A program made the translations under genes and the position numbers. From assembly GCA_900545315.1 (NCBI GenBank), contig UQYM01000003.1, forward strand, positions 31,657 through 95,656: a DNA stretch of 64,000 nt, in the 5' to 3' direction. Positions 1 through 64,000 of the stretch are shown here, in pieces (within the stretch, counting starts at the first letter, position 1; the number at the start of each line of letters is the position of its first letter). Source of the DNA: an uncultured Alistipes sp. (GTDB lineage: Bacteria; Bacteroidota; Bacteroidia; Bacteroidales; Rikenellaceae). The notes beneath the pieces were generated by a model. It did no database searches. It was not told where the DNA came from and was given only the letters and a program-made list of their open reading frames with translations.

Positions 1-734
1 TCCAACACCGGAAATTTCTTACGGAATTCATTCAGCTTCTCCAAATCAATTTCAGCACTGATTTGACTTTCGACACCGTCTGGACACTCCGCCATCACCT
101 GGCCATACGGATCAAGGATCACTGTTCCGCCCTCATATTCACAGTATGGATCTTTGCCACATCGATTTACTCCGGCTACGTAACACTGATTCTCGATAGC
201 ACGTGCCCGCAACAGCTGACGCCATGCATCCGTTCTGGGTTTCGGCCAGCTGGCTACATAAATGATCATATCATAATCACCCCGATTCCTGGCCCATACC
301 GGGAAACGCAGGTCATAACAAATTTGCAGTAGAATTCTCACCCCCTTGCAAGTGACCACAACACGATTTTCGCCTGGCGTAAATCGCAAATGCTCTCCGC
401 CAAACGTAAAAAGATGTTTTTTATCATAGTGTACTACCGCGCCATCAGGGGTAACAAAATAAAATCGGTTGTAATACCGATCTCCATCCGTCACTGCTAC
501 ACTTCCAGCAATAGCCGCTTGCAATTGAACAGCCTCTTTCTGCATCCACGCCAACGTTTGCGAAGGCAACGTCTCGGCAATACCCTCAGGCTGCGTACAA
601 AATCCCGTCGAAAACATTTCAGGGAATATATAGAGATCTGAACCGGCATTGGTTGAAAGCAGTTGCGCGTTTTTGCGCATATTTGCCTCCGGATCCGCCC
701 AAACAATATTTCGTTGAAACAGCGTAATTTTCAT
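1..734 (-). CDS. Carbon-nitrogen hydrolase family amidohydrolase (nitrilase superfamily, YafV/omega-amidase-like); start codon at 732-734, 3' end truncated by the window edge
   Basis: Minus-strand translation from the ATG at 734 gives MKITLFQRNIVWADPEANMRKNAQLL...ICYDLRFPVWARN...IENQCYVAGVNRCG. This matches the CN-hydrolase catalytic region (Glu, Lys, Cys motif ICYDLRFP). The ORF track misses it because it runs off the window. Confidence 0.8.
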   Translation of the reverse strand, partial: MKITLFQRNIVWADPEANMRKNAQLLSTNAGSDLYIFPEMFSTGFCTQPEGIAETLPSQTLAWMQKEAVQLQAAIAGSVAVTDGDRYYNRFYFVTPDGAVVHYDKKHLFTFGGEHLRFTPGENRVVVTCKGVRILLQICYDLRFPVWARNRGDYDMIIYVASWPKPRTDAWRQLLRARAIENQCYVAGVNRCGKDPYCEYEGGTVILDPYGQVMAECPDGVESQISAEIDLEKLNEFRKKFPVL

Positions 735-1699
735 CTTCTTACAATTATACCGCACCTGAACAAGCGGCAGTTACTTATTTCTCTTTTACTCTACAAGTTA
801 TCAAGCACCACTCTACTAAGCGACAATCTTCGGCATGATATTTTTTCCAAAGTCGCGATATTTAACTTAACTTCTTACATTTTAAGTTCCATCTTCCCCG
901 CAGACATGCAGCGCAACATCTGTACATAAAAAAAGAGACTCCATATCGCAACATGAATTTATATTCATTTGCTTGGGAAAACATGCGAATGGGTCCCGGC
1001 TCAACCGCTATCAATATCCTCTAATAAATCCCAATAAACCCGGCTGTAATCGTATGCACAGTCCTGTCAACCGATAATTAGTTCACTGCTCATTTATTAT
1101 TCGAATCAGTGTCATGATTCACAGGAAGCACGTTTATTCAAAATATCAACCCTTTTATAGCACCTTGGGCAGATTTTCTGAGTCTCAATCTTTTAAACTT
1201 TATATATCCAAATTTACAAAAATAGATTCGCATTTTCAACTATATTGCAATCGGATTTACAACCACGACCGTAACTACCTTAACACCACCCGACAAGTAG
1301 AGAAATCCAAATCAAGCCTTCACCCCATTCGAAATTCATGTCACAGAATAGAAATAAAGGCCAATCGAATAGCGCCCCAAAGTTTTCCTTAACAACCACA
1401 CGAAGGGCTTCATTTTATTTCTAATTAACTTCAATAGGCCATTAGGTCAATACACGTTCCGCACTATGTAGGCCTCCTATTTTTCATCTGGATGGGATGC
1501 AAACATTTCAGTCCAAAGAAGGATCACAACATTAATGCAACTTCGCCATCTTGATCCATTTCACCGTATTTATCCCAACGCTCTTCATCAAATACCAACG
1601 CACCATTTGAATCTGCCAAGAAAAAAAGTATCTTTGCGGATGTTTGTGGTTCAAGGATAGCCACCCTTCGAACTACTTAAAATCAAATCGTACAACACC

Positions 1700-2311
1700 A
1701 TGCTGAAACAACTCTATCATTGGATCTTAAAATGGGCTGACAGCCGTTGGGGAGCTACGGCACTCTTCATTTTAGCATTCGTCGAATCGAGCTTCTTCCC
1801 AATTCCCCCCGACGTCTTACTGATTGCCCTTTGCCTGGGTTGTACAACAAAAGCTTTCCGCTACGCCTTCATCTGCACCCTCGGTTCAGTCTTGGGTGCT
1901 ATGGCTGGCTATGCTATCGGCCACTACGTGTGGCTCACCCCAGACGGTGAATTTACAGCAGTCGCCAACTTCTTCTTCCGGATTATCCCCGGATTTACCC
2001 ACGAAGAGTACGAACACATCAGCGCCATCTACAACCAGTACAACTTCTGGGTGGTCTTCACAGCCGGATTCACCCCGATCCCCTACAAGTTGATCACCAT
2101 CACGGCCGGGGTCTTCAAACTCAACATCCCGATGTTTATCATCGCATCCATCGTTAGTCGCGGACTCCGCTTCTTCCTGTTCGGCTGGCTGATCTGGAAA
2201 TATGGCGCCCCTATCAAAGTATTTATCGACAAATACTTCAATTGGTTGGCCATCGCCTTCACCATTCTGCTTATCGGAAGTTTTGTGGCTGTTAAATACA
2301 TCATTCAATGA
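1700..2311 (+). CDS. DedA/YqaA family (VTT domain) inner-membrane protein
   Basis: 203 aa, multi-TM. The conserved FxxxFFPIPPDVLLIA segment is typical of DedA/SNARE-associated proteins. It overlaps aroE by 4 bp. Confidence 0.75.
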   Translation: MLKQLYHWILKWADSRWGATALFILAFVESSFFPIPPDVLLIALCLGCTTKAFRYAFICTLGSVLGAMAGYAIGHYVWLTPDGEFTAVANFFFRIIPGFTHEEYEHISAIYNQYNFWVVFTAGFTPIPYKLITITAGVFKLNIPMFIIASIVSRGLRFFLFGWLIWKYGAPIKVFIDKYFNWLAIAFTILLIGSFVAVKYIIQ

Positions 2312-3048
2312 AACGATTGTACGGTCTAATCGGTTTCCCATTGGGACACTCATTTTCAGCACGCTATTTTGCGGACAAATTCGCCCGGGAAAATCTGACG
2401 GAGTGCGAATACCGGAATTTTCCGTTGGAGTCGATTCTCGAGTTACCCGCCATGCTGGAAAACAATCCCGAACTGTGCGGCTTCAACGTAACGATTCCCT
2501 ACAAACAGGAGGTCATCCCCTATCTTACCGACCTGGGAGGTGAGGCCCGTGAAATCGGTGCAGTCAACTGCGTCAAAATTACCCCCACGGGCATGTTTGG
2601 TTACAACACTGATGCCTATGGTTTCCAGAAATCGTTGTTGGATCTGATCGGAGATCAGCGTCCCGATGCCCTCATTTTAGGCACGGGGGGGGCCTCAAAA
2701 GCGGTCGCCTACGTACTGAAAAAGGTGGGAATCACCTTCACCTTCGTCTCCCGTCTGAGCGGTGAAAATCGCTTCACCTACTCCGAATTGACCCCGGAGG
2801 TAATGGAGGCGCATAAACTGATTATCAATGCCACTCCACTGGGCACCTTCCCCAAAATAACCGGGTGTCCGGCGATCCCCTACGAAACACTCACTCCAGC
2901 ACATTTCCTGTTCGATTTGGTTTACAATCCCGCCCTCACAGAATTTTTAAGGCGGGGACAAGAACAAGGTGCAGCTATTCGTAACGGTTACGACATGCTG
3001 ATCGGTCAGGCTGAAAAGGCCTGGGAAATTTGGAATACATCGCTGTAA
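2308..3048 (+). CDS. aroE: Shikimate 5-dehydrogenase
   Basis: N-terminus LYGLIGFPLGHSFS, a TGGASKAV NADP-binding glycine motif, and NTDAYGF. Confidence 0.85.
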   Translation: MKRLYGLIGFPLGHSFSARYFADKFARENLTECEYRNFPLESILELPAMLENNPELCGFNVTIPYKQEVIPYLTDLGGEAREIGAVNCVKITPTGMFGYNTDAYGFQKSLLDLIGDQRPDALILGTGGASKAVAYVLKKVGITFTFVSRLSGENRFTYSELTPEVMEAHKLIINATPLGTFPKITGCPAIPYETLTPAHFLFDLVYNPALTEFLRRGQEQGAAIRNGYDMLIGQAEKAWEIWNTSL

Positions 3049-3171
3049 CGAATACACACCCCATAAATTAGAAAGAGCGGATCTGCAGCAGGTTCACTTT
3101 CTAATTAAATCTATTGCACAATCTTGCTTTGCTCAATCGCAGGCTATCTACCACCAAGAGCTTAAAACAAC

Positions 3172-3208
3172 AAGAGGGAGGACTCGAATAGTGAATTTCG
3201 AATCCTCC
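3172..3208 (-). terminator. Hairpin GGGAGGA..TCCTCCC followed by a T-rich tract on the minus strand. Likely terminator of the mmdA biotin-carrier operon.
   Basis: 7-bp GC-rich stem with a 20-nt loop, then TCTTGTTGTTTT on the minus strand, about 35 nt downstream of the carrier-protein stop. Confidence 0.35.
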
Positions 3209-3241
3209 CTCATTGCTTACCGGGAAGCAGACAAACTGCTG

Positions 3242-3559
3242 TTATTCCATCTCGATCATCACGGTGTGACTGTGTACATTGTCACCCTCTTTGACATCGA
3301 TTTTTTTCACTTTACCATCCTGGGTAGCACGGATATTACTATTCATCTTCATCGCCTTGAAAACGAGCAGAATATCTCCTGCCTTTACCTCCTGACCTTC
3401 AGTCACACACACCTTCACAATCGTACCAGGAATATTTGACTTGATATGTTTCGGATTTTCGGGCTGCCAGGGCTTACGTGCCAGGTGCTTCTTCGTAAAA
3501 GTCGTCTTGAAGCTACCGTGCATCGTAGTCAATATGTCATACTGTTTTTCTTCTGCCAT
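3242..3559 (-). CDS. Biotin/lipoyl-attachment domain protein (biotin carboxyl carrier subunit, decarboxylase gamma-type)
   Basis: C-terminal biotinyl domain with the AMKM biotinylation motif (ILLVFKAMKMNSNI). It lies directly downstream of the carboxyltransferase gene. The start may be the internal Met (MHGSF...). Confidence 0.75.
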   Translation of the reverse strand: MAEEKQYDILTTMHGSFKTTFTKKHLARKPWQPENPKHIKSNIPGTIVKVCVTEGQEVKAGDILLVFKAMKMNSNIRATQDGKVKKIDVKEGDNVHSHTVMIEME

Positions 3560-3591
3560 AGCTTAATAAATTTATAGAACCTCACGATCTG

Positions 3592-5136
3592 CTACAAAGG
3601 CACATTACCGTGTTTCTTGCTTGGCTGAGAACGACTCTTGTGTGCAGATACACGCAGTGCATGCTCGATGAACTTACGTGTCTCGGCAGGTGCAATCACC
3701 GAGTCAATGTAACCCTTAGCCGCAGCTACATATGGATTGGCGAACTTGTCTTTGTACTCTTTGATCTTGAGCTGACGCATCTCGGCAGGATTCTCTGCAT
3801 TCATGATCTCCTTGCGGAAGATGATGTTGGCAGCTCCTTCAGGACCCATAACAGCAATCTCTGCATTCGGCCATGCGAATACGAAGTCTGCACGCAAGTG
3901 ACGGGAACCCATAGCGATGTAACCACCACCGTAAGCCTTACGCAACACAACCGTAATCGAAGGCACCGTAGCCTCGCTGTATGCATAGAGCAGTTTCGCA
4001 CCGTGACGGATCACACCGGCATGCTCCTGGTCAATACCCGGCAGGTAACCCGGCAGGTCTTCGAGGGTAACAATCGGAATATTGAAGGCATCGCAGAAAC
4101 GGATGAAACGTGCGGCTTTATCTGAAGAGTCGCAGTCAAGCACACCGGCCATAACCAGCGGCTGGTTGGCAATGAAACCGACAGTCTCGCCGTTCACACG
4201 ACCGAACCCAATTACGATATTGGCTGCGAACATCTCCATCACTTCGAGGAACTCGCTCTCATCAACCAACGCCTTGATCACATCACGTACATCATAAGGT
4301 ACGGTCGGGTCTGACGGAACGATCTGGGTAATATCATACTCTGGCAGCGGTTTAGCCGGAGTGATCTTCTCTGCACGGATCGTGTTGTTAGCCGGAATCA
4401 TCGAGATCAACTTGCGGATCTGAACGAAGCACTCATCCTCGCTGGTTGCATAGAAGTGCGCATTACCGGTCATCTCGCTGTGTACTTTCGCACCGCCGAG
4501 TTCCTCCATCGAGATCTCCTCACCCAAAACGGTCTTAATTACTTCAGGACCAGTGATGAACATCTTCGAAATATTCTCAACTACAAACACGAAGTCAGTC
4601 AGTGCAGGTGAATAAACAGCACCACCGGCACAAGGTCCGAGGATCACCGAAATCTGCGGAATCACACCGCTTGAAAGCGTATTACGGAAGAAGATCTCAC
4701 CGTAACCGGCCAGTGCGTTGACACCCTCCTGGATACGAGCTCCACCCGAGTCGTTAATACCGATCAACGGAATACGCATATTCAATGCATAATCCATGAT
4801 CTTGGTGATCTTGCGTGCATGCATGAAACCGAGCGAACCGCCGGCAACCGTGAAGTCCTGTGCGAAGATGGCAACAGGCTCACCCATAATAGTACCGGTA
4901 CCGATAATTACACCGTCACCCGGCAGCGATTTGTCCTGCATGCCGAAATCACGACCGTCATGCTCAACAAACATATCATACTCCTGGAAAGAGTCAGCAT
5001 CTACCAACGCAATGATACGCTCACGCGCGGTCATTTTACCCATCGCTTTCTGTTTTTCGATGGCTTTGGTTCCGCCTCCGAAACGGATTCGTTCCTTCCG
5101 TTGCTGGAGTTCGAGAACTTTACTATCCTCTGACAT
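3592..5136 (-). CDS. mmdA: Acyl-CoA carboxyltransferase: methylmalonyl-CoA decarboxylase alpha subunit or propionyl-CoA carboxylase beta chain
   Basis: 514 aa. Both carboxyltransferase halves are present (GGGTKAIEKQKAMGKMTARERI; GGARIQEG; VLGPCAGGAVYSPALTDF). Confidence 0.85.
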   Translation of the reverse strand: MSEDSKVLELQQRKERIRFGGGTKAIEKQKAMGKMTARERIIALVDADSFQEYDMFVEHDGRDFGMQDKSLPGDGVIIGTGTIMGEPVAIFAQDFTVAGGSLGFMHARKITKIMDYALNMRIPLIGINDSGGARIQEGVNALAGYGEIFFRNTLSSGVIPQISVILGPCAGGAVYSPALTDFVFVVENISKMFITGPEVIKTVLGEEISMEELGGAKVHSEMTGNAHFYATSEDECFVQIRKLISMIPANNTIRAEKITPAKPLPEYDITQIVPSDPTVPYDVRDVIKALVDESEFLEVMEMFAANIVIGFGRVNGETVGFIANQPLVMAGVLDCDSSDKAARFIRFCDAFNIPIVTLEDLPGYLPGIDQEHAGVIRHGAKLLYAYSEATVPSITVVLRKAYGGGYIAMGSRHLRADFVFAWPNAEIAVMGPEGAANIIFRKEIMNAENPAEMRQLKIKEYKDKFANPYVAAAKGYIDSVIAPAETRKFIEHALRVSAHKSRSQPSKKHGNVPL

Positions 5137-5277
5137 AGAATAAAGTAAATTTTTAGTTAGTACTGTGGTTTTCTCTATTCAACATTAAGGTATTGAGCCA
5201 TTGTAATCAATAACTCAAAGAACAAAAATAGGAATTATTCGCCAAATTATACTATTTCAAAGCCCAAATCGGCCAGT

Positions 5278-6099
5278 TCAGACCATATCTTCCTGATATA
5301 CAAAACAATCCAGAAAATCATTTTGTACGGTGGGACAATCACCTGCAAAAATTCCATAAACGGCCGATCCCGAACCCGACATCGAGGCATACAACGCCCC
5401 CATCGCATACAATTGCTGTTTGATCTGGGCGATCCGCGGATACTGCGGGAAAACGGAACCCTCAAAATCGTTACGGACCAACTCCTTCCAGCATTCAACC
5501 GGTTGCGCCAACTGCTCTGTTAACGCTGTTTCCGGCATGTGTGGTGTAACATGGGCATAAGCCTCTGCCGTACTGACCCCCACATTCGGTTTGACAATCA
5601 CCAGTCGGTAGCCTTTCATCGACAGTTCGATTGGAGAGAGAATCTCCCCTCTACCGGTAGCCAAAGCCGGCCGATCAGCCACAAAAAAGGCCGTATCACT
5701 TCCCAACTCGGCAGCCAAGTACTCCATTGTGGACAGGCTCAATTTCAGATCGAACAATTGGGACAATCCTTTAATGACACACGCGGCATTGGCTGATCCT
5801 CCTCCGAGGCCTGCCCCCATCGGAATATGTTTGTGCAGGTGCATCCTGATATCACCGATCGAATAGTGGCGACGCATCAACTCATAGGCCCGCACGCAGA
5901 GATTTTTCTCCACGGGCCCATCCACTGCAAGTCCGGATGAACTGAACTCGACACCCGGCCGATCGCCCGGAATCATCTCAATGGCATCGCACAACCCCCG
6001 AACCGGAAACATCACTGTCTCGAGATCGTGATATCCGTCTGCACGTTTCCGAATCACATAGAGTCCTATATTAATCTTGCAGCCCGAGAAGAAAATCAT
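5278..6099 (-). CDS. ispE: 4-diphosphocytidyl-2-C-methyl-D-erythritol kinase
   Basis: GHMP kinase motif PMGAGLGGGSANAA. The N-terminus ...KINIGLYVIRKRADGYHDLETV aligns to IspE. I chose the start at internal Met 27 of the track ORF. Confidence 0.85.
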   Translation of the reverse strand: MIFFSGCKINIGLYVIRKRADGYHDLETVMFPVRGLCDAIEMIPGDRPGVEFSSSGLAVDGPVEKNLCVRAYELMRRHYSIGDIRMHLHKHIPMGAGLGGGSANAACVIKGLSQLFDLKLSLSTMEYLAAELGSDTAFFVADRPALATGRGEILSPIELSMKGYRLVIVKPNVGVSTAEAYAHVTPHMPETALTEQLAQPVECWKELVRNDFEGSVFPQYPRIAQIKQQLYAMGALYASMSGSGSAVYGIFAGDCPTVQNDFLDCFVYQEDMV

Positions 6100-6188
6100 A
6101 ACGGTAAATTTGAGGTAAAAATAACAAATAAAAATGAATTTGTATCTTTGCAATATAACCTTCGGGATCAACCCCACATCTGCTCAAA

Positions 6189-7172
6189 ATGATTCTCCGC
6201 ACACAGATCAAACTATCTCCGGCTCCGTTTACCATTGGATACGATTCACAGGGAGTGATCTGCGGATCCTGCTTTTCAGAACGGATTGGGCAACGGTTGG
6301 TAGAGGGCAAGATGCCGGTCAGTCTAAACCCGTATGGCATCCAATTCAACCCGATATCGATTCTCTCCTCGCTGGAAGATCTGCACGCTAACCGCAAGAC
6401 CGATCCCAACGAATTGATCCAACACGAAGGGCGCTGGATCGATTTACGGTGTCACGGCTCTTTTTCAGCATCGACGGCAGACGAATTGATCCGGATGATC
6501 GACACAGCCACCCTTCAAGGACACACATCACTCCAGAAGGCCCGTTTCGCTATTATTACGTGGGGAACAGCTTGGGTATATGAACATAGAGCCACAAGCA
6601 GAGTCGTTGCCAACTGCCACAAACTGCCCCAACAGGATTTCATTCGCAGAAGAGTCTCTGTGGAGGAGATTGTCAGCGCCTGGAGTCTCCCGTTAAGCAG
6701 CTATCTGCAAGACAAGCAGGTTATTTTTACGGTCAGCCCGGTACGTCACCTGCGGGATGGACTGGCCGACAACCAGCTGAGCAAATCAACGCTGATCGTA
6801 GCGGCTCATACCTTAGTCGAACAGTTTGCCAACTGCCACTACTTCCCGGCCTACGAAATCATGATGGATGACCTGCGCGACTACCGCTTTTACGACCGGG
6901 ACATGATACACCCCTCGGATTTAGCCGCCGATTACATCTGGGAACAGTTCTGCAACTGGGTGGTTGCCCCACAAGCCCAGCAAACCATGCAACGCATCAC
7001 GGCACTGCAACAGATGTTGCATCACCGTCCACTCCATCCCGACAGCACTGCCTTCAACACGTTCCTCGCCAAAATAGCCTCCGAAATCGACGTTCTGCAG
7101 AAGAATTATCCCCGTCTCGATTTCGGTCCGGAACAAGAACAATTGCGTCAACTTGCAAACTACAAACCATGA
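6189..7172 (+). CDS. GSCFA family protein
   Basis: Contains the eponymous VICGSCFSERIG motif. 327 aa, typical length. Confidence 0.8.
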   Translation: MILRTQIKLSPAPFTIGYDSQGVICGSCFSERIGQRLVEGKMPVSLNPYGIQFNPISILSSLEDLHANRKTDPNELIQHEGRWIDLRCHGSFSASTADELIRMIDTATLQGHTSLQKARFAIITWGTAWVYEHRATSRVVANCHKLPQQDFIRRRVSVEEIVSAWSLPLSSYLQDKQVIFTVSPVRHLRDGLADNQLSKSTLIVAAHTLVEQFANCHYFPAYEIMMDDLRDYRFYDRDMIHPSDLAADYIWEQFCNWVVAPQAQQTMQRITALQQMLHHRPLHPDSTAFNTFLAKIASEIDVLQKNYPRLDFGPEQEQLRQLANYKP

Positions 7173-7765
7173 GCCGACACAAACATAGACCGCTTACCTG
7201 CCCCCGCTGCGGTGCGGAGGTGAAGATCCCGCTCTTTTGGGCAATCGGCATCGAAGGAATCTTTCGATGCCCCAACTGCCGCATGCCCTTCAAAACCGGC
7301 TACAAAATGGGAGCAATCTTCATGGCGTTGGCGCTGACTTTGGCTGTGACCACGGTACAACTGCTGGTTTATCTGTTCAGCATCTACTCGATGGTACTGT
7401 TCGTTTTGGCCCTGATTCCGCTCTGGCTGTTCTATGGGTACCATTTCCGCAAACCCTTTATGCTCCATAAAGCGAAACGCTACGCAGCCAAACACCCCAT
7501 CGAAGAGGAGCTCAATCCAGACGAAGAGACCGCTCCCAAACGCTCTTTGCCCAAAGATGTAGCCTTTGATGACAACACCTCTACTTCCTCAGTGTCCGGT
7601 TCGGCACAGTCCGCAGCTACCGTAACAGCTACCGATTCAAATCTCAACGGCAATCCCGACCGCAACGGATTCGCCCCAGCTGCATCGACGGTGCAAAACA
7701 GTCGGAACACCGAAGATATCGCCCCGAAATTCGGCGCCGGTCAAGATCAGGACTATCGCTTCTAA
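7169..7765 (+). CDS. Hypothetical membrane protein with an N-terminal zinc-ribbon (CPRCG...CPNC) and an acidic/Ser-Thr-rich tail
   Basis: 4-bp ATGA overlap with the GSCFA gene. CxxC-x17-CxxC, then two TM helices, then a low-complexity tail. Confidence 0.55.
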   Translation: MSRHKHRPLTCPRCGAEVKIPLFWAIGIEGIFRCPNCRMPFKTGYKMGAIFMALALTLAVTTVQLLVYLFSIYSMVLFVLALIPLWLFYGYHFRKPFMLHKAKRYAAKHPIEEELNPDEETAPKRSLPKDVAFDDNTSTSSVSGSAQSAATVTATDSNLNGNPDRNGFAPAASTVQNSRNTEDIAPKFGAGQDQDYRF

Positions 7766-7976
7766 TCCATCTTTAAGCGGCTACCTTCTCGATCCTTCCA
7801 AAATCAACAAAACTTCGAAAAACATTTTTCGGACCAACATACAAATTTCCGGAGCAGAATGAATCAAGTGGATTCTGCTCCGGAAACTATTTTATCACAA
7901 CTTTTGTTACCTTTGTGACTTGCAAAGCGTGAGCCCTATCAAAAAGGCCACAACACCAAACATTGAAGATTCTCTC

Positions 7977-9617
7977 ATGAAATCAAACATTCTGTCAACC
8001 ATACTGTTGGCACTGTTTTGTACCGGCACTGCCTCTGCTCAGCAGCCTACCAAACCCAAACTGGTGATCAATATCGTGATCAGCCAAATGCGAGCCGACT
8101 ATCTGGACCGTTTCGGAGACAACTTTTCGTCAGACGGATTCCGCCGTTTCATCAACCACGGCGTCTATTACACCAACGCCCACTACGATTACATGCAGAC
8201 CAATACTGCAGCGGGCCTGGCGACCCTCACCACCGGAACCAACCCCTCCGGACACGGAGTTGTCTCGGAAAACTGGATCGACTTTACCACCGGCAAACAG
8301 ATCAACCTGATCGCCGATTCTAAAGTAACCGGTCTGGAGTGCGATGCAGGAATCGGCTGCTACTCCCCGGCCAATCTGACCGTTGCCACTCTCGGGGACC
8401 GTCTCAAGGAGTTTGACAGCCAATCCAAGGTGATCTCGATTGCCGCCACACCGGTATCGGCCATTGTCGGAGGTGGTTACAGCGCTGACACCTACTGGTT
8501 GGATGCCGGTCGGGGCCACTGGATCTCCAGCACCTACTATTTCAAACAGCTGCCCCGCTGGGTCACCGCCTACAATGCACAAAACGTTTTCGAACAATAC
8601 ATGAATCGCAGCTGGGATCCGAGTAAAGCTGAAACCGCCTACAAAAACAGCGAACGAACCGTCATCGACTTTACACCGGAAAAACAGGGATTCTTCTCCA
8701 AACCCTTCTTCCGCAAAATCGGTTCACTGTTCAAAAAAGAGGACTACTCATTCAATGCAGCGGCCCTGCTCTACACTCCGTACGGCAACACACTCACCTC
8801 GCAATTTGCCCGTGAAGCAATCATCCAGGAGAAGCTGGGACGTGACGATCACACCGATCTGCTGACTATCGTGTACGATTCACCCCGACTGATCGGTGAG
8901 CAATTCGGTCCCCGCTCAATGGAGGTGGAAGACACCTACTATAAACTCGATACGGAGTTGAGTATGTTTGCCGATTTTCTGGCTGCCCAGTTCAAAAACG
9001 GAGAGGTGGTTGTCGTACTCACCTCGGACCACGGCACCAGTGACACCTTCAAGGAGGATGGTCGGATTCCCATGGGTCGTTTTAATGTCGAGCAGTTCAA
9101 GATGATCATGAACGGCTTCCTGAGTGCCCAGTTCGAACCGGCCAACTGGATTATCGACTACCATGATCGCCAACTCTACCTGAACAGGTCGATTATCTAC
9201 TCTTATGGTTTCAATCTGGCCGAAGTGCAGACCCGTGCAGCGATATTTGCCCTCCAGTTCCGGGGTGTGAGTGATGCTCTGAGCTCAACCAGCATGCAAA
9301 ACGGCTACTTCGGAGGAGGGGTCGGACAAAAAATGCAAAACAGCTTCTACCCCAAACGTTCCGGTGATATTGTCATCAACCTGATGCCCGGCTGGATCGA
9401 AGAGGACAGCACCAAAGTCTCAACCAGCGGCTCACTTTACGATTATGATACCCATGTACCGTTGATTTTCTACGGAACATCACTACCGGTGGAACGGGTT
9501 TACCGCAACGTTTCGATGACTGACGTAGCACCGACTTTGGCCCGAATCATGCAGATTACCGTTCCCAATGCGGCAACCGGTACGGTGCTGACCGAGGTCA
9601 TTCCGGACCAACACTAA
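7977..9617 (+). CDS. Secreted alkaline phosphatase superfamily protein (type I phosphodiesterase / nucleotide pyrophosphatase-like)
   Basis: Signal peptide MKSNILSTILLALFCTGTASAQ. DSQ/TSDHG metal-site-like motifs (VVLTSDHGTSD). I chose the start at Met 20 of the track ORF. Confidence 0.7.
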   Translation: MKSNILSTILLALFCTGTASAQQPTKPKLVINIVISQMRADYLDRFGDNFSSDGFRRFINHGVYYTNAHYDYMQTNTAAGLATLTTGTNPSGHGVVSENWIDFTTGKQINLIADSKVTGLECDAGIGCYSPANLTVATLGDRLKEFDSQSKVISIAATPVSAIVGGGYSADTYWLDAGRGHWISSTYYFKQLPRWVTAYNAQNVFEQYMNRSWDPSKAETAYKNSERTVIDFTPEKQGFFSKPFFRKIGSLFKKEDYSFNAAALLYTPYGNTLTSQFAREAIIQEKLGRDDHTDLLTIVYDSPRLIGEQFGPRSMEVEDTYYKLDTELSMFADFLAAQFKNGEVVVVLTSDHGTSDTFKEDGRIPMGRFNVEQFKMIMNGFLSAQFEPANWIIDYHDRQLYLNRSIIYSYGFNLAEVQTRAAIFALQFRGVSDALSSTSMQNGYFGGGVGQKMQNSFYPKRSGDIVINLMPGWIEEDSTKVSTSGSLYDYDTHVPLIFYGTSLPVERVYRNVSMTDVAPTLARIMQITVPNAATGTVLTEVIPDQH

Positions 9618-9632
9618 AACACATCTTGCGGA

Positions 9633-9944
9633 ATGAGATGGATACGTAACATAAGCATTGGCTTACTCCTGCTCGGTGTCGCACTCGATTGCTCGGCACA
9701 ACAATCAAGCTACGATATCCGTTTAAAGGAGGCTAAGGGATATGCGCTATGTGCGTGTCTTGCCTGCATGAATCGATCTGTTGATAGTCTCTCCGTCATC
9801 AACAACGATTATTCGGGCAGCTATTTCGTACAACTGAGCCAACTGACACTCGACGAGATGGTCAAAATTCGGAAGTTTGTAAGTCGGGAGTGCATAAAGT
9901 TTTGGGGCACTTCTCAAGACCCGAAAGGCAACATGATCGGATAG
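9633..9944 (+). CDS. Hypothetical small secreted Cys-containing protein
   Basis: 103 aa with an N-terminal signal peptide (LLLLGVALDCSAQ). No recognisable domain. Confidence 0.4.
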   Translation: MRWIRNISIGLLLLGVALDCSAQQSSYDIRLKEAKGYALCACLACMNRSVDSLSVINNDYSGSYFVQLSQLTLDEMVKIRKFVSRECIKFWGTSQDPKGNMIG

Positions 9945-10083
9945 TCGGTCTGGAAATTCTACGAATCCCCTGAATTGGACCGTTTCATCCGGCAAACCAT
10001 AAAACCCCAAAAAGACGAAAAACAGTAGTAGGATTCAAAGTCCTATATCCATAACACTCTGTTAAAGTTAAAAGACAAAGACA

Positions 10084-10506
10084 ATGACATTGACAGAAGT
10101 ACAAGATCAGATTATTGATGAGTTCTCCGTTTTTGACGAGTGGCTCGACAAATACGACTATCTGATCGATCTGAGCAAAGAGTTACCCGTCATCGACGAA
10201 AAGCATCGTACCGACCAGTATGTAATCAAAGGCTGTCAGTCACGAGTTTGGGTCGATGCCCGCATGGAGGATGGCAAGATCTATTTCAGCGCCGACAGCG
10301 ATGCAATCATCACCAAAGGAATCATTGCCCTGCTGATCCGCGTGCTGAACGGAAGGACCCCACAGGAGATTCTCGATTGCGATCTCTATTTCATTGATCG
10401 GATCGGGTTGCGCGAAAATCTTTCGCCAACTCGGGCCAACGGGCTGCTCGCCATGATCAAACAGATGAAGCTGTATGCCCTCGCATTTCAGAACCAAAAG
10501 AAGTAA
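10084..10506 (+). CDS. sufE: SufE-like cysteine desulfuration (Fe-S assembly sulfur acceptor) protein
   Basis: 140 aa. Conserved IKGCQSRVW active-site Cys region. Confidence 0.8.
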   Translation: MTLTEVQDQIIDEFSVFDEWLDKYDYLIDLSKELPVIDEKHRTDQYVIKGCQSRVWVDARMEDGKIYFSADSDAIITKGIIALLIRVLNGRTPQEILDCDLYFIDRIGLRENLSPTRANGLLAMIKQMKLYALAFQNQKK

Positions 10507-10511
10507 CCACC

Positions 10512-10835
10512 ATGACAACACCTGAAGAGATTACCCGTATAGAGCAGGAGATTGTCCTCACGCTCAAAAATATTTACGATCCTGAAATTCCGGTTAACAT
10601 CTACGATTTGGGATTGGTTTACGAAATCGACGTCGAACCGGACGGCGTAGTCAATATCCGCATGACGCTGACCGCTCCCAACTGCCCCATGGCCGACCAA
10701 CTGCTCGAAGAGGTACACAACAACGTCGGCAAAATCAAAGGAGTGACCGCAGTCAACGTGATCCTCACCTTCGAACCGCCCTGGGACAAAAGCATGATCT
10801 CAGAAGAGAGTCTCCTGGAATTGGGACTGCTTTAG
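10512..10835 (+). CDS. DUF59/MIP18-family Fe-S cluster assembly protein (SufT-like)
   Basis: 107 aa. YDPEIPVNIYDLGLVY and TLTAPNCPM motifs. Confidence 0.75.
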   Translation: MTTPEEITRIEQEIVLTLKNIYDPEIPVNIYDLGLVYEIDVEPDGVVNIRMTLTAPNCPMADQLLEEVHNNVGKIKGVTAVNVILTFEPPWDKSMISEESLLELGLL

Positions 10836-10899
10836 GCTGATTCCGGCTTCAGAAAAATTTAGATTCCTCAAAGTTAGGAATCGAGTCGAAAGATTATAA

Positions 10900-10946
10900 C
10901 AGGGACCAATGAAAGCATGTGGTTTTCATTGGTCCCTGCTTTTTGC
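10900..10946 (+). terminator. Rho-independent terminator after the SufE/SufT pair
   Basis: 15-bp stem CAGGGACCAATGAAA / TTTCATTGGTCCCTG, 9-nt loop, followed by CTTTTTG. Confidence 0.65.
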
Positions 10947-11189
10947 GTACTCTTGTGCCGGCAATCAACATGCTTTCTTCTTACATGTTACATGCGGTCT
11001 GTGGACTAACACGCTAAAACGCATTTAGGACCATCACCGTTTCCGATATCATAATCATAGCCACAATATAAGGTACGGAACTGCAATTGGATGCGATCCC
11101 CGAGTAGTAAAGGCTAAAAACTGCAATTGCACTTGTCTCTCCTCTCACCTTTGCTTATCTTTGTTTACAGGGAAATCTCCGAGATCGTT

Positions 11190-12485
11190 ATGCAAACTAC
11201 ACCCATAGAAGAATTTTTAAAACTCATCTGGATCCGACATCTTTACACCAATCCGGAATTGACTACCAGCAGTGGAGATACGATTCGTGTGATCAGTCCA
11301 GGCACCATCAATCCCGCACCAGGAGTCGATATTATCGATGCCCGCATCGAGATCAACGGCAAGATCCATCATGGTCCCATCGCCGTGCATCAAAAGGCCT
11401 CCCAATGGCGCCAACACTTGCACCATATCGACACCGCATACGACGATTGCATTTTGCATCTTGTCCAGGTAAACGACGCTGTGGTTTGCCGCGTGGATGG
11501 TTCGGTCATTCCGGCACTCATTCTCGACTATCCGGATGAACTGGGCGACCTCTACCGCAACCTGATCGAAGGAGAAGGACGCCTCTATTGCAGCCACGCC
11601 CTCAAAGAGATGCCCGCCGTAAATCTTTACAGCACACTTACCCGTCTGATGATCGAACGGCTCGAACGCAAATACAACGATTTTCTTACCCTCTACCGCG
11701 AATCGGGCAACGACTGGAACGAAGCGTTCTACATTACGCTGTTCAGATCGGTCGGAGCCGGCCGAAACCGGGAGGCCTACATGAAATTGGCCCGAACGGT
11801 CCCCTACCGCATTCTGTGTCGGGTCAAAGAGTCGATCATGTCGGTTGAAGCCCTGCTGTTGGGTGGTGCGGGAATGCTCTCCACGGAACGGAGCCGCCTG
11901 TTCCCGGATGACTACACGCTCCAGCTGCAACGCGAATTCGAACATCTTGCCCAACTCTTCGACATTGTCCCGATGCGCTACGGCGAATGGGAGATTTCCA
12001 AAACTCGCGCCTTTAACCATCCCGTATTACGGTTGGTAGAATTGGCAGGACTACTGGCTCGTAAAGAATTTTTGTTTACCCATCTTGTCAACTGCACTAC
12101 ACTGGAGGAGATCCGCAAAATCTTGAGCACTGAAGCCTCCGCATACTGGACCACGCACACTTTACCCAGTGTCAAAAGTTCGCCCTGTGTCAAACGTTTC
12201 GGAGCCATGATGCTCGATGTACTCACCATCAATCTGGTGGTTCCAATGATGTTTGCCTACGGTAAAAATCAGATGGACGACGCACTGCAAGAACGGGCGG
12301 TCGAACTACTCGAAGGAATCGCTCCGGAGCACAACACCTACACCATGCCCTGGATCAAATTGGGCATTGTACCCGACAACGCCTTCTTTTCCCAAGCGCT
12401 GATACAACTTTCGAGAGAATACTGTGAGAAAAAACGGTGCGCATGCTGTAATATCGGCAAAATATTGCTCTGTTCTCAAGAATAA
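11190..12485 (+). CDS. DUF2851 family protein
   Basis: About 430 aa; a Bacteroidota-typical conserved hypothetical. I chose the start at MQTTPIEEF, an internal Met of the track ORF. Confidence 0.7.
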   Translation: MQTTPIEEFLKLIWIRHLYTNPELTTSSGDTIRVISPGTINPAPGVDIIDARIEINGKIHHGPIAVHQKASQWRQHLHHIDTAYDDCILHLVQVNDAVVCRVDGSVIPALILDYPDELGDLYRNLIEGEGRLYCSHALKEMPAVNLYSTLTRLMIERLERKYNDFLTLYRESGNDWNEAFYITLFRSVGAGRNREAYMKLARTVPYRILCRVKESIMSVEALLLGGAGMLSTERSRLFPDDYTLQLQREFEHLAQLFDIVPMRYGEWEISKTRAFNHPVLRLVELAGLLARKEFLFTHLVNCTTLEEIRKILSTEASAYWTTHTLPSVKSSPCVKRFGAMMLDVLTINLVVPMMFAYGKNQMDDALQERAVELLEGIAPEHNTYTMPWIKLGIVPDNAFFSQALIQLSREYCEKKRCACCNIGKILLCSQE

Positions 12486-12551
12486 ATCGTATCTTTAGCA
12501 GATCAATTTTGAAACCTAATTCAATTACAAATAGTTTTTCCAACGACAATT

Positions 12552-15839
<3,288 letters not shown>

Positions 15840-15860
15840 CACACAATCATAATAAATAAG

Positions 15861-15900
15861 AAGGGGCGCAGAAAGAGAAACTTTCTGCGCCCCTTTTGTT
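15861..15900 (+). terminator. Rho-independent terminator of secA
   Basis: AAGGGGCGCAGAAAG-loop-CTTTCTGCGCCCCTT followed by TTGTT. Confidence 0.7.
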
Positions 15901-16152
15901 ATTGCCGGCAATCTAGATTTTAACATTTTTGGTGCGAATTCGGCGACAGATATTATGTATGCAGCATATCCATCCTCTACGTCAGCAAATCTTTGGGAAT
16001 GAACTTTTAGCATTGGGGAGAAACTCTTTCATTACATAAGTCATCTCACACCAAATGCAAACCCAAAGGACTCAATCGGCCATACCATCAGTTAATCTCA
16101 ATTGATCTCTGTAACAGCAAGCAAATTCGAGCTACATATAGGAATGCTCCGA

Positions 16153-16182
16153 CAAAAATAGGCGGCCCTTGAAGAACCGCCT
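16153..16182 (-). terminator. Terminator downstream of xseB
   Basis: Hairpin AGGCGGCCC...GGGCCGCCT with ATTTTTG on the minus strand, 23 nt after the xseB stop. Confidence 0.55.
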
Positions 16183-16204
16183 GTTACACATCTCTTTTTA
16201 CCTC

Positions 16205-16399
16205 TTACTCCTCTTTGAGCGCTTCAGCTACCTCGGTTTCTGCCTTGCGTAACTTTTCACGACACAACTTAATCAACTCCGATGCCCGTTTCACCTGAGC
16301 TCCCAGCTCATCCACATTCATCTGGGCATCGTTGAACTTTTCCAAAATCCCTTCGATCTCCTCAATCGCTTGGGTATAAGAGGGCTGCTTCTTTTCCAT
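16205..16399 (-). CDS. xseB: Exodeoxyribonuclease VII small subunit
   Basis: About 65 aa. SYTQAIEEIEGILEKFN is an XseB-typical helix. Start chosen at the internal Met. Confidence 0.8.
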   Translation of the reverse strand: MEKKQPSYTQAIEEIEGILEKFNDAQMNVDELGAQVKRASELIKLCREKLRKAETEVAEALKEE

Positions 16400-16488
16400 A
16401 TGACTATAACACTTTTCTATTCCACTCAAAAGAGGACTATACGCAACGAACACCTACCAACACTGCTATTGTTCGCTGCACCTCCCCA

Positions 16489-17910
16489 TTACTGCTGTTT
16501 TGTATTCTGTTGTTTTGCCCGGCTGGACTTGCGTGACGGATGCAACTCACGCACCTCAGCATCGGCCGAGCCATCATACCATACAATACGGATCTCATCT
16601 CCCGGACGGACATCGCGCACCGATGTCAAATGGTGACCACCGGACTGGACCAATGCAAATCCCAACTCCAACATCCGTTTCGGATCTCGCGTCACAATTC
16701 GGTCACTCAACAGCTCTAACTGCTGACGGTGGCTCTGCAACACAGACCGACTACGATCCACCAATAGATCTCGACAGGTATCCAACTGGCGAACACAGTT
16801 CTGCAAGGCATACCTTACCGACTGCGTTAATTGGGTATGCAGATTCTGCAAGTTGCCCAAACCTCTGTACACCACCTGCCCGGTCAATCGCACCAAATCA
16901 CCTTGCAATCGCTCCAAACGTAACTGCTGTTGGTGCATCCGCTCCGACAGCTCCAATTTCAAAGCGACCGCAGCCTGTTGCAGACGTTGTCGTTCCTCAT
17001 CAAGCAAAGTCACAGCTTGACTGGACAACTCTTCGAAACGCTCTTGCAACCAATCGTCAAATGCCGCACAACGATCCTTCAAATAGACCGCTACCGCGGT
17101 CGGGGTTTTGACCGAAACCGCAGCAACCATATCGGCCACACTTTGATCCTTGTCGTGTCCAATACCCGCAATCACCGGGAGCGGAAATTGTGCCAAATGA
17201 CAGCAAAGACGATAGCTGTCAAAACAGCCCAGATCGCTCTGCGATCCACCACCACGAATCACCACAACAGCATCAAAATCATCGCTGCGATCCGCCACAG
17301 CCCCCAACGCTGCAATGATCGAATCTTCGGCTCCAGCCCCCTGCATAAAGGCATCAAAAAGCTCCACCTCGAAACGGTACAATCCATTTGCCAACTCTTT
17401 GCAAAAGTCCTGGTAACCGGCCGCATTCCGCGAAGAGACAACTGCCACGCGCTGAATCACAACGGGTAGTTCCAATTCGCGATTCATATCATAGACCCCA
17501 TCCTCCTGTAACCGGGCAATGGTCTCCTGGCGCTGACGTTCCATATCGCCCAGCGTATAGGCCGGATCGATATCCGTGATCTGTAACGACAAGCCGTAAA
17601 GCTCATGATACGAAACGACCACCTTCACCAACACCTGCAACCCGGCAGCCAGCGTCTGTCCTGTCATCTGCCGGAAATAGGGCTCCAGCATCGCATAGGT
17701 ACTGCGCCAAATAACTGCGTTAGCCTTAGCTTTGGGAACATGATTCGCTCCACCCTTCTCGACCAGTTCAAGATAACAGTGACCGGAATAGTTTACCTTC
17801 AACTCGCTGATCTCAGCCGTCACCCAATACGGCAACGGATGCGCCCGGTCTATACCGGCCTTGATCATGGCCTGCAGGCCACTAAGCGATATGGATTCGG
17901 AATGGGGCAT
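16489..17910 (-). CDS. xseA: Exodeoxyribonuclease VII large subunit
   Basis: 473 aa. N-terminal OB-fold (VTAEISELKVNYSGHCYLELVEK) and catalytic core (VVIRGGGSQSDL). Confidence 0.9.
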   Translation of the reverse strand: MPHSESISLSGLQAMIKAGIDRAHPLPYWVTAEISELKVNYSGHCYLELVEKGGANHVPKAKANAVIWRSTYAMLEPYFRQMTGQTLAAGLQVLVKVVVSYHELYGLSLQITDIDPAYTLGDMERQRQETIARLQEDGVYDMNRELELPVVIQRVAVVSSRNAAGYQDFCKELANGLYRFEVELFDAFMQGAGAEDSIIAALGAVADRSDDFDAVVVIRGGGSQSDLGCFDSYRLCCHLAQFPLPVIAGIGHDKDQSVADMVAAVSVKTPTAVAVYLKDRCAAFDDWLQERFEELSSQAVTLLDEERQRLQQAAVALKLELSERMHQQQLRLERLQGDLVRLTGQVVYRGLGNLQNLHTQLTQSVRYALQNCVRQLDTCRDLLVDRSRSVLQSHRQQLELLSDRIVTRDPKRMLELGFALVQSGGHHLTSVRDVRPGDEIRIVWYDGSADAEVRELHPSRKSSRAKQQNTKQQ

Positions 17911-17911
17911 G

Positions 17912-20095
17912 CTAATTATTTACACGGAACACCTTCTGCATTCCCTTTATCTTCATCAATTTATACACCACCGTCTCCACAACCTGCGTGCTGGTCACCT
18001 CGATATTGATCAAACCGGAGAGTACCCCTCCTGCCGAATTGAGACTCATCGAACGGATATTGATCTTCAATTCACTGTTGATCACCTCGGTAATCTTATT
18101 GACCAAACCGGGAACATCATCCGCCTGAATCCGAACCGTCGCACGGAACGAACCGTGAGCCGCCTCCTTCTGCCAACGGGCCGGCAGAACCCGATACGGA
18201 TAGCGTTCCTTCAAACGCATCGCATTGGGACAGTCGTGACGATGGATGGTGATTCCATTATTAATGGTCGTGAAGGCAAAGATATCGTCACCATAAATCG
18301 GATTGCAACATTTCGCCAACTTGTACTCAATATTGCTCAGAGACTCATCAATAATCAATGCATCATCAGCATCCGAAGTAGATTTGGTCGCAACCGTTTT
18401 AACCTGCCGTACTTCGTCTGGCGTCTCATTATCCAACAGACGAGTCAACACATCCTTCACCTCACCAATAACGATCCTCTGCTGTGCAATCTGACCGTAC
18501 AACTCCGTACCGGTCTTAAACTTGTAATATTTACAGAGCATCGTCACTGCATCATCCATCGCTACCGGCAGCTTCCAGTTCTTCAATTTGCGCTCCAGCT
18601 CCTCACGGCCCAAACTGGCCGCCTTTGCCTGCTCCTCTCGCAAATAGGCCTTGATCTTGTTCCGGGCCTTGCTCGTCGTCACAATGTTCAGCCAATCAGC
18701 TTTAGGCTTCTGGGTCTTGGAGGTCAGGATCTCGACAATATCACCGTTTTTCAGCTGCTCTTTAAACGAGACATTGCGATGGTTAACCTTACCTCCTACA
18801 CACGTAGCCCCCAAATTGGAGTGAATATCAAAGGCAAAATCCAAAACGGTTGCCCCTTCATTCAATTTACGTAAATCACCGTTCGGGGTAAAGACAAAAA
18901 TCTCTCCCGACGACAACTTGATATTGAACTTATCCGCACGGGGCTGATTTTCGGTCGCTTCGATCAGCTCCCGAATCCGACTGAACCACTCCTCCGTGCC
19001 CAAACCATCATTCTTGACCCCTTTGTAACGCCAGTGGGCCGCCACTCCCCTTTCGGCAATCTCATCCATACGCTCCGTACGGATTTGGATCTCAACCCAA
19101 CGCCCATCAGGCGTAACTACTGTCGTATGCAACGACTCGTAACCATTCGATTTGGGGATCGAAATCCAATCTCGCATACGATCCGGATTGGGCGTATAAA
19201 AGTCGGTCACGATCGAATAGATTGCCCAGCAACAGGCCTTCTCCTGTTCACGCGGACAGTCCAGAATGATTCGAATCGCAAAAAGATCGTACACCTCGTC
19301 AAAACCGATATGCATGCGCTTCATCTTGCGCCAAATCGAATAGATCGACTTGGTTCGGCTCTTGAGGTGGTACTTGAAGTTCTGCTGCTTCATCTTCTCC
19401 TCGATCGGCTTCACAAACTCCTTGATAAAGGCCTCACGTTCGGCAGCCGTATCCTCCAACCGACGTAAAATATAATTGTAATCCTCCGGTTCCAGATACT
19501 TGAGCGATATATCCTCAAGCTCCGATTTTACGTTGTAGAGGCCCAATTTATGCGCTATCTGCGAGTAGAGATTCAAACTCTCCCAAGACTTTTTTAACCG
19601 TTTTTCGGGCGGGAACATCTCCAGCTTCCGCATCACCTCGAGACGATCGGCCAACTTGATCAGAATAACCCGCGGATCTGAAGCGTAAGAGACGATCAAC
19701 TCTCTGAAATTATCCACCTGATCCTCAGCAGCCTTCGTATCCACGTCTGAAATATTGCACAACCCTTTCAGAATGCCGATACATTGCTCACCGTAGTGTC
19801 GTCCGATCGAGTTGAGATTCATCAACTCCAACCGTACCACATCATGCAACAGAGTCGAAATAACCGAATTACGTCCCAATCCGATTTCTCGAATCACAAT
19901 GGTGGCCGTATCCACCGAGTGCATCACCAATGGAGTTCCATCGTAACGGGTCATTCCATCGAGCTTTTCGATGGCAACACGTAATGCAGACTTGACCAAA
20001 TGATGACTGGCCTCACTGAAATATCCTTGCGACAATTTCAGAAAAGGCTCAACATATTCAGGAAACGTTTGATTGTCCAATACCTCGGCTTCCAT
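17912..20095 (-). CDS. relA: Bifunctional (p)ppGpp synthetase/hydrolase, RelA/SpoT family
   Basis: 727 aa. HD domain, synthetase domain, TGS and ACT regions. Its stop abuts the xseA start, so an operon is likely. Confidence 0.9.
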   Translation of the reverse strand: MEAEVLDNQTFPEYVEPFLKLSQGYFSEASHHLVKSALRVAIEKLDGMTRYDGTPLVMHSVDTATIVIREIGLGRNSVISTLLHDVVRLELMNLNSIGRHYGEQCIGILKGLCNISDVDTKAAEDQVDNFRELIVSYASDPRVILIKLADRLEVMRKLEMFPPEKRLKKSWESLNLYSQIAHKLGLYNVKSELEDISLKYLEPEDYNYILRRLEDTAAEREAFIKEFVKPIEEKMKQQNFKYHLKSRTKSIYSIWRKMKRMHIGFDEVYDLFAIRIILDCPREQEKACCWAIYSIVTDFYTPNPDRMRDWISIPKSNGYESLHTTVVTPDGRWVEIQIRTERMDEIAERGVAAHWRYKGVKNDGLGTEEWFSRIRELIEATENQPRADKFNIKLSSGEIFVFTPNGDLRKLNEGATVLDFAFDIHSNLGATCVGGKVNHRNVSFKEQLKNGDIVEILTSKTQKPKADWLNIVTTSKARNKIKAYLREEQAKAASLGREELERKLKNWKLPVAMDDAVTMLCKYYKFKTGTELYGQIAQQRIVIGEVKDVLTRLLDNETPDEVRQVKTVATKSTSDADDALIIDESLSNIEYKLAKCCNPIYGDDIFAFTTINNGITIHRHDCPNAMRLKERYPYRVLPARWQKEAAHGSFRATVRIQADDVPGLVNKITEVINSELKINIRSMSLNSAGGVLSGLINIEVTSTQVVETVVYKLMKIKGMQKVFRVNN

Positions 20096-20376
20096 AATTC
20101 CGGGAGATTTATATTTTGCTGAAAGATACTAAATAAATTTAAGAATAACGCGTGATACTTCGGAAAATCCGCCTACGGATTTAGTTGGAACAGGCAGTAT
20201 GGGTCATTAACACTGGAGTACAAACAGTTCGATGAGACAAAATCCTTTCATACATCAGCCACTGAGCAAACCTAATTTTCGCTATTAAATACATGACTCT
20301 ATTCTAATTATCACACTCAACCACACAACGCTCCCAGCGGCACACTGAAATAACACAGCAACATGCCCCTAACATA

Positions 20377-20411
20377 AAAAACAATCCGGAAGCGTTTAAT
20401 ACGCTTCCGGA
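20377..20411 (-). terminator. Terminator of aspA
   Basis: Palindrome AATCCGGAAGCG-TTTAATA-CGCTTCCGGATT preceded by AAAAAAC on the plus strand (T-run on the minus strand). Confidence 0.55.
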
Positions 20412-20508
20412 TTGATATGAATCAAATGTAAATGATTCGCACAGGATTCTTACCCACAGCCAGGAACCTATTTCCCACCAGCGGCAAGACTACCACCTGT
20501 CGAACCGA

Positions 20509-21942
20509 CTACTTATGATAGAATTTACGTGGTTTGATCATATTCTCCGGCAAGAGGACATTGTCCAACTCCTCTTTGCTCATCAACTTCTTCTCCAAAA
20601 CCAGCTCATAGATACCTTTACCGGTCTTGAGCGCCGTCTTGGCCAATTCCGTCGAGGTCTCATAACCCAAATAGGGATTCAACGCCGTAACCAGTCCAAT
20701 ACTGTTGTAAACCAACTTGCGGCAAACCTCCTCGTTGGCAGTAATGCCCGATACACAACGATCACGCAGCGTATTCATGCCGTTGCTCAGCAGATCGATG
20801 CTTTCAAACAGGCTATGTACGATAATCGGCTCCATCACATTCAGCTCCAACTGACCGGCCTCAGCCGCCATCGTCACGGTCAAGTCATTACCAATCACCT
20901 TGAAAGCCACCTGATTGACAACCTCCGGAATCACCGGATTCACCTTACCGGGCATAATTGAAGATCCTGGCTGCATCGGAGGCAGATTGATCTCGTTGAG
21001 TCCGGTACGAGGACCTGAAGACAGCAGACGCAAATCGTTGCAAATCTTCGACAATTTAACCGCCAAACGTTTCAGAGCCGAAGAGTTCATAATAAACGCT
21101 CCGGTATCATTGGTTGCCTCGATCATATTGGTCGCTGCCACAACCGGCAGACCGGTAATCTGACGCAGATACTTAATACACAACGGAGAATAATCAGGAT
21201 CAGCGTTGATACCCGTACCAATTGCCGTAGCTCCCATGTTGACCTCCAGGAAGAGTTTATAGTTTTGCTCCAAACGTTCAACCTCCTCTGTCAACGTTGC
21301 CGCATAGGCTTCAAACTCCTGACCGAGTGTCATCGGAACCGCATCCTGCAACTGGGTACGTCCCATTTTGATCACATGCGCAAACTCAGCACCTTTGGCA
21401 TGGAATGCCTCCACTAACCATTTCAGCGATAACTCAAGTTTCGAAATGCTGTTGATCAACGCAATCTTCACCGCAGTCGGATAGGCATCATTGGTCGATT
21501 GCGACATATTGACATCGTTGTTCGGATGGCAATATTTGTACTCGCCACGCTGGTGACCCAGAATCTCCAATGCGCGGTTGGCAATCACCTCGTTGGCATT
21601 CATATTGGTTGAAGTACCGGCACCACCTTGAACCATATCCACTACAAAATGGTCATCCAGTTTACCGGCCCGAACCTCCTCACAAGCCTCAATAATTGCC
21701 TGTGCGACATGACCGTCGATCAAACCCAGATCGCGATTGGCCATTGCGGCAGCCTCCTTGACCATGGCCAACGCCTTGATCAACTCGGGGAAAAAGTATA
21801 GCCGGACACGGCTGATATTGAAGTTTTCGATGGCACGCATCGTCTGCACACCGAAATAAAACTCCACGGGAACCTCTTTGTTTCCCAGTAGATCGTGTTC
21901 CGTACGGGTCTTGCCCGAAAGCTGACTTCGTGTAATATCCAT
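20509..21942 (-). CDS. aspA: Aspartate ammonia-lyase
   Basis: The N-terminus DLLGNKEVPVEFYFGVQTMRAIENF is aspartase-type. The GSSIMPGKVNPVIPEVVNQVAFKVIG signature matches AspA rather than FumC. Confidence 0.85.
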   Translation of the reverse strand: MDITRSQLSGKTRTEHDLLGNKEVPVEFYFGVQTMRAIENFNISRVRLYFFPELIKALAMVKEAAAMANRDLGLIDGHVAQAIIEACEEVRAGKLDDHFVVDMVQGGAGTSTNMNANEVIANRALEILGHQRGEYKYCHPNNDVNMSQSTNDAYPTAVKIALINSISKLELSLKWLVEAFHAKGAEFAHVIKMGRTQLQDAVPMTLGQEFEAYAATLTEEVERLEQNYKLFLEVNMGATAIGTGINADPDYSPLCIKYLRQITGLPVVAATNMIEATNDTGAFIMNSSALKRLAVKLSKICNDLRLLSSGPRTGLNEINLPPMQPGSSIMPGKVNPVIPEVVNQVAFKVIGNDLTVTMAAEAGQLELNVMEPIIVHSLFESIDLLSNGMNTLRDRCVSGITANEEVCRKLVYNSIGLVTALNPYLGYETSTELAKTALKTGKGIYELVLEKKLMSKEELDNVLLPENMIKPRKFYHK

Positions 21943-21994
21943 AATTCGGGAAATTATTGTGTTTTATTAGTAAATCACATAAAAATATACGCGA

Positions 21995-22035
21995 AATTAA
22001 TCAATTTCGCGTATATACGTAATAATTTTCAACAA
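21995..22035 (-). terminator. Perfect 13-bp AT-rich palindrome (TATACGCGAAATT..AATTTCGCGTATA) with a T-run. Probable pyrF terminator and possible operator upstream of aspA.
   Basis: Seen directly. It lies between the pyrF stop and the aspA start. Confidence 0.45.
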
Positions 22036-22172
22036 AATCTCCCGATGATTTTTTCTTGAGGGAATAGATCAGGTTTTACTCGCTTTTCATGTGCACCTTC
22101 GAGGTGAAAAAAGCCTCAAATTGAGCCTTCAACCATAAGGAATAAGCCTGATCCCAGCAGCGTGGAACGGGA

Positions 22173-22997
22173 TTAGAGGTATTGATCCATCAGCTGTGCC
22201 ATCTGGGCCGCCAACTCAGCAGCCTTCTCACCGGCAGCCTCTGCAAAACGCTCACCGTTATCGGCATAAATAATGCCACGCGACGAGTTGACCAACAGAC
22301 CACAACGGCGGTTCATGCCATATTTGGCCACCTCTTCGAGGCTTCCGCCCTGCGCTCCGACCCCCGGCACCAAAAGGAAATGGTCCGGAATCAACTCACG
22401 GATACCTTTCAACATTTTGGCTTTGGTGGCACCGACCACATACATCAAATTATCGGTCGTTCCCCACTCCTTCGAAGCATCAATCACCTTCTCATACAAG
22501 TAACCGCCATCCTCCAAAGGCAACATCTCAAAATCAGCTGCACTCGGGTTGGACGAAAGAGCTACAATAACAGCCCATTTTCCATCGAATTGCAGGAAAG
22601 GATCGACGGTATCCCGTCCCATGTAGGGTGACAAGGTTACTGCATCGAACTGATATTCTGAAAAGAATACGCGTGCATACATTTTCGAAGTATTACCGAT
22701 ATCGCCACGTTTGGCATCTGCGATTACAAACAGATCGGGATATTTCTCACGGATATACTCCAATGTGCGGCGCAAACTAATCATTCCTTTTTCGCCACAA
22801 TCTTCATAGAAGGCCAGATTGGGTTTATAGCAGACGGCGTACTGAGCAGTTGCATCGACAATTGCTTTGTTGAAGGCGAAGAGAGGATCCTCTTCGGCCA
22901 GCAAGTGGCGCGGTATCTTGTTCATGTCACTATCGAGTCCTACGCAAAGGAAACTGCGTTTAGCCTTAATCTGTTCAAAAAGCTGATCAGCATTCAT
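22173..22997 (-). CDS. pyrF: Orotidine 5'-phosphate decarboxylase (long, type 2)
   Basis: 274 aa. [13 protein letters not shown] catalytic motif. Confidence 0.85.
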
Positions 22998-23258
22998 AAC
23001 GATAAGATTTATTATTTCATTAGTACACCTTTACTCAAATCAAAGAAAAGTTAAAAGCACCTGAATTAACAAAAGAGGCGAACGGCTTGCGCGTATTGTG
23101 GTTGCTCAATTTTGGCATGCATCCACCCGTAACGTCATACGACTCTTGCAGCAGATAGACAGGGGGCCATTCGCGATCAACACATGTTTCCCCCGAAAAG
23201 AAGCTCCACTCAACTGGGCACCTTGCGTACATACGAACAATGGACCTCGCGCAATCGA

Positions 23259-24347
23259 TTAATTCTCTTCGCTGGCACGGAGACGCTCGGCATTCTCGGC
23301 CACCTGCAACTTGTCGATAATCTCCTGCAAGTCACCATCCATAACCGCCGCCAAATTATACAGCGTCAGGTTGATGCGGTGATCGGTTACACGTCCCTGA
23401 GGATAGTTGTAGGTGCGGATTTTCGCACTGCGGTCACCGGTCGAAACCATGGTTTTACGTTTCGAGGCAATCTCATCCAGATATTTCTGATACTCCAGGT
23501 TGTAAATACGAGTACGCAACTCTTCGAATGCCTTATCGAAGTTTTTAAGCTGTGATTTCTGATCCTGACACTGAACGACAATACCGGTCGGGATGTGGGT
23601 CAGACGAATTGCCGAATAAGTCGTGTTGACCGACTGGCCACCCGGACCCGATGCACAGAAAATGTCTTTGCGGATATCGTTCATATTGATCTCGAGATCA
23701 AACTCCTCTGCCTCCGGCAATACAGCAACCGAAGCAGCCGAGGTGTGCACACGTCCCTGAGTCTCAGTCTGTGGCACACGTTGCACACGGTGCACACCCG
23801 ACTCATATTTCAATACGCCATACACATGATCGCCTGTCACTTTCATTACAATCTCCTTGAAACCACCCGCACTGCCTTCGCTGGCACTGTTGATCTCGTA
23901 TTTCCAGCCCTTCTTCTCGATAAATTTGGTGTACATCCGGAAAAGGTCGCCGGCAAAGATAGCCGCCTCGTCACCACCCGTACCTCCACGAATCTCGACA
24001 ATCGCATTTTTGCTATCCTGCGGGTCAGCCGGAATCAACAGCAGCTTGATCTGCTCCTCCATCTGAGCCAAAGCTGGCTCCAGTTCGGCAACCTCCATGC
24101 GGGCCATCTCACGCAACTCCTCATCCTTCTCATGAGCCAAAATCTCTTTGGCCTCCTCGAGGTTGTTCAACGCCGTACGATATTTATCGCTCGTCTCAAC
24201 AATCGGCTGAAGCTCTTTGTACTCTTTGTTCAGCGCGACGAATTTCTTGACATCGGCAATCACTTCGGGGTCAGTCATCTGCTGACCAATCTCTTCATAT
24301 TTGATTTTCAGGCCATCAAGGCGCGTAAGAATCGAATTGTCCGCCAT
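23259..24347 (-). CDS. prfA: Peptide chain release factor 1
   Basis: GGQ motif (SGPGGQSVNTT) and RF1-type PAT-region context. Start chosen at MADNSILTRL. Confidence 0.9.
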   Translation of the reverse strand: MADNSILTRLDGLKIKYEEIGQQMTDPEVIADVKKFVALNKEYKELQPIVETSDKYRTALNNLEEAKEILAHEKDEELREMARMEVAELEPALAQMEEQIKLLLIPADPQDSKNAIVEIRGGTGGDEAAIFAGDLFRMYTKFIEKKGWKYEINSASEGSAGGFKEIVMKVTGDHVYGVLKYESGVHRVQRVPQTETQGRVHTSAASVAVLPEAEEFDLEINMNDIRKDIFCASGPGGQSVNTTYSAIRLTHIPTGIVVQCQDQKSQLKNFDKAFEELRTRIYNLEYQKYLDEIASKRKTMVSTGDRSAKIRTYNYPQGRVTDHRINLTLYNLAAVMDGDLQEIIDKLQVAENAERLRASEEN

Positions 24348-24416
24348 AAGGTATGCAACTGTTTTTGAATGGACAAAGATAGACATTTTTTTGTTTTTTC
24401 GTATCTTGCGCCTCCG

Positions 24417-25370
24417 ATGCAGAGCCCTATGAAAAACACCTTACTCAAAATAGCCGGATACCTCTCTGTGGCCTTGGGATTTGTCGGGATATTCCTGCCA
24501 CTGCTCCCCACCACTCCGTTCCTGCTGTTGGCCTTGTGGTGTTTTGCACGAAGCTCCTCCCGAATGCAAACCTGGCTGCTCACAAACCGTCTCTTCGGCC
24601 AATACCTCAAAGATTACGAACGAGGATGCGGCATCCCACGATTTGTCAAGGCCTCAACCTTGATCTGTCTGTGGAGCACCCTTCTCTTCAGCATGATCAT
24701 CTTTACCGAAGCGTGGTGGGTGAAAATTTTGCTGTTGGTCATTGCCTTCGGAGTGTCGATCCATGTCCTGAGCATGAAAACCAAACGGCATTTTGGCACG
24801 CGCACATTGGTCTTGATTCCGACCGAGCTAGAGGCCAAACCATTCATTGCCTCACAACCCGCCGGGGTAACCGTTGAAACGGTCGGTGTGGGCAGCTACC
24901 GCTGCGCCTATAACACCTACCGGTTGATTCGTCGCTACCATCCTCAACGAGTCATTTTGGCTGGTTTGGCCGGAGTGTACCCCGGCAGGAGGATTCCGGT
25001 TGGGGAAAGTGTATTGGTCAAAACCGAACGTAGTGCAGACATCGGCACCTTTCAAGAGCAGACCTTTCAGGCAAAATTCGGCGAACGGGCTGATTGCCCC
25101 TCTATTCCTGACTCAGTTCGTTTTCAGCAGGTGGTCAGTAATACGGTTAACGCAGCCGCCTCACCTTATGTCGATGCAGAAGGAGCAGATATAGAGAACA
25201 TGGAGGGGATCGCCTTCTTTCATGTCTGTCTGCAAACCGATACTCCGTTTTTGGAGCTCCGTACGATTTCGAATCTGGTCGGAGAACCTTTTGCACAATG
25301 GGATCTGCATGCAGCTACCCAAACTTTGGCACGTGACTTAAATCGCTTGATTCATGAACTTGAAGCTTAA
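24417..25370 (+). CDS. Fusion protein: N-terminal YbaN/DUF454 inner-membrane domain + C-terminal futalosine hydrolase-like (MqnB, PNP/MTA-nucleosidase fold) domain
   Basis: Residues about 1-125 align closely to E. coli YbaN (LPLLPTTPFLLLALWCFARSS). The same frame continues without a stop into a nucleosidase domain with ExMEG (ENMEGIAFFHVC). The start could be 24417 (MQSP) or 24429 (MKNT). Confidence 0.65.
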   Translation: MQSPMKNTLLKIAGYLSVALGFVGIFLPLLPTTPFLLLALWCFARSSSRMQTWLLTNRLFGQYLKDYERGCGIPRFVKASTLICLWSTLLFSMIIFTEAWWVKILLLVIAFGVSIHVLSMKTKRHFGTRTLVLIPTELEAKPFIASQPAGVTVETVGVGSYRCAYNTYRLIRRYHPQRVILAGLAGVYPGRRIPVGESVLVKTERSADIGTFQEQTFQAKFGERADCPSIPDSVRFQQVVSNTVNAAASPYVDAEGADIENMEGIAFFHVCLQTDTPFLELRTISNLVGEPFAQWDLHAATQTLARDLNRLIHELEA

Positions 25371-26163
25371 CATATCCACCTGTCCGAACGACACCTTCAT
25401 GTTCGATGCCCTACTCCACGGTCGCATCGACACCGAAGGGTTGACCTTCGATCTGAATTTAGCCGACATCGAGCAGCTCAACCAGGCTGTACTGGAGGAT
25501 GGCCCCGACATCTCAAAATTGAGCTACGCCGTTGTGCCGCAAATCTGCGACCACTATAAAGTTCTCAACAGTGGCAGTGCCTTGGGACGAGGCAATGGCC
25601 CGCTGCTGGTCAGCCGACACAAAATCTACCCCGATGAGCTATACGACGCACAGATCGCCATCCCTGGCGTGCATACCACAGCCAACCTGCTGATGAGCCG
25701 CATCTATCCCACAGCCCAAAACAAAAGGCCCTATCTCTTTTCGCAGATTGCTGATGCAGTGATGAGCGGCGAATGTGACGCCGGCGTATTGATTCACGAA
25801 GGACGATTCGTCTATCGCAAAATCGGTTTGCAACTGATTGCCGACCTGGGTATCGAGTGGGAAAAACTGACTCAGTTGCCGCTGCCGCTCGGTGCCATTG
25901 TCGTTTCACGGAAATTGGACTCGGCTACACAACAAAAGGTAGATCGGGTATTGCGCCGCAGCGTTGCGTATGCCATGGCTCACCCGGCAGCTTCGGCCGA
26001 TTTTGTCCACCAGTATGCGCAGGAGTTGGATGAAGAGGTAACCCGCAGCCATATCGAGCTGTTTGTCAACAACTATTCGATCGACTTGGGAGCGGAAGGT
26101 CGCAAAGCGGTTACCCAACTGCTCAATATTGACAAAGCGGAAGAGGAGGAGTTATTCGTATGA
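25354..26163 (+). CDS. mqnD: 1,4-dihydroxy-6-naphthoate synthase (futalosine pathway, MqnA/MqnD family; MqnD-like)
   Basis: 269 aa. The N-terminal ISTCPNDTFMFDALLHG motif is characteristic of MqnD. It overlaps the upstream gene by 17 bp. Confidence 0.7.
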   Translation: MNLKLNISTCPNDTFMFDALLHGRIDTEGLTFDLNLADIEQLNQAVLEDGPDISKLSYAVVPQICDHYKVLNSGSALGRGNGPLLVSRHKIYPDELYDAQIAIPGVHTTANLLMSRIYPTAQNKRPYLFSQIADAVMSGECDAGVLIHEGRFVYRKIGLQLIADLGIEWEKLTQLPLPLGAIVVSRKLDSATQQKVDRVLRRSVAYAMAHPAASADFVHQYAQELDEEVTRSHIELFVNNYSIDLGAEGRKAVTQLLNIDKAEEEELFV

Positions 26164-27275
26164 TGCAGGAAATTCTATCTCGACTGGAGGCCGAAAACAA
26201 CCTCCGTACCCTGCCCGATGTCACCCCCCAGGGTCTCTACCTCGAACATGACGGCAAGCGTTACCTCAACCTCTCGTCAAACGACTATCTCGGCATTTCG
26301 TGCCGGAGCCTGCACCGCGATTTCATGCGCGAAGTTTGCAACAGTGATGAGTTTCTGCTCAGCAACCCCTCTTCACGTTTGATTACCGGCAATAGTCCCG
26401 ATTACACCCGCCTGGAACAGACCCTTTCCAACCTATACGGAGAAAAAGCCGCCTTGGTTTTAGGGTGTGGCTATATGGTCAACTCAGGCATCTTGCCCGC
26501 CATCACCGAAAAGGGCGATTTGATCCTGGCCGACAAACTGATCCACGCCAGTCTGATCGACGGGTTGCGGCTCTGTCAGGCCGAATGGCAGCGGTTCAAC
26601 CACAACGACATGGATCATCTCGAACGGTTGTTGAAACGGCATCGGGCCAACTACCGTCAGGTTTGGGTGGTTACCGAATCCATCTTCAGTATGGATGGAG
26701 ATCGGGCGCCGCTCCGTCAGCTGCAACAACTCAAAGAGCAATACGATGTGAAACTCTACCTGGATGAGGCACACGCTTTCGGGGTATGCGGACCAGACGG
26801 ACGGGGCCTGGCAGCTGAAGAGGGTATCGATTGCGACATCATGATCGCCACCTTGGGAAAGGCAATTGCTTCGCAGGGGGCATTTGTGGTGACTGATTCA
26901 CTGACCCGGGACTTTCTGGTCAATCGCATGCGCACCTTGATCTTCTCCACCGCACTACCCCCCATCTCATTACGATGGTCCGAATATGTGATCAGCCGCC
27001 TGCCCCAAATGGAAGATTGGCGTCAACACCTTCGGGATTTGTCCCGACTGTTGACCGGCAACACCTCCTCGACCCACATCATTCCGATCATGGCCGGAGA
27101 GAACCGACGAGCCATCGAGATGAGTGAACGTTTCCGGGAGGCAGGCTTCTGGGTCATGCCGATCCGAACCCCGACCGTACCGCAAGGCAAGGCGCGTGTA
27201 CGCGTCTCATTGCATGCAGCCCTGCCCGATGATGCTATTGTAAGATTCAAAGAGGTATGGAACAGCATTGGATAA
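26160..27275 (+). CDS. bioF: 8-amino-7-oxononanoate synthase
   Basis: PLP-dependent acyltransferase with the LSSNDYLGI motif and the PLP lysine region (ATLGKA). It sits beside bioG and bioC. Confidence 0.85.
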   Translation: MMQEILSRLEAENNLRTLPDVTPQGLYLEHDGKRYLNLSSNDYLGISCRSLHRDFMREVCNSDEFLLSNPSSRLITGNSPDYTRLEQTLSNLYGEKAALVLGCGYMVNSGILPAITEKGDLILADKLIHASLIDGLRLCQAEWQRFNHNDMDHLERLLKRHRANYRQVWVVTESIFSMDGDRAPLRQLQQLKEQYDVKLYLDEAHAFGVCGPDGRGLAAEEGIDCDIMIATLGKAIASQGAFVVTDSLTRDFLVNRMRTLIFSTALPPISLRWSEYVISRLPQMEDWRQHLRDLSRLLTGNTSSTHIIPIMAGENRRAIEMSERFREAGFWVMPIRTPTVPQGKARVRVSLHAALPDDAIVRFKEVWNSIG

Positions 27276-27943
27276 CCCGCGAAGAGAATCGCGACCTAAT
27301 TATTTACGCTTTGGGATGGGGCTCCGACTACCATCTGGTCGATCATATCCGTCCAGAAGGGTATGATCTGCTCTGCACATATGACTACCGAACAATCAGT
27401 CCGGTTTCTCCAGAGAGTGTAGCCCGTTACAGACGAATCTATCTGTTTGCTTGGTCATTCGGTGTGTGGGTGTCTGAACTGATCTTCAAGGGAATCACGT
27501 TTTACCGAACCGTCGCCCTTAACGGCACCCCGCTTCCCATCAACAACCGTTACGGTATCCCTACCAAAGCCTTCACCGTCACATTGAAAGGGATGGAACG
27601 GGTCGGTTGTGACACCTTTAATCGTCGCACTTTCGGTAATAGTTACAATCGACTTGTCGACTGGCTCGAGAGTCGTCCCTTCGCAGAGAAGTATGACGAA
27701 TTGCAAAAGTTGTACGACGCTTCGACCAAGGCCTATAGCCCCACCATTCGCTGGAGTCATGCCATCATCGGCGGGGAGGATGTCATCTTCCCCCCAGCCA
27801 ATGTGAAGGCGTATTGGGACGACGAATCACCGGCTACTGAAGTACAGCTTGTTCCCGAAATGCCGCACTACCCCTTTGCCGACCCCGAAATCGTATTGTC
27901 CAAATTGTCCGCCGACACGCTACCGAAAGCACGCCATGAGTGA
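27257..27943 (+). CDS. bioG: Pimeloyl-ACP methyl ester esterase BioG (DUF452)
   Basis: About 228 aa alpha/beta-hydrolase-like (GWGSD, FAWSFG serine motif region). It lies between bioF and bioC as in other Bacteroidota. Confidence 0.7.
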   Translation: MEQHWITREENRDLIIYALGWGSDYHLVDHIRPEGYDLLCTYDYRTISPVSPESVARYRRIYLFAWSFGVWVSELIFKGITFYRTVALNGTPLPINNRYGIPTKAFTVTLKGMERVGCDTFNRRTFGNSYNRLVDWLESRPFAEKYDELQKLYDASTKAYSPTIRWSHAIIGGEDVIFPPANVKAYWDDESPATEVQLVPEMPHYPFADPEIVLSKLSADTLPKARHE

Positions 27944-28712
27944 CAAAGATCTGCTAAGGAATCGTTTTGCAGCCAACCTGCACAGTTACAATTCGCTGGC
28001 AGTTGTTCAGCAACAAATCTGTGACGAGTTGGCCCGCATGATCTCGGCCCACATTCAGCCGGAGCACATTGCACGGGGTTTGGAGATCGGAACGGGTACC
28101 GGCTTTCTGACCCGCCGACTTCTTGAACTCTGTCCACATACTTCATGGACTCTGAACGATCTGGTGGAGGGTTCGGCCAATTTTTTGGAAGCCTACACCC
28201 GCAATCATACAATTCGTTTCCAGTGGGGAGATGCTGAAATTCTGACCCAATTCTCCGACAAGCCGTACGATCTGATCGCCACCGCTTCGACCGTACAATG
28301 GTTCGATAACCTGCCCACATTCATTCACGCTCTTCCCGAACTGCTTTCAGACAAAGGGGTGATCGCCTTGAGCACCTTCGGCCCGGACAATTTTATTGAA
28401 ATTCGGACTACTACCGGGGACGGTCTGGATTACTATACGGCTGACGAACTCTCCAAACTGTTTCAACAGGCGGGCCTGTCCGTTCTGGAGTGCAAAGAGT
28501 ACACCCGTCAATTAACCTTTGATTCGCCAACCGCCGTACTGCGTCACATCAAAGCAACGGGGGTCAACGCCATCCACAAAAGTCGTTGGACCCCACGCCG
28601 TCTAACACAATTCGAAACCGATTACCGCACCCACTACTCCACCCCAACCGGAGAGGTGACCATCACTTACCACCCGATTCTGATCATTGCCACCAAACAG
28701 ACCATCCGATAA
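27936..28712 (+). CDS. bioC: Malonyl-ACP O-methyltransferase BioC
   Basis: Class I SAM-methyltransferase motif LEIGTGTGFLT. The start MSDKDLLRNRFA overlaps the bioG stop; the track's upstream Met is rejected. Confidence 0.75.
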   Translation: MSDKDLLRNRFAANLHSYNSLAVVQQQICDELARMISAHIQPEHIARGLEIGTGTGFLTRRLLELCPHTSWTLNDLVEGSANFLEAYTRNHTIRFQWGDAEILTQFSDKPYDLIATASTVQWFDNLPTFIHALPELLSDKGVIALSTFGPDNFIEIRTTTGDGLDYYTADELSKLFQQAGLSVLECKEYTRQLTFDSPTAVLRHIKATGVNAIHKSRWTPRRLTQFETDYRTHYSTPTGEVTITYHPILIIATKQTIR

Positions 28713-29134
28713 TCCGCTGTTTCCCCGCCACTCATCCAAAGGGTTACCGGTTACATTGCCCTATCAACACCATGCGTTTTATATAACAAATTATATAACA
28801 AACAGACGGCACTCACGCATTCCCTTTGTTCAATCTGAAGATCAACAAATTCATATAGGATCTGGCAAATGGGGAGTATAACTTTATACTGCGTCCACTT
28901 AACCAGTCCTGCCCACATTTGGAGGCCCCGCAGGGAAAGGCCCATGAAAACATCAGGCAACAGCAGGAAATGCAGGTACAAAAACACCTTTGCACAAGGC
29001 ATCTCATCCACACGACATGGAAAACACAGCGCCACTTCCCCCGAAATTTCAAAAGAGAAGCGCCTGTCCTCAATCACAATAAAAATATCTGAAACAACCT
29101 GGAAGAACTTTCCGGTCAATAAAAGATTCTATAA

Positions 29135-29508
29135 AAACACAGCAGGATGTATAAGCCGGGTTCTGTACCTTCAAGAAGGCCTCTGCCATTTATCTAGGCC
29201 GACGGTCACCCGTACGACTCATCAGCAACCTACCCCCCGACATCGGACGAGCAATCCTACTGCGTCGGTATACATGGTCTTGCAACCCGTCAGGCGTACG
29301 GCCAAAGTGTGTCACCACACCCGCGGTGGGCTCTTACCCCGCCTTTTCACCCTTACCGGAATCGCAAACAATCCCGGCGGTTATTCTCTGTTACACTACT
29401 ATTCCCTTACGGAAATCTTCCCGTTAGGAAGGACGGCGCTCTGTGTTGCCCGGACTTTCCTCCCCCTCCGATCCAACGGAGGCAGCGGCAGAGCCACCCT
29501 GCTGTGCG
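29135..29508 (-). ncRNA. rnpB: RNase P RNA (bacterial type A)
   Basis: The minus strand contains GGAGGAAAGTCCGGGC (P4 5' strand), GGTAAGGGTGAAAAGGCGGGGTAAGAGCCCACC (P10-P12 region) and ACAGAACCCGGCTTA (P4 3' strand). P1 pairing is CACAGCAGG / CCTGCTGTG. The ends are approximate (±5 nt). Confidence 0.8.
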
Positions 29509-29511
29509 GGG

Positions 29512-29519
29512 CAAAGGTA
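29512..29519 (-). promoter_or_regulatory. Bacteroidota sigma-A -7 element (TACCTTTG on the minus strand) immediately upstream of the RNase P RNA 5' end
   Basis: Matches the TAnnTTTG consensus. The spacing puts the TSS at the predicted mature 5' end. Confidence 0.4.
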
Positions 29520-29628
29520 CACAACAATCAGCAGAGATCCATACGCCTTAACCATTTTATTGTTACTTTTGCGCTTGCCGCAGCTTCTGCTGCCTAAAGT
29601 CCCCCTTCAAGGCTCAATTTATACTTTT

Positions 29629-30846
29629 GTGACCGTGAAAAAGAACGATCTGCTCATTTCCGACTACAATTACCCACTTCCCGAAGAGCGTATTGCCAAA
29701 TTCCCGCTCGAAAAACGGGAGATGTCCAAATTGCTGATCTACAACAAAGGCAATATTTCCGAAAGCCAGTTTTATCACATCGGAGAGTTTCTGCCCCAAG
29801 GATCCATGCTGGTCTTCAACAACACAAAAGTGATTCGTGCCCGGCTCATCTTCCACAAGCCAACCGGTGCCCGTATCGAAATTTTCTGTCTCGAACCATA
29901 CGAGCCTGCGGACTATGAACGTGCTTTTGCCATCAAAGGATCCTGTAAATGGAGCTGCATCGTCGGCAACCTGAAAAAGTGGAAAGAGGACGATCTGCAC
30001 ATCAACTTTGAGGTGGATGGTCAACCGAGAAGATTAACAGCACGCAAAGCCGAGCAAGGCGAACGGGAGCAGATCATCGAATTCAGTTGGGATGGCGATC
30101 AAAGTTTCGGACAGCTGCTCGAGACTTTGGGACGTATTCCGATTCCTCCCTATCTCTGCCGCGAGAGCGAAGAGGTGGACAACAGTCGGTATCAGACCGT
30201 CTATTCAAAGTTCGAAGGATCGGTTGCAGCCCCAACAGCTGGACTCCATTTCACGCCCGAGGTCATCGACTCCCTGCGTCGGGCAGGTCACCTTACGGAT
30301 GAAGTAACCCTTCATGTGGGGGCTGGCACATTCCTGCCAGTCAAGACAAACGAGGTGGTGCTGCACAAAATGCACACGGAACATTTCGAGATCAAGCTCT
30401 CCACCATACGCAATCTGATCGCTCATCTCGACAACGTCATCGCCGTAGGGACCACCAGCGTACGCACCCTCGAGTCACTCTGTGCGCTGGGTTGGCGGAT
30501 TCAACAAACCGGAACACCCGACGCAGAACGTCCGATCGGGCAGTGGGAAATTTACGACATTCCAGATGAACAAGAGACACGGCCGTTATTGAACACCTTG
30601 GCAGACTATCTGGAGCATCAGGAGATGGATCGGCTGAAGACAGCGACCCAAATCATGATTATGCCCGGTTACCGCTACCGCATCATCCGCGGAATCATCA
30701 CCAATTTCCACCAACCGCAAAGCACCCTGTTGTTGCTGGTTTCAGCCCTGATTGGTGAGGATTGGCGCAAAGTGTACGATTACGCTCTGAGTCACGATTT
30801 TCGCTTCTTAAGCTACGGGGATAGTTCGCTGTTACTTCCTAAATAA
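29629..30846 (+). CDS. queA: S-adenosylmethionine:tRNA ribosyltransferase-isomerase
   Basis: YNYPLPEERIAKFPL near the N-terminus and the C-terminal IIRGIITNFHQPQSTLLLLVSA are typical of QueA. The start is probably GTG at 29629 or 29635. The track's upstream ATG (29443) would overlap rnpB and is rejected. Confidence 0.8.
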   Translation: MTVKKNDLLISDYNYPLPEERIAKFPLEKREMSKLLIYNKGNISESQFYHIGEFLPQGSMLVFNNTKVIRARLIFHKPTGARIEIFCLEPYEPADYERAFAIKGSCKWSCIVGNLKKWKEDDLHINFEVDGQPRRLTARKAEQGEREQIIEFSWDGDQSFGQLLETLGRIPIPPYLCRESEEVDNSRYQTVYSKFEGSVAAPTAGLHFTPEVIDSLRRAGHLTDEVTLHVGAGTFLPVKTNEVVLHKMHTEHFEIKLSTIRNLIAHLDNVIAVGTTSVRTLESLCALGWRIQQTGTPDAERPIGQWEIYDIPDEQETRPLLNTLADYLEHQEMDRLKTATQIMIMPGYRYRIIRGIITNFHQPQSTLLLLVSALIGEDWRKVYDYALSHDFRFLSYGDSSLLLPK

Positions 30847-31430
30847 CAGTTATTCTCTATCTCTTTCTTTAATTAATGCTTTAAGCCTATTCCGACACTC
30901 TTTTTCCCAAAAGTATTCCAAACCGAGGTGTGTTATTGGGGAACTGCCCTACTCCCCTATAAACAGATGCATGCAGCACACCGCTGGGGAACGCCAAGCT
31001 GGAACCGGGAGGAAAGGAAACTACCTCCTGCCTCCCCCGACTCAAGAGGAAACACAGCAAGGCACCAATAGAGAGTGATTCTGAAGCTGACAGGCCCAGG
31101 TCAAGCATAACCCATGCACAAAGCTCACATCCAACCACCTGTTTAGTCCCAGCCCACAAATAAAAGATCAACCGACACAAATCATGCTGATGCCTCTGCT
31201 GGCACTCGATAGCAAATCTTGACACAGCACTTGTTCCGAATCATCGTTGCTCGACAATAGGGCTTTAGCCACGAAAACGATTTGTGAGGGGAAATACACA
31301 TGAATATTCCCAACGAAACATTAAAATCCGTCAGCCAATCGAGTAAACGTTTTGATCGGTACCACTCCACTTATTTCACCTATACACAAATGTAAATTCA
31401 AGGATATCAACCTCCACGCTTGTAAAGAAC

Positions 31431-31466
31431 AGATAAGGCAGACTCAATATCGAGTCTGCCTTATCT
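31431..31466. terminator. 15-bp perfect-stem hairpin (AGATAAGGCAGACTC-loop-GAGTCTGCCTTATCT). Possible terminator on either strand.
   Basis: Seen directly. It lies 585 nt downstream of the queA stop and 160 nt downstream of the lipoprotein stop. Flanking T content is moderate. Confidence 0.45.
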
Positions 31467-31626
31467 GTTTAAATCATTGATATATATACACTCCATTTAA
31501 ACTTTTACTACATTTAACAGAGTGGAGCTTGTATGTTGTCCAGCTTTTGGCCAGGATTCGGATGAAGCTTACTCCAACGCATAGGAGATTGATCAGACGC
31601 CATCCAGTTATACTCCCGAAGCCAAT

Positions 31627-32688
31627 TTATCGGGTAGGAATCTCCTCTTCCAACATATGGAGGTCCTCAACGCCAATTACCTCTGTCGAACACTCTCCAA
31701 TCCAACCGTTGACTTGGTTTACACCCGTATAAATTTTGATAAAATCAACACCGGGCAAGGAGACCTTCTCTCCTGCTGCATCAACAGCCCAATCGATATC
31801 AATCGACGTCTCTTTATCTGCATTCCCCACATTGTCGGCATACCCATACGTGAACGCCTGTAACTCGAAAATCGTTCCATTTACAATTGCATTCTGCGGC
31901 AAGCAGGTACCTTTCAGCGTTAAACGATCTCCTTCTGCCCACTGCGGGAAATAGGGCTGTACATGAAATGTGTTCTTCGGCAAATAACCCGAACCTCCCA
32001 AATTATCCTCCCAACGAATATACTGCTCCTTCTCCTCTGTGGTGGTTGGCTCCTTCTCCGGACGGAAATAGGTAATCTCATAATCGCGATGCAACACAAC
32101 ATCGTTACCGGCCTCTCGTGCCGCCTCATACCAACTCTCGGGAGTTGACTCCTGATGAGCACTACCTGCAATTTCGTACCACTCATCTTCATCGGGCTGG
32201 CCATTCAAGTTCTTATCATAAGCAACCATAATTACGCCCGGCTCCGAACTATTCTTAAAGGCATTGCCTAACACACGAAAATCACGCAAACCCGCTTTAT
32301 TCTCGATCGTGTGGTCAAAACCCACTATCACATAACCGCCATAACCACCCAGCGAAATCATGCCCCGTTTATTATTACCAATGGCATTGAGTACCTTTTG
32401 ATTCATCGACTCCTGCGTATCCTCTTCGGTCCAAGCCGGCATCGTGTTGACAAACTGCCCTGGGGCCGGCATAAAATCTACCACTTTGGTAATATATGCA
32501 CTCCCCTTGAAATTTAAACTTGGGGTGGACGGACCCTCTTCACCTTCACCTGTCCCCTCACCGGTACCTTCTCCGCCATCAGGTCCAGGAGTATCTTTAC
32601 TATCACCGCCACATGAAGCACATGCAAAGGCAATTACCAACAAAGGCATAGCAAATTTTGCCAACGAAAATGTCGATTTGTTTTTCAT
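31627..32688 (-). CDS. Hypothetical surface lipoprotein
   Basis: Signal peptide with lipobox (LLVIAFACASCGG) followed by a Gly/Glu/Pro-rich linker (GPDGGEGTGEGTGEGEEGP). No domain I can name confidently. Confidence 0.6.
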   Translation of the reverse strand: MKNKSTFSLAKFAMPLLVIAFACASCGGDSKDTPGPDGGEGTGEGTGEGEEGPSTPSLNFKGSAYITKVVDFMPAPGQFVNTMPAWTEEDTQESMNQKVLNAIGNNKRGMISLGGYGGYVIVGFDHTIENKAGLRDFRVLGNAFKNSSEPGVIMVAYDKNLNGQPDEDEWYEIAGSAHQESTPESWYEAAREAGNDVVLHRDYEITYFRPEKEPTTTEEKEQYIRWEDNLGGSGYLPKNTFHVQPYFPQWAEGDRLTLKGTCLPQNAIVNGTIFELQAFTYGYADNVGNADKETSIDIDWAVDAAGEKVSLPGVDFIKIYTGVNQVNGWIGECSTEVIGVEDLHMLEEEIPTR

Positions 32689-33435
32689 AATATGAATAAG
32701 GTTTATTCGTAAAATCCAGGTAAAATGCGCCGACAGATACCGCAAGCCTCCTTATTCATCCATGACGGTGGGAAAGATGTCCGACCCCAAATAAACGGGC
32801 CAAACACCATAACCATTCTGTCCTCGCATTCGGTTATTCGTAACTGGCAGGTCTTCTGACTTACTCTCCTTCCCGAAGCCTTCCCAACACAACCGGAACG
32901 TGTCAGTGGCAACAGATTTTCGGGAAAATGCAATCGAGCTCACAGCAGCGGGACTGTTCGAGACTTTCACTCGATTCCCTTTTCATTCACAAGCGGTTAG
33001 CCGCTCTTTCGAAACCAATTACAGTGACAAATGTACCGCAATTTTTCATATCTCCAAAATTTCAAACAATTTTCAACCATCGGAAATCCAGACACAATCG
33101 TTGAATGCACATCTTGAGTGTTTTTTCCGTCAAAATGGCTTACTACGCCACTTAACGATCCTAAACTTCAATCCGTTATCAAATTGAATCATGCACCAAA
33201 GATCCACCACCATCAATTCCACTTGGCAGGTCAACACAAAACAAATTTCACTAGATCATCCCGATATAACAACCTATATTTTTACTTTAGTACAATTTAC
33301 GTAACATTAAATAGATCATCTACTTTAACATTTACTAAAAATATGATTACCCCCCAATTTTTCCCGTTCAAAAATCCTCATTGTCGATTTGTCAATCACA
33401 GGTAATCTCGCTACATTTACAACAAATTTCTTCCC

Positions 33436-35208
33436 GTGAATCCGCACCAAACAGACCACACCAAACAGCACCATCCCGCTGCTCCAATCCATAAGCTGAC
33501 CGACTGGCTGCCCACCTCGATCAAAGAGGTACGTGCCCGCGATTGGAGCGAACTCGATGTAATCCTCTTTTCGGGTGATGCCTATATCGACCACCCATCA
33601 TTTGGTGCAGCCGTCATCGGCCGTCTGTTAGAGGCAGAAGGATTGCGTGTGGCCATCGTTCCACAACCCAACTGGAAAGACGATCTGCGCGATTTTCGCA
33701 AGCTGGGCCGTCCGAAACTCTTCTTCGGGGTAACCGGCGGAGCCATGGACTCAATGGTCAACCACTACACCGCCAACAAGCGTCTGCGCAGCGATGATGC
33801 CTATACGCCCGGCGGTAAAGCTGGATTTCGGCCCGATTATGCAGTGACCGTTTACACCCGCATTCTCAAACAGCTCTACCCCGACACTCCGGTCATTATC
33901 GGCGGCATTGAGGCCTCGCTGCGTCGCCTGACCCACTACGACTACTGGAGCGACACCCTAAAACCCTCCATTCTGGTCGATAGTGGAGCCGATCTGCTGG
34001 CTTACGGTATGGGGGATAAAGTGCTGCCCGAAATTGCCCGTACCATGCGTGGCGGATACAACCTGAACCTGCTTCGCAAATTGCCGCAGGTCGCCTACCT
34101 CGTCCCCGCAAATAAAATCGGCTCACTGCCCGAAAACACCATCATGCTACACAGTTTCGAACAGTGCCAACAGAGCAAAAAGGCCTTCGGCGAGAACTTT
34201 GTCCACATCGAGACCGAATCGAACCGGATGCAGGCCGCAACATTAGTTGAACCTGTCGGAGATCAATATGTGGTGGTAAACCCACCCTATCCATCGCTCT
34301 CTGAAGAGGAGCTGGATCACAGCTTCGACCTCCCCTACACCCGTCTGCCCCACCCTCGATACAACGGCAAAGGCGATATCCCGGCCTATGAAATGATCAA
34401 ATTTTCGGTCAATCTACATCGAGGATGTTTCGGGGGGTGCAGTTTCTGTACCATTTCGGCCCATCAGGGCAAATTCATATCGAGCCGTAGCGAAGCCTCC
34501 ATCCTTAAGGAGGTGCGTCAAATCACCGCTATGCCCGGTTTCAAAGGCTACCTGTCGGATTTAGGGGGGCCATCGGCCAACATGTACCGGATGGGAGGAC
34601 GCAACAAAGCACTCTGTGCCAAATGTATTAGGCCGTCGTGTATTTTTCCGGCACCCTGCCGCAACCTCGATAACAACCATCGTCCGCTGATCGATCTGTA
34701 CCGCAAAGTGACCGCGATCAAAGGGATCAAAAAGGCATTTATCGGCAGTGGTATTCGTTACGATCTGTTTGAACAAGACGGTGATGCCTACCTGCGGGAG
34801 GTGATCCGCAACCATGTCTCTGGACGGCTCAAAGTGGCTCCCGAACACACCGAAGAGCATGTACTCAAATTGATGCGCAAACCCTCGTTCGAGCTGTTTC
34901 GCTCCTTGAACGAACGGTTCAACCGCATCTGCCAGCAAGAGGGGTTGAATTACCAGCTGATTCCCTACTTCATCTCCAGCCATCCAGGCTGCACTGAAGC
35001 CGATATGCGTCATTTGGCCGTCGAGACCCGTCGCCTCCATTTCCGGCTTGAACAGGTGCAGGATCTGACGCCAACCCCGCTAACCCTCTCTTCAGTGATG
35101 TTTTATACCGGCTTTAACCCTTACACGGGTGCAAAAGTGTATGTAGCCCGCAGCCAAGAAGAGAAACGACGTCAAAAAAGCTATTTCTTCGGGTGGAAAA
35201 AACATTGA
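33436..35208 (+). CDS. ygiQ: YgiQ family radical SAM protein (UPF0313)
   Basis: 590 aa. The N-terminal DVILFSGDAYIDHPSFG aligns to E. coli YgiQ. CxxxCxxC cluster (CFGGCSFC). Confidence 0.85.
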   Translation: MNPHQTDHTKQHHPAAPIHKLTDWLPTSIKEVRARDWSELDVILFSGDAYIDHPSFGAAVIGRLLEAEGLRVAIVPQPNWKDDLRDFRKLGRPKLFFGVTGGAMDSMVNHYTANKRLRSDDAYTPGGKAGFRPDYAVTVYTRILKQLYPDTPVIIGGIEASLRRLTHYDYWSDTLKPSILVDSGADLLAYGMGDKVLPEIARTMRGGYNLNLLRKLPQVAYLVPANKIGSLPENTIMLHSFEQCQQSKKAFGENFVHIETESNRMQAATLVEPVGDQYVVVNPPYPSLSEEELDHSFDLPYTRLPHPRYNGKGDIPAYEMIKFSVNLHRGCFGGCSFCTISAHQGKFISSRSEASILKEVRQITAMPGFKGYLSDLGGPSANMYRMGGRNKALCAKCIRPSCIFPAPCRNLDNNHRPLIDLYRKVTAIKGIKKAFIGSGIRYDLFEQDGDAYLREVIRNHVSGRLKVAPEHTEEHVLKLMRKPSFELFRSLNERFNRICQQEGLNYQLIPYFISSHPGCTEADMRHLAVETRRLHFRLEQVQDLTPTPLTLSSVMFYTGFNPYTGAKVYVARSQEEKRRQKSYFFGWKKH

Positions 35209-35281
35209 TCCCGTAACGCGTTTTCTCCGGAGACTTTCCGACGAATTTACTATTTTTACAGTCCGATTTCACAAGACAACT

Positions 35282-36919
35282 ATGGCCAAACAATACTCTC
35301 CCAAAGAAAAAAATGCTCAAGCAGCAGCCGATTTAATGGCTGATCCGATCAGTTTCGTTCCCCCTCAGGCCGTCGAGCTCGAAGAGGCCGTGCTCGGTGC
35401 GCTGATGCTCGAGAAAGATGCCGTCATCGAGGTTCAGGGACTGCTCACGCCCGAAGCATTTTACAAAGAGGCTCATCAGATTATCTACAAGGCTATTCTC
35501 GACCTGTCGATGGAGCTGAAACCGATCGACCTCTACACCGTCACCGAGAAGCTGAAACAGATCAAAAAGCTGACTCTGGTTGGAGGCGCCTCCTATTTGG
35601 CCCAACTGACCCAAAAGGTGGGATCGGCCGCTCACGTCGAGTTTCACGCCAAAATTATCGCCCAAAAATATGTGCAGCGCGAATTGATCCGGGCAACCAC
35701 CGAGATTCAAAAGCGTTCGTACGACGAAGCATCGGATGTGACCGACCTGATCGACTTTGCCGAAGGAGAGATCTTCAAAGTGGCCGAAGGCCACGTCAAA
35801 CGTGACGTGCAAAAGTCTCGCGACATCTTGACCAAAACGCTGCAGATGATCGAAGAGGCCTCCAAACGGGAAGGGGGATTCAGTGGTGTACCCTCCGGCT
35901 TCACCCACCTCGACCGTCTGACTTTGGGATGGCAGCCCTCCGATCTGATCATTATTGCAGCCCGACCCTCCATGGGTAAAACAGCGTTCGTCCTGACGCT
36001 GGCCCGCAATGTAGCGGTCGATTTTCAAAAAGGGGTGGCCTTCTTCTCACTCGAAATGAGCGCCGAACAGCTGATGATGCGTCTGATCGTGGCCGAATCT
36101 GAACTCGACTCACGCAGCGTCCGCAACGGCGACCTCACTCCCGAGCAATGGAAACACATGGAAACAGCCATCAAACCCCTGTCCACTGCTCCGCTGTTTA
36201 TCGACGACACGCCAGCGCTTTCGGTCTTCGAATTCCGCTCCAAGGTCCGCCGACTCAAAACCCAATACGATATTCAACTGATCATCATCGACTACCTGCA
36301 GTTGATGACCGCCAACACCGATAACCGCAACAGCAACCGAGAACAAGAGGTGGCCATGATCTCCCGTTCGCTGAAGGCCATTGCCAAAGAGCTGAACGTT
36401 CCGATCATCGCCCTGTCGCAGTTGAACCGTTCGGTTGAATCGCGAGGCGGCAACAAACGGCCTCAACTCTCCGACCTGCGTGAATCAGGAGCCATCGAGC
36501 AGGATGCCGACCTGGTTGCCTTTATCCACCGTCCCGAATATTACGGACTTACCGTTGACGAAGATGGTACACCAACGGAAGGCATGGCCGAAATCATTGT
36601 CGCCAAGCACCGTAACGGAGCCGTTGATACGATTAAATTGCGTTTCCGCAAGGAGCAGGCCCGTTTCATGGATTTTGATGAAGATCCAGGTTATACAGGC
36701 ATCGACAGCAGCATGAATACCGAATTCACCTCCTCGCTCGGTTCCACACAAAATTTCAATGATCCGGGTGGCTATGGCGCTTTGGGTGTGCCTTCGGGTT
36801 CGTTCGGCGGAAATTTCGGCGGCTCCTTCCAGGATATTCCCTCCTCGCTGGGCGGCACATTCGGCTCCGGCCAAAACGGCTTTGGCAACAACGGCAACGA
36901 CGAAGGATCTCCGTTCTAA
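35282..36919 (+). CDS. dnaB: Replicative DNA helicase DnaB with a Gly-rich C-terminal tail
   Basis: Walker A ARPSMGKTAF, an N-terminal DnaB domain, and an RecA-like core. The last ~75 aa are a G/S/F/N low-complexity extension. Confidence 0.9.
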   Translation: MAKQYSPKEKNAQAAADLMADPISFVPPQAVELEEAVLGALMLEKDAVIEVQGLLTPEAFYKEAHQIIYKAILDLSMELKPIDLYTVTEKLKQIKKLTLVGGASYLAQLTQKVGSAAHVEFHAKIIAQKYVQRELIRATTEIQKRSYDEASDVTDLIDFAEGEIFKVAEGHVKRDVQKSRDILTKTLQMIEEASKREGGFSGVPSGFTHLDRLTLGWQPSDLIIIAARPSMGKTAFVLTLARNVAVDFQKGVAFFSLEMSAEQLMMRLIVAESELDSRSVRNGDLTPEQWKHMETAIKPLSTAPLFIDDTPALSVFEFRSKVRRLKTQYDIQLIIIDYLQLMTANTDNRNSNREQEVAMISRSLKAIAKELNVPIIALSQLNRSVESRGGNKRPQLSDLRESGAIEQDADLVAFIHRPEYYGLTVDEDGTPTEGMAEIIVAKHRNGAVDTIKLRFRKEQARFMDFDEDPGYTGIDSSMNTEFTSSLGSTQNFNDPGGYGALGVPSGSFGGNFGGSFQDIPSSLGGTFGSGQNGFGNNGNDEGSPF

Positions 36920-37447
36920 ATCCGTATTCCTGTCTATTGGGGCAGCCCCTGTCGTTTGCCCCATTCTGCTAAATACGTGCAGCACCTAACATCCGTTCTG
37001 TTTGCTGTGCGTATGCATACTGCACGCCCATACAAAATCACATTTCGATCAGTATCTGCTCCTTACAATGGGCCAGCGATTCATGAGGAATAAAACCATC
37101 CTCTTCCTCTGCGGAGACTTAAATAAGGCAAATAAAATCTTCGAGGACAAAATATTTTACCTCTATTGCTGCAACTAATCCGACACTTTCACACATTCTC
37201 CATTTTTTGTAGTATCTTAGTGGAAACGCACCCGTCCGGAGGCTTTTATGCAAATAGCTTGTGCATGCCCCGCAGCATGTCTGGCTGCACAATAAACAGC
37301 TCTACGCCTCTGGATCGGACGACGTGTAACGTACAGTCCTCAGACAAAACGGTCTGCTTAACCAACAGACAGGACGTACAAGATATTTACCCGAAACGGC
37401 ATGGATAGCTTGAGACCATTCCGTAACACCACATAACACTAACCCGC

Positions 37448-38983
37448 ATGTTTGTCAAAAGTTATTGCAGCGCCATATCCGGCATCGAGGCTACCACCGT
37501 AGCCGTTGAAGTCAACATCACAGCCGGAGTAGGCATGTATCTCGTTGGCCTGCCCGACAACGCCGTGCGCGAAAGTCAGGAACGGATCCGCTCAGCTTTC
37601 GACAACTGCGAATACCGCATGAGCGGCAGAAAAGTGACCGTCAACCTCTCACCTGCCGACCTGCGCAAAGAGGGTTCTGCCTACGATCTTCCCATCGCTA
37701 TCGCTATTTTGGCCGCATCGGGTCAAATCATCTCCCCCAATTTATCCCGTTACATGTTGCTCGGGGAGCTCTCCCTCAATGGGGCCATCCTCCCAATCAA
37801 AGGAGCCCTTCCGATTGCTATCCAAGCTCAAAAAGAGGGATTTGCAGGCATTATTCTACCCGAAGCCAACGCTCACGAGGCGGCCGTCGTGCAGGGACTG
37901 GATGTATATGGCGTCAAGACCCTGAATGAAGTGATCGACTTTTTGCAGGGAGGCACCCAATTATCACCGCTGAAAATCGATATCGAACGAACCTTTGCCG
38001 CCGCTCAATACGCTTTCGACTACGATTTCAGCGACGTGCGAGGTCAGGCGCAAGTCAAACGGGCCCTCGAGGTGGCCGCTGCCGGAGGTCACAACGTGCT
38101 GATGGTAGGTCCTCCGGGATCCGGCAAAACCATGCTGGCCCGTCGGATGCCCTCAATCATGCCACCTACCACCCTGCAAGAGGCCCTCGAAACAACTAAA
38201 ATCCACTCCGTAGCCGGAAAGTTGGGTCGTCAAGAGGGGCTGATTACCACACGTCCGTTTCGCGCGCCGCACCACCTCACCTCACAGGTGGCCTTGGTGG
38301 GAGGAGGTACCACTCCACAACCCGGCGAAATCTCGCTGGCTCACAACGGAATTCTGTTTCTGGACGAGCTGCCTGAATTCAGCCGTACCGTACTCGAATC
38401 GCTGCGGCAACCCATGGAGGAAAAACGGATCGTCATTTCCCGTGCTAAATATACAGTCGAATATCCGGCAAACTTTATGCTGATCGCCTCGATGAATCCC
38501 TGCCCGTGTGGCTACTACAACCATCCGACCAAACATTGTGTCTGCTCTCCGGGTAGTGTGGCCAAATACCTGAATCACATCTCCGGGCCGATGCTCGACC
38601 GCATTGACCTGCAGGTGGAGGTAACTCCCGTTCCCTTTTCGGACCTGACACAAACCCGTCCGGAAGAATCGAGCAGCACCATCCGGGAACGGGTGATTGC
38701 GGCCCGAGAGATTCAACAAAAACGGTTTGCCGGCACCAACATTCATACCAACTCGATGATGAGCAGTCGCCAACTGCGTGAGTGGTGTCCGTTGGATCGA
38801 GAGTCGGTCAAACTGCTCGAAACCGCCATGGAGCGTCTGAATCTTTCGGCCCGAGCCTACGATCGAATCATCAAAGTGGCCCGGACCATCGCCGACCTAG
38901 AGGCAAGTCCCGACATCCATCCTCCACACATCGCCGAAGCGATCCGGTACCGCAGCCTCGACCGCGCCTCATGGGGTGCCTAA
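37448..38983 (+). CDS. comM: YifB/ComM family Mg-chelatase-like AAA+ ATPase
   Basis: 511 aa. Lon-like N-domain, Walker A (VGPPGSGKTM), a C-terminal zinc-finger-like CPCGYYNHPTKHCVC and a Mg-chelatase C-domain. Confidence 0.85.
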   Translation: MFVKSYCSAISGIEATTVAVEVNITAGVGMYLVGLPDNAVRESQERIRSAFDNCEYRMSGRKVTVNLSPADLRKEGSAYDLPIAIAILAASGQIISPNLSRYMLLGELSLNGAILPIKGALPIAIQAQKEGFAGIILPEANAHEAAVVQGLDVYGVKTLNEVIDFLQGGTQLSPLKIDIERTFAAAQYAFDYDFSDVRGQAQVKRALEVAAAGGHNVLMVGPPGSGKTMLARRMPSIMPPTTLQEALETTKIHSVAGKLGRQEGLITTRPFRAPHHLTSQVALVGGGTTPQPGEISLAHNGILFLDELPEFSRTVLESLRQPMEEKRIVISRAKYTVEYPANFMLIASMNPCPCGYYNHPTKHCVCSPGSVAKYLNHISGPMLDRIDLQVEVTPVPFSDLTQTRPEESSSTIRERVIAAREIQQKRFAGTNIHTNSMMSSRQLREWCPLDRESVKLLETAMERLNLSARAYDRIIKVARTIADLEASPDIHPPHIAEAIRYRSLDRASWGA

Positions 38984-38995
38984 CAGAGCCTGGCC

Positions 38996-40714
38996 ATGCA
39001 CCTTTCGGACCAAATAGCACTATCGCCCTTCCTCAGGATGATCGTCCCGCTGACGATCGGGATTTTGTTGGCTCCGTGGGTCGCCGTATCAACTTGGTTA
39101 CTGGCATCAATTGCGATCATCGTCTACGTTGCCGCCTGGTTTCTGCGTAAAAGTATCGCCGGATGGTGGTACGTTTCTGCCTCTATATTTCTGACCGGTC
39201 TGCTGATCAGCCGTATCGGCACAGCCCAACCCGAAATACCGCAAGGTGAACGGCTACTGATGGTTGCCCAAATCGACGCAACGCCCTACACCCAAGGCCG
39301 CTGGCAACGTACGACGGCGCATGTCGGCTACTACCGCCCCTACCCGCGAAAATCGGACGTAACATTCCGGACTCCCTCTACCCGCAACGTTGACTCCACA
39401 CCAACTTTCTCTTCACGAACCGGTTGTGCTCCAGACAGGGCCTACGATTTCAACATGAGCTATGCAAATCCCGGCTCCACAAGTCCCCTTAGTCCCGAAA
39501 ATCGGCAAACCATAGCAAGATCTAACCCGTATCCCGCTACGGAATGGGTACCCGTTTCCGAAGAGATTCAGCTCTATATCGACACCAGCTATCGGGTTCA
39601 AATCGGCGAACAGATCACTTTCAGAGGTTACCTCAACCCCATCGACACCACCGACAGCGGTTACGGACGGTTGATGCACAGTCGGGGACTCTTCTCCCGC
39701 AGTTATCTCACCCGAGGTGCGCTAATCACCCGTATGACGCCACAAACCGTTCCCCTCTCTGTACAAGCGGCACAAGTCCAACAGGCAGCTGTCTCCCGAC
39801 TCCTACGGCTCAACCTGGATGAAACCGACCGCAATCTACTCGCCACACTGGTAGCCGGTGAACGTCGAGGCATCGACCCCACCCTGCGACAAGAGTATGC
39901 CGTCACCGGTGTCGCCCATATTTTGGCCGTATCGGGACTTCACATGGGGTTTGTCCTGCTCTTTGCCAACCTGCTGTTCGGCTGGATCGTCTTCTTCCGT
40001 CGGGGACATCTGATCAAAAACAGCTTGGTCATACTCTTCATGTGGGGATATGCTGTTATGGCCGGATTGTCGGCCCCGGTCATCCGGGCAGCCCTGATGA
40101 TGTCTTGCGCGCAACTGGCGTTCAGTACCGCACAAAAAGGAAACAGCTACAACATCGTCCTGGGTGTCGCTACGCTCATGTTGGCAGTCCATCCCGGATA
40201 CCTGACCGACATCAGTTTTCAACTCTCGTTTGTCGCCGTGCTCTCCATCCTCTTCTTCTATCCTCGACTGTTCCGTTATCGCAAAAAATGGGGGCGTATT
40301 CCCAATGCTATCCTAAGTTGTGTTTTCCTCGGCGTGGCCGCACAGATCGGTACGCTACCCTTAGTTGCATACAGCTTTGGCAACATCCCTGTGATTTCAT
40401 TGCTGATCAATCCAATTGTAATTCTCACCTCTTTCATTACGATTTGTACAGGGCTCGTCTGGCTACTCCTTCCACTCGGGTTTCTCAACCCAATCTGCAG
40501 CTTTATTATTCATCATGCGCTCACATGGCAAAATAGCCTCATCGGATGGGCTGCTCATACGCCAGTCACCGCCATTCGCAATGTCGATATGCCCGGAGGG
40601 GTGGTGATTGCACTCTATGCGGTAATCGCTACGATAGCTATCGCAATCAAATTAAGAGAAGAGCGAAACGAAAAATTGCTCTTTAAGAAAAATTCCCGGA
40701 TATTTGCACCATGA
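38996..40714 (+). CDS. comEC: ComEC/Rec2 family DNA-uptake channel protein (no obvious C-terminal beta-lactamase domain in this ORF)
   Basis: Competence domain motifs (YAVTGVAHILAVSGLHMGF) and multiple TM helices. The N-terminal region carries a low-complexity insert. Confidence 0.8.
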   Translation: MHLSDQIALSPFLRMIVPLTIGILLAPWVAVSTWLLASIAIIVYVAAWFLRKSIAGWWYVSASIFLTGLLISRIGTAQPEIPQGERLLMVAQIDATPYTQGRWQRTTAHVGYYRPYPRKSDVTFRTPSTRNVDSTPTFSSRTGCAPDRAYDFNMSYANPGSTSPLSPENRQTIARSNPYPATEWVPVSEEIQLYIDTSYRVQIGEQITFRGYLNPIDTTDSGYGRLMHSRGLFSRSYLTRGALITRMTPQTVPLSVQAAQVQQAAVSRLLRLNLDETDRNLLATLVAGERRGIDPTLRQEYAVTGVAHILAVSGLHMGFVLLFANLLFGWIVFFRRGHLIKNSLVILFMWGYAVMAGLSAPVIRAALMMSCAQLAFSTAQKGNSYNIVLGVATLMLAVHPGYLTDISFQLSFVAVLSILFFYPRLFRYRKKWGRIPNAILSCVFLGVAAQIGTLPLVAYSFGNIPVISLLINPIVILTSFITICTGLVWLLLPLGFLNPICSFIIHHALTWQNSLIGWAAHTPVTAIRNVDMPGGVVIALYAVIATIAIAIKLREERNEKLLFKKNSRIFAP

Positions 40715-42204
40715 TCTCCTGCAACGATATCCAGACGCTGCTACGGCCCGATGTCCGCGAACAGATCGCCGTACATCTGAACGACGATCCGACAAAAGTG
40801 GCGTTATCCTTGCGTGAGAATGGTCCATTGGTGGCAACCCAAATCAAATATCTGCAACGGGCCCGCACCAAGCTGCCCTCCTACTATGCGGCACAGTGTA
40901 TCTTGCCGCCACTCTCGTTTGAACAGGCCAGCAGTGAAGAGAGTGCCTCGCTCAAACACTATGCAGGCCACACCTGCCTCGACCTAACTTGTGGTTTAGG
41001 AGTTGATACTCTCCATTTCAGTAACCATTTCGACCAGGTCGTAACCGTTGAACAGAGCCCGGAACTGTGTGAAATCGCCCGAATCAACTTCGAACGACTC
41101 CATGCTCGCAACATTCGGATTCAATCTGCTACAGCCGAACAATTCGTAGCCGACCTGATCTCTGGGCAGGAATCGATCGGCCCAATCGATCTGATCTACA
41201 TCGACCCCGCCCGAAGAGACTGTCAGGGCAAAAAGGTGTGGCTCTTAGAGGCTTGTTCGCCCGATGTCAAACGATTGTTGCCCTCATTGTTGCAGTTGTC
41301 ACCTCTTGTCGTAATCAAAGCCTCACCACTTTTCGACATTGACGAGGCGTTCCGTCTTTTCGGGGAGGAGTGCTCAGTAGAGATCATCTCAGTTCACGGC
41401 GAGTGCAAAGAGGTTTTAATGGAAATACACCGTCCGAAAGACAATAAGCCAATTCACCATATTGCCATTTCTGAGCATTTGGTCCCATCCAACACAGACA
41501 ATAATTTAATTGGGGGAAATAGCTCTACATCATCGGAAAAATTACAGACTTCTGCCGCTTCATACCCTGCCTCTGGGCAGACGGGCGTGATTCGATTGAC
41601 CGCCTCAGGGCACCCATCGCTCTGTTATTCCCGCAAAAAGGGAAAATGGTTGGACAATCCCCAAGCCAAGGTTGCACAGTCGACAGCTCAACAAAAGTGT
41701 TCTTCAGACCAGCAGCAAGCACAAGCTGCACACACTTCTTCGATACAACGACACAACAATGAAGTTGTATACCAAGAGCAAACAAACGATTTTACGGCAC
41801 GCTACCTGCTGATTCCCGATGTGGTCCTATACAAAGCGCGCCTGATTGAGTCCTACGCCCAACGTTGCGGATGCCGGGTCGGTTCCCCTACCGGGTACCT
41901 CTTCTCCGACCAAATCCCGGAGGCGTTTCTGGGGCGTATCTTCCCCATTCAATGGGCCGCTCCCTACAAACCCAAAACACTGAAATCACGGTTCAAACAG
42001 GAGGGAATCACCCGCTGCAATCTACTCAAAAAAGATTTTCCTCATGATGCAGAAGCCATTGCCAAAACCCTGGGGATTCGTCAAGGAGGAAACCACTACG
42101 CAGCTTTCACCCGTATCGAAACACAACCCTACGTCCTGATACTCGGTACCGAAATTTTTATTCACAACTCAGACCTCGATCAACATGCACAACAAAAGTC
42201 GTAA
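40711..42204 (+). CDS. Class I SAM-dependent methyltransferase with a THUMP-like C-terminal domain and a ~100-aa Ser/Gln/Thr-rich internal linker
   Basis: SAM motif LDLTCGLGVDT. 4-bp overlap with comEC. A low-complexity segment covers residues ~255-360. Confidence 0.6.
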   Translation: MISCNDIQTLLRPDVREQIAVHLNDDPTKVALSLRENGPLVATQIKYLQRARTKLPSYYAAQCILPPLSFEQASSEESASLKHYAGHTCLDLTCGLGVDTLHFSNHFDQVVTVEQSPELCEIARINFERLHARNIRIQSATAEQFVADLISGQESIGPIDLIYIDPARRDCQGKKVWLLEACSPDVKRLLPSLLQLSPLVVIKASPLFDIDEAFRLFGEECSVEIISVHGECKEVLMEIHRPKDNKPIHHIAISEHLVPSNTDNNLIGGNSSTSSEKLQTSAASYPASGQTGVIRLTASGHPSLCYSRKKGKWLDNPQAKVAQSTAQQKCSSDQQQAQAAHTSSIQRHNNEVVYQEQTNDFTARYLLIPDVVLYKARLIESYAQRCGCRVGSPTGYLFSDQIPEAFLGRIFPIQWAAPYKPKTLKSRFKQEGITRCNLLKKDFPHDAEAIAKTLGIRQGGNHYAAFTRIETQPYVLILGTEIFIHNSDLDQHAQQKS

Positions 42205-43693
42205 AAGACCAACCATCTTGCAATCTCTCATTCCCATTTTGGTGTTGATCGGGCTGATCAGCCTTAACGTGATCACCCTGGGCGATGACACCCTCTCGGG
42301 TGCCAACCAAATCTCGCTGCTGATCGCCTCCAGCGTCGCAACCTGCATCGCCCTCTACAATAAAGTCACCTGGCAGGATATTCTCAAAGGGATTCTCCAT
42401 ACGCTTTCAGCTGCCATGCCCGCCATACTGATCCTGATGATGATCGGCGCTCTGGCCGGCACCTGGATGCTCAGTGGCATCATTCCCGCCATGATTCATT
42501 ACGGATTATACATCCTACGACCGGACTATTTCCTGCCCGCCGCCGTAATCATCGCTGCCATCATTTCGATAGCAACCGGCAGCTCCTGGTCCACCATCGC
42601 CACCGTCGGCGTAGCCCTGCTGGGAATCGGTCAGACCCTCGGCCTCAACGACGCCATGATCGCCGGAGCCATCATCTCAGGTGCCTACTTCGGAGATAAA
42701 ATCTCCCCGCTCAGCGACACCACAAACCTCGCCTCAGCCACCGCCGGAGTCAACCTGTTTACCCACATCCGGTACATGATGTTCACCACTGTACCCACCA
42801 TACTGATCACCCTCATTCTGTTCACCATCATCTCGCTCTGCATCGATGTGCAACCGACCGAGATGTCCGTCGATGCCGTACAACAAACCATCACCTCCAC
42901 CTACCATATCAGCCCCCTGCTGTTCATCGTCCCGGTCCTGGTCATCTGGATGATCGCACGGCGCATTAAACCCGTACCAGTCCTCTTCCTCGGAGCCATT
43001 TTAGGGGCCATTCTGGCACTGATCACCCAGTCCGATGTGATTGCCCAACTGAGCGGACAGCGAACTCTCACCCTGCAAGGCGCTTATCGTATCATCACCC
43101 AATCCATGTACGGTTCCCTGGCGATCAATACCGGGAATCCAACGGTCGATGCCCTGTTCAGCACCTCAGGAATGGCCGGTATGATGAATACCATCTGGTT
43201 AATCATCACCGCCATGATTTTCGGCGGAGTGATGGAGGCCGGACAGTTCCTCGAACGAATCACCTCAGCACTGATCAAACGGGTCCACTCCACCGGAGGA
43301 CTGGTCACCACCACAACCGGCACCTGCCTACTGTTCAATGCAACCGCTTCGGATCAATACATCGCCATCGTCGTTCCCGGCAAGATGTTCGCCAATGTCT
43401 ACCGCAAAAACCGGCTTGCTCCAGAAGTTCTGAGCCGTACATTGGAAGATACCGGCACCGTGACCTCAGTTCTCTTCCCGTGGAATACCTGTGGCGCCAC
43501 CCAATCGAGCGTTTTGGGCGTATCCACCTTTACCTACCTACCCTACGCCTTCTTCTGCTATCTCAGCCCCTTGATGTCCATCCTGTTCGCCTGGTTCAAT
43601 ATCAAAATCAGAAGGCTTACCACAGCCGCTTCCCCACAGGAGACCTCACCCGTCTCCCTCCCCGACGATTCAGCCAAAAACGACCCTGCATAA
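42185..43693 (+). CDS. nhaC: Na+/H+ antiporter NhaC family
   Basis: 502 aa, about 12 TM helices. Family-typical segments (AMIAGAIISGAYFGDKISPLSDTTN). Confidence 0.8.
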   Translation: MHNKSRKRPTILQSLIPILVLIGLISLNVITLGDDTLSGANQISLLIASSVATCIALYNKVTWQDILKGILHTLSAAMPAILILMMIGALAGTWMLSGIIPAMIHYGLYILRPDYFLPAAVIIAAIISIATGSSWSTIATVGVALLGIGQTLGLNDAMIAGAIISGAYFGDKISPLSDTTNLASATAGVNLFTHIRYMMFTTVPTILITLILFTIISLCIDVQPTEMSVDAVQQTITSTYHISPLLFIVPVLVIWMIARRIKPVPVLFLGAILGAILALITQSDVIAQLSGQRTLTLQGAYRIITQSMYGSLAINTGNPTVDALFSTSGMAGMMNTIWLIITAMIFGGVMEAGQFLERITSALIKRVHSTGGLVTTTTGTCLLFNATASDQYIAIVVPGKMFANVYRKNRLAPEVLSRTLEDTGTVTSVLFPWNTCGATQSSVLGVSTFTYLPYAFFCYLSPLMSILFAWFNIKIRRLTTAASPQETSPVSLPDDSAKNDPA

Positions 43694-43751
43694 TCATCCC
43701 AAGCCGTCAATACCGCTCAGCATCGATTGTGCATTGATGTCAAGGCCTAAT

Positions 43752-43782
43752 CTGTAGCCTATCCACTGTGAATAGGCTACAG
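43752..43782. repeat. Perfect 11-bp inverted repeat (CTGTAGCCTAT-9 nt-ATAGGCTACAG) downstream of nhaC, with no T-tract
   Basis: Seen directly. Could be a Rho-dependent or protein-stabilised terminator, or a protein-binding site. Confidence 0.3.
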
Positions 43783-44051
43783 ACCGCTGTCCTATACCAC
43801 GCCACGGCTTTACATGCCTCACCTTCCATTCAGCCATACCATATGTATTAAGGAAAACTGGCTGCAAAAGCTCTTTGGTGGTAAAAGGCGGTAAAAGCTA
43901 AATACTTATGTAAAACTCAATAGAAAGATAAGCTCACTATCGCCTGCTCACTGCTCCTGGCGTGATTTCTGTCTCCACCAGACAAAACTTCCGCACCGAA
44001 CTTTCCAAACCTCCCGGATTTTCCTATCTTTGTACATAGAGACATTGTGCA

Positions 44052-45674
44052 ATGATCAAAAAAATCATCCAATATATCTCCTACGACATCTGGTTCAAAA
44101 AAGAACATGAATACCGTTCGTCCAAAATCCGTTGGGCCGTACGGCAATTCAAAGTGTGTCTGTTTACCGCGCAGGGGTTCTCTGAACACAGCATTCTGAT
44201 CAAATCAGCCGCTCTCACCTTTTACACCCTGATGTCGATCGTTCCGATTGCTGCCCTGATGTTCGGCATCGCCAAAGGCTTCGCACTGGAGACCAAACTC
44301 AGTGCTTATCTCTATTCCGAATTTCCTCAATACCGTATAGTGATCGATCAGGTGATCGAATTCGCCAATGCCATGCTGCAACGAACAAAAGGAGGCCTGA
44401 TCGCTTCTGTCGGTTTGCTGGTATTATTTTGGTCGGTCATCAAGGTGTTCAACAACGTCGAAAAGGCATTCAACGACATTTGGGAGGTGCGTAAATCGCG
44501 CAGTATCGCCCGCAAAGTGAGCGACTACATTGCGGTCGTAGTGATCGTCCCGATTCTGTGGATCATCTCCAACAGCATTCGATTGCAACTACAAGACCAA
44601 TTGCTGCATATCACCCCAGGTCCTATAGTTAATTTCCTTTTCAGCCTCTTCTCACTCTTCACCATTTGGGTCATGTTCGCCTTCCTCTATATGGTGATCC
44701 CCAACACAAAAGTCAAGCCCCGCAGCGCCATGACCGCCGGAATCATCGCCGGCTCTATCTTCCAACTGTTCCAAATTATATACGTCAACATTCAATCTTC
44801 GTTGACCAGTTATAACGCCATCTACGGTAGTTTTGCCGCCTTCCCGCTCTTTCTGATCTGGCTGCAAGCCAGCTGGCAGATCGTCCTTTTCGGAGGTGAA
44901 CTGGCCTTCGCCTACCAAAACATCAAAAAATTCGAATACGAAAAACGAGCCAGCGAAATGAGCTACGAATACCGCAAACGGGCTCTGCTGTTGGTCATGC
45001 GACAAATCGTATTTCATTTTCTGGATAACAAAGGGGGAATATCCTCCGATCAAGTGGCTCAACAGCTGAACATGCCCGTACGTATCGTCCGGGATGTCAC
45101 CTTCGATTTGGAACGTGCAGGGTTAATTGCCGCCATTTTGGGCCGTGACGATAAAACCAACTTTTACATTCCAGCACGAGATGTCCATACACTGACCGTA
45201 TTCGATGTGATCCATCTGGTTGCAACGGCACGCCCTGCCGCACAGGATCGTATCCCAAAAAACTACCAGGAGCTGTGGAAAGACCCACTGGATATCGGCA
45301 TGAACAGCGAATATCGTGAAATCGATACCATCCTCAACAATATGGATCAGATGGCTGAAAATTCACCCTATAATGTTCGCATCATGGACCTCAAAGAGGG
45401 AATGATCGACACAATTGCAGCGGCCACTCAAACAGCCCCATCGGTCCCCGACGATTCAGAAGGCACAGCAAACAAAAAGGTTACTTCGTCTTCCTCTGAA
45501 TGTTCGACGGCTGTTGCATCCAAGCACCAGAAGACAAAAGATTTGACTACCGACGCTATCACAACTGAGTCAAAAAAAGAGGAAGCAAACAGTGACAGCT
45601 CCAAGTCAACAGCCAAGGCAGCAACATTACAGCGTGTCGAAGCGTGTGACAATAACTCCAAAATACAAGCATGA
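44052..45674 (+). CDS. yihY: YihY/BrkB family inner-membrane protein with a C-terminal winged-helix-like domain and an acidic/Ser-rich tail
   Basis: Residues ~1-300 form a 6-TM YihY core. Residues ~320-400 look like a wHTH (ISSDQVAQQLNMPVRIVRDVTFDLERAGLI). The last ~100 aa are low complexity. Confidence 0.75.
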   Translation: MIKKIIQYISYDIWFKKEHEYRSSKIRWAVRQFKVCLFTAQGFSEHSILIKSAALTFYTLMSIVPIAALMFGIAKGFALETKLSAYLYSEFPQYRIVIDQVIEFANAMLQRTKGGLIASVGLLVLFWSVIKVFNNVEKAFNDIWEVRKSRSIARKVSDYIAVVVIVPILWIISNSIRLQLQDQLLHITPGPIVNFLFSLFSLFTIWVMFAFLYMVIPNTKVKPRSAMTAGIIAGSIFQLFQIIYVNIQSSLTSYNAIYGSFAAFPLFLIWLQASWQIVLFGGELAFAYQNIKKFEYEKRASEMSYEYRKRALLLVMRQIVFHFLDNKGGISSDQVAQQLNMPVRIVRDVTFDLERAGLIAAILGRDDKTNFYIPARDVHTLTVFDVIHLVATARPAAQDRIPKNYQELWKDPLDIGMNSEYREIDTILNNMDQMAENSPYNVRIMDLKEGMIDTIAAATQTAPSVPDDSEGTANKKVTSSSSECSTAVASKHQKTKDLTTDAITTESKKEEANSDSSKSTAKAATLQRVEACDNNSKIQA

Positions 45675-46474
45675 AACGGATTTGTTTGATCGGAAGCGGC
45701 AATGTAGCCGAGGCATTGGCATGCGCCCTGTCTGCTATGGGCTCTGACCCGACCGTCCCAACAGACGAGCAATTTCGTTTGGATCGCATCTATGCCCGCA
45801 ATCGAGATAGAGGCCGTGCAATTGCCCAAATGGTGGGTTGCACCTATACCGACAATCCTGCTGAACTGCAGTCAGCAGATATCATTTTAATCGCAGTCAG
45901 CGATTCACAAATCGGACAAGTGGCTGAACTGATTCCCAACAACGAGGCTATCGTTGCCCACACGGCCGGATGCGTATCGTGGCATGTGCTGCCCGAACGA
46001 TTGCACCATCGAGGGGTCTTCTACCCCCTACAGACCTTCACCGCGGGTCGTAAAGTCAATTTTCGGGAAATTCCGCTACTGATCGAAGGCGAGGATCAAA
46101 CAACGGTAGAAACACTGCTGGAGTTGGCCAACGCACTATCCGACAATGTGCATCAAAGTACCGAGAGTCAACGGGCTCAGTTGCATCTGGCCGCCGTATT
46201 TGCCTGCAACTTCACCAACCGCATGTACGCCATCGCCCAGCAACTGCTCGAAGAGGCGCACCTGCCGGCCACATTGATCGGACCGCTGATCGGTGAAACA
46301 GCCCGCAAAGCCATGGAGAGTCCATCGGCAGCAGCGGTGCAGACAGGGCCTGCTCGTCGGGGCGATCTACCCACACAGCAACGCCACCTGGAGCTGTTGG
46401 CTCAACACCCGCAATGGCAAGAATTATATCGTAAAATTAGTAACGACATATGGGAAACTTCAAAGAAGATATAG
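45671..46474 (+). CDS. Rossmann-like NAD(P)-binding protein with a DUF2520 C-terminal domain
   Basis: N-terminal GxGxxA (LIGSGNVAEALA). 4-bp overlap with yihY. Confidence 0.65.
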   Translation: MKRICLIGSGNVAEALACALSAMGSDPTVPTDEQFRLDRIYARNRDRGRAIAQMVGCTYTDNPAELQSADIILIAVSDSQIGQVAELIPNNEAIVAHTAGCVSWHVLPERLHHRGVFYPLQTFTAGRKVNFREIPLLIEGEDQTTVETLLELANALSDNVHQSTESQRAQLHLAAVFACNFTNRMYAIAQQLLEEAHLPATLIGPLIGETARKAMESPSAAAVQTGPARRGDLPTQQRHLELLAQHPQWQELYRKISNDIWETSKKI

Positions 46475-46992
46475 CAAAAGTACGACTGATCGTACTCGAC
46501 GTGGACGGTGTCATGACCGATGGAGGAATCACCGTCACCCCAGAAGGAGAATTTATTCGGAAATTTCATGCCAAAGATGGCTATGCGCTCTCCTATGCGC
46601 TCCGCCGTGGTTACGAGATTGCCATCATTACCGGTGGTCGGGGCAGAAGTCTGGAGGTGCGACTCAATATGTTAGGAATCAAACACATCTACTCGAACTG
46701 CATGCATAAGATCGAGGCACTGCATGATCTGATGCAAAAGGTCAGCGTCACACCGGAAGAGGTGCTCTATATGGGGGATGATATTCCCGACATCGAGCCG
46801 ATGCAACAGGTCGGGATGCCGGTATGCCCCGCAGATGCTGCCACCGAAGTGATCGAAGCATCGCGTTATGTTTCACAATTCAAAGGCGGTGAAGGTTGTG
46901 TCCGTGATGTGGTCGAGCAGGTCATGCGGGCCCGTGGCGACTGGTACAAACCCGGTGATAAGGCCGTCGCTGTTACCACCGCCTCCCGATAA
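46450..46992 (+). CDS. kdsC: 3-deoxy-D-manno-octulosonate 8-phosphate phosphatase (HAD family)
   Basis: VLDVDGVMTDG (HAD motif I), GGRGRS and MGDDIPD motifs. Confidence 0.8.
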   Translation: MGNFKEDIAKVRLIVLDVDGVMTDGGITVTPEGEFIRKFHAKDGYALSYALRRGYEIAIITGGRGRSLEVRLNMLGIKHIYSNCMHKIEALHDLMQKVSVTPEEVLYMGDDIPDIEPMQQVGMPVCPADAATEVIEASRYVSQFKGGEGCVRDVVEQVMRARGDWYKPGDKAVAVTTASR

Positions 46993-47290
46993 TCGTTTTA
47001 TTGGTATTGCAACCACATAAATTCTAATTCCAACCTACTTAATCCTAAAATGGCTCGCAGAGGCACGTTAAAGGCGCCAATGTGCGAGCCATTATTCTTT
47101 TTACGTGAGGTAGTGCATCAGCTACCTCAGCAATTCGCGTTACATGCTGTTCTTCATTTTGGTTGGATCATTCGGGAAACCTCTCCTCAATCATCCAAAT
47201 TGCGTGTATCTCTGATTTTACTTACCTCTGCGTGCCGATTCAAGATCGGACATCCAGCACAAAGAGGCAATAAAAACTGAGCTATGGTTA

Positions 47291-48118
47291 CTACTCCTTC
47301 GTAAACCGGACGGAGGCCCAGCCGTTCAGGATGCGGTAACCGTCGTAATGCAACCCCAACGATTCAGCCTTTTCGACAATGCAGGGAATATCGGCTTCCA
47401 AAATGCCGCTCATCACCAACCGACCACCCGCTGTGAGCGTTTCCACATAAGCCGCCATATCTGCCAATAAGATATTACGGTTGATATTGGCCAGCACAAA
47501 ATCATAATGACGACCTGCCAACAACGAAGCGTCCCCCTGTTGGGTCGTAATTCGACCGGCCAATCCGTTTGTGGCCACATTCTCCCCGCTATTGGTATAG
47601 GCCCACTCGTCGATATCGATGGCATCCATGTGTGCCGCTCCACGCATCATCGCCAAAATAGCCAACACTGCCGTTCCACACCCCATGTCCAATCCGCTCA
47701 AACCCTGCAGGGGCAGATCGAGAATCTCCTCCACCATCAGCTGGGTTGTAGCGTGGTGTCCCGTTCCGAACGCCATCTTGGGCATAATCACAATATCGTA
47801 GGGCAGATCGGGCCGTGGCGTATGGAAAGGTGCCCGAATCGAACACTTCCCCTCCACCTCGATCGGCTCAAAATTCGACTCCCACACCTCATTCCAATTG
47901 CGATCAGCAATGCGCTCAACAGTAAACGGCACAGCCATCTCGTTCAACTGAGCCTCCACCTCTCCCTGACACACTGCGTAATCTTTTTCGCGAATATAGG
48001 CATGCAACAGCTTCTCCTGCTCGTCGAAACTATCAAAAGGCCAATCACTAAGCAGTGCCATCAGAATTTCGGACTGCTCCTCGTTTTGCGTTTGAATATT
48101 CAGGGCTATGTAATCCAT
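47291..48118 (-). CDS. prmA: Ribosomal protein L11 methyltransferase
   Basis: SAM motif LDMGCGTAVLAI and FGTGHHATT. Start chosen at MDYIALNIQ; the track's upstream Met is also possible. Confidence 0.8.
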   Translation of the reverse strand: MDYIALNIQTQNEEQSEILMALLSDWPFDSFDEQEKLLHAYIREKDYAVCQGEVEAQLNEMAVPFTVERIADRNWNEVWESNFEPIEVEGKCSIRAPFHTPRPDLPYDIVIMPKMAFGTGHHATTQLMVEEILDLPLQGLSGLDMGCGTAVLAILAMMRGAAHMDAIDIDEWAYTNSGENVATNGLAGRITTQQGDASLLAGRHYDFVLANINRNILLADMAAYVETLTAGGRLVMSGILEADIPCIVEKAESLGLHYDGYRILNGWASVRFTKE

Positions 48119-48166
48119 CGTCACAAAGAATTTCACGGTTCGGGACAAATTTACTAATTTTGAGGT

Positions 48167-49069
48167 ATGAGTTGGGACAAGGAGCTGAAAGATTATCGCT
48201 ATTATCTTTCATTGGAGAAAAAACTCTCCGAAAATACCGTGCAAGCCTACCTGCATGATCTGGCACGTATTTCCAATTATATGGAACACACTTTCGGCAT
48301 CACAGAGCCCGAAAAGGTAACAGCCGACCAGATCGAATCTTTTTTAGCCCACCTCTACGATACAGGTGTCGAGAAGGCTACCCAAGCCCGTGAATTGAGC
48401 GGCATCAAAAGTTTTTTCAACTATCTGATGCTCAACGACCGAATCGAAACAGCACCAACAGAATTCATCGAAGCCCCCAAAATCGGCCGAAAACTTCCCG
48501 ATGTACTTTCCGTGCAAGAGATCAACGCCGTAATCGGCTCGATCGATCTGAGCAGCCGTTTCGGCCATCGCAACAAAGCCATGCTCGAAACCCTATACAG
48601 TTGCGGGTTGCGGGTCAGTGAACTAATCACCCTGCGGATCAGCGATCTGTTTTTCACCGACGGTTTTATACGGGTAATCGGCAAAGGAGACAAACAACGC
48701 TTGGTCCCGATCAGTGAAACGGCCATCCGTCTGATCACCCTCTATCTCGAACAGCGCCGAACCATGCCGGTCGATGAATATTACGCCGATACGCTCTTCC
48801 TGAACAACAAAGGGAAACCGCTGACGCGTGTAATGGTCTTTCACATTATCCGCGAGTGCGCCAAAGCGGCCGGCATTACCAAAAAGATCAGCCCGCACAC
48901 CTTCCGCCACTCGTTTGCCACACACCTGCTTGAGGGCGGAGCCAGTATCCGTCAAGTGCAGGAGATGTTGGGACATGAATCGATCTTAACCACCGAGATC
49001 TACACCCATCTCGATAGCCGTAATTTACGGGACAGCGTCGAACAACACCATCCACTGTCCGATTATTGA
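48167..49069 (+). CDS. xerD: Tyrosine site-specific recombinase XerD
   Basis: Catalytic R..HxxR..Y (HTFRHSFATHLL ... IYTHL). Chromosomal dimer-resolution type with no flanking mobile-element features. Confidence 0.85.
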   Translation: MSWDKELKDYRYYLSLEKKLSENTVQAYLHDLARISNYMEHTFGITEPEKVTADQIESFLAHLYDTGVEKATQARELSGIKSFFNYLMLNDRIETAPTEFIEAPKIGRKLPDVLSVQEINAVIGSIDLSSRFGHRNKAMLETLYSCGLRVSELITLRISDLFFTDGFIRVIGKGDKQRLVPISETAIRLITLYLEQRRTMPVDEYYADTLFLNNKGKPLTRVMVFHIIRECAKAAGITKKISPHTFRHSFATHLLEGGASIRQVQEMLGHESILTTEIYTHLDSRNLRDSVEQHHPLSDY

Positions 49070-49466
49070 CTCCAACGGTTTAGGACTCTTACCACGCACT
49101 ACCTACTTCCTGAGGAAGGCCCTTACTGGCAAGAATCCACAGAGAAACCATCATACGTCTATAACCAGATAATGGGTCGCTCTCGGTTATCAGATATCAG
49201 AGTGCAGCATTCTCGTGTATTCACCAGTATGTCTGTTACTTCACATTACTCTGCGCAATCACTGCTCTGCAGGCCCACTGCTCACCCCGAAACACGGAAA
49301 TCGCAGGAATAAAACTGACATCCCCTTCTACTTCGGTATGGCATACGGAATGCTTGCAAAAAAAAATGAGCATCCGACAGACAGTAACTCAGATCTTTAC
49401 ATAGTCTAACACAAAAATTCAGAGAAAAAATTTATCAATAAAAGTACACTTTCACCTCAATTCATC

Positions 49467-49474
49467 TATATTTG
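49467..49474 (+). promoter_or_regulatory. Bacteroidota -7 promoter element TATATTTG upstream of the trp leader
   Basis: Matches TAnnTTTG. It lies 44 nt upstream of the leader-peptide ATG. Confidence 0.4.
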
Positions 49475-49517
49475 CTGCTGGAGGAATCAAGCAAAACTCC
49501 GTTCAAAACACAAGATT

Positions 49518-49580
49518 ATGAATCGCATCTCTATGAACATCAACTTTTGGTGGTGGCGCTCGCAACTATTCAAGTCGTGA
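49518..49580 (+). CDS. trp operon leader peptide (20 aa, MNRISMNINFWWWRSQLFKS) with three consecutive Trp codons
   Basis: ATG...TGG TGG TGG...TGA read directly. It sits between the promoter and the attenuator hairpin, 137 nt upstream of trpB. Confidence 0.65.
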   Translation: MNRISMNINFWWWRSQLFKS

Positions 49581-49637
49581 GTGTAAGATGCGTGTATATA
49601 CATTGATGAACTTTTAACAAGTAATCTTTTATATCGA

Positions 49638-49675
49638 GAAGCTGTCGAACTCACGACAGCTTCTCTTTTTTTGTG
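49638..49675 (+). terminator. trp attenuator: intrinsic terminator hairpin GAAGCTGTCG-AACTCA-CGACAGCTTC followed by TCTTTTTTTGTG
   Basis: 10-bp stem plus a U-tract, 40 nt upstream of trpB. The alternative pairing of leader segment GTCGTGAGT (49574-49582, includes the leader stop codon) with ACTCACGAC (49649-49657) would sequester the 3' half of the terminator. Confidence 0.7.
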
Positions 49676-49716
49676 CCATTTCAATCTCAGACAAACAACA
49701 AAACAATACCAATACG

Positions 49717-50919
49717 ATGAAGTACAACATTGACGAAAACGGTTACTACGGCCCCTTCGGCGGGGCGTACATCCCAGAGATCCTGTATGCGAATGTCGAA
49801 AATCTGCGCAAAAACTACCTGAAGGTGATGGCTGACCCCAGCTTCCAAAAAGAACTGGATAATCTGCTCCGCGATTACGTCGGACGTCCATCCCCCCTTT
49901 ATTATGCCAAACGTCTCTCCGAAAAATACGGTACCCGCGTTTACCTCAAACGTGAAGACCTGAACCATACCGGTGCCCATAAAATCAACAACACGTTGGG
50001 GCAGATTCTGTTGGCCCGTCGCATGGGCAAGAAACGGATCATCGCCGAAACCGGAGCCGGACAGCACGGTGTGGCCACCGCTACCGTATGCGCCCTGATG
50101 GATATGCCCTGCGTAGTCTATATGGGTGAGACCGATATTGCCCGTCAAAACCTCAACGTACAAAAGATGCAGATGCTGGGAGCAGAGGTTCGTTCCGTGA
50201 CCAGCGGTAACAAAACCCTCAAAGATGCCACCAATGAGGCGATCCGTGACTGGTGCTGCCACCCCGCCGATACCTACTACATCATCGGCTCAACGGTCGG
50301 TCCGCACCCCTATCCCGATATGGTTGCCCGCTTCCAATCGGTCATCAGCCGCGAGATCAAAAAACAGCTTCTCGAAAAGGAGGGGCGGGATTATCCCGAT
50401 TACCTGATTGCCTGCGTCGGAGGCGGAAGCAATGCAGCCGGGACCTTCTACGAATACCTCGAAGATGAGCGGGTACGGTTGATCGCTGCAGAGGCTGGCG
50501 GACTGGGAATCGACACCGACAAATCGGCTGCCACCATCCACCTGGGCCGAGATGGTATCATCCACGGCAGCCATACCTTGGTTATGCAGACCGAAGATGG
50601 TCAGATTCTCGAGCCCTACTCCATTTCGGCCGGCCTTGACTATCCGGGAATCGGACCACTGCACGCCCATCTGGCAGCCACTCACCGTTCGGAGGTGCTG
50701 GCCATCACCGACCAGCAGGCTGTCGATGCCGCTTTCGAAACCACCCGTCTCGAAGGAATCATTCCAGCCCTCGAATCGGCTCACGCCTTGGCCGTGCTCG
50801 GTTGCAAAAAATTCAATCCGAACGATGTGGTAGTCATCACCGTCTCTGGCCGTGGAGACAAAGATATGGAGACCTACGTCAAACTCTTTAACGCTCAAAA
50901 CCATGAAACCCGAAAATAA
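49717..50919 (+). CDS. trpB: Tryptophan synthase beta chain
   Basis: PLP lysine motif HTGAHKINN; GGGSNA. Confidence 0.95.
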
Positions 50920-52312
50920 AATCCAAATCATCGCCGAAAGCCGCACCTTTCTGGGCGACCTGCAAACCCCGGTGGGCATCTACCTGAAGGTCCGTGACCT
51001 CTTTCCCGAATCGGTGCTGCTCGAAAGCTCGGACTACCACACCTCCGAAAACAGCTACTCCTTCATTGGCGTAGAGCCCATCGCCCGCTTCACCGTAAAC
51101 GGAGATACCATTACCGAGGAGTTTCCCGACGGCAAGTCCGTTGATCTGACCATCGACAAAGATCACCCGCTGTGCGACCGGATGAACGACTTTCTGGCGC
51201 TGTTCAACGTCTCCGGCACCCCCGGACGCATCAACGGTCTTTTCGGATATACCTCGTACGATTGTGTCGCCCACTTCGAAAACGTACAGATCACCAAGCC
51301 ACAAATCGACCAGGTTCCGCAAATGGCCTACATCTTCTTTCGGTATGTCATCACGGTCAACCACATGCGGAACGAAATGACCGTCACCGAAAACCGTCCC
51401 ATCGACTCTCCTTCAGGCATCGACAACATGCTCAGCATCCTCAACAGTAAGAACTACGCCTCCTACGACTTCCATACCGTCGGCGAGATCACCTCTCCCA
51501 TCAGCGACGAACAGTACATGGAGATGGTTCGCAAAGGAATCAGTCACTGCCTGCGAGGCGATGTTTTCCAAATTGTGCTTTCACGGCGTTTCATGCAGGC
51601 CTTCCGGGGAGACGACTTCAAAGTATATCGGGCCCTACGTTCCATCAACCCCTCTCCCTACCTTTTCTATTTCGATTTCGGTTCGTACCGCATCTTTGGC
51701 TCGTCACCCGAAACCCACCTCAAAGTAATTGGCGATACCGCCACCATCGATCCCATCGCCGGCACCTTCCGCCGTACCGGAAACGACCAGGCCGACCACG
51801 AACTGGCTGTCAAACTACGCGACGATCCCAAAGAGAATGCCGAACATGTCATGTTGGTCGATCTGGCCCGCAATGACCTGAACCGCAACACAACCGGCGT
51901 CTATGTCAAATCCTACAAAGAGATTCAATTCTACTCACACGTTATTCACATGGTATCTCGCGTGTGCGGCCACGTCGCCCCGGATACCAACCGTATCCGA
52001 CTCTTCGCCGACACCTTCCCGGCCGGCACCCTTTCGGGAGCTCCGAAAGTTCGGGCGATGCAGCTGATCGACGAAATCGAAAGCCACGCCCGTGGAGTTT
52101 ATGGCGGTTGCATCGGCTACATCGGGTTCGACAACACCCTCAACCACGCCATTACGATCCGTACCTTCCTCAGCCGCGATAATGTGCTGCACTTTCAGGC
52201 CGGTGCGGGAATCGTCGCCAAATCGGACCCGCACAACGAACTGATGGAGGGCAAAGGCAAATTGGGAGCCCTGCGCAAAGCAATTCAAATGGCCGAAGAA
52301 CTGAAAAATTAA
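50902..52312 (+). CDS. trpE: Anthranilate synthase component I
   Basis: Chorismate-binding C-domain ([17 protein letters not shown]). The start MKPENKIQ overlaps the trpB 3' end by 18 bp. Confidence 0.9.
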
Positions 52313-52332
52313 TCGCTTAAATACACACCACC

Positions 52333-52899
52333 ATGAAACTGTTGGTTTTTGACAATTACGACTCCTTTACATACAACATCGTACAGCTGCTGCGCGAAGC
52401 AGGTATCGATCAGATCACGGTTGCCCGCAACGACCAAATCGCACTGGAAAAGATCGCCGATTTTGACAAGATTGTGCTCTCCCCCGGACCCGGTATTCCC
52501 TCCGAAGCTGGATTGTTGCTTCCCCTGATTCGGGAATATGCCCCCAGCAAAAGCATTCTGGGAATCTGCCTCGGCGAACAGGCCATCGGCGAAGCCTTCG
52601 GGGCCACACTCTCCAACCTCAAAGAGGTCTATCACGGCATCGCCAGTCAGATCCACGTCGTCGCTCCCGATCCACTGTTTGCAGGACTGCCCGAAACCTT
52701 CGAAGCGGGTCGATACCACAGCTGGATCGTCGATAAGGAGAACTTCCCCGAAGAGCTCGAAATCACGGCCGAAGATGACAACGGTCGAATCATGGCCCTG
52801 GCTCATCGACGATACGATGTGCGAGGCCTACAGTTTCACCCCGAATCGGTGCTCACGCCCGTCAGCCGTTCGCTGATTGAGAACTGGCTGAAGGCATAA
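52333..52899 (+). CDS. trpG: Anthranilate synthase component II (glutamine amidotransferase)
   Basis: Class I GATase, GICLGEQAIGEAFG catalytic Cys region. Confidence 0.9.
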   Translation: MKLLVFDNYDSFTYNIVQLLREAGIDQITVARNDQIALEKIADFDKIVLSPGPGIPSEAGLLLPLIREYAPSKSILGICLGEQAIGEAFGATLSNLKEVYHGIASQIHVVAPDPLFAGLPETFEAGRYHSWIVDKENFPEELEITAEDDNGRIMALAHRRYDVRGLQFHPESVLTPVSRSLIENWLKA

Positions 52900-53042
52900 C
52901 CACTCCAAGGGCCTCCCTCCGTTGGGGAATGATTCTCCTAACGTGCTCAATCCATCTGATCAAACCAATGGAAGATCGTCATTCTCTACACCCGAACACA
53001 ACAACTATCCCTTTACCCTCAACATCTATTTAACAGCAAACC

Positions 53043-54038
53043 ATGAAAAATCTACTATACAGACTCTTCGAAAACAGCTATCTCGACCGGGATGAGGCCC
53101 GTGACGTGCTGATCCGCATGGCACACGGCCAATACAACGACAGTCAGATCGCCGCCTTTATCACCGTGTTCCTGATGCGCAGCATCACCCTCAACGAACT
53201 GGCCGGATTCCGGGAAGCGCTGCTCGAGATGCGTGTACCGGTCGATCTCTCGGAGTTCAATGCTATCGATATCGTCGGAACCGGTGGCGACAACAAAAAC
53301 ACCTTTAACATCTCCACAGCTGCCTGCGTCGTAACTGCAGCAGCAGGCTATCCGGTCATCAAACACGGTAACTACGGAGCCACCTCCGTCAGCGGTTCAT
53401 CAAACGTGATCGAGGCTCATGGCGTGAAGTTCACGCGCGATACCGACCAGCTCAAACGGTCACTCGAAGGGTGCAACATGGCCTTCCTCCATGCTCAGTT
53501 CTTCAACCCGGCCCTCAAAGCCGTCGCCCCGGTTCGAAAAGCCCTCGGCGTCCGTACCTTCTTCAACATCCTGGGCCCGCTGGTCAACCCCTCACTGCCA
53601 CATCACCAGCTGCTCGGCGTCTATAACCTGAAGCTGGGACGTCTCTACAACTACCTCTACCAGCAGACCGACACCCGATATACAATCGTCACCACACTGG
53701 ATGGCTACGACGAAATTTCGCTCACAGACGACTTCAAAGTCTTCTCCAACGACGGGGAGATGATCGTCTCTCCCGAAGAGATCGGCATGACCCGTTGTAC
53801 GGAACAGGATCTCAGCGGCGGCGCCAGCGTAGCTGAGGCGGCCGCCATCTTCGACAAGGTGTTGGACAACACGGCAACCCCCGCACAAAAAAATGCCGTT
53901 GCGGTAAATGCCGCCTACGCCATCCACAATTTCGAACCTCAACGGCCTATTACGGAGTGTATTGCCCAGGCCCTTGAAACCATCGAGAGCGGACGGGCAA
54001 AGGCCACCTTCCGTAAATTTGTCGAATTGAACTCCTAA
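53043..54038 (+). CDS. trpD: Anthranilate phosphoribosyltransferase
   Basis: GTGGDNKNTFNISTAA motif. Confidence 0.9.
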   Translation: MKNLLYRLFENSYLDRDEARDVLIRMAHGQYNDSQIAAFITVFLMRSITLNELAGFREALLEMRVPVDLSEFNAIDIVGTGGDNKNTFNISTAACVVTAAAGYPVIKHGNYGATSVSGSSNVIEAHGVKFTRDTDQLKRSLEGCNMAFLHAQFFNPALKAVAPVRKALGVRTFFNILGPLVNPSLPHHQLLGVYNLKLGRLYNYLYQQTDTRYTIVTTLDGYDEISLTDDFKVFSNDGEMIVSPEEIGMTRCTEQDLSGGASVAEAAAIFDKVLDNTATPAQKNAVAVNAAYAIHNFEPQRPITECIAQALETIESGRAKATFRKFVELNS

Positions 54039-54863
54039 ATGCTCCCTTCCATGAATATCCTCGAACAGATCCTCGCCACCAAACAGCAGGAGGTGGCCGC
54101 TGCCAGAAAACAGAAATCTCTGGCCGCACTCGAAGCCGAAGCCACAGCCACTACACGCCGAGCCTACTCGTTGCGTGCAGCGCTGCTTGGTTCGCAGACG
54201 GGTATTATCGCCGAGTTCAAACGTAAATCGCCCTCAAAAGGCTTTATCAAAGAGCATGCAGAGGTAACCTCCATCACCACCGGATATGCACAGGCCGGAG
54301 CTGCGGCCCTCTCCATTCTGACCGACCGAGACTACTTTGCCGGCGATCTGAACGACTTGCAGGAGGCACGGCCTCACCTGTCCATTCCCATCCTGAGGAA
54401 AGATTTTATCATCGATCCCTACCAGATCTGTCAAGCACGGATTGCCGGAGCCGATGCCATTTTGCTGATTGCTGCAGCGCTTACACCGGGACAGGTCGAA
54501 CGTCTAGCCGCATATGCCCACGCACTTGGGCTGGAGGTATTGCTTGAGATACACCGCGCAGAGGAGTTGGATGCCCTGTGCAACTCGGTGGATGTAGTCG
54601 GCGTCAACAACCGCGATCTGACCACCTTTCACACCGATCCGGCACAATCTTTTGCACTGATCCAACACATTCCGCAACAGTTTGTCAAAATTTCGGAAAG
54701 CGGGCTTGCCGATCCTCAGACCGTTGCCCAGCTGTGTCAAGCAGGATTCAACGGATTCCTGATGGGCGAACGTTTTATGAAGACGGCCGACCCGGCTGCC
54801 GCCCTGCAAACGTTTATTCAAGAGCTGACCCACTGCAACTCCCATAACGAGTCCCGATCATGA
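54039..54863 (+). CDS. trpC: Indole-3-glycerol phosphate synthase
   Basis: IIAEFKRKSPSKG and VLLEIH motifs. Confidence 0.9.
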   Translation: MLPSMNILEQILATKQQEVAAARKQKSLAALEAEATATTRRAYSLRAALLGSQTGIIAEFKRKSPSKGFIKEHAEVTSITTGYAQAGAAALSILTDRDYFAGDLNDLQEARPHLSIPILRKDFIIDPYQICQARIAGADAILLIAAALTPGQVERLAAYAHALGLEVLLEIHRAEELDALCNSVDVVGVNNRDLTTFHTDPAQSFALIQHIPQQFVKISESGLADPQTVAQLCQAGFNGFLMGERFMKTADPAAALQTFIQELTHCNSHNESRS

Positions 54864-55489
54864 AAATCAAAATTTGTGGCATGCGTGAACCGGACAACAT
54901 CCGGCAGGTGACCGACCTTCACCCGGACTACATGGGATTTATCTTCTGGTCCGGCTCTCCGCGTAATGCCTGCCAACTCGATCCTGCAGCCCTCGCCACA
55001 GTACCACAAACCATTCGACGGGTCGGCGTCTTTGTCAACGAAACCGAAGAGCAGGTCATCCGTACCGCACAGAGATACCGACTCGATCTGGTCCAACTGC
55101 ACGGACATGAGTCGCCCGAAACCTGCCGGCGGATCAACCGAATCGTTCCGGTGATCAAAGCTCTCTCCGTAGCCACCCAGACCGATCTGGAACAGACTCA
55201 ACGCTATCAGGATTGCTGCTCAATCCTGCTGTTGGACACCAAGACCCCCACATACGGCGGTTCGGGACAACAGTTCGACTGGAGCCTGCTCGAACACTAC
55301 ACCGGCCCTCTCCCCTTCCTGCTCAGTGGAGGCATCGGACCTCAAGATGCCAAACGGCTTCTCGGCCTAAGACATCACGCACTACTGGGTTTCGATCTAA
55401 ACAGTCGTTTTGAAAGCGCTCCGGGACACAAAGAGTACAACTTGCTCAAACCATTTATCGAACAATTCAAAAAACAGAACCATGAATAG
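54860..55489 (+). CDS. trpF: Phosphoribosylanthranilate isomerase
   Basis: KICGMREPDN start. TIM barrel. 4-bp overlap with trpC. Confidence 0.85.
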   Translation: MKIKICGMREPDNIRQVTDLHPDYMGFIFWSGSPRNACQLDPAALATVPQTIRRVGVFVNETEEQVIRTAQRYRLDLVQLHGHESPETCRRINRIVPVIKALSVATQTDLEQTQRYQDCCSILLLDTKTPTYGGSGQQFDWSLLEHYTGPLPFLLSGGIGPQDAKRLLGLRHHALLGFDLNSRFESAPGHKEYNLLKPFIEQFKKQNHE

Positions 55490-56255
55490 AATAGATCATC
55501 TTTTTCAAGTCAAAACTTCAGGCATTGTATCGGTTTACTTCACGGCCGGATACCCCAAATTGGACGATACCACCGAGATCATCCGTGCACTTGCTGCACG
55601 CGGTACTGATCTGATCGAAATCGGCGTCCCCTTTTCCGATCCGATGGCCGACGGTAAAACCATTCAAAACAGCAGTACTGTTGCATTAAAGAACGGCATG
55701 ACCATGAAAAAGCTGTTCGAACAGCTGAAAGATATTCGTCAGGATGTAACCATACCGTTGATTTTAATGGGCTATCTCAACCCCGTCATGCAGTATGGCA
55801 TCGAACACTTTTGCCAAAGCTGCGCAGAGATCGGGATTGACGGCGTTATTCTGCCCGACCTTCCGTTGAACGACTACCTGCGAGACTTCAAACCACTGGC
55901 CGATAAATATGACCTGCGTTTCACCATGCTGATTACTCCCGAAACCTCGGACGAACGCATCAAACTGATCGATCAACACACCAACGGTTTCATCTATATG
56001 GTCTCCACAGCGGCCACCACCGGTACGCAAGACCATTTCTCCGATAGTACCATCCAGTATTTCGAACGGATCAACACCATGAAACTGCGCAATCCTCGCC
56101 TGATCGGATTTGGTATCTCCAACCCGGAAACACTGCAAGCGGCCCAACAACATGCCGCCGGTGCAATTATCGGCAGCGGTTTCATCAAAACGCTCGACTC
56201 CACCTCCACCATTCCTCAGGCTGTTGAAAAGCTGTACCACCAATTAGGATTATAA
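55482..56255 (+). CDS. trpA: Tryptophan synthase alpha chain
   Basis: IEIGVPFSDPMADG motif. Start chosen at MNRIDHLF with an 8-bp overlap with trpF; the track's upstream Met is rejected. Confidence 0.9.
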   Translation: MNRIDHLFQVKTSGIVSVYFTAGYPKLDDTTEIIRALAARGTDLIEIGVPFSDPMADGKTIQNSSTVALKNGMTMKKLFEQLKDIRQDVTIPLILMGYLNPVMQYGIEHFCQSCAEIGIDGVILPDLPLNDYLRDFKPLADKYDLRFTMLITPETSDERIKLIDQHTNGFIYMVSTAATTGTQDHFSDSTIQYFERINTMKLRNPRLIGFGISNPETLQAAQQHAAGAIIGSGFIKTLDSTSTIPQAVEKLYHQLGL

Positions 56256-56439
56256 CAGTCTAAATATCAATATATTCAGAATAAAAAATCAAAAAAAAGT
56301 AACCTTTGGCGCAATTTCTGATCTTACCGGCATGAAAAGTGCTCTTTTCAGTCAAAATAGAGAGAAAACGTTCACTTTATTTTTAGGATCAATAAAAAAG
56401 TGCTATATTCGTTTTATCAACCTCATAAATAATTGAGCT

Positions 56440-57018
56440 ATGAAAAAATTACTTTTTCTCGTTCTGGGGCTGGCAGGCTTGTGTACGGCAGCGTCGGCTC
56501 AAACCGGTTTCGGCTGGGGTGTTAAAGGTGGTCTGAATTTAACCGGTGCAACGAACCTCGGAGATAATACTCAAACTAAAACGGGCATAGTAGTAGGTGC
56601 TTTTGCGGACTATCGCTTCACCGATCATTTCGCACTGTCTGCTGATGTACTTTATTCTCGTCAAGGCGCTAGCATGGGTAAAAACGATGAGGGTGTTCGT
56701 ATCAAAGGTAGATTAAACTATTTGAACGTTCCTATTTTGGCCAACTATTATATCATTGGAGGCTTAGCTGTTAAAGCAGGTATTCAACCTGGTTTCTTAT
56801 TAAGCAGCAAAAGAATTATCAAATATGATGGTAATACAGACAAAAGAAATATAGAAGGATTATCGGGTGCCGACTTCTCAATTCCTGTTGGCGTTTCGTA
56901 TGACTGCCCATTTGGTATCATTCTTGAAGCGCGCTATAATATTGGTGTAACCAACATCGATTCAGGAGGGTCCTCTCGCAATAGCGTATTCTCAATTATG
57001 GTCGGTTACCGATTCTAA
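56440..57018 (+). CDS. Outer-membrane beta-barrel (porin/OmpA-like beta-barrel domain) protein
   Basis: Signal peptide (LGLAGLCTAASAQ), alternating beta-strand pattern, and a C-terminal aromatic residue (YRF). Confidence 0.7.
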   Translation: MKKLLFLVLGLAGLCTAASAQTGFGWGVKGGLNLTGATNLGDNTQTKTGIVVGAFADYRFTDHFALSADVLYSRQGASMGKNDEGVRIKGRLNYLNVPILANYYIIGGLAVKAGIQPGFLLSSKRIIKYDGNTDKRNIEGLSGADFSIPVGVSYDCPFGIILEARYNIGVTNIDSGGSSRNSVFSIMVGYRF

Positions 57019-57040
57019 TAGACCGGTTCAAAATAAGATT

Positions 57041-57080
57041 AACAAGAGGTCGGAAATTTCCGACCTCTTGTTGTTTTGTT
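57041..57080 (+). terminator. Rho-independent terminator
   Basis: AACAAGAGGTCGG-AAATTT-CCGACCTCTTGTT followed by GTTTTGTT. Confidence 0.7.
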
Positions 57081-57435
57081 CCCTTTCGCCTGTTTGCTTG
57101 GACCCGTAGAAAATGAAAATATTCTACGTCCTCTTACTCTTCCTGTTTGCTGCCGTCTCCGCTGCGGGCCAAACACTCAATCACAGCACTATGCAGTCTT
57201 TCGTGCAGACAGCTCCTTGATTATCCCCAATGAGGTGCCCAACAGTCCAATATCCTGAAACGAGACAGCTATCGCTTGATCCATGCAAGGTTTATCAAGA
57301 AAATTGAGCGAACCTTTGTTGATTATCCCTATTTTTGAATTTGTATTTTAGTCTGTTGACACATACAAAGAAGAGCCCAATAATCTTCTTATCAATCAAC
57401 GCAACCCGAAACGAAACTTGTAACTCAATAAAAAA

Positions 57436-58143
57436 ATGAAAAAACTTGTCATCTTCACCGGAGCCGGCATGAGCGCCGACAGTGGACTCTCCACCTTCCG
57501 TGATGCGGACGGATTGTGGGATAACTACCGCATCGAAGATGTCTGTACCCCCGAGGCACTGGCCAAAAATCGAAAACTGGTCATCGATTTCTACAACATG
57601 CGACGCAAAGAGCTGCTCTCCAAACAACCCAACGCCGGACATCTCGCCATTAAAAAACTCGAGCAATATTTCGATGTCGAGGTCATCACCCAAAATATCG
57701 ATGACCTGCACGAACGTGCCGGCAGTACCCATGTTACACACCTACACGGTGAGCTGAGAAAATTGAGAAGCAGCAAAAACGAAACCTTAACCGTCCCCAT
57801 CGAAGGCTGGGAACAACACTACGACGACCGTTGCGAAGATGGTTCCCTGTTGCGGCCGTTCGTCGTCTTCTTCGGCGAGAGTGTACCAATGTTCGACCGT
57901 GCCACACAGATCGCCTCAACCGCCGATATTTTCGTGATCGTGGGCACCTCACTGGCCGTTTATCCCGCTGCATCGCTGGTGCGTTATATTCGGCCCGAAA
58001 TACCGGTCTATCTGGTTGACCCCAATGAACCCGATACACGTGGTATTCGCAACCCGTTGGAGACCATCCGCATGCGGGCTGCCGAAGGGATGCCACTCCT
58101 GGCAGATAAGCTGATCAAAAAGTACGGACAAAAAGAGAATTAA
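57436..58143 (+). CDS. cobB: NAD-dependent protein deacylase (Sir2 family)
   Basis: GAGMSADSGLSTFR NAD-binding motif and QNIDDLHERAG. 235 aa. Confidence 0.85.
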   Translation: MKKLVIFTGAGMSADSGLSTFRDADGLWDNYRIEDVCTPEALAKNRKLVIDFYNMRRKELLSKQPNAGHLAIKKLEQYFDVEVITQNIDDLHERAGSTHVTHLHGELRKLRSSKNETLTVPIEGWEQHYDDRCEDGSLLRPFVVFFGESVPMFDRATQIASTADIFVIVGTSLAVYPAASLVRYIRPEIPVYLVDPNEPDTRGIRNPLETIRMRAAEGMPLLADKLIKKYGQKEN

Positions 58144-58356
58144 ATCAAGGATTGCCCAACGGGTGCCTGACACACCTGCGGCATTTCATTAGGCAACCAG
58201 GACACCTATCAACTTGCCTTCGCGGCATGCGGCTCATGTTAAAGGAGAATTAAAAGCGAGGCACGTCCAGCGAGCACCTGATGTATCTGATACATCTGCG
58301 GCGCTGCCCGCAAGCCCCATACCACTCTCTCCTGCCTTCACAGCGTGAAACTCAAG

Positions 58357-58397
58357 CAAAAATAAGAGGGCCCGACTGGTATTCAGTCGGGCCCTCT
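58357..58397 (-). terminator. Terminator of the CoA-transferase gene (bidirectional hairpin)
   Basis: AGAGGGCCCGACTG-GTATTC-AGTCGGGCCCTCT with TATTTTTG on the minus strand, about 27 nt after the stop. Confidence 0.6.
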
Positions 58398-58423
58398 GCT
58401 ATAAGCCTATTCAGACGACCGGA

Positions 58424-59746
58424 TTATTTGGTCGGAGTAGTTGCTTTAATATAGGCGTGGTGAGGACCGAAACGCTCGAATGCAGCACGATCCAACTCCT
58501 CCTGATGGTCGGGGTGAGCCACTGAAATGATCAAACGGGCACGCTCCTGCATCGATTTACCATACAGATCCACAGCACCATACTCAGTAACAAACCAGTG
58601 TACGTGTGCACGCGTCGTTACCACACCGGCACCATTGGTCAGGGTCGGAGCGATCTTGCTGATTCCCTTATTGGTTACTGAAGGCATGGCAAGAATGGCT
58701 TTACCGCCCTCAGAACGTGAAGCACCATAGATAAAGTCGATCTGACCGCCCACACCCGAGTAGAACTTCGTTCCGAGTGAGTCAGCACAAATCTGACCGG
58801 TCAAATCCACCTGCAAAGCTGAGTTAATAGCGGTAACCTTCGGGTTTTTAGAAATGATATATGGGTCGTTGGTGTAACCTACATCCATCATCAAGACACC
58901 AGGGTTGTTGTCGATGAAGTCATAAACGGTCTGAGATCCCATCAAGAAGGTCGAAACCATCTTACCCTTATCGATCGCTTTGTTACGACCGTTGATTACA
59001 CCGCTCTCTACCAACGGCAATACTCCGTCAGCAAACATTTCGGTGTGGATACCCAGGTTTTTGTGGTTGCCCAACTGTGCCAACACAGCATTCGGAATGG
59101 CACCGATACCCATCTGCAAGCAGGCACCGTCCTCGATCAACGCTGCACAGTTCTTACCGATAGCGGTCTCGATCTCGTTAGGTACTGAGAAGTGAGCCTC
59201 AACCAGTGGAGTATCATCCTGTACAAAAGTATCGATATCATCAACCGTGATGAAAGCATCACCAAACGAACGAGGAACATGTTTGTTGACCACAGCGATC
59301 ACATGCTCTGCGCACTCAACGGCAGCCAATGTGGCATCTACCGAAGTACCCAAAGAGACATAACCGTGAGCATCAGGTTCAGATACCTGAATCATCGCCA
59401 CGTTACATGGCAGTACGCCGCTACGATACAAACGCTGCGTTTCGCTCAAGAAAATAGGAATATAATCGGCATATCCCGACTGGGTCACTTTACGAACGTT
59501 ACTGCCGACAAAGAACGAATCGAGCTGGAAAATCCCCTCGAATTCCGGATCGGCATAAGGTGCAGGACCTTCCGTGTGCAAGTGATGGATATGCACATCT
59601 TTCAGTTCGTGGTTGCGGCCGCGGTCACACATGGCCTGAATCAGACACTGCGGAGCACTGGCAACACTACTCAAGTGGACATGATCACCCGACTTGATAA
59701 CCTTGACCGCCTCGGCAGCAGACACATATTTGATCTGTTTCTTCAT
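58424..59746 (-). CDS. Acetyl-CoA hydrolase/transferase family protein (4-hydroxybutyrate / short-chain acyl-CoA:acetate CoA-transferase-like)
   Basis: 440 aa with family-typical segments (SGVGGQIDFIYGA; GIHTEMFADG). Confidence 0.8.
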   Translation of the reverse strand: MKKQIKYVSAAEAVKVIKSGDHVHLSSVASAPQCLIQAMCDRGRNHELKDVHIHHLHTEGPAPYADPEFEGIFQLDSFFVGSNVRKVTQSGYADYIPIFLSETQRLYRSGVLPCNVAMIQVSEPDAHGYVSLGTSVDATLAAVECAEHVIAVVNKHVPRSFGDAFITVDDIDTFVQDDTPLVEAHFSVPNEIETAIGKNCAALIEDGACLQMGIGAIPNAVLAQLGNHKNLGIHTEMFADGVLPLVESGVINGRNKAIDKGKMVSTFLMGSQTVYDFIDNNPGVLMMDVGYTNDPYIISKNPKVTAINSALQVDLTGQICADSLGTKFYSGVGGQIDFIYGASRSEGGKAILAMPSVTNKGISKIAPTLTNGAGVVTTRAHVHWFVTEYGAVDLYGKSMQERARLIISVAHPDHQEELDRAAFERFGPHHAYIKATTPTK

Positions 59747-59796
59747 GGTGGTTATTAATGAAATGAATTGAAGTTGAAGTTCTGAATATCAGTTTG

Positions 59797-59804
59797 CAAA
59801 TGTA
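59797..59804 (-). promoter_or_regulatory. Candidate -7 element (TACATTTG on the minus strand) for the CoA-transferase gene
   Basis: TAnnTTTG match about 50 nt upstream of the start. Confidence 0.35.
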
Positions 59805-60290
59805 ATATTTTTTCAGATCGGAAACTGCAAAAACAACGTAAAAGTTCGCGCAATCGAAAGGAAACCCTCTTGCGGACCAAATGCCTCAACCAAACGGCCA
59901 CTCCTCCCACTCTCGGTCAACGTTTTCCCCAACAAGACCGCATCGATTTTGTACCGCATAAAACCGCCCGTTTCCTTCTCTCGCCGTTCTCAGGAAATTC
60001 GCCCAAACAAATTTCTCAGCCTCACTCCAGTTTGCTGCCATAGATGCAGTCAGAGCATCTTTCCACTCTTCGGACCGTCACACAATATGACAACTGTTCC
60101 TCGACAAATGCGACTGTCCACATCCGCCCCGCAAAAAAAAGAAGCAGGTAAAAAAGCAAGCCCCCGCTATCACAAAATCGAGCCACCGAAATCAGCGACC
60201 CGCAGCAAACCTACCATTACTTTTTATGGTTATCGATGACAACGCTGACAACAACTTTTTCACCTTTACATTACACCATCCTCTCCCCCA

Positions 60291-60324
60291 CAAAAAAATT
60301 GGGACCATCTTTCGAAAGTCCCAA
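60291..60324 (-). terminator. Terminator of the fumarase gene
   Basis: TTGGGAC-loop-GTCCCAA hairpin flanked by A7 (plus strand), which is T7 on the minus strand, 23 nt after the stop. Confidence 0.55.
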
Positions 60325-60346
60325 TTTTCTATAAACGTCACTAAAA

Positions 60347-61957
60347 CTATTTCTTGAACTCAGCAAAGAAGTCGTTGCCTTTGTCGTCCACCAGCAAGAA
60401 GGCCGGGAAGTTCTCGACGTAAATCTTGCGGACAGCCTCCATACCCAGTTCCGGGAAGTCAACCACCTCAACCGATTTGATGCTGTTCTTGGCCAAAACG
60501 GCGGCTGGACCTCCAATCGAACCCAGATAGAAGCCGCCATGTTTCTTGCAGGCGTCCGTAACAGCCTGAGAACGGTTACCCTTGGCAACCATCACCATCG
60601 AACCGCCCAGACTCTGGAACAGATCCACGTACGGGTCCATACGACCTGCTGTGGTCGGGCCGAAGCTACCCGATGCCATACCCTGCGGAGTCTTGGCAGG
60701 ACCTGCATAATAAATCGGGTGCTTCTTGAAGTATTCCGGCATCGGTTTGCCCTCTTCGATCATCTGTTTGATGCGAGCATGTGCAATATCACGCGCTACA
60801 ATCAACGTACCCTTCACATTAAAGCGGGTCTTAACCGGATATTTCGACAAGGTCTCACGTACTTTGTCCATACCCTCATCGAGATCCAACTCAACAGCAG
60901 GCTGCATATTGGGTGCCTCCTTAGGCAGGAAACGGGCCGGATTCTTCTCGAGCTGTTCGAGGAAAATACCCTCCGGAGTAATCTTGGCCTTGATGTTACG
61001 GTCTGCGCTGCAGCTAACGCCAATACCTACCGGGCAAGAGGCAGCATGACGTGGCATACGAATCACCCGTACATCGTGAACGAGATATTTACCACCGAAC
61101 TGAGCACCAACTCCGCACTCACGGCAGATCTTCAGCACCTTCTCTTCCCACTCCAGATCACGGAAAGCACGGCCGCCTTCGTTACCACTGGTTGGCAGAT
61201 TGTCCAGATAACCAGCCGATGCCTTCTTGACAGCCGAGAGGTTAGCCTCAGCTGAGGTACCGCCAATCACAATCGCCAAATGGTAGGGAGGACATGCTGC
61301 CGTTCCCAAATCCATGATATGGGTCTTGATAAAGTTGGTCAGGTTCTCCTCGGTCAACAGCGCCTTGGTCTGCTGATACAGGAAAGTCTTATTGGCCGAT
61401 CCACCACCTTTGGTGATGAACAGGAATTTGTACTCGTTGCCCTGAGTAGCATAGATGTCGATTTGAGCCGGCAGGTTCGTGCCACTGTTCTTCTCCTCGA
61501 TCATCGTGAAAGGAACCACCTGCGAATAACGAAGATTGCGCTCCTTGTAGGTCTCGTAAACACCCTTCGACAACGCCTCGGCATCGTTCGCTCCGGTGTA
61601 AACATCCTCACCCTTCTTACCGATTACAATCGCCGTACCGGTATCCTGACAGGTGGGAAGCTCTCCCTCTGCGGCAACCGTCTGGTTAATCAGCATCGTG
61701 TAGGCAACAAACTTGTCGTTGTCGGTAGCCTCCGGATCCTTCAGAATGTTGGCCAACTTCTGAAGATGCGCCGCACGCAGATAGAACGAAACATCACTGA
61801 ACGCCGCTTTGGACAATACCTCCAAACCTTTGGGATCTACCTTGAGAATTTTGCGGCCATCGCACTCGACAACCTTCACGTAATCCTTCGTAAGCAGACG
61901 ATACTCCGTTGTGTCGGCCGACAACGGGAACGGCTCCTGATACTTGAACTCTGACAT
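60347..61957 (-). CDS. fumB: Class I fumarate hydratase (Fe-S hydro-lyase, FumA/FumB type)
   Basis: 536 aa, two-domain Fe-S hydrolyase. The [10 protein letters not shown] cluster-binding motif sits in the N-terminal (alpha) half; the beta-type domain forms the C-terminal half. Confidence 0.9.
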
Positions 61958-62337
61958 ATCTCTGTTTATTGATTTGTGTTAAACGTTATTTCTGATACGC
62001 AAAGGTAAAAATATTTGTACGGATTCCGACAACCACACTCCGATAACACAATAAAAAACTACCCCCAATCCATCTTTTAACCACGTATATAGTAATAAGT
62101 AAATACTTTCCTCAATGCCTTGTGTAGTGCCCAGAAGCACTGATCTCTCCCCCCTATTCTTGCCTATTCTTGCAGAGCTTTTTCAACAAGCAGAACACCA
62201 TATAGCGTACAAGACTCGCATCGCAAGGTGCAGGATCAATATAAATGATACATGGTTGTTTGACAATGATCGCAACTCACGAATAAAAACAAGCCCCGTC
62301 CAATTTCGCTCTGCCTCAAACCCTAAAATCAAAAAAG

Positions 62338-62370
62338 TTTGCTTTTTTTAGAAAAATACGATACATTTGT
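62338..62370 (+). promoter_or_regulatory. Bacteroidota-type promoter TTTG-N21-TACATTTG upstream of rpsF
   Basis: TTTG at 62338-62341 and TACATTTG at 62363-62370. The start codon is 35 nt downstream. Confidence 0.5.
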
Positions 62371-62404
62371 GGCTCAAATTTCAAACACTTTTAAAAATCG
62401 CATT

Positions 62405-62746
62405 ATGAACCATTACGAAACCGTTTTCATTGCTACACCGGTTCTCTCTGATGTTCAGATGAAAGAGGCTGCTAGCAAATTCCGCGGTGTCATCACCGAA
62501 AACGGCGGTCAAATCGTTAGCGAAGAGGATTGGGGTCTGCGTAAGTTGGCCTATCCTATTCAGAAAAAGACCACCGGCTTCTACTATCTCATGGAGTTCA
62601 CCGGCGAAGGCGACCTCGTTGAGAAACTCGAAACCCAGTATCGTCGTGACGAGCGTGTCATCCGTTTCCTCACCTTCAAAATGGATAAATACGCCGTTGA
62701 ATACGCCGAAAAACGTAGAAACAAAAAAAACGCTAAACAAGAGTAA
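62405..62746 (+). CDS. rpsF: 30S ribosomal protein S6
   Basis: MNHYETVFI start, typical of S6. The track's upstream Met is rejected. Confidence 0.9.
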
Positions 62747-62751
62747 AAGCC

Positions 62752-63021
62752 ATGGCACAGACTCAATCAGAAATCAGATATCTCAACCCTCCTACAGTAG
62801 AGGTTAAGAAGAAAAAATATTGCCGCTTCAAAAAAGCCGGTATCAAATACGTCGATTACAAAGACGCTGAATTCCTTAAGAAGTTCCTCAACGAACAGGG
62901 TAAAATCCTCCCTCGCCGTCTGACCGGTACCTCGCAGAAATTCCAGAAAAAGGTGGCTACCGCTGTTAAACGTGCCCGCCACTTGGCTATCCTGCCATTC
63001 GTAACTGATATGTTCAAATAA
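62752..63021 (+). CDS. rpsR: 30S ribosomal protein S18
   Basis: [15 protein letters not shown] and ILPRRLTG motifs. Confidence 0.9.
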
Positions 63022-63041
63022 TCAAAACCGGAGGACCCATC

Positions 63042-63485
63042 ATGCAAGTAATTCTGAAGAAAGACATTGAGAAGTTGGGCTACGCCGACGAGATCGTAGA
63101 TGTTCGCCCCGGTTATGCCAATAACTACCTGATTCCGCAGGGTTATGCCATCAGCGCTACCACTTCTGCAAAAAAAGTGCTGGCTGAAACCCTCAAACAG
63201 CGCGCTCACAAAGAGGCGAAACTCGTTGCCGACGCTGAAGCTCTGGCCGCTAAACTGGCTGAAACCGCTCTCACCATCGCTGCTAAGGCTGAAGAGGGCC
63301 GTATCTTCGGTTCAGTAACCGCTGCCGACCTGGCCGCTGCACTCGAGAAACTCGATATCGCTGTGGATCGTAAAAACATCTCTCTCGAGGCCGTTAAAAC
63401 CCTCGGTGAGTACGAAGCCAAAGTTAAAATCTACAAAGGCATCAACGGTACTATCAAATTCAGTGTCGTTGCTGAAGAGGCTTAA
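63042..63485 (+). CDS. rplI: 50S ribosomal protein L9
   Basis: MQVILKKDIEKLG N-terminus. 147 aa. Confidence 0.9.
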   Translation: MQVILKKDIEKLGYADEIVDVRPGYANNYLIPQGYAISATTSAKKVLAETLKQRAHKEAKLVADAEALAAKLAETALTIAAKAEEGRIFGSVTAADLAAALEKLDIAVDRKNISLEAVKTLGEYEAKVKIYKGINGTIKFSVVAEEA

Positions 63486-63506
63486 TAAACTTTCACAATC
63501 AAATAA

Positions 63507-63540
63507 AAGAGGCAGCCAAATGGCTGCCTCTTTTATTTTG
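63507..63540 (+). terminator. Rho-independent terminator of the rpsF-rpsR-rplI operon
   Basis: AAGAGGCAGCC-AAAT-GGCTGCCTCTT followed by TTATTTTG. Confidence 0.7.
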
Positions 63541-63699
63541 CTCTCTCTTCCTTATTCATATTCATAAGCGATCATAAGCGAGATAAAGCATGGGCCAGTG
63601 AATGTTCTGAGTCAAGCTTCTTGCCTCGCCCAGCATAATTTAGACAGGATTGCAGGATGCGCGCGGGTATGTTCGAGTATTATTCGGGGATCACTCTTG

Positions 63700-64000
63700 A
63701 GAGTTTGAATGAAGCCAGATGTGGCGCTCAGGATGGCATACGGTAGCGCTCACGGCACTCGTGGAGCTGTTCGGGAAGACACTAACGGTGGGGCCTGCAA
63801 GTGATCAGAAGTGTCTTGGCGCTTGCTTAGAATAACCTCACGGGCGATATTAGGGCAGATGTCCGAGGACGGCACAAGGAGCGCTCGGGATGAGACTTGG
63901 GAGGAATTCGAGGAAACTCGAAGAAAGCACTCACGGGCGTACTCAAGGGAATGTTGGTGAGGATTACACTTAAACAGTGTGAAAAGGCAGAAAGAGCAGC
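63700..64000 (+). other. 16S rRNA-like sequence: colinear with the 5' domain of bacterial SSU rRNA but strongly divergent. It runs off the window end.
   Basis: Motifs appear in 16S order and spacing: AGAGTTTGA (63700-08), GCTCAGGATG (63726-35), GCAAGTGA (63797-804), GTCTTGGCGCTTGCTTAG (63813-30), CACGGGCGA (63839-47), TCGAAGAAAG (63918-27), GTTGGTGAGG (63953-62). A 12-17 nt insertion interrupts the universal 27F site. Confidence 0.3.

Follow-up and report, generated by a model that had tools for sequence, protein, structure and literature searches.

The closest described system to the element reported here is Bacteroid-trp (RF01692), the 'Bacteroidete tryptophan peptide leader RNA', which is presumed to be a Trp peptide leader (Weinberg et al. 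2010, Genome Biol 11:R31, PMC2864571). It was read there as a peptide leader that senses low tryptophan by attenuation and was presented without a consensus diagram, as 'a loosely conserved hairpin' (PMC2864571). Our literature search for experimental studies of the Bacteroid-trp leader found none. Leader-peptide attenuation is textbook knowledge and its occurrence in Bacteroidota has been proposed before; the present locus opens no new question. Our analysis places a predicted tryptophan sensor ahead of the trp operon in an uncultured, Rikenellaceae-like bacterium of the gut. The element is most probably a ribosome-mediated transcription attenuator of trpBEGDCFA that uses three mutually exclusive RNA helices and, judged by homology, it is a divergent member of the known family Bacteroid-trp.

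The trp operon lies in the window (the whole stretch of DNA that was analysed, 64,000 nucleotides) as follows:

49717-50919, plus strand, trpB (tryptophan synthase beta), the first gene of the operon (Pfam PALP, 1.3e-44)
50903-56255, plus strand, the block from trpE to trpA
50903-52312, plus strand, trpE (Pfam; start taken from gene calls on same-species contigs)
52333-52899, plus strand, trpG (Pfam)
53043-54038, plus strand, trpD (Pfam)
54039-54863, plus strand, trpC (Pfam)
54860-55489, plus strand, trpF (Pfam)
about 55482-56255, plus strand, trpA (Pfam; start inferred)

Pfam establishes the gene order trpB-E-G-D-C-F-A, which bears out the trpBEGDCFA operon named in the original prediction. 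For comparison, 80 related trpB loci were retrieved from Bacteroidota genomes with the window TrpB as query; the window trpB is 71-81% identical to them, and the genomes nearest to the window are those of Rikenellaceae and other Bacteroidales. The following features were located upstream of trpB:

49467-49474, plus strand, TAnnTTTG motif of the Bacteroidota-type -7 promoter (TATATTTG; TAtaTTTG), read in the sequence
49518-49580, plus strand, leader peptide ORF of 20 codons, ATG...TGA, MNRISMNINFWWWRSQLFKS (sequence and conservation in relatives)
49548-49556, plus strand, run of three Trp codons, TGG TGG TGG, at which the ribosome is proposed to stall (sequence; alignments)
49578-49580, plus strand, leader stop codon TGA, inside segment 2 (see below)

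The 20-codon ORF with its three tandem Trp codons is present as first described, and an alternative in-frame ATG lies within it at 49533. A short ORF with an in-frame WW(W) is found upstream of trpB in 67 of the 80 related loci, which answers the call for a comparative check of the peptide; in these 67 loci the Trp codons are in frame with both start and stop, and the Trp codon columns are near-invariant in the alignments A1, A2 and A3. In loci without a leader, trpB either follows another ORF on the same strand or the contig is cut. The leader is therefore, as in amino-acid attenuators, a predicted ORF rich in the regulatory codon, with WWW kept in frame in 67 loci. Gene callers left this ORF uncalled on the same-species contigs, in line with the view that such leaders are rarely annotated, although the element as a whole is homologous to an entry of Rfam (RF01692 Bacteroid-trp). 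The leader recurs, letter for letter, in four independent metagenome assemblies of the same species and is therefore no assembly artefact.

The promoter element of the original prediction was likewise recovered. TAnnTTTG stands at 49467-49474 in the window. Of 67 related loci, 55 have it ahead of the leader, no more than 160 nt upstream of the Trp run; the background rate is 0.063 per 160 nt. Counted upstream from the second TGG of the run, its distances in relatives cluster at 55-69 nt; the window copy is 84 nt away, which gives a longer 5' UTR than in the relatives. The motif at 49467-49474 presumably acts as the promoter. A search of the related loci for similarity to the region 49070-49520 found none.

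An Rfam scan of 48800-50200 returned no family at E <= 10, including RF01692, RF00513 (Trp_leader) and T-box, and at the gathering threshold of 49 bits RF01692 had no match in the whole window. The empty scan at first hinted that the element might be new; we rejected this, as it is ruled out by Rfam matches in relatives together with a covariance-model match in the window. The model, R1, was built from 55 loci, including four that are Rfam-positive, with the window left out. R1 matches 49545-49671 at 79.6 bits (E 6.6e-14) and this is its one significant match in 64 kb, the sole other reaching 16.2 bits (E 0.11). It detects the leader element in 70 of the 80 loci, whereas the RF01692 model matches 4 of 20 related loci and misses 16. 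The four loci that reach the Rfam threshold (L024 from Parabacteroides sp. 52, L042, L046 from Bacteroides luti, and L062) do so at the same element that R1 finds, and R1 joins them to the window copy; the window element is therefore a missed homologue of RF01692. The failure at the RF01692 threshold reflects the operational cut-off of a narrow seed. The features by which the family is recognised are also found here: a position upstream of trpB or trpE in Bacteroidota (here 44 nt from trpB), two or more UGG codons in a short ORF (three in this copy), a hairpin over the Trp codons and the sequence downstream (the MFE layout of the window matches the Rfam consensus on L046), and homology to accepted members through R1.

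The leader RNA and the terminator were resolved into the following parts:

49524-49530, plus strand, 5' strand of the outer stem (CGCATCT), inside the leader ORF, pairing with 49586-49592 (MFE fold)
49556-49567, plus strand, segment 1, the 5' strand of the anti-antiterminator, beginning at the last base of the third Trp codon (MFE fold)
49573-49584, plus strand, segment 2, the 3' strand of the 1:2 hairpin, of which GTCGTGAGT at 49574-49582 is also the 5' strand of the antiterminator (fold, covariation)
49586-49592, plus strand, 3' strand of the outer stem (AGATGCG; MFE fold)
49636-49665, plus strand, intrinsic terminator hairpin of 12 pairs, 7 of them G-C (consensus scan)
49636-49647, plus strand, terminator 5' arm, GAGAAGCTGTCG
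49648-49653, plus strand, terminator loop, AACTCA
49649-49657, plus strand, antiterminator 3' strand, ACTCACGAC, made of 5 loop bases and the first 4 of the terminator 3' arm (complementarity, covariation)
49654-49665, plus strand, terminator 3' arm, CGACAGCTTCTC
49666-49672, plus strand, T7 tract of the terminator (sequence and consensus scan)

The leader region folds much better than its shuffles (z -4.27). By itself the 1:2 hairpin of the window has -13.3 kcal/mol, and together with the outer stem, which is present in the MFE fold and equivalent to the outer helix of the RF01692 consensus, it has -19.0 kcal/mol. The terminator hairpin (-21.6 kcal/mol) is the only terminator-like site that the consensus scan found in 48500-51000, and it lies past the leader ORF and ahead of the first structural gene, as the terminator of an amino-acid attenuator does. 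The canonical stem and T7 tract just ahead of trpB were rightly predicted; the stem, however, has 12 bp and not 10, and the T tract ends 44 nt rather than 40 nt before the ATG (49717). The 1:2 helix, which also belongs to the layout of amino-acid attenuators, covaries, and its segment 1 begins at the end of the Trp run. This hairpin (49556-49567 with 49573-49584), together with the outer stem, was left out of the earlier two-helix account, and it is needed because it explains termination when the ribosome is not stalled. The footprint of a ribosome stalled at the regulatory codons is taken to cover segment 1.

The recurrence in many leaders of WWWR and of an Asn two to three residues ahead could also point to a nascent peptide that, like TnaC, senses free tryptophan in the ribosome tunnel and arrests the ribosome. 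The residues past the Trp run, however, track the RNA pairing and not a motif in the peptide: the Arg codon (CGC/CGT) falls within segment 1, the alternatives TGC, CTT, CAC and CAA occur, and the peptide is of variable length, with 5 to 17 codons past the Trp run. Sensing of the TnaC type turns expression on in the presence of Trp, the reverse of what a biosynthetic operon requires. We regard arrest by the peptide as very unlikely. The leader stop falls 5 to 17 codons past the Trp run across the family and is always at or beyond segment 2. That the stop lies in the antiterminator arm, as originally noted, is correct for this copy (TGA, 49578-49580) but specific to it, since the stop position varies in the family.

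The antiterminator rests on GTCGTGAGT (49574-49582) being the exact reverse complement of ACTCACGAC (49649-49657). The pairing between these two strands was recognised in the original prediction and is exact, but it is shorter than stated there: besides 5 of the 6 loop bases it takes in only the first 4 of the 12 in the 3' arm rather than the whole 3' half. In the window the 9-bp antiterminator has -12.45 kcal/mol, and the complementarity of segment 2 to the loop (-16.0 kcal/mol) exceeds that of shuffles at z = -5.0, the mean z across the family being -3.55. Segment 2 is common to the 1:2 helix and the antiterminator, and bases 49654-49657 are common to the antiterminator and the terminator, so that these helices exclude one another. 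The antiterminator (2:3) excludes the 1:2 helix and the terminator, as in amino-acid attenuators, yet it displaces no more than 4 pairs of the terminator and never ties up the 5' arm.

Covariation of the antiterminator was counted in 70 related Bacteroidales loci that had been aligned by the other two helices. In these 70 loci the antiterminator is paired in 80.2% of cells, against 25-54% for slid partners, and 62 cells have both-side changes where shuffles give 29.4 +/- 3.7; compensatory changes in the alternative pairing, which had been named as a check on it, are therefore present. All four loop pairs of the antiterminator covary (e.g., UA 38 / CG 17 / UG 9), and compensatory pairs are seen in L004 (GTCGTGAAT/ATTCACGAC), L035 of Alistipes timonensis (GTTGTGAGTG/TACTCACAAC) and L012 (CGGTGTG/CACACCG). 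Across the family the 1:2 helix is paired in 81.7% of cells with both-side changes in 7 of 8 core pairs, and the terminator in 98.3% of cells with both-side changes in 10 of 11 pairs; taken together, these two helices are 90.8% paired and have both-side changes in 191 cells against 54.5 +/- 7.6 in shuffles. In a swap test, the binding energy of segment 2 was -11.10 kcal/mol with the loop and upper 3' arm of its own locus and -8.26 +/- 0.31 kcal/mol with the terminators of other species, and 0 of 5000 permutations equalled the native pairing of segment 2 and terminator. When segment 1 was masked and the RNA cut off 5 nt into the 3' arm, the MFE structure contained the antiterminator in 55 of 57 loci. 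The long-range antiterminator was not recovered by RNAalifold on the truncated alignment, in which the spacer is long and poorly aligned. The mutually exclusive antiterminator/terminator pair of the original prediction is consequently upheld, being conserved with compensatory changes and co-evolving with its own terminator.

That a small ORF and a stand-alone hairpin happen to lie together here, without any role in regulation, might be argued from TGGTGGTGG, which has 3 copies in 64 kb where 0.57 are expected. This count by itself is unremarkable and not significant; conservation decides. The presence of the element in 70 of 80 loci, its detection by a window-free model (E 6.6e-14) and its three covarying helices refute chance, which we take to be exceedingly improbable.

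Beyond structure, the 1:2 hairpin and segment 2 are kept in sequence too (consensus GTCGTGAG). Conservation in both sequence and structure would suit a trans-acting tryptophan sensor (a TRAP-like or other RNA-binding protein, or uncharged tRNA) that binds the leader hairpin and chooses between antiterminator and terminator, and the RNA structures alone fit any factor that frees or holds segment 2. Against such a factor stand the in-frame Trp codons kept with start and stop in 67 loci, and the beginning of segment 1 exactly where the Trp run ends, which is the geometry expected of a ribosome footprint. Further, 48800-50200 holds no T-box or other Rfam match at E <= 10, and a scan of 242 nt for TRAP-type (G/U)AG triplets spaced 2-3 nt found 3 triplets and a longest run of 0. 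A trans-acting sensor is hence quite unlikely, and the translating ribosome remains the preferred sensor.

In the comparison of terminator and antiterminator energies proposed in the original prediction, the terminator state is favoured at equilibrium by about 9 kcal/mol and the probability of the antiterminator is near 0. Because the terminator is ahead by this much and the antiterminator takes only 4 bp, the switch can only be kinetic, and read-through would come about by kinetic control of the antiterminator. A nested-structure path search gave a refolding barrier of about 20 kcal/mol, which ignores pseudoknotted routes and is an upper bound only. In principle the lower 8 bp of the terminator could still pair alongside the antiterminator as a pseudoknot, which is beyond nested-structure tools; an argument for steric exclusion of the lower terminator stem by the antiterminator was dropped, a pseudoknot with a 5-nt connecting loop being conceivable. 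Free segment 2 of the window also has an alternative local hairpin of -9 kcal/mol with downstream sequence before the terminator is made, and this modelled hairpin could compete with the antiterminator. A second, classical antiterminator (the region just after segment 2 with the terminator 5' arm), suggested by single-sequence folds, was rejected (mean z -0.22, no co-evolution in the swap test); a pairing that sequesters the terminator 5' arm is accordingly unsupported, by comparison with shuffles and by the swap test alike. The pairing of segment 2 with the loop is the sole above-chance alternative pairing found.

Alternatively, the leader ORF may be real while control runs without capture of the loop, for instance through Rho or leader-translation polarity, or the pairing of segment 2 with the loop may have another use, such as RNA stability or a pseudoknot that tunes the terminator. 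The antiterminator takes 4 of the 12 stem pairs and leaves the 5' arm untouched, the terminator is favoured by about 9 kcal/mol, and a pseudoknot retaining the lower stem is conceivable, all of which would fit such control. The one above-chance alternative pairing nevertheless co-evolves with the terminator, segment 2 is common to the 1:2 helix and the antiterminator as attenuation logic requires, and the locus has a strong intrinsic terminator followed by a T7 tract. In the E. coli trp attenuator, too, the terminator is thermodynamically stronger than the antiterminator and control is kinetic; a weaker antiterminator under kinetic control is also the rule there, which counts against this alternative. 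We consider control of this kind unlikely.

The reading as a ribosome-mediated Trp attenuator is supported by conservation of the leader ORF, covariation, co-evolution and the promoter motif, and every comparative check proposed in the original prediction favours it; as to function, we infer stalling of the ribosome, a response of the operon to tryptophan, and that capturing the loop with the upper arm is adequate against termination. Transcription would start just 3' of TAnnTTTG, and the leader RNA would encode the 20-residue peptide with its three Trp codons. With plentiful Trp-tRNA, the ribosome would either get to the stop at 49578-49580 inside segment 2 and mask that segment, or release and let segment 1 (49556-49567) re-pair with segment 2 (49573-49584). 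By either route, the 12-bp terminator (49636-49665 with the T7 tract) would form and transcription would end 44 nt before trpB. With scarce Trp-tRNA, the ribosome would stall on the Trp codons; the footprint of a stalled ribosome extends roughly 12-15 nt past the A site, so that segment 1 would be covered and segment 2 left free. As the loop leaves the polymerase, segment 2 may then capture 49649-49657, which takes in the loop and four bases at the start of the 3' arm. As the antiterminator removes the apical nucleus of the terminator, the polymerase would continue into trpB.

Unusually, segment 2 pairs across the family with the loop of the terminator and with 4-6 bases at the start of its 3' arm, and never with the 5' arm. 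It is tempting, if somewhat doubtful, to suppose that the family uses a 'loop-capture' antiterminator that is mechanistically unlike the classical design. If this were true, the decision would have to be made within a few nucleotides of transcription, after the loop emerges and before the T tract ends; the read-through conformer would topologically be the first helix of a pseudoknot and not an alternative hairpin; and the Bacteroidota would have a distinct, independently evolved leader-peptide attenuation outside the current Rfam model and its description.

In comparison with known systems, the window element shares with RF01692 the position upstream of trpB, the UGG run in a short ORF and the hairpin enclosing the region past the codons. 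The Rfam model, in contrast, ends at the terminator 5' arm and covers the anti-antiterminator hairpin only, and its description lacks the covarying pairing of segment 2 with the terminator loop and upper 3' arm. The three-helix model, in which each helix covaries, antiterminator included, fills this gap in the 2010 description and pinpoints the bases for mutation in a cultured relative (e.g., Alistipes or Bacteroides). The Bacteroid-trp leader is also far commoner in Bacteroidales than Rfam detects (70 of 80 trpB loci by R1, against 4 of 20 by Rfam). The T-box and TRAP trp leaders of Firmicutes likewise decide, ahead of trp genes, whether an antiterminator or an intrinsic terminator forms; their sensor, however, is uncharged tRNA or the TRAP protein and not the translating ribosome, and the scanned leader region is without T-box match or (G/U)AG repeats. 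To E. coli trpL (RF00513 Trp_leader; Yanofsky model) the likeness is in the logic and the four-segment layout, with tandem Trp codons beside segment 1, the 1:2, 2:3 and 3:4 alternatives, a stop codon placed so that a terminating ribosome would mask segment 2, and a terminator thermodynamically stronger than the antiterminator with kinetic control (computed here for the window element). With no sequence or model similarity (no RF00513 match at E <= 10), the element resembles trpL in its predicted working but is, by sequence comparison, no homologue of RF00513. It further differs in having three Trp codons against two in trpL, in an operon that starts with trpB, and in an antiterminator that draws its 3' strand from the terminator loop plus the top of the 3' arm instead of from the 5' arm.

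The segment at 49460-49716 makes up the trpB-proximal 257 nt of the 647 nt that separate trpB from a XerD-like integrase gene; trpB is followed on the + strand by trpE, trpG, trpD, trpC, trpF, and trpA in this order (assigned by Pfam, with start codons refined afterwards). The TAnnTTTG motif, the leader ORF with its WWW run, and the terminator of the original prediction were all present in the sequence:

48167-49069, XerD-like integrase gene (Pfam Phage_integrase)
49467-49474, TAnnTTTG motif
49518-49580, leader ORF encoding MNRISMNINFWWWRSQLFKS
49548-49556, TGG TGG TGG within the leader ORF
49578-49580, TGA stop of the leader ORF
49636-49647 with 49654-49665, terminator stem of 12 bp with loop AACTCA
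49717-50919 (+), trpB

The hairpin followed by seven T is the sole terminator-like site in 48500-51000. Its stem has 12 bp and not the predicted 10, and the end of the T tract is 44 nt, not 40 nt, from trpB. In four same-species metagenome contigs the leader was identical (a single SNP was found, after the T tract), the gap of ∼647 nt was also kept, and the leader ORF was reported by no gene caller. A 134-aa antisense ORF (49487-49891, - strand) lies opposite the leader and the first part of trpB; since it overlaps a well-supported gene and a conserved RNA element, it is most likely spurious, as had been proposed. Within the otherwise tightly packed operon, trpG and trpD are spaced by 143 nt (52900-53042), where inspection by eye revealed no obvious hairpin or terminator.

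Folding of 49518-49680 yielded an MFE of -49.3 kcal/mol (z -4.27 against shuffles), in which segment 1 (49556-49567, its first base being the final one of the third Trp codon) pairs with segment 2 (49573-49584). The resulting 1:2 hairpin lies within an outer stem (49524-49530 with 49586-49592). The hairpin is absent from the original prediction, which had paired the leader end with the loop and 3' half of the terminator. The exact complementarity of GTCGTGAGT (49574-49582) to ACTCACGAC (49649-49657) was borne out, but the latter takes in five bases of the loop and no more of the 3' arm than its first four. As segment 2 pairs with segment 1 in the MFE fold, it is common to the 1:2 hairpin and the antiterminator, and the helix layout is the classical 1:2, 2:3, 3:4 arrangement. 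In the window, the energies were -13.3 kcal/mol for the 1:2 hairpin, -19.0 kcal/mol for the outer stem plus 1:2, -21.6 kcal/mol for the terminator, and -12.45 kcal/mol for the 9-bp antiterminator alone.

We then compared 80 related loci obtained by a TrpB scan with one genome per species. These are nearly all from Bacteroidales, namely Rikenellaceae (79-81% identity), then Alistipes, Prevotella, Bacteroides, Parabacteroides, Dysgonomonas, and Paludibacter, with two loci from Flavobacterium. A short WW(W) ORF (e.g., MNTFCANTYWWWRSQLPRVVNS, MKRLMNAWWWRSSGLK) was found upstream of trpB in 67 of the 80 loci, which is indicative that the Trp run is conserved. In these 67 loci the stop falls 5 to 17 codons past the run, the codon after the run, which belongs to segment 1, is CGC or CGT in 53, and TAnnTTTG precedes the leader in 55 (background 0.063 per 160 nt). 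The motif clusters 55-69 nt before the second TGG of the run, and that of the window lies about 20-25 nt farther upstream. Loci without a leader ORF had a same-strand ORF directly before trpB or were on cut contigs. In the Flavobacterium loci (L044, L079) and in L010, L031, and L075, a same-strand ORF adjoins trpB and no WWW leader lies beside trpB; any leader would have to precede the first operon gene. Upstream of the trp promoter motif, the ∼400 nt that reach back to the integrase gene (49070-49466) had no match in Rfam and resembled the equivalent stretch in none of the 80 loci.

A covariance model (R1) whose structure was restricted to the 1:2 hairpin and the terminator, built from 55 relatives with the window excluded, matched the window at 49545-49671 (79.6 bits, E 6.6e-14); among the 80 loci, it detected the element in 70. 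Its sole other match in the 64 kb, at 56937-57077 (+) (16.2 bits, E 0.11), covers the 3' end of an outer-membrane beta-barrel gene (56440-57018), runs on a little past it, and is probably only a terminator-like hairpin.

In the alignment fitted to this model (A3), 90.8% of cells were paired for the 1:2 hairpin and the terminator together. Cells with changes on both sides numbered 191, compared with 54.5 ± 7.6 in shuffled alignments and 24-61 with slid partners. The antiterminator had been left out of R1 and A3 is therefore not fitted to it; the conservation and compensatory changes expected of it were found, as it was paired in 80.2% of cells (25-54% with slid partners) and cells with two-sided changes numbered 62 (29.4 ± 3.7 when shuffled). 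All four of its terminator-loop pairs covary (UA 38/CG 17/UG 9; GC 43/GU 12/AU 8; AU 42/GC 9; GC 40/GU 4/AU 3), which the terminator itself cannot explain, and a MAFFT alignment gave the same picture. Compensatory sets were also recognized by eye:

GTCGTGAAT/ATTCACGAC, related locus L004
GTCGTGAAC/GTTCACGAC, related locus L009
GTTGTGAGTG/TACTCACAAC, related locus L035
CGGTGTG/CACACCG, related locus L012
GTCGCGG/CTGCGAC, Prevotella group

In an alignment-free swap test, the mean pairing energy of segment 2 was -11.10 kcal/mol with the loop and upper 3' arm of its own terminator and -8.26 ± 0.31 kcal/mol with the terminators of other species, none of 5000 permutations being as low as the native set. 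Against shuffles, segment 2/loop complementarity had a mean z of -3.55 (88% of loci below -2), and that of the window was -16.0 kcal/mol (z -5.0). With segment 1 masked to mimic a stalled ribosome and the RNA cut after the fifth nt of the 3' arm, the MFE structure contained the antiterminator in 55 of 57 loci. Truncated alignments given to RNAalifold did not yield the long-range antiterminator helix. A pairing of the region after segment 2 with the terminator 5' arm, seen in single folds, was rejected (z -0.22, no co-evolution).

These observations support ribosome-mediated Trp attenuation as predicted, and classical attenuation is the best reading. Ribosome footprints reach ∼12-15 nt beyond the A site, so one that stalls on the Trp codons would cover segment 1; segment 2, thus freed, would capture the emerging terminator loop and upper 3' arm, and the polymerase would read through. 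A ribosome at the stop codon would occupy segment 2, or 1:2 would re-form once it is released, and in either case the terminator would form. The capture-to-read-through step is the weak point of this mechanism. Of the 12 terminator pairs, the antiterminator would displace only 4; the lower 8 bp may still form alongside it in a pseudoknot topology, a kind of structure that nested-structure tools do not assess, and the barrier of 20 kcal/mol obtained with such tools is an upper bound only. Before the polymerase has made the terminator, free segment 2 of the window may also form a transient local hairpin (-9 kcal/mol). The equilibrium favours the terminator state by ∼9 kcal/mol and leaves the antiterminator with negligible probability, hence control must be kinetic, as in the E. 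coli trp attenuator.

The Rfam gathering scan of the window detected a class A bacterial RNase P RNA (29136-29504, - strand, 245.8 bits) and a Cobalamin riboswitch aptamer (32829-33034, - strand, 104.9 bits). For RF01692 (Bacteroid-trp), the "Bacteroidete tryptophan peptide leader RNA", Weinberg et al. (2010; PMC2864571) presumed a peptide leader that responds to low tryptophan by attenuation, and they gave no consensus drawing because of "a loosely conserved hairpin". Elements of this type, with the role presumed for them, have thus been in print since 2010. The RF01692 consensus in Rfam spans the leader start, UGG run, outer stem, and 1:2 hairpin and stops at the terminator 5' arm. At gathering score it matched 4 of 20 related loci scanned (L024, L042, L046, L062), coinciding with the R1 element in each, and did not match the window copy even at E ≤ 10. 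The window copy is a divergent Bacteroid-trp member overlooked by the Rfam model, whose seed seems not broad enough for Rikenellaceae, Prevotella, and other Bacteroidales. In the literature searched, no experimental work on the family turned up. What is modestly new is the three-helix model with covariation support for the antiterminator, and the range of the family (70 of 80 Bacteroidales trpB loci by R1, against 4 of 20 scanned by the Rfam model). The antiterminator geometry, which involves the loop and upper 3' arm and never the 5' arm, is unusual and, to our knowledge, differs from the classical attenuator design. The window element is no T-box (no Rfam T-box match), and it lacks the triplet repeats of TRAP leaders. 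In essence, it is predicted to work like E. coli trpL, to which it is not homologous (no match to RF00513, the Rfam Trp_leader).
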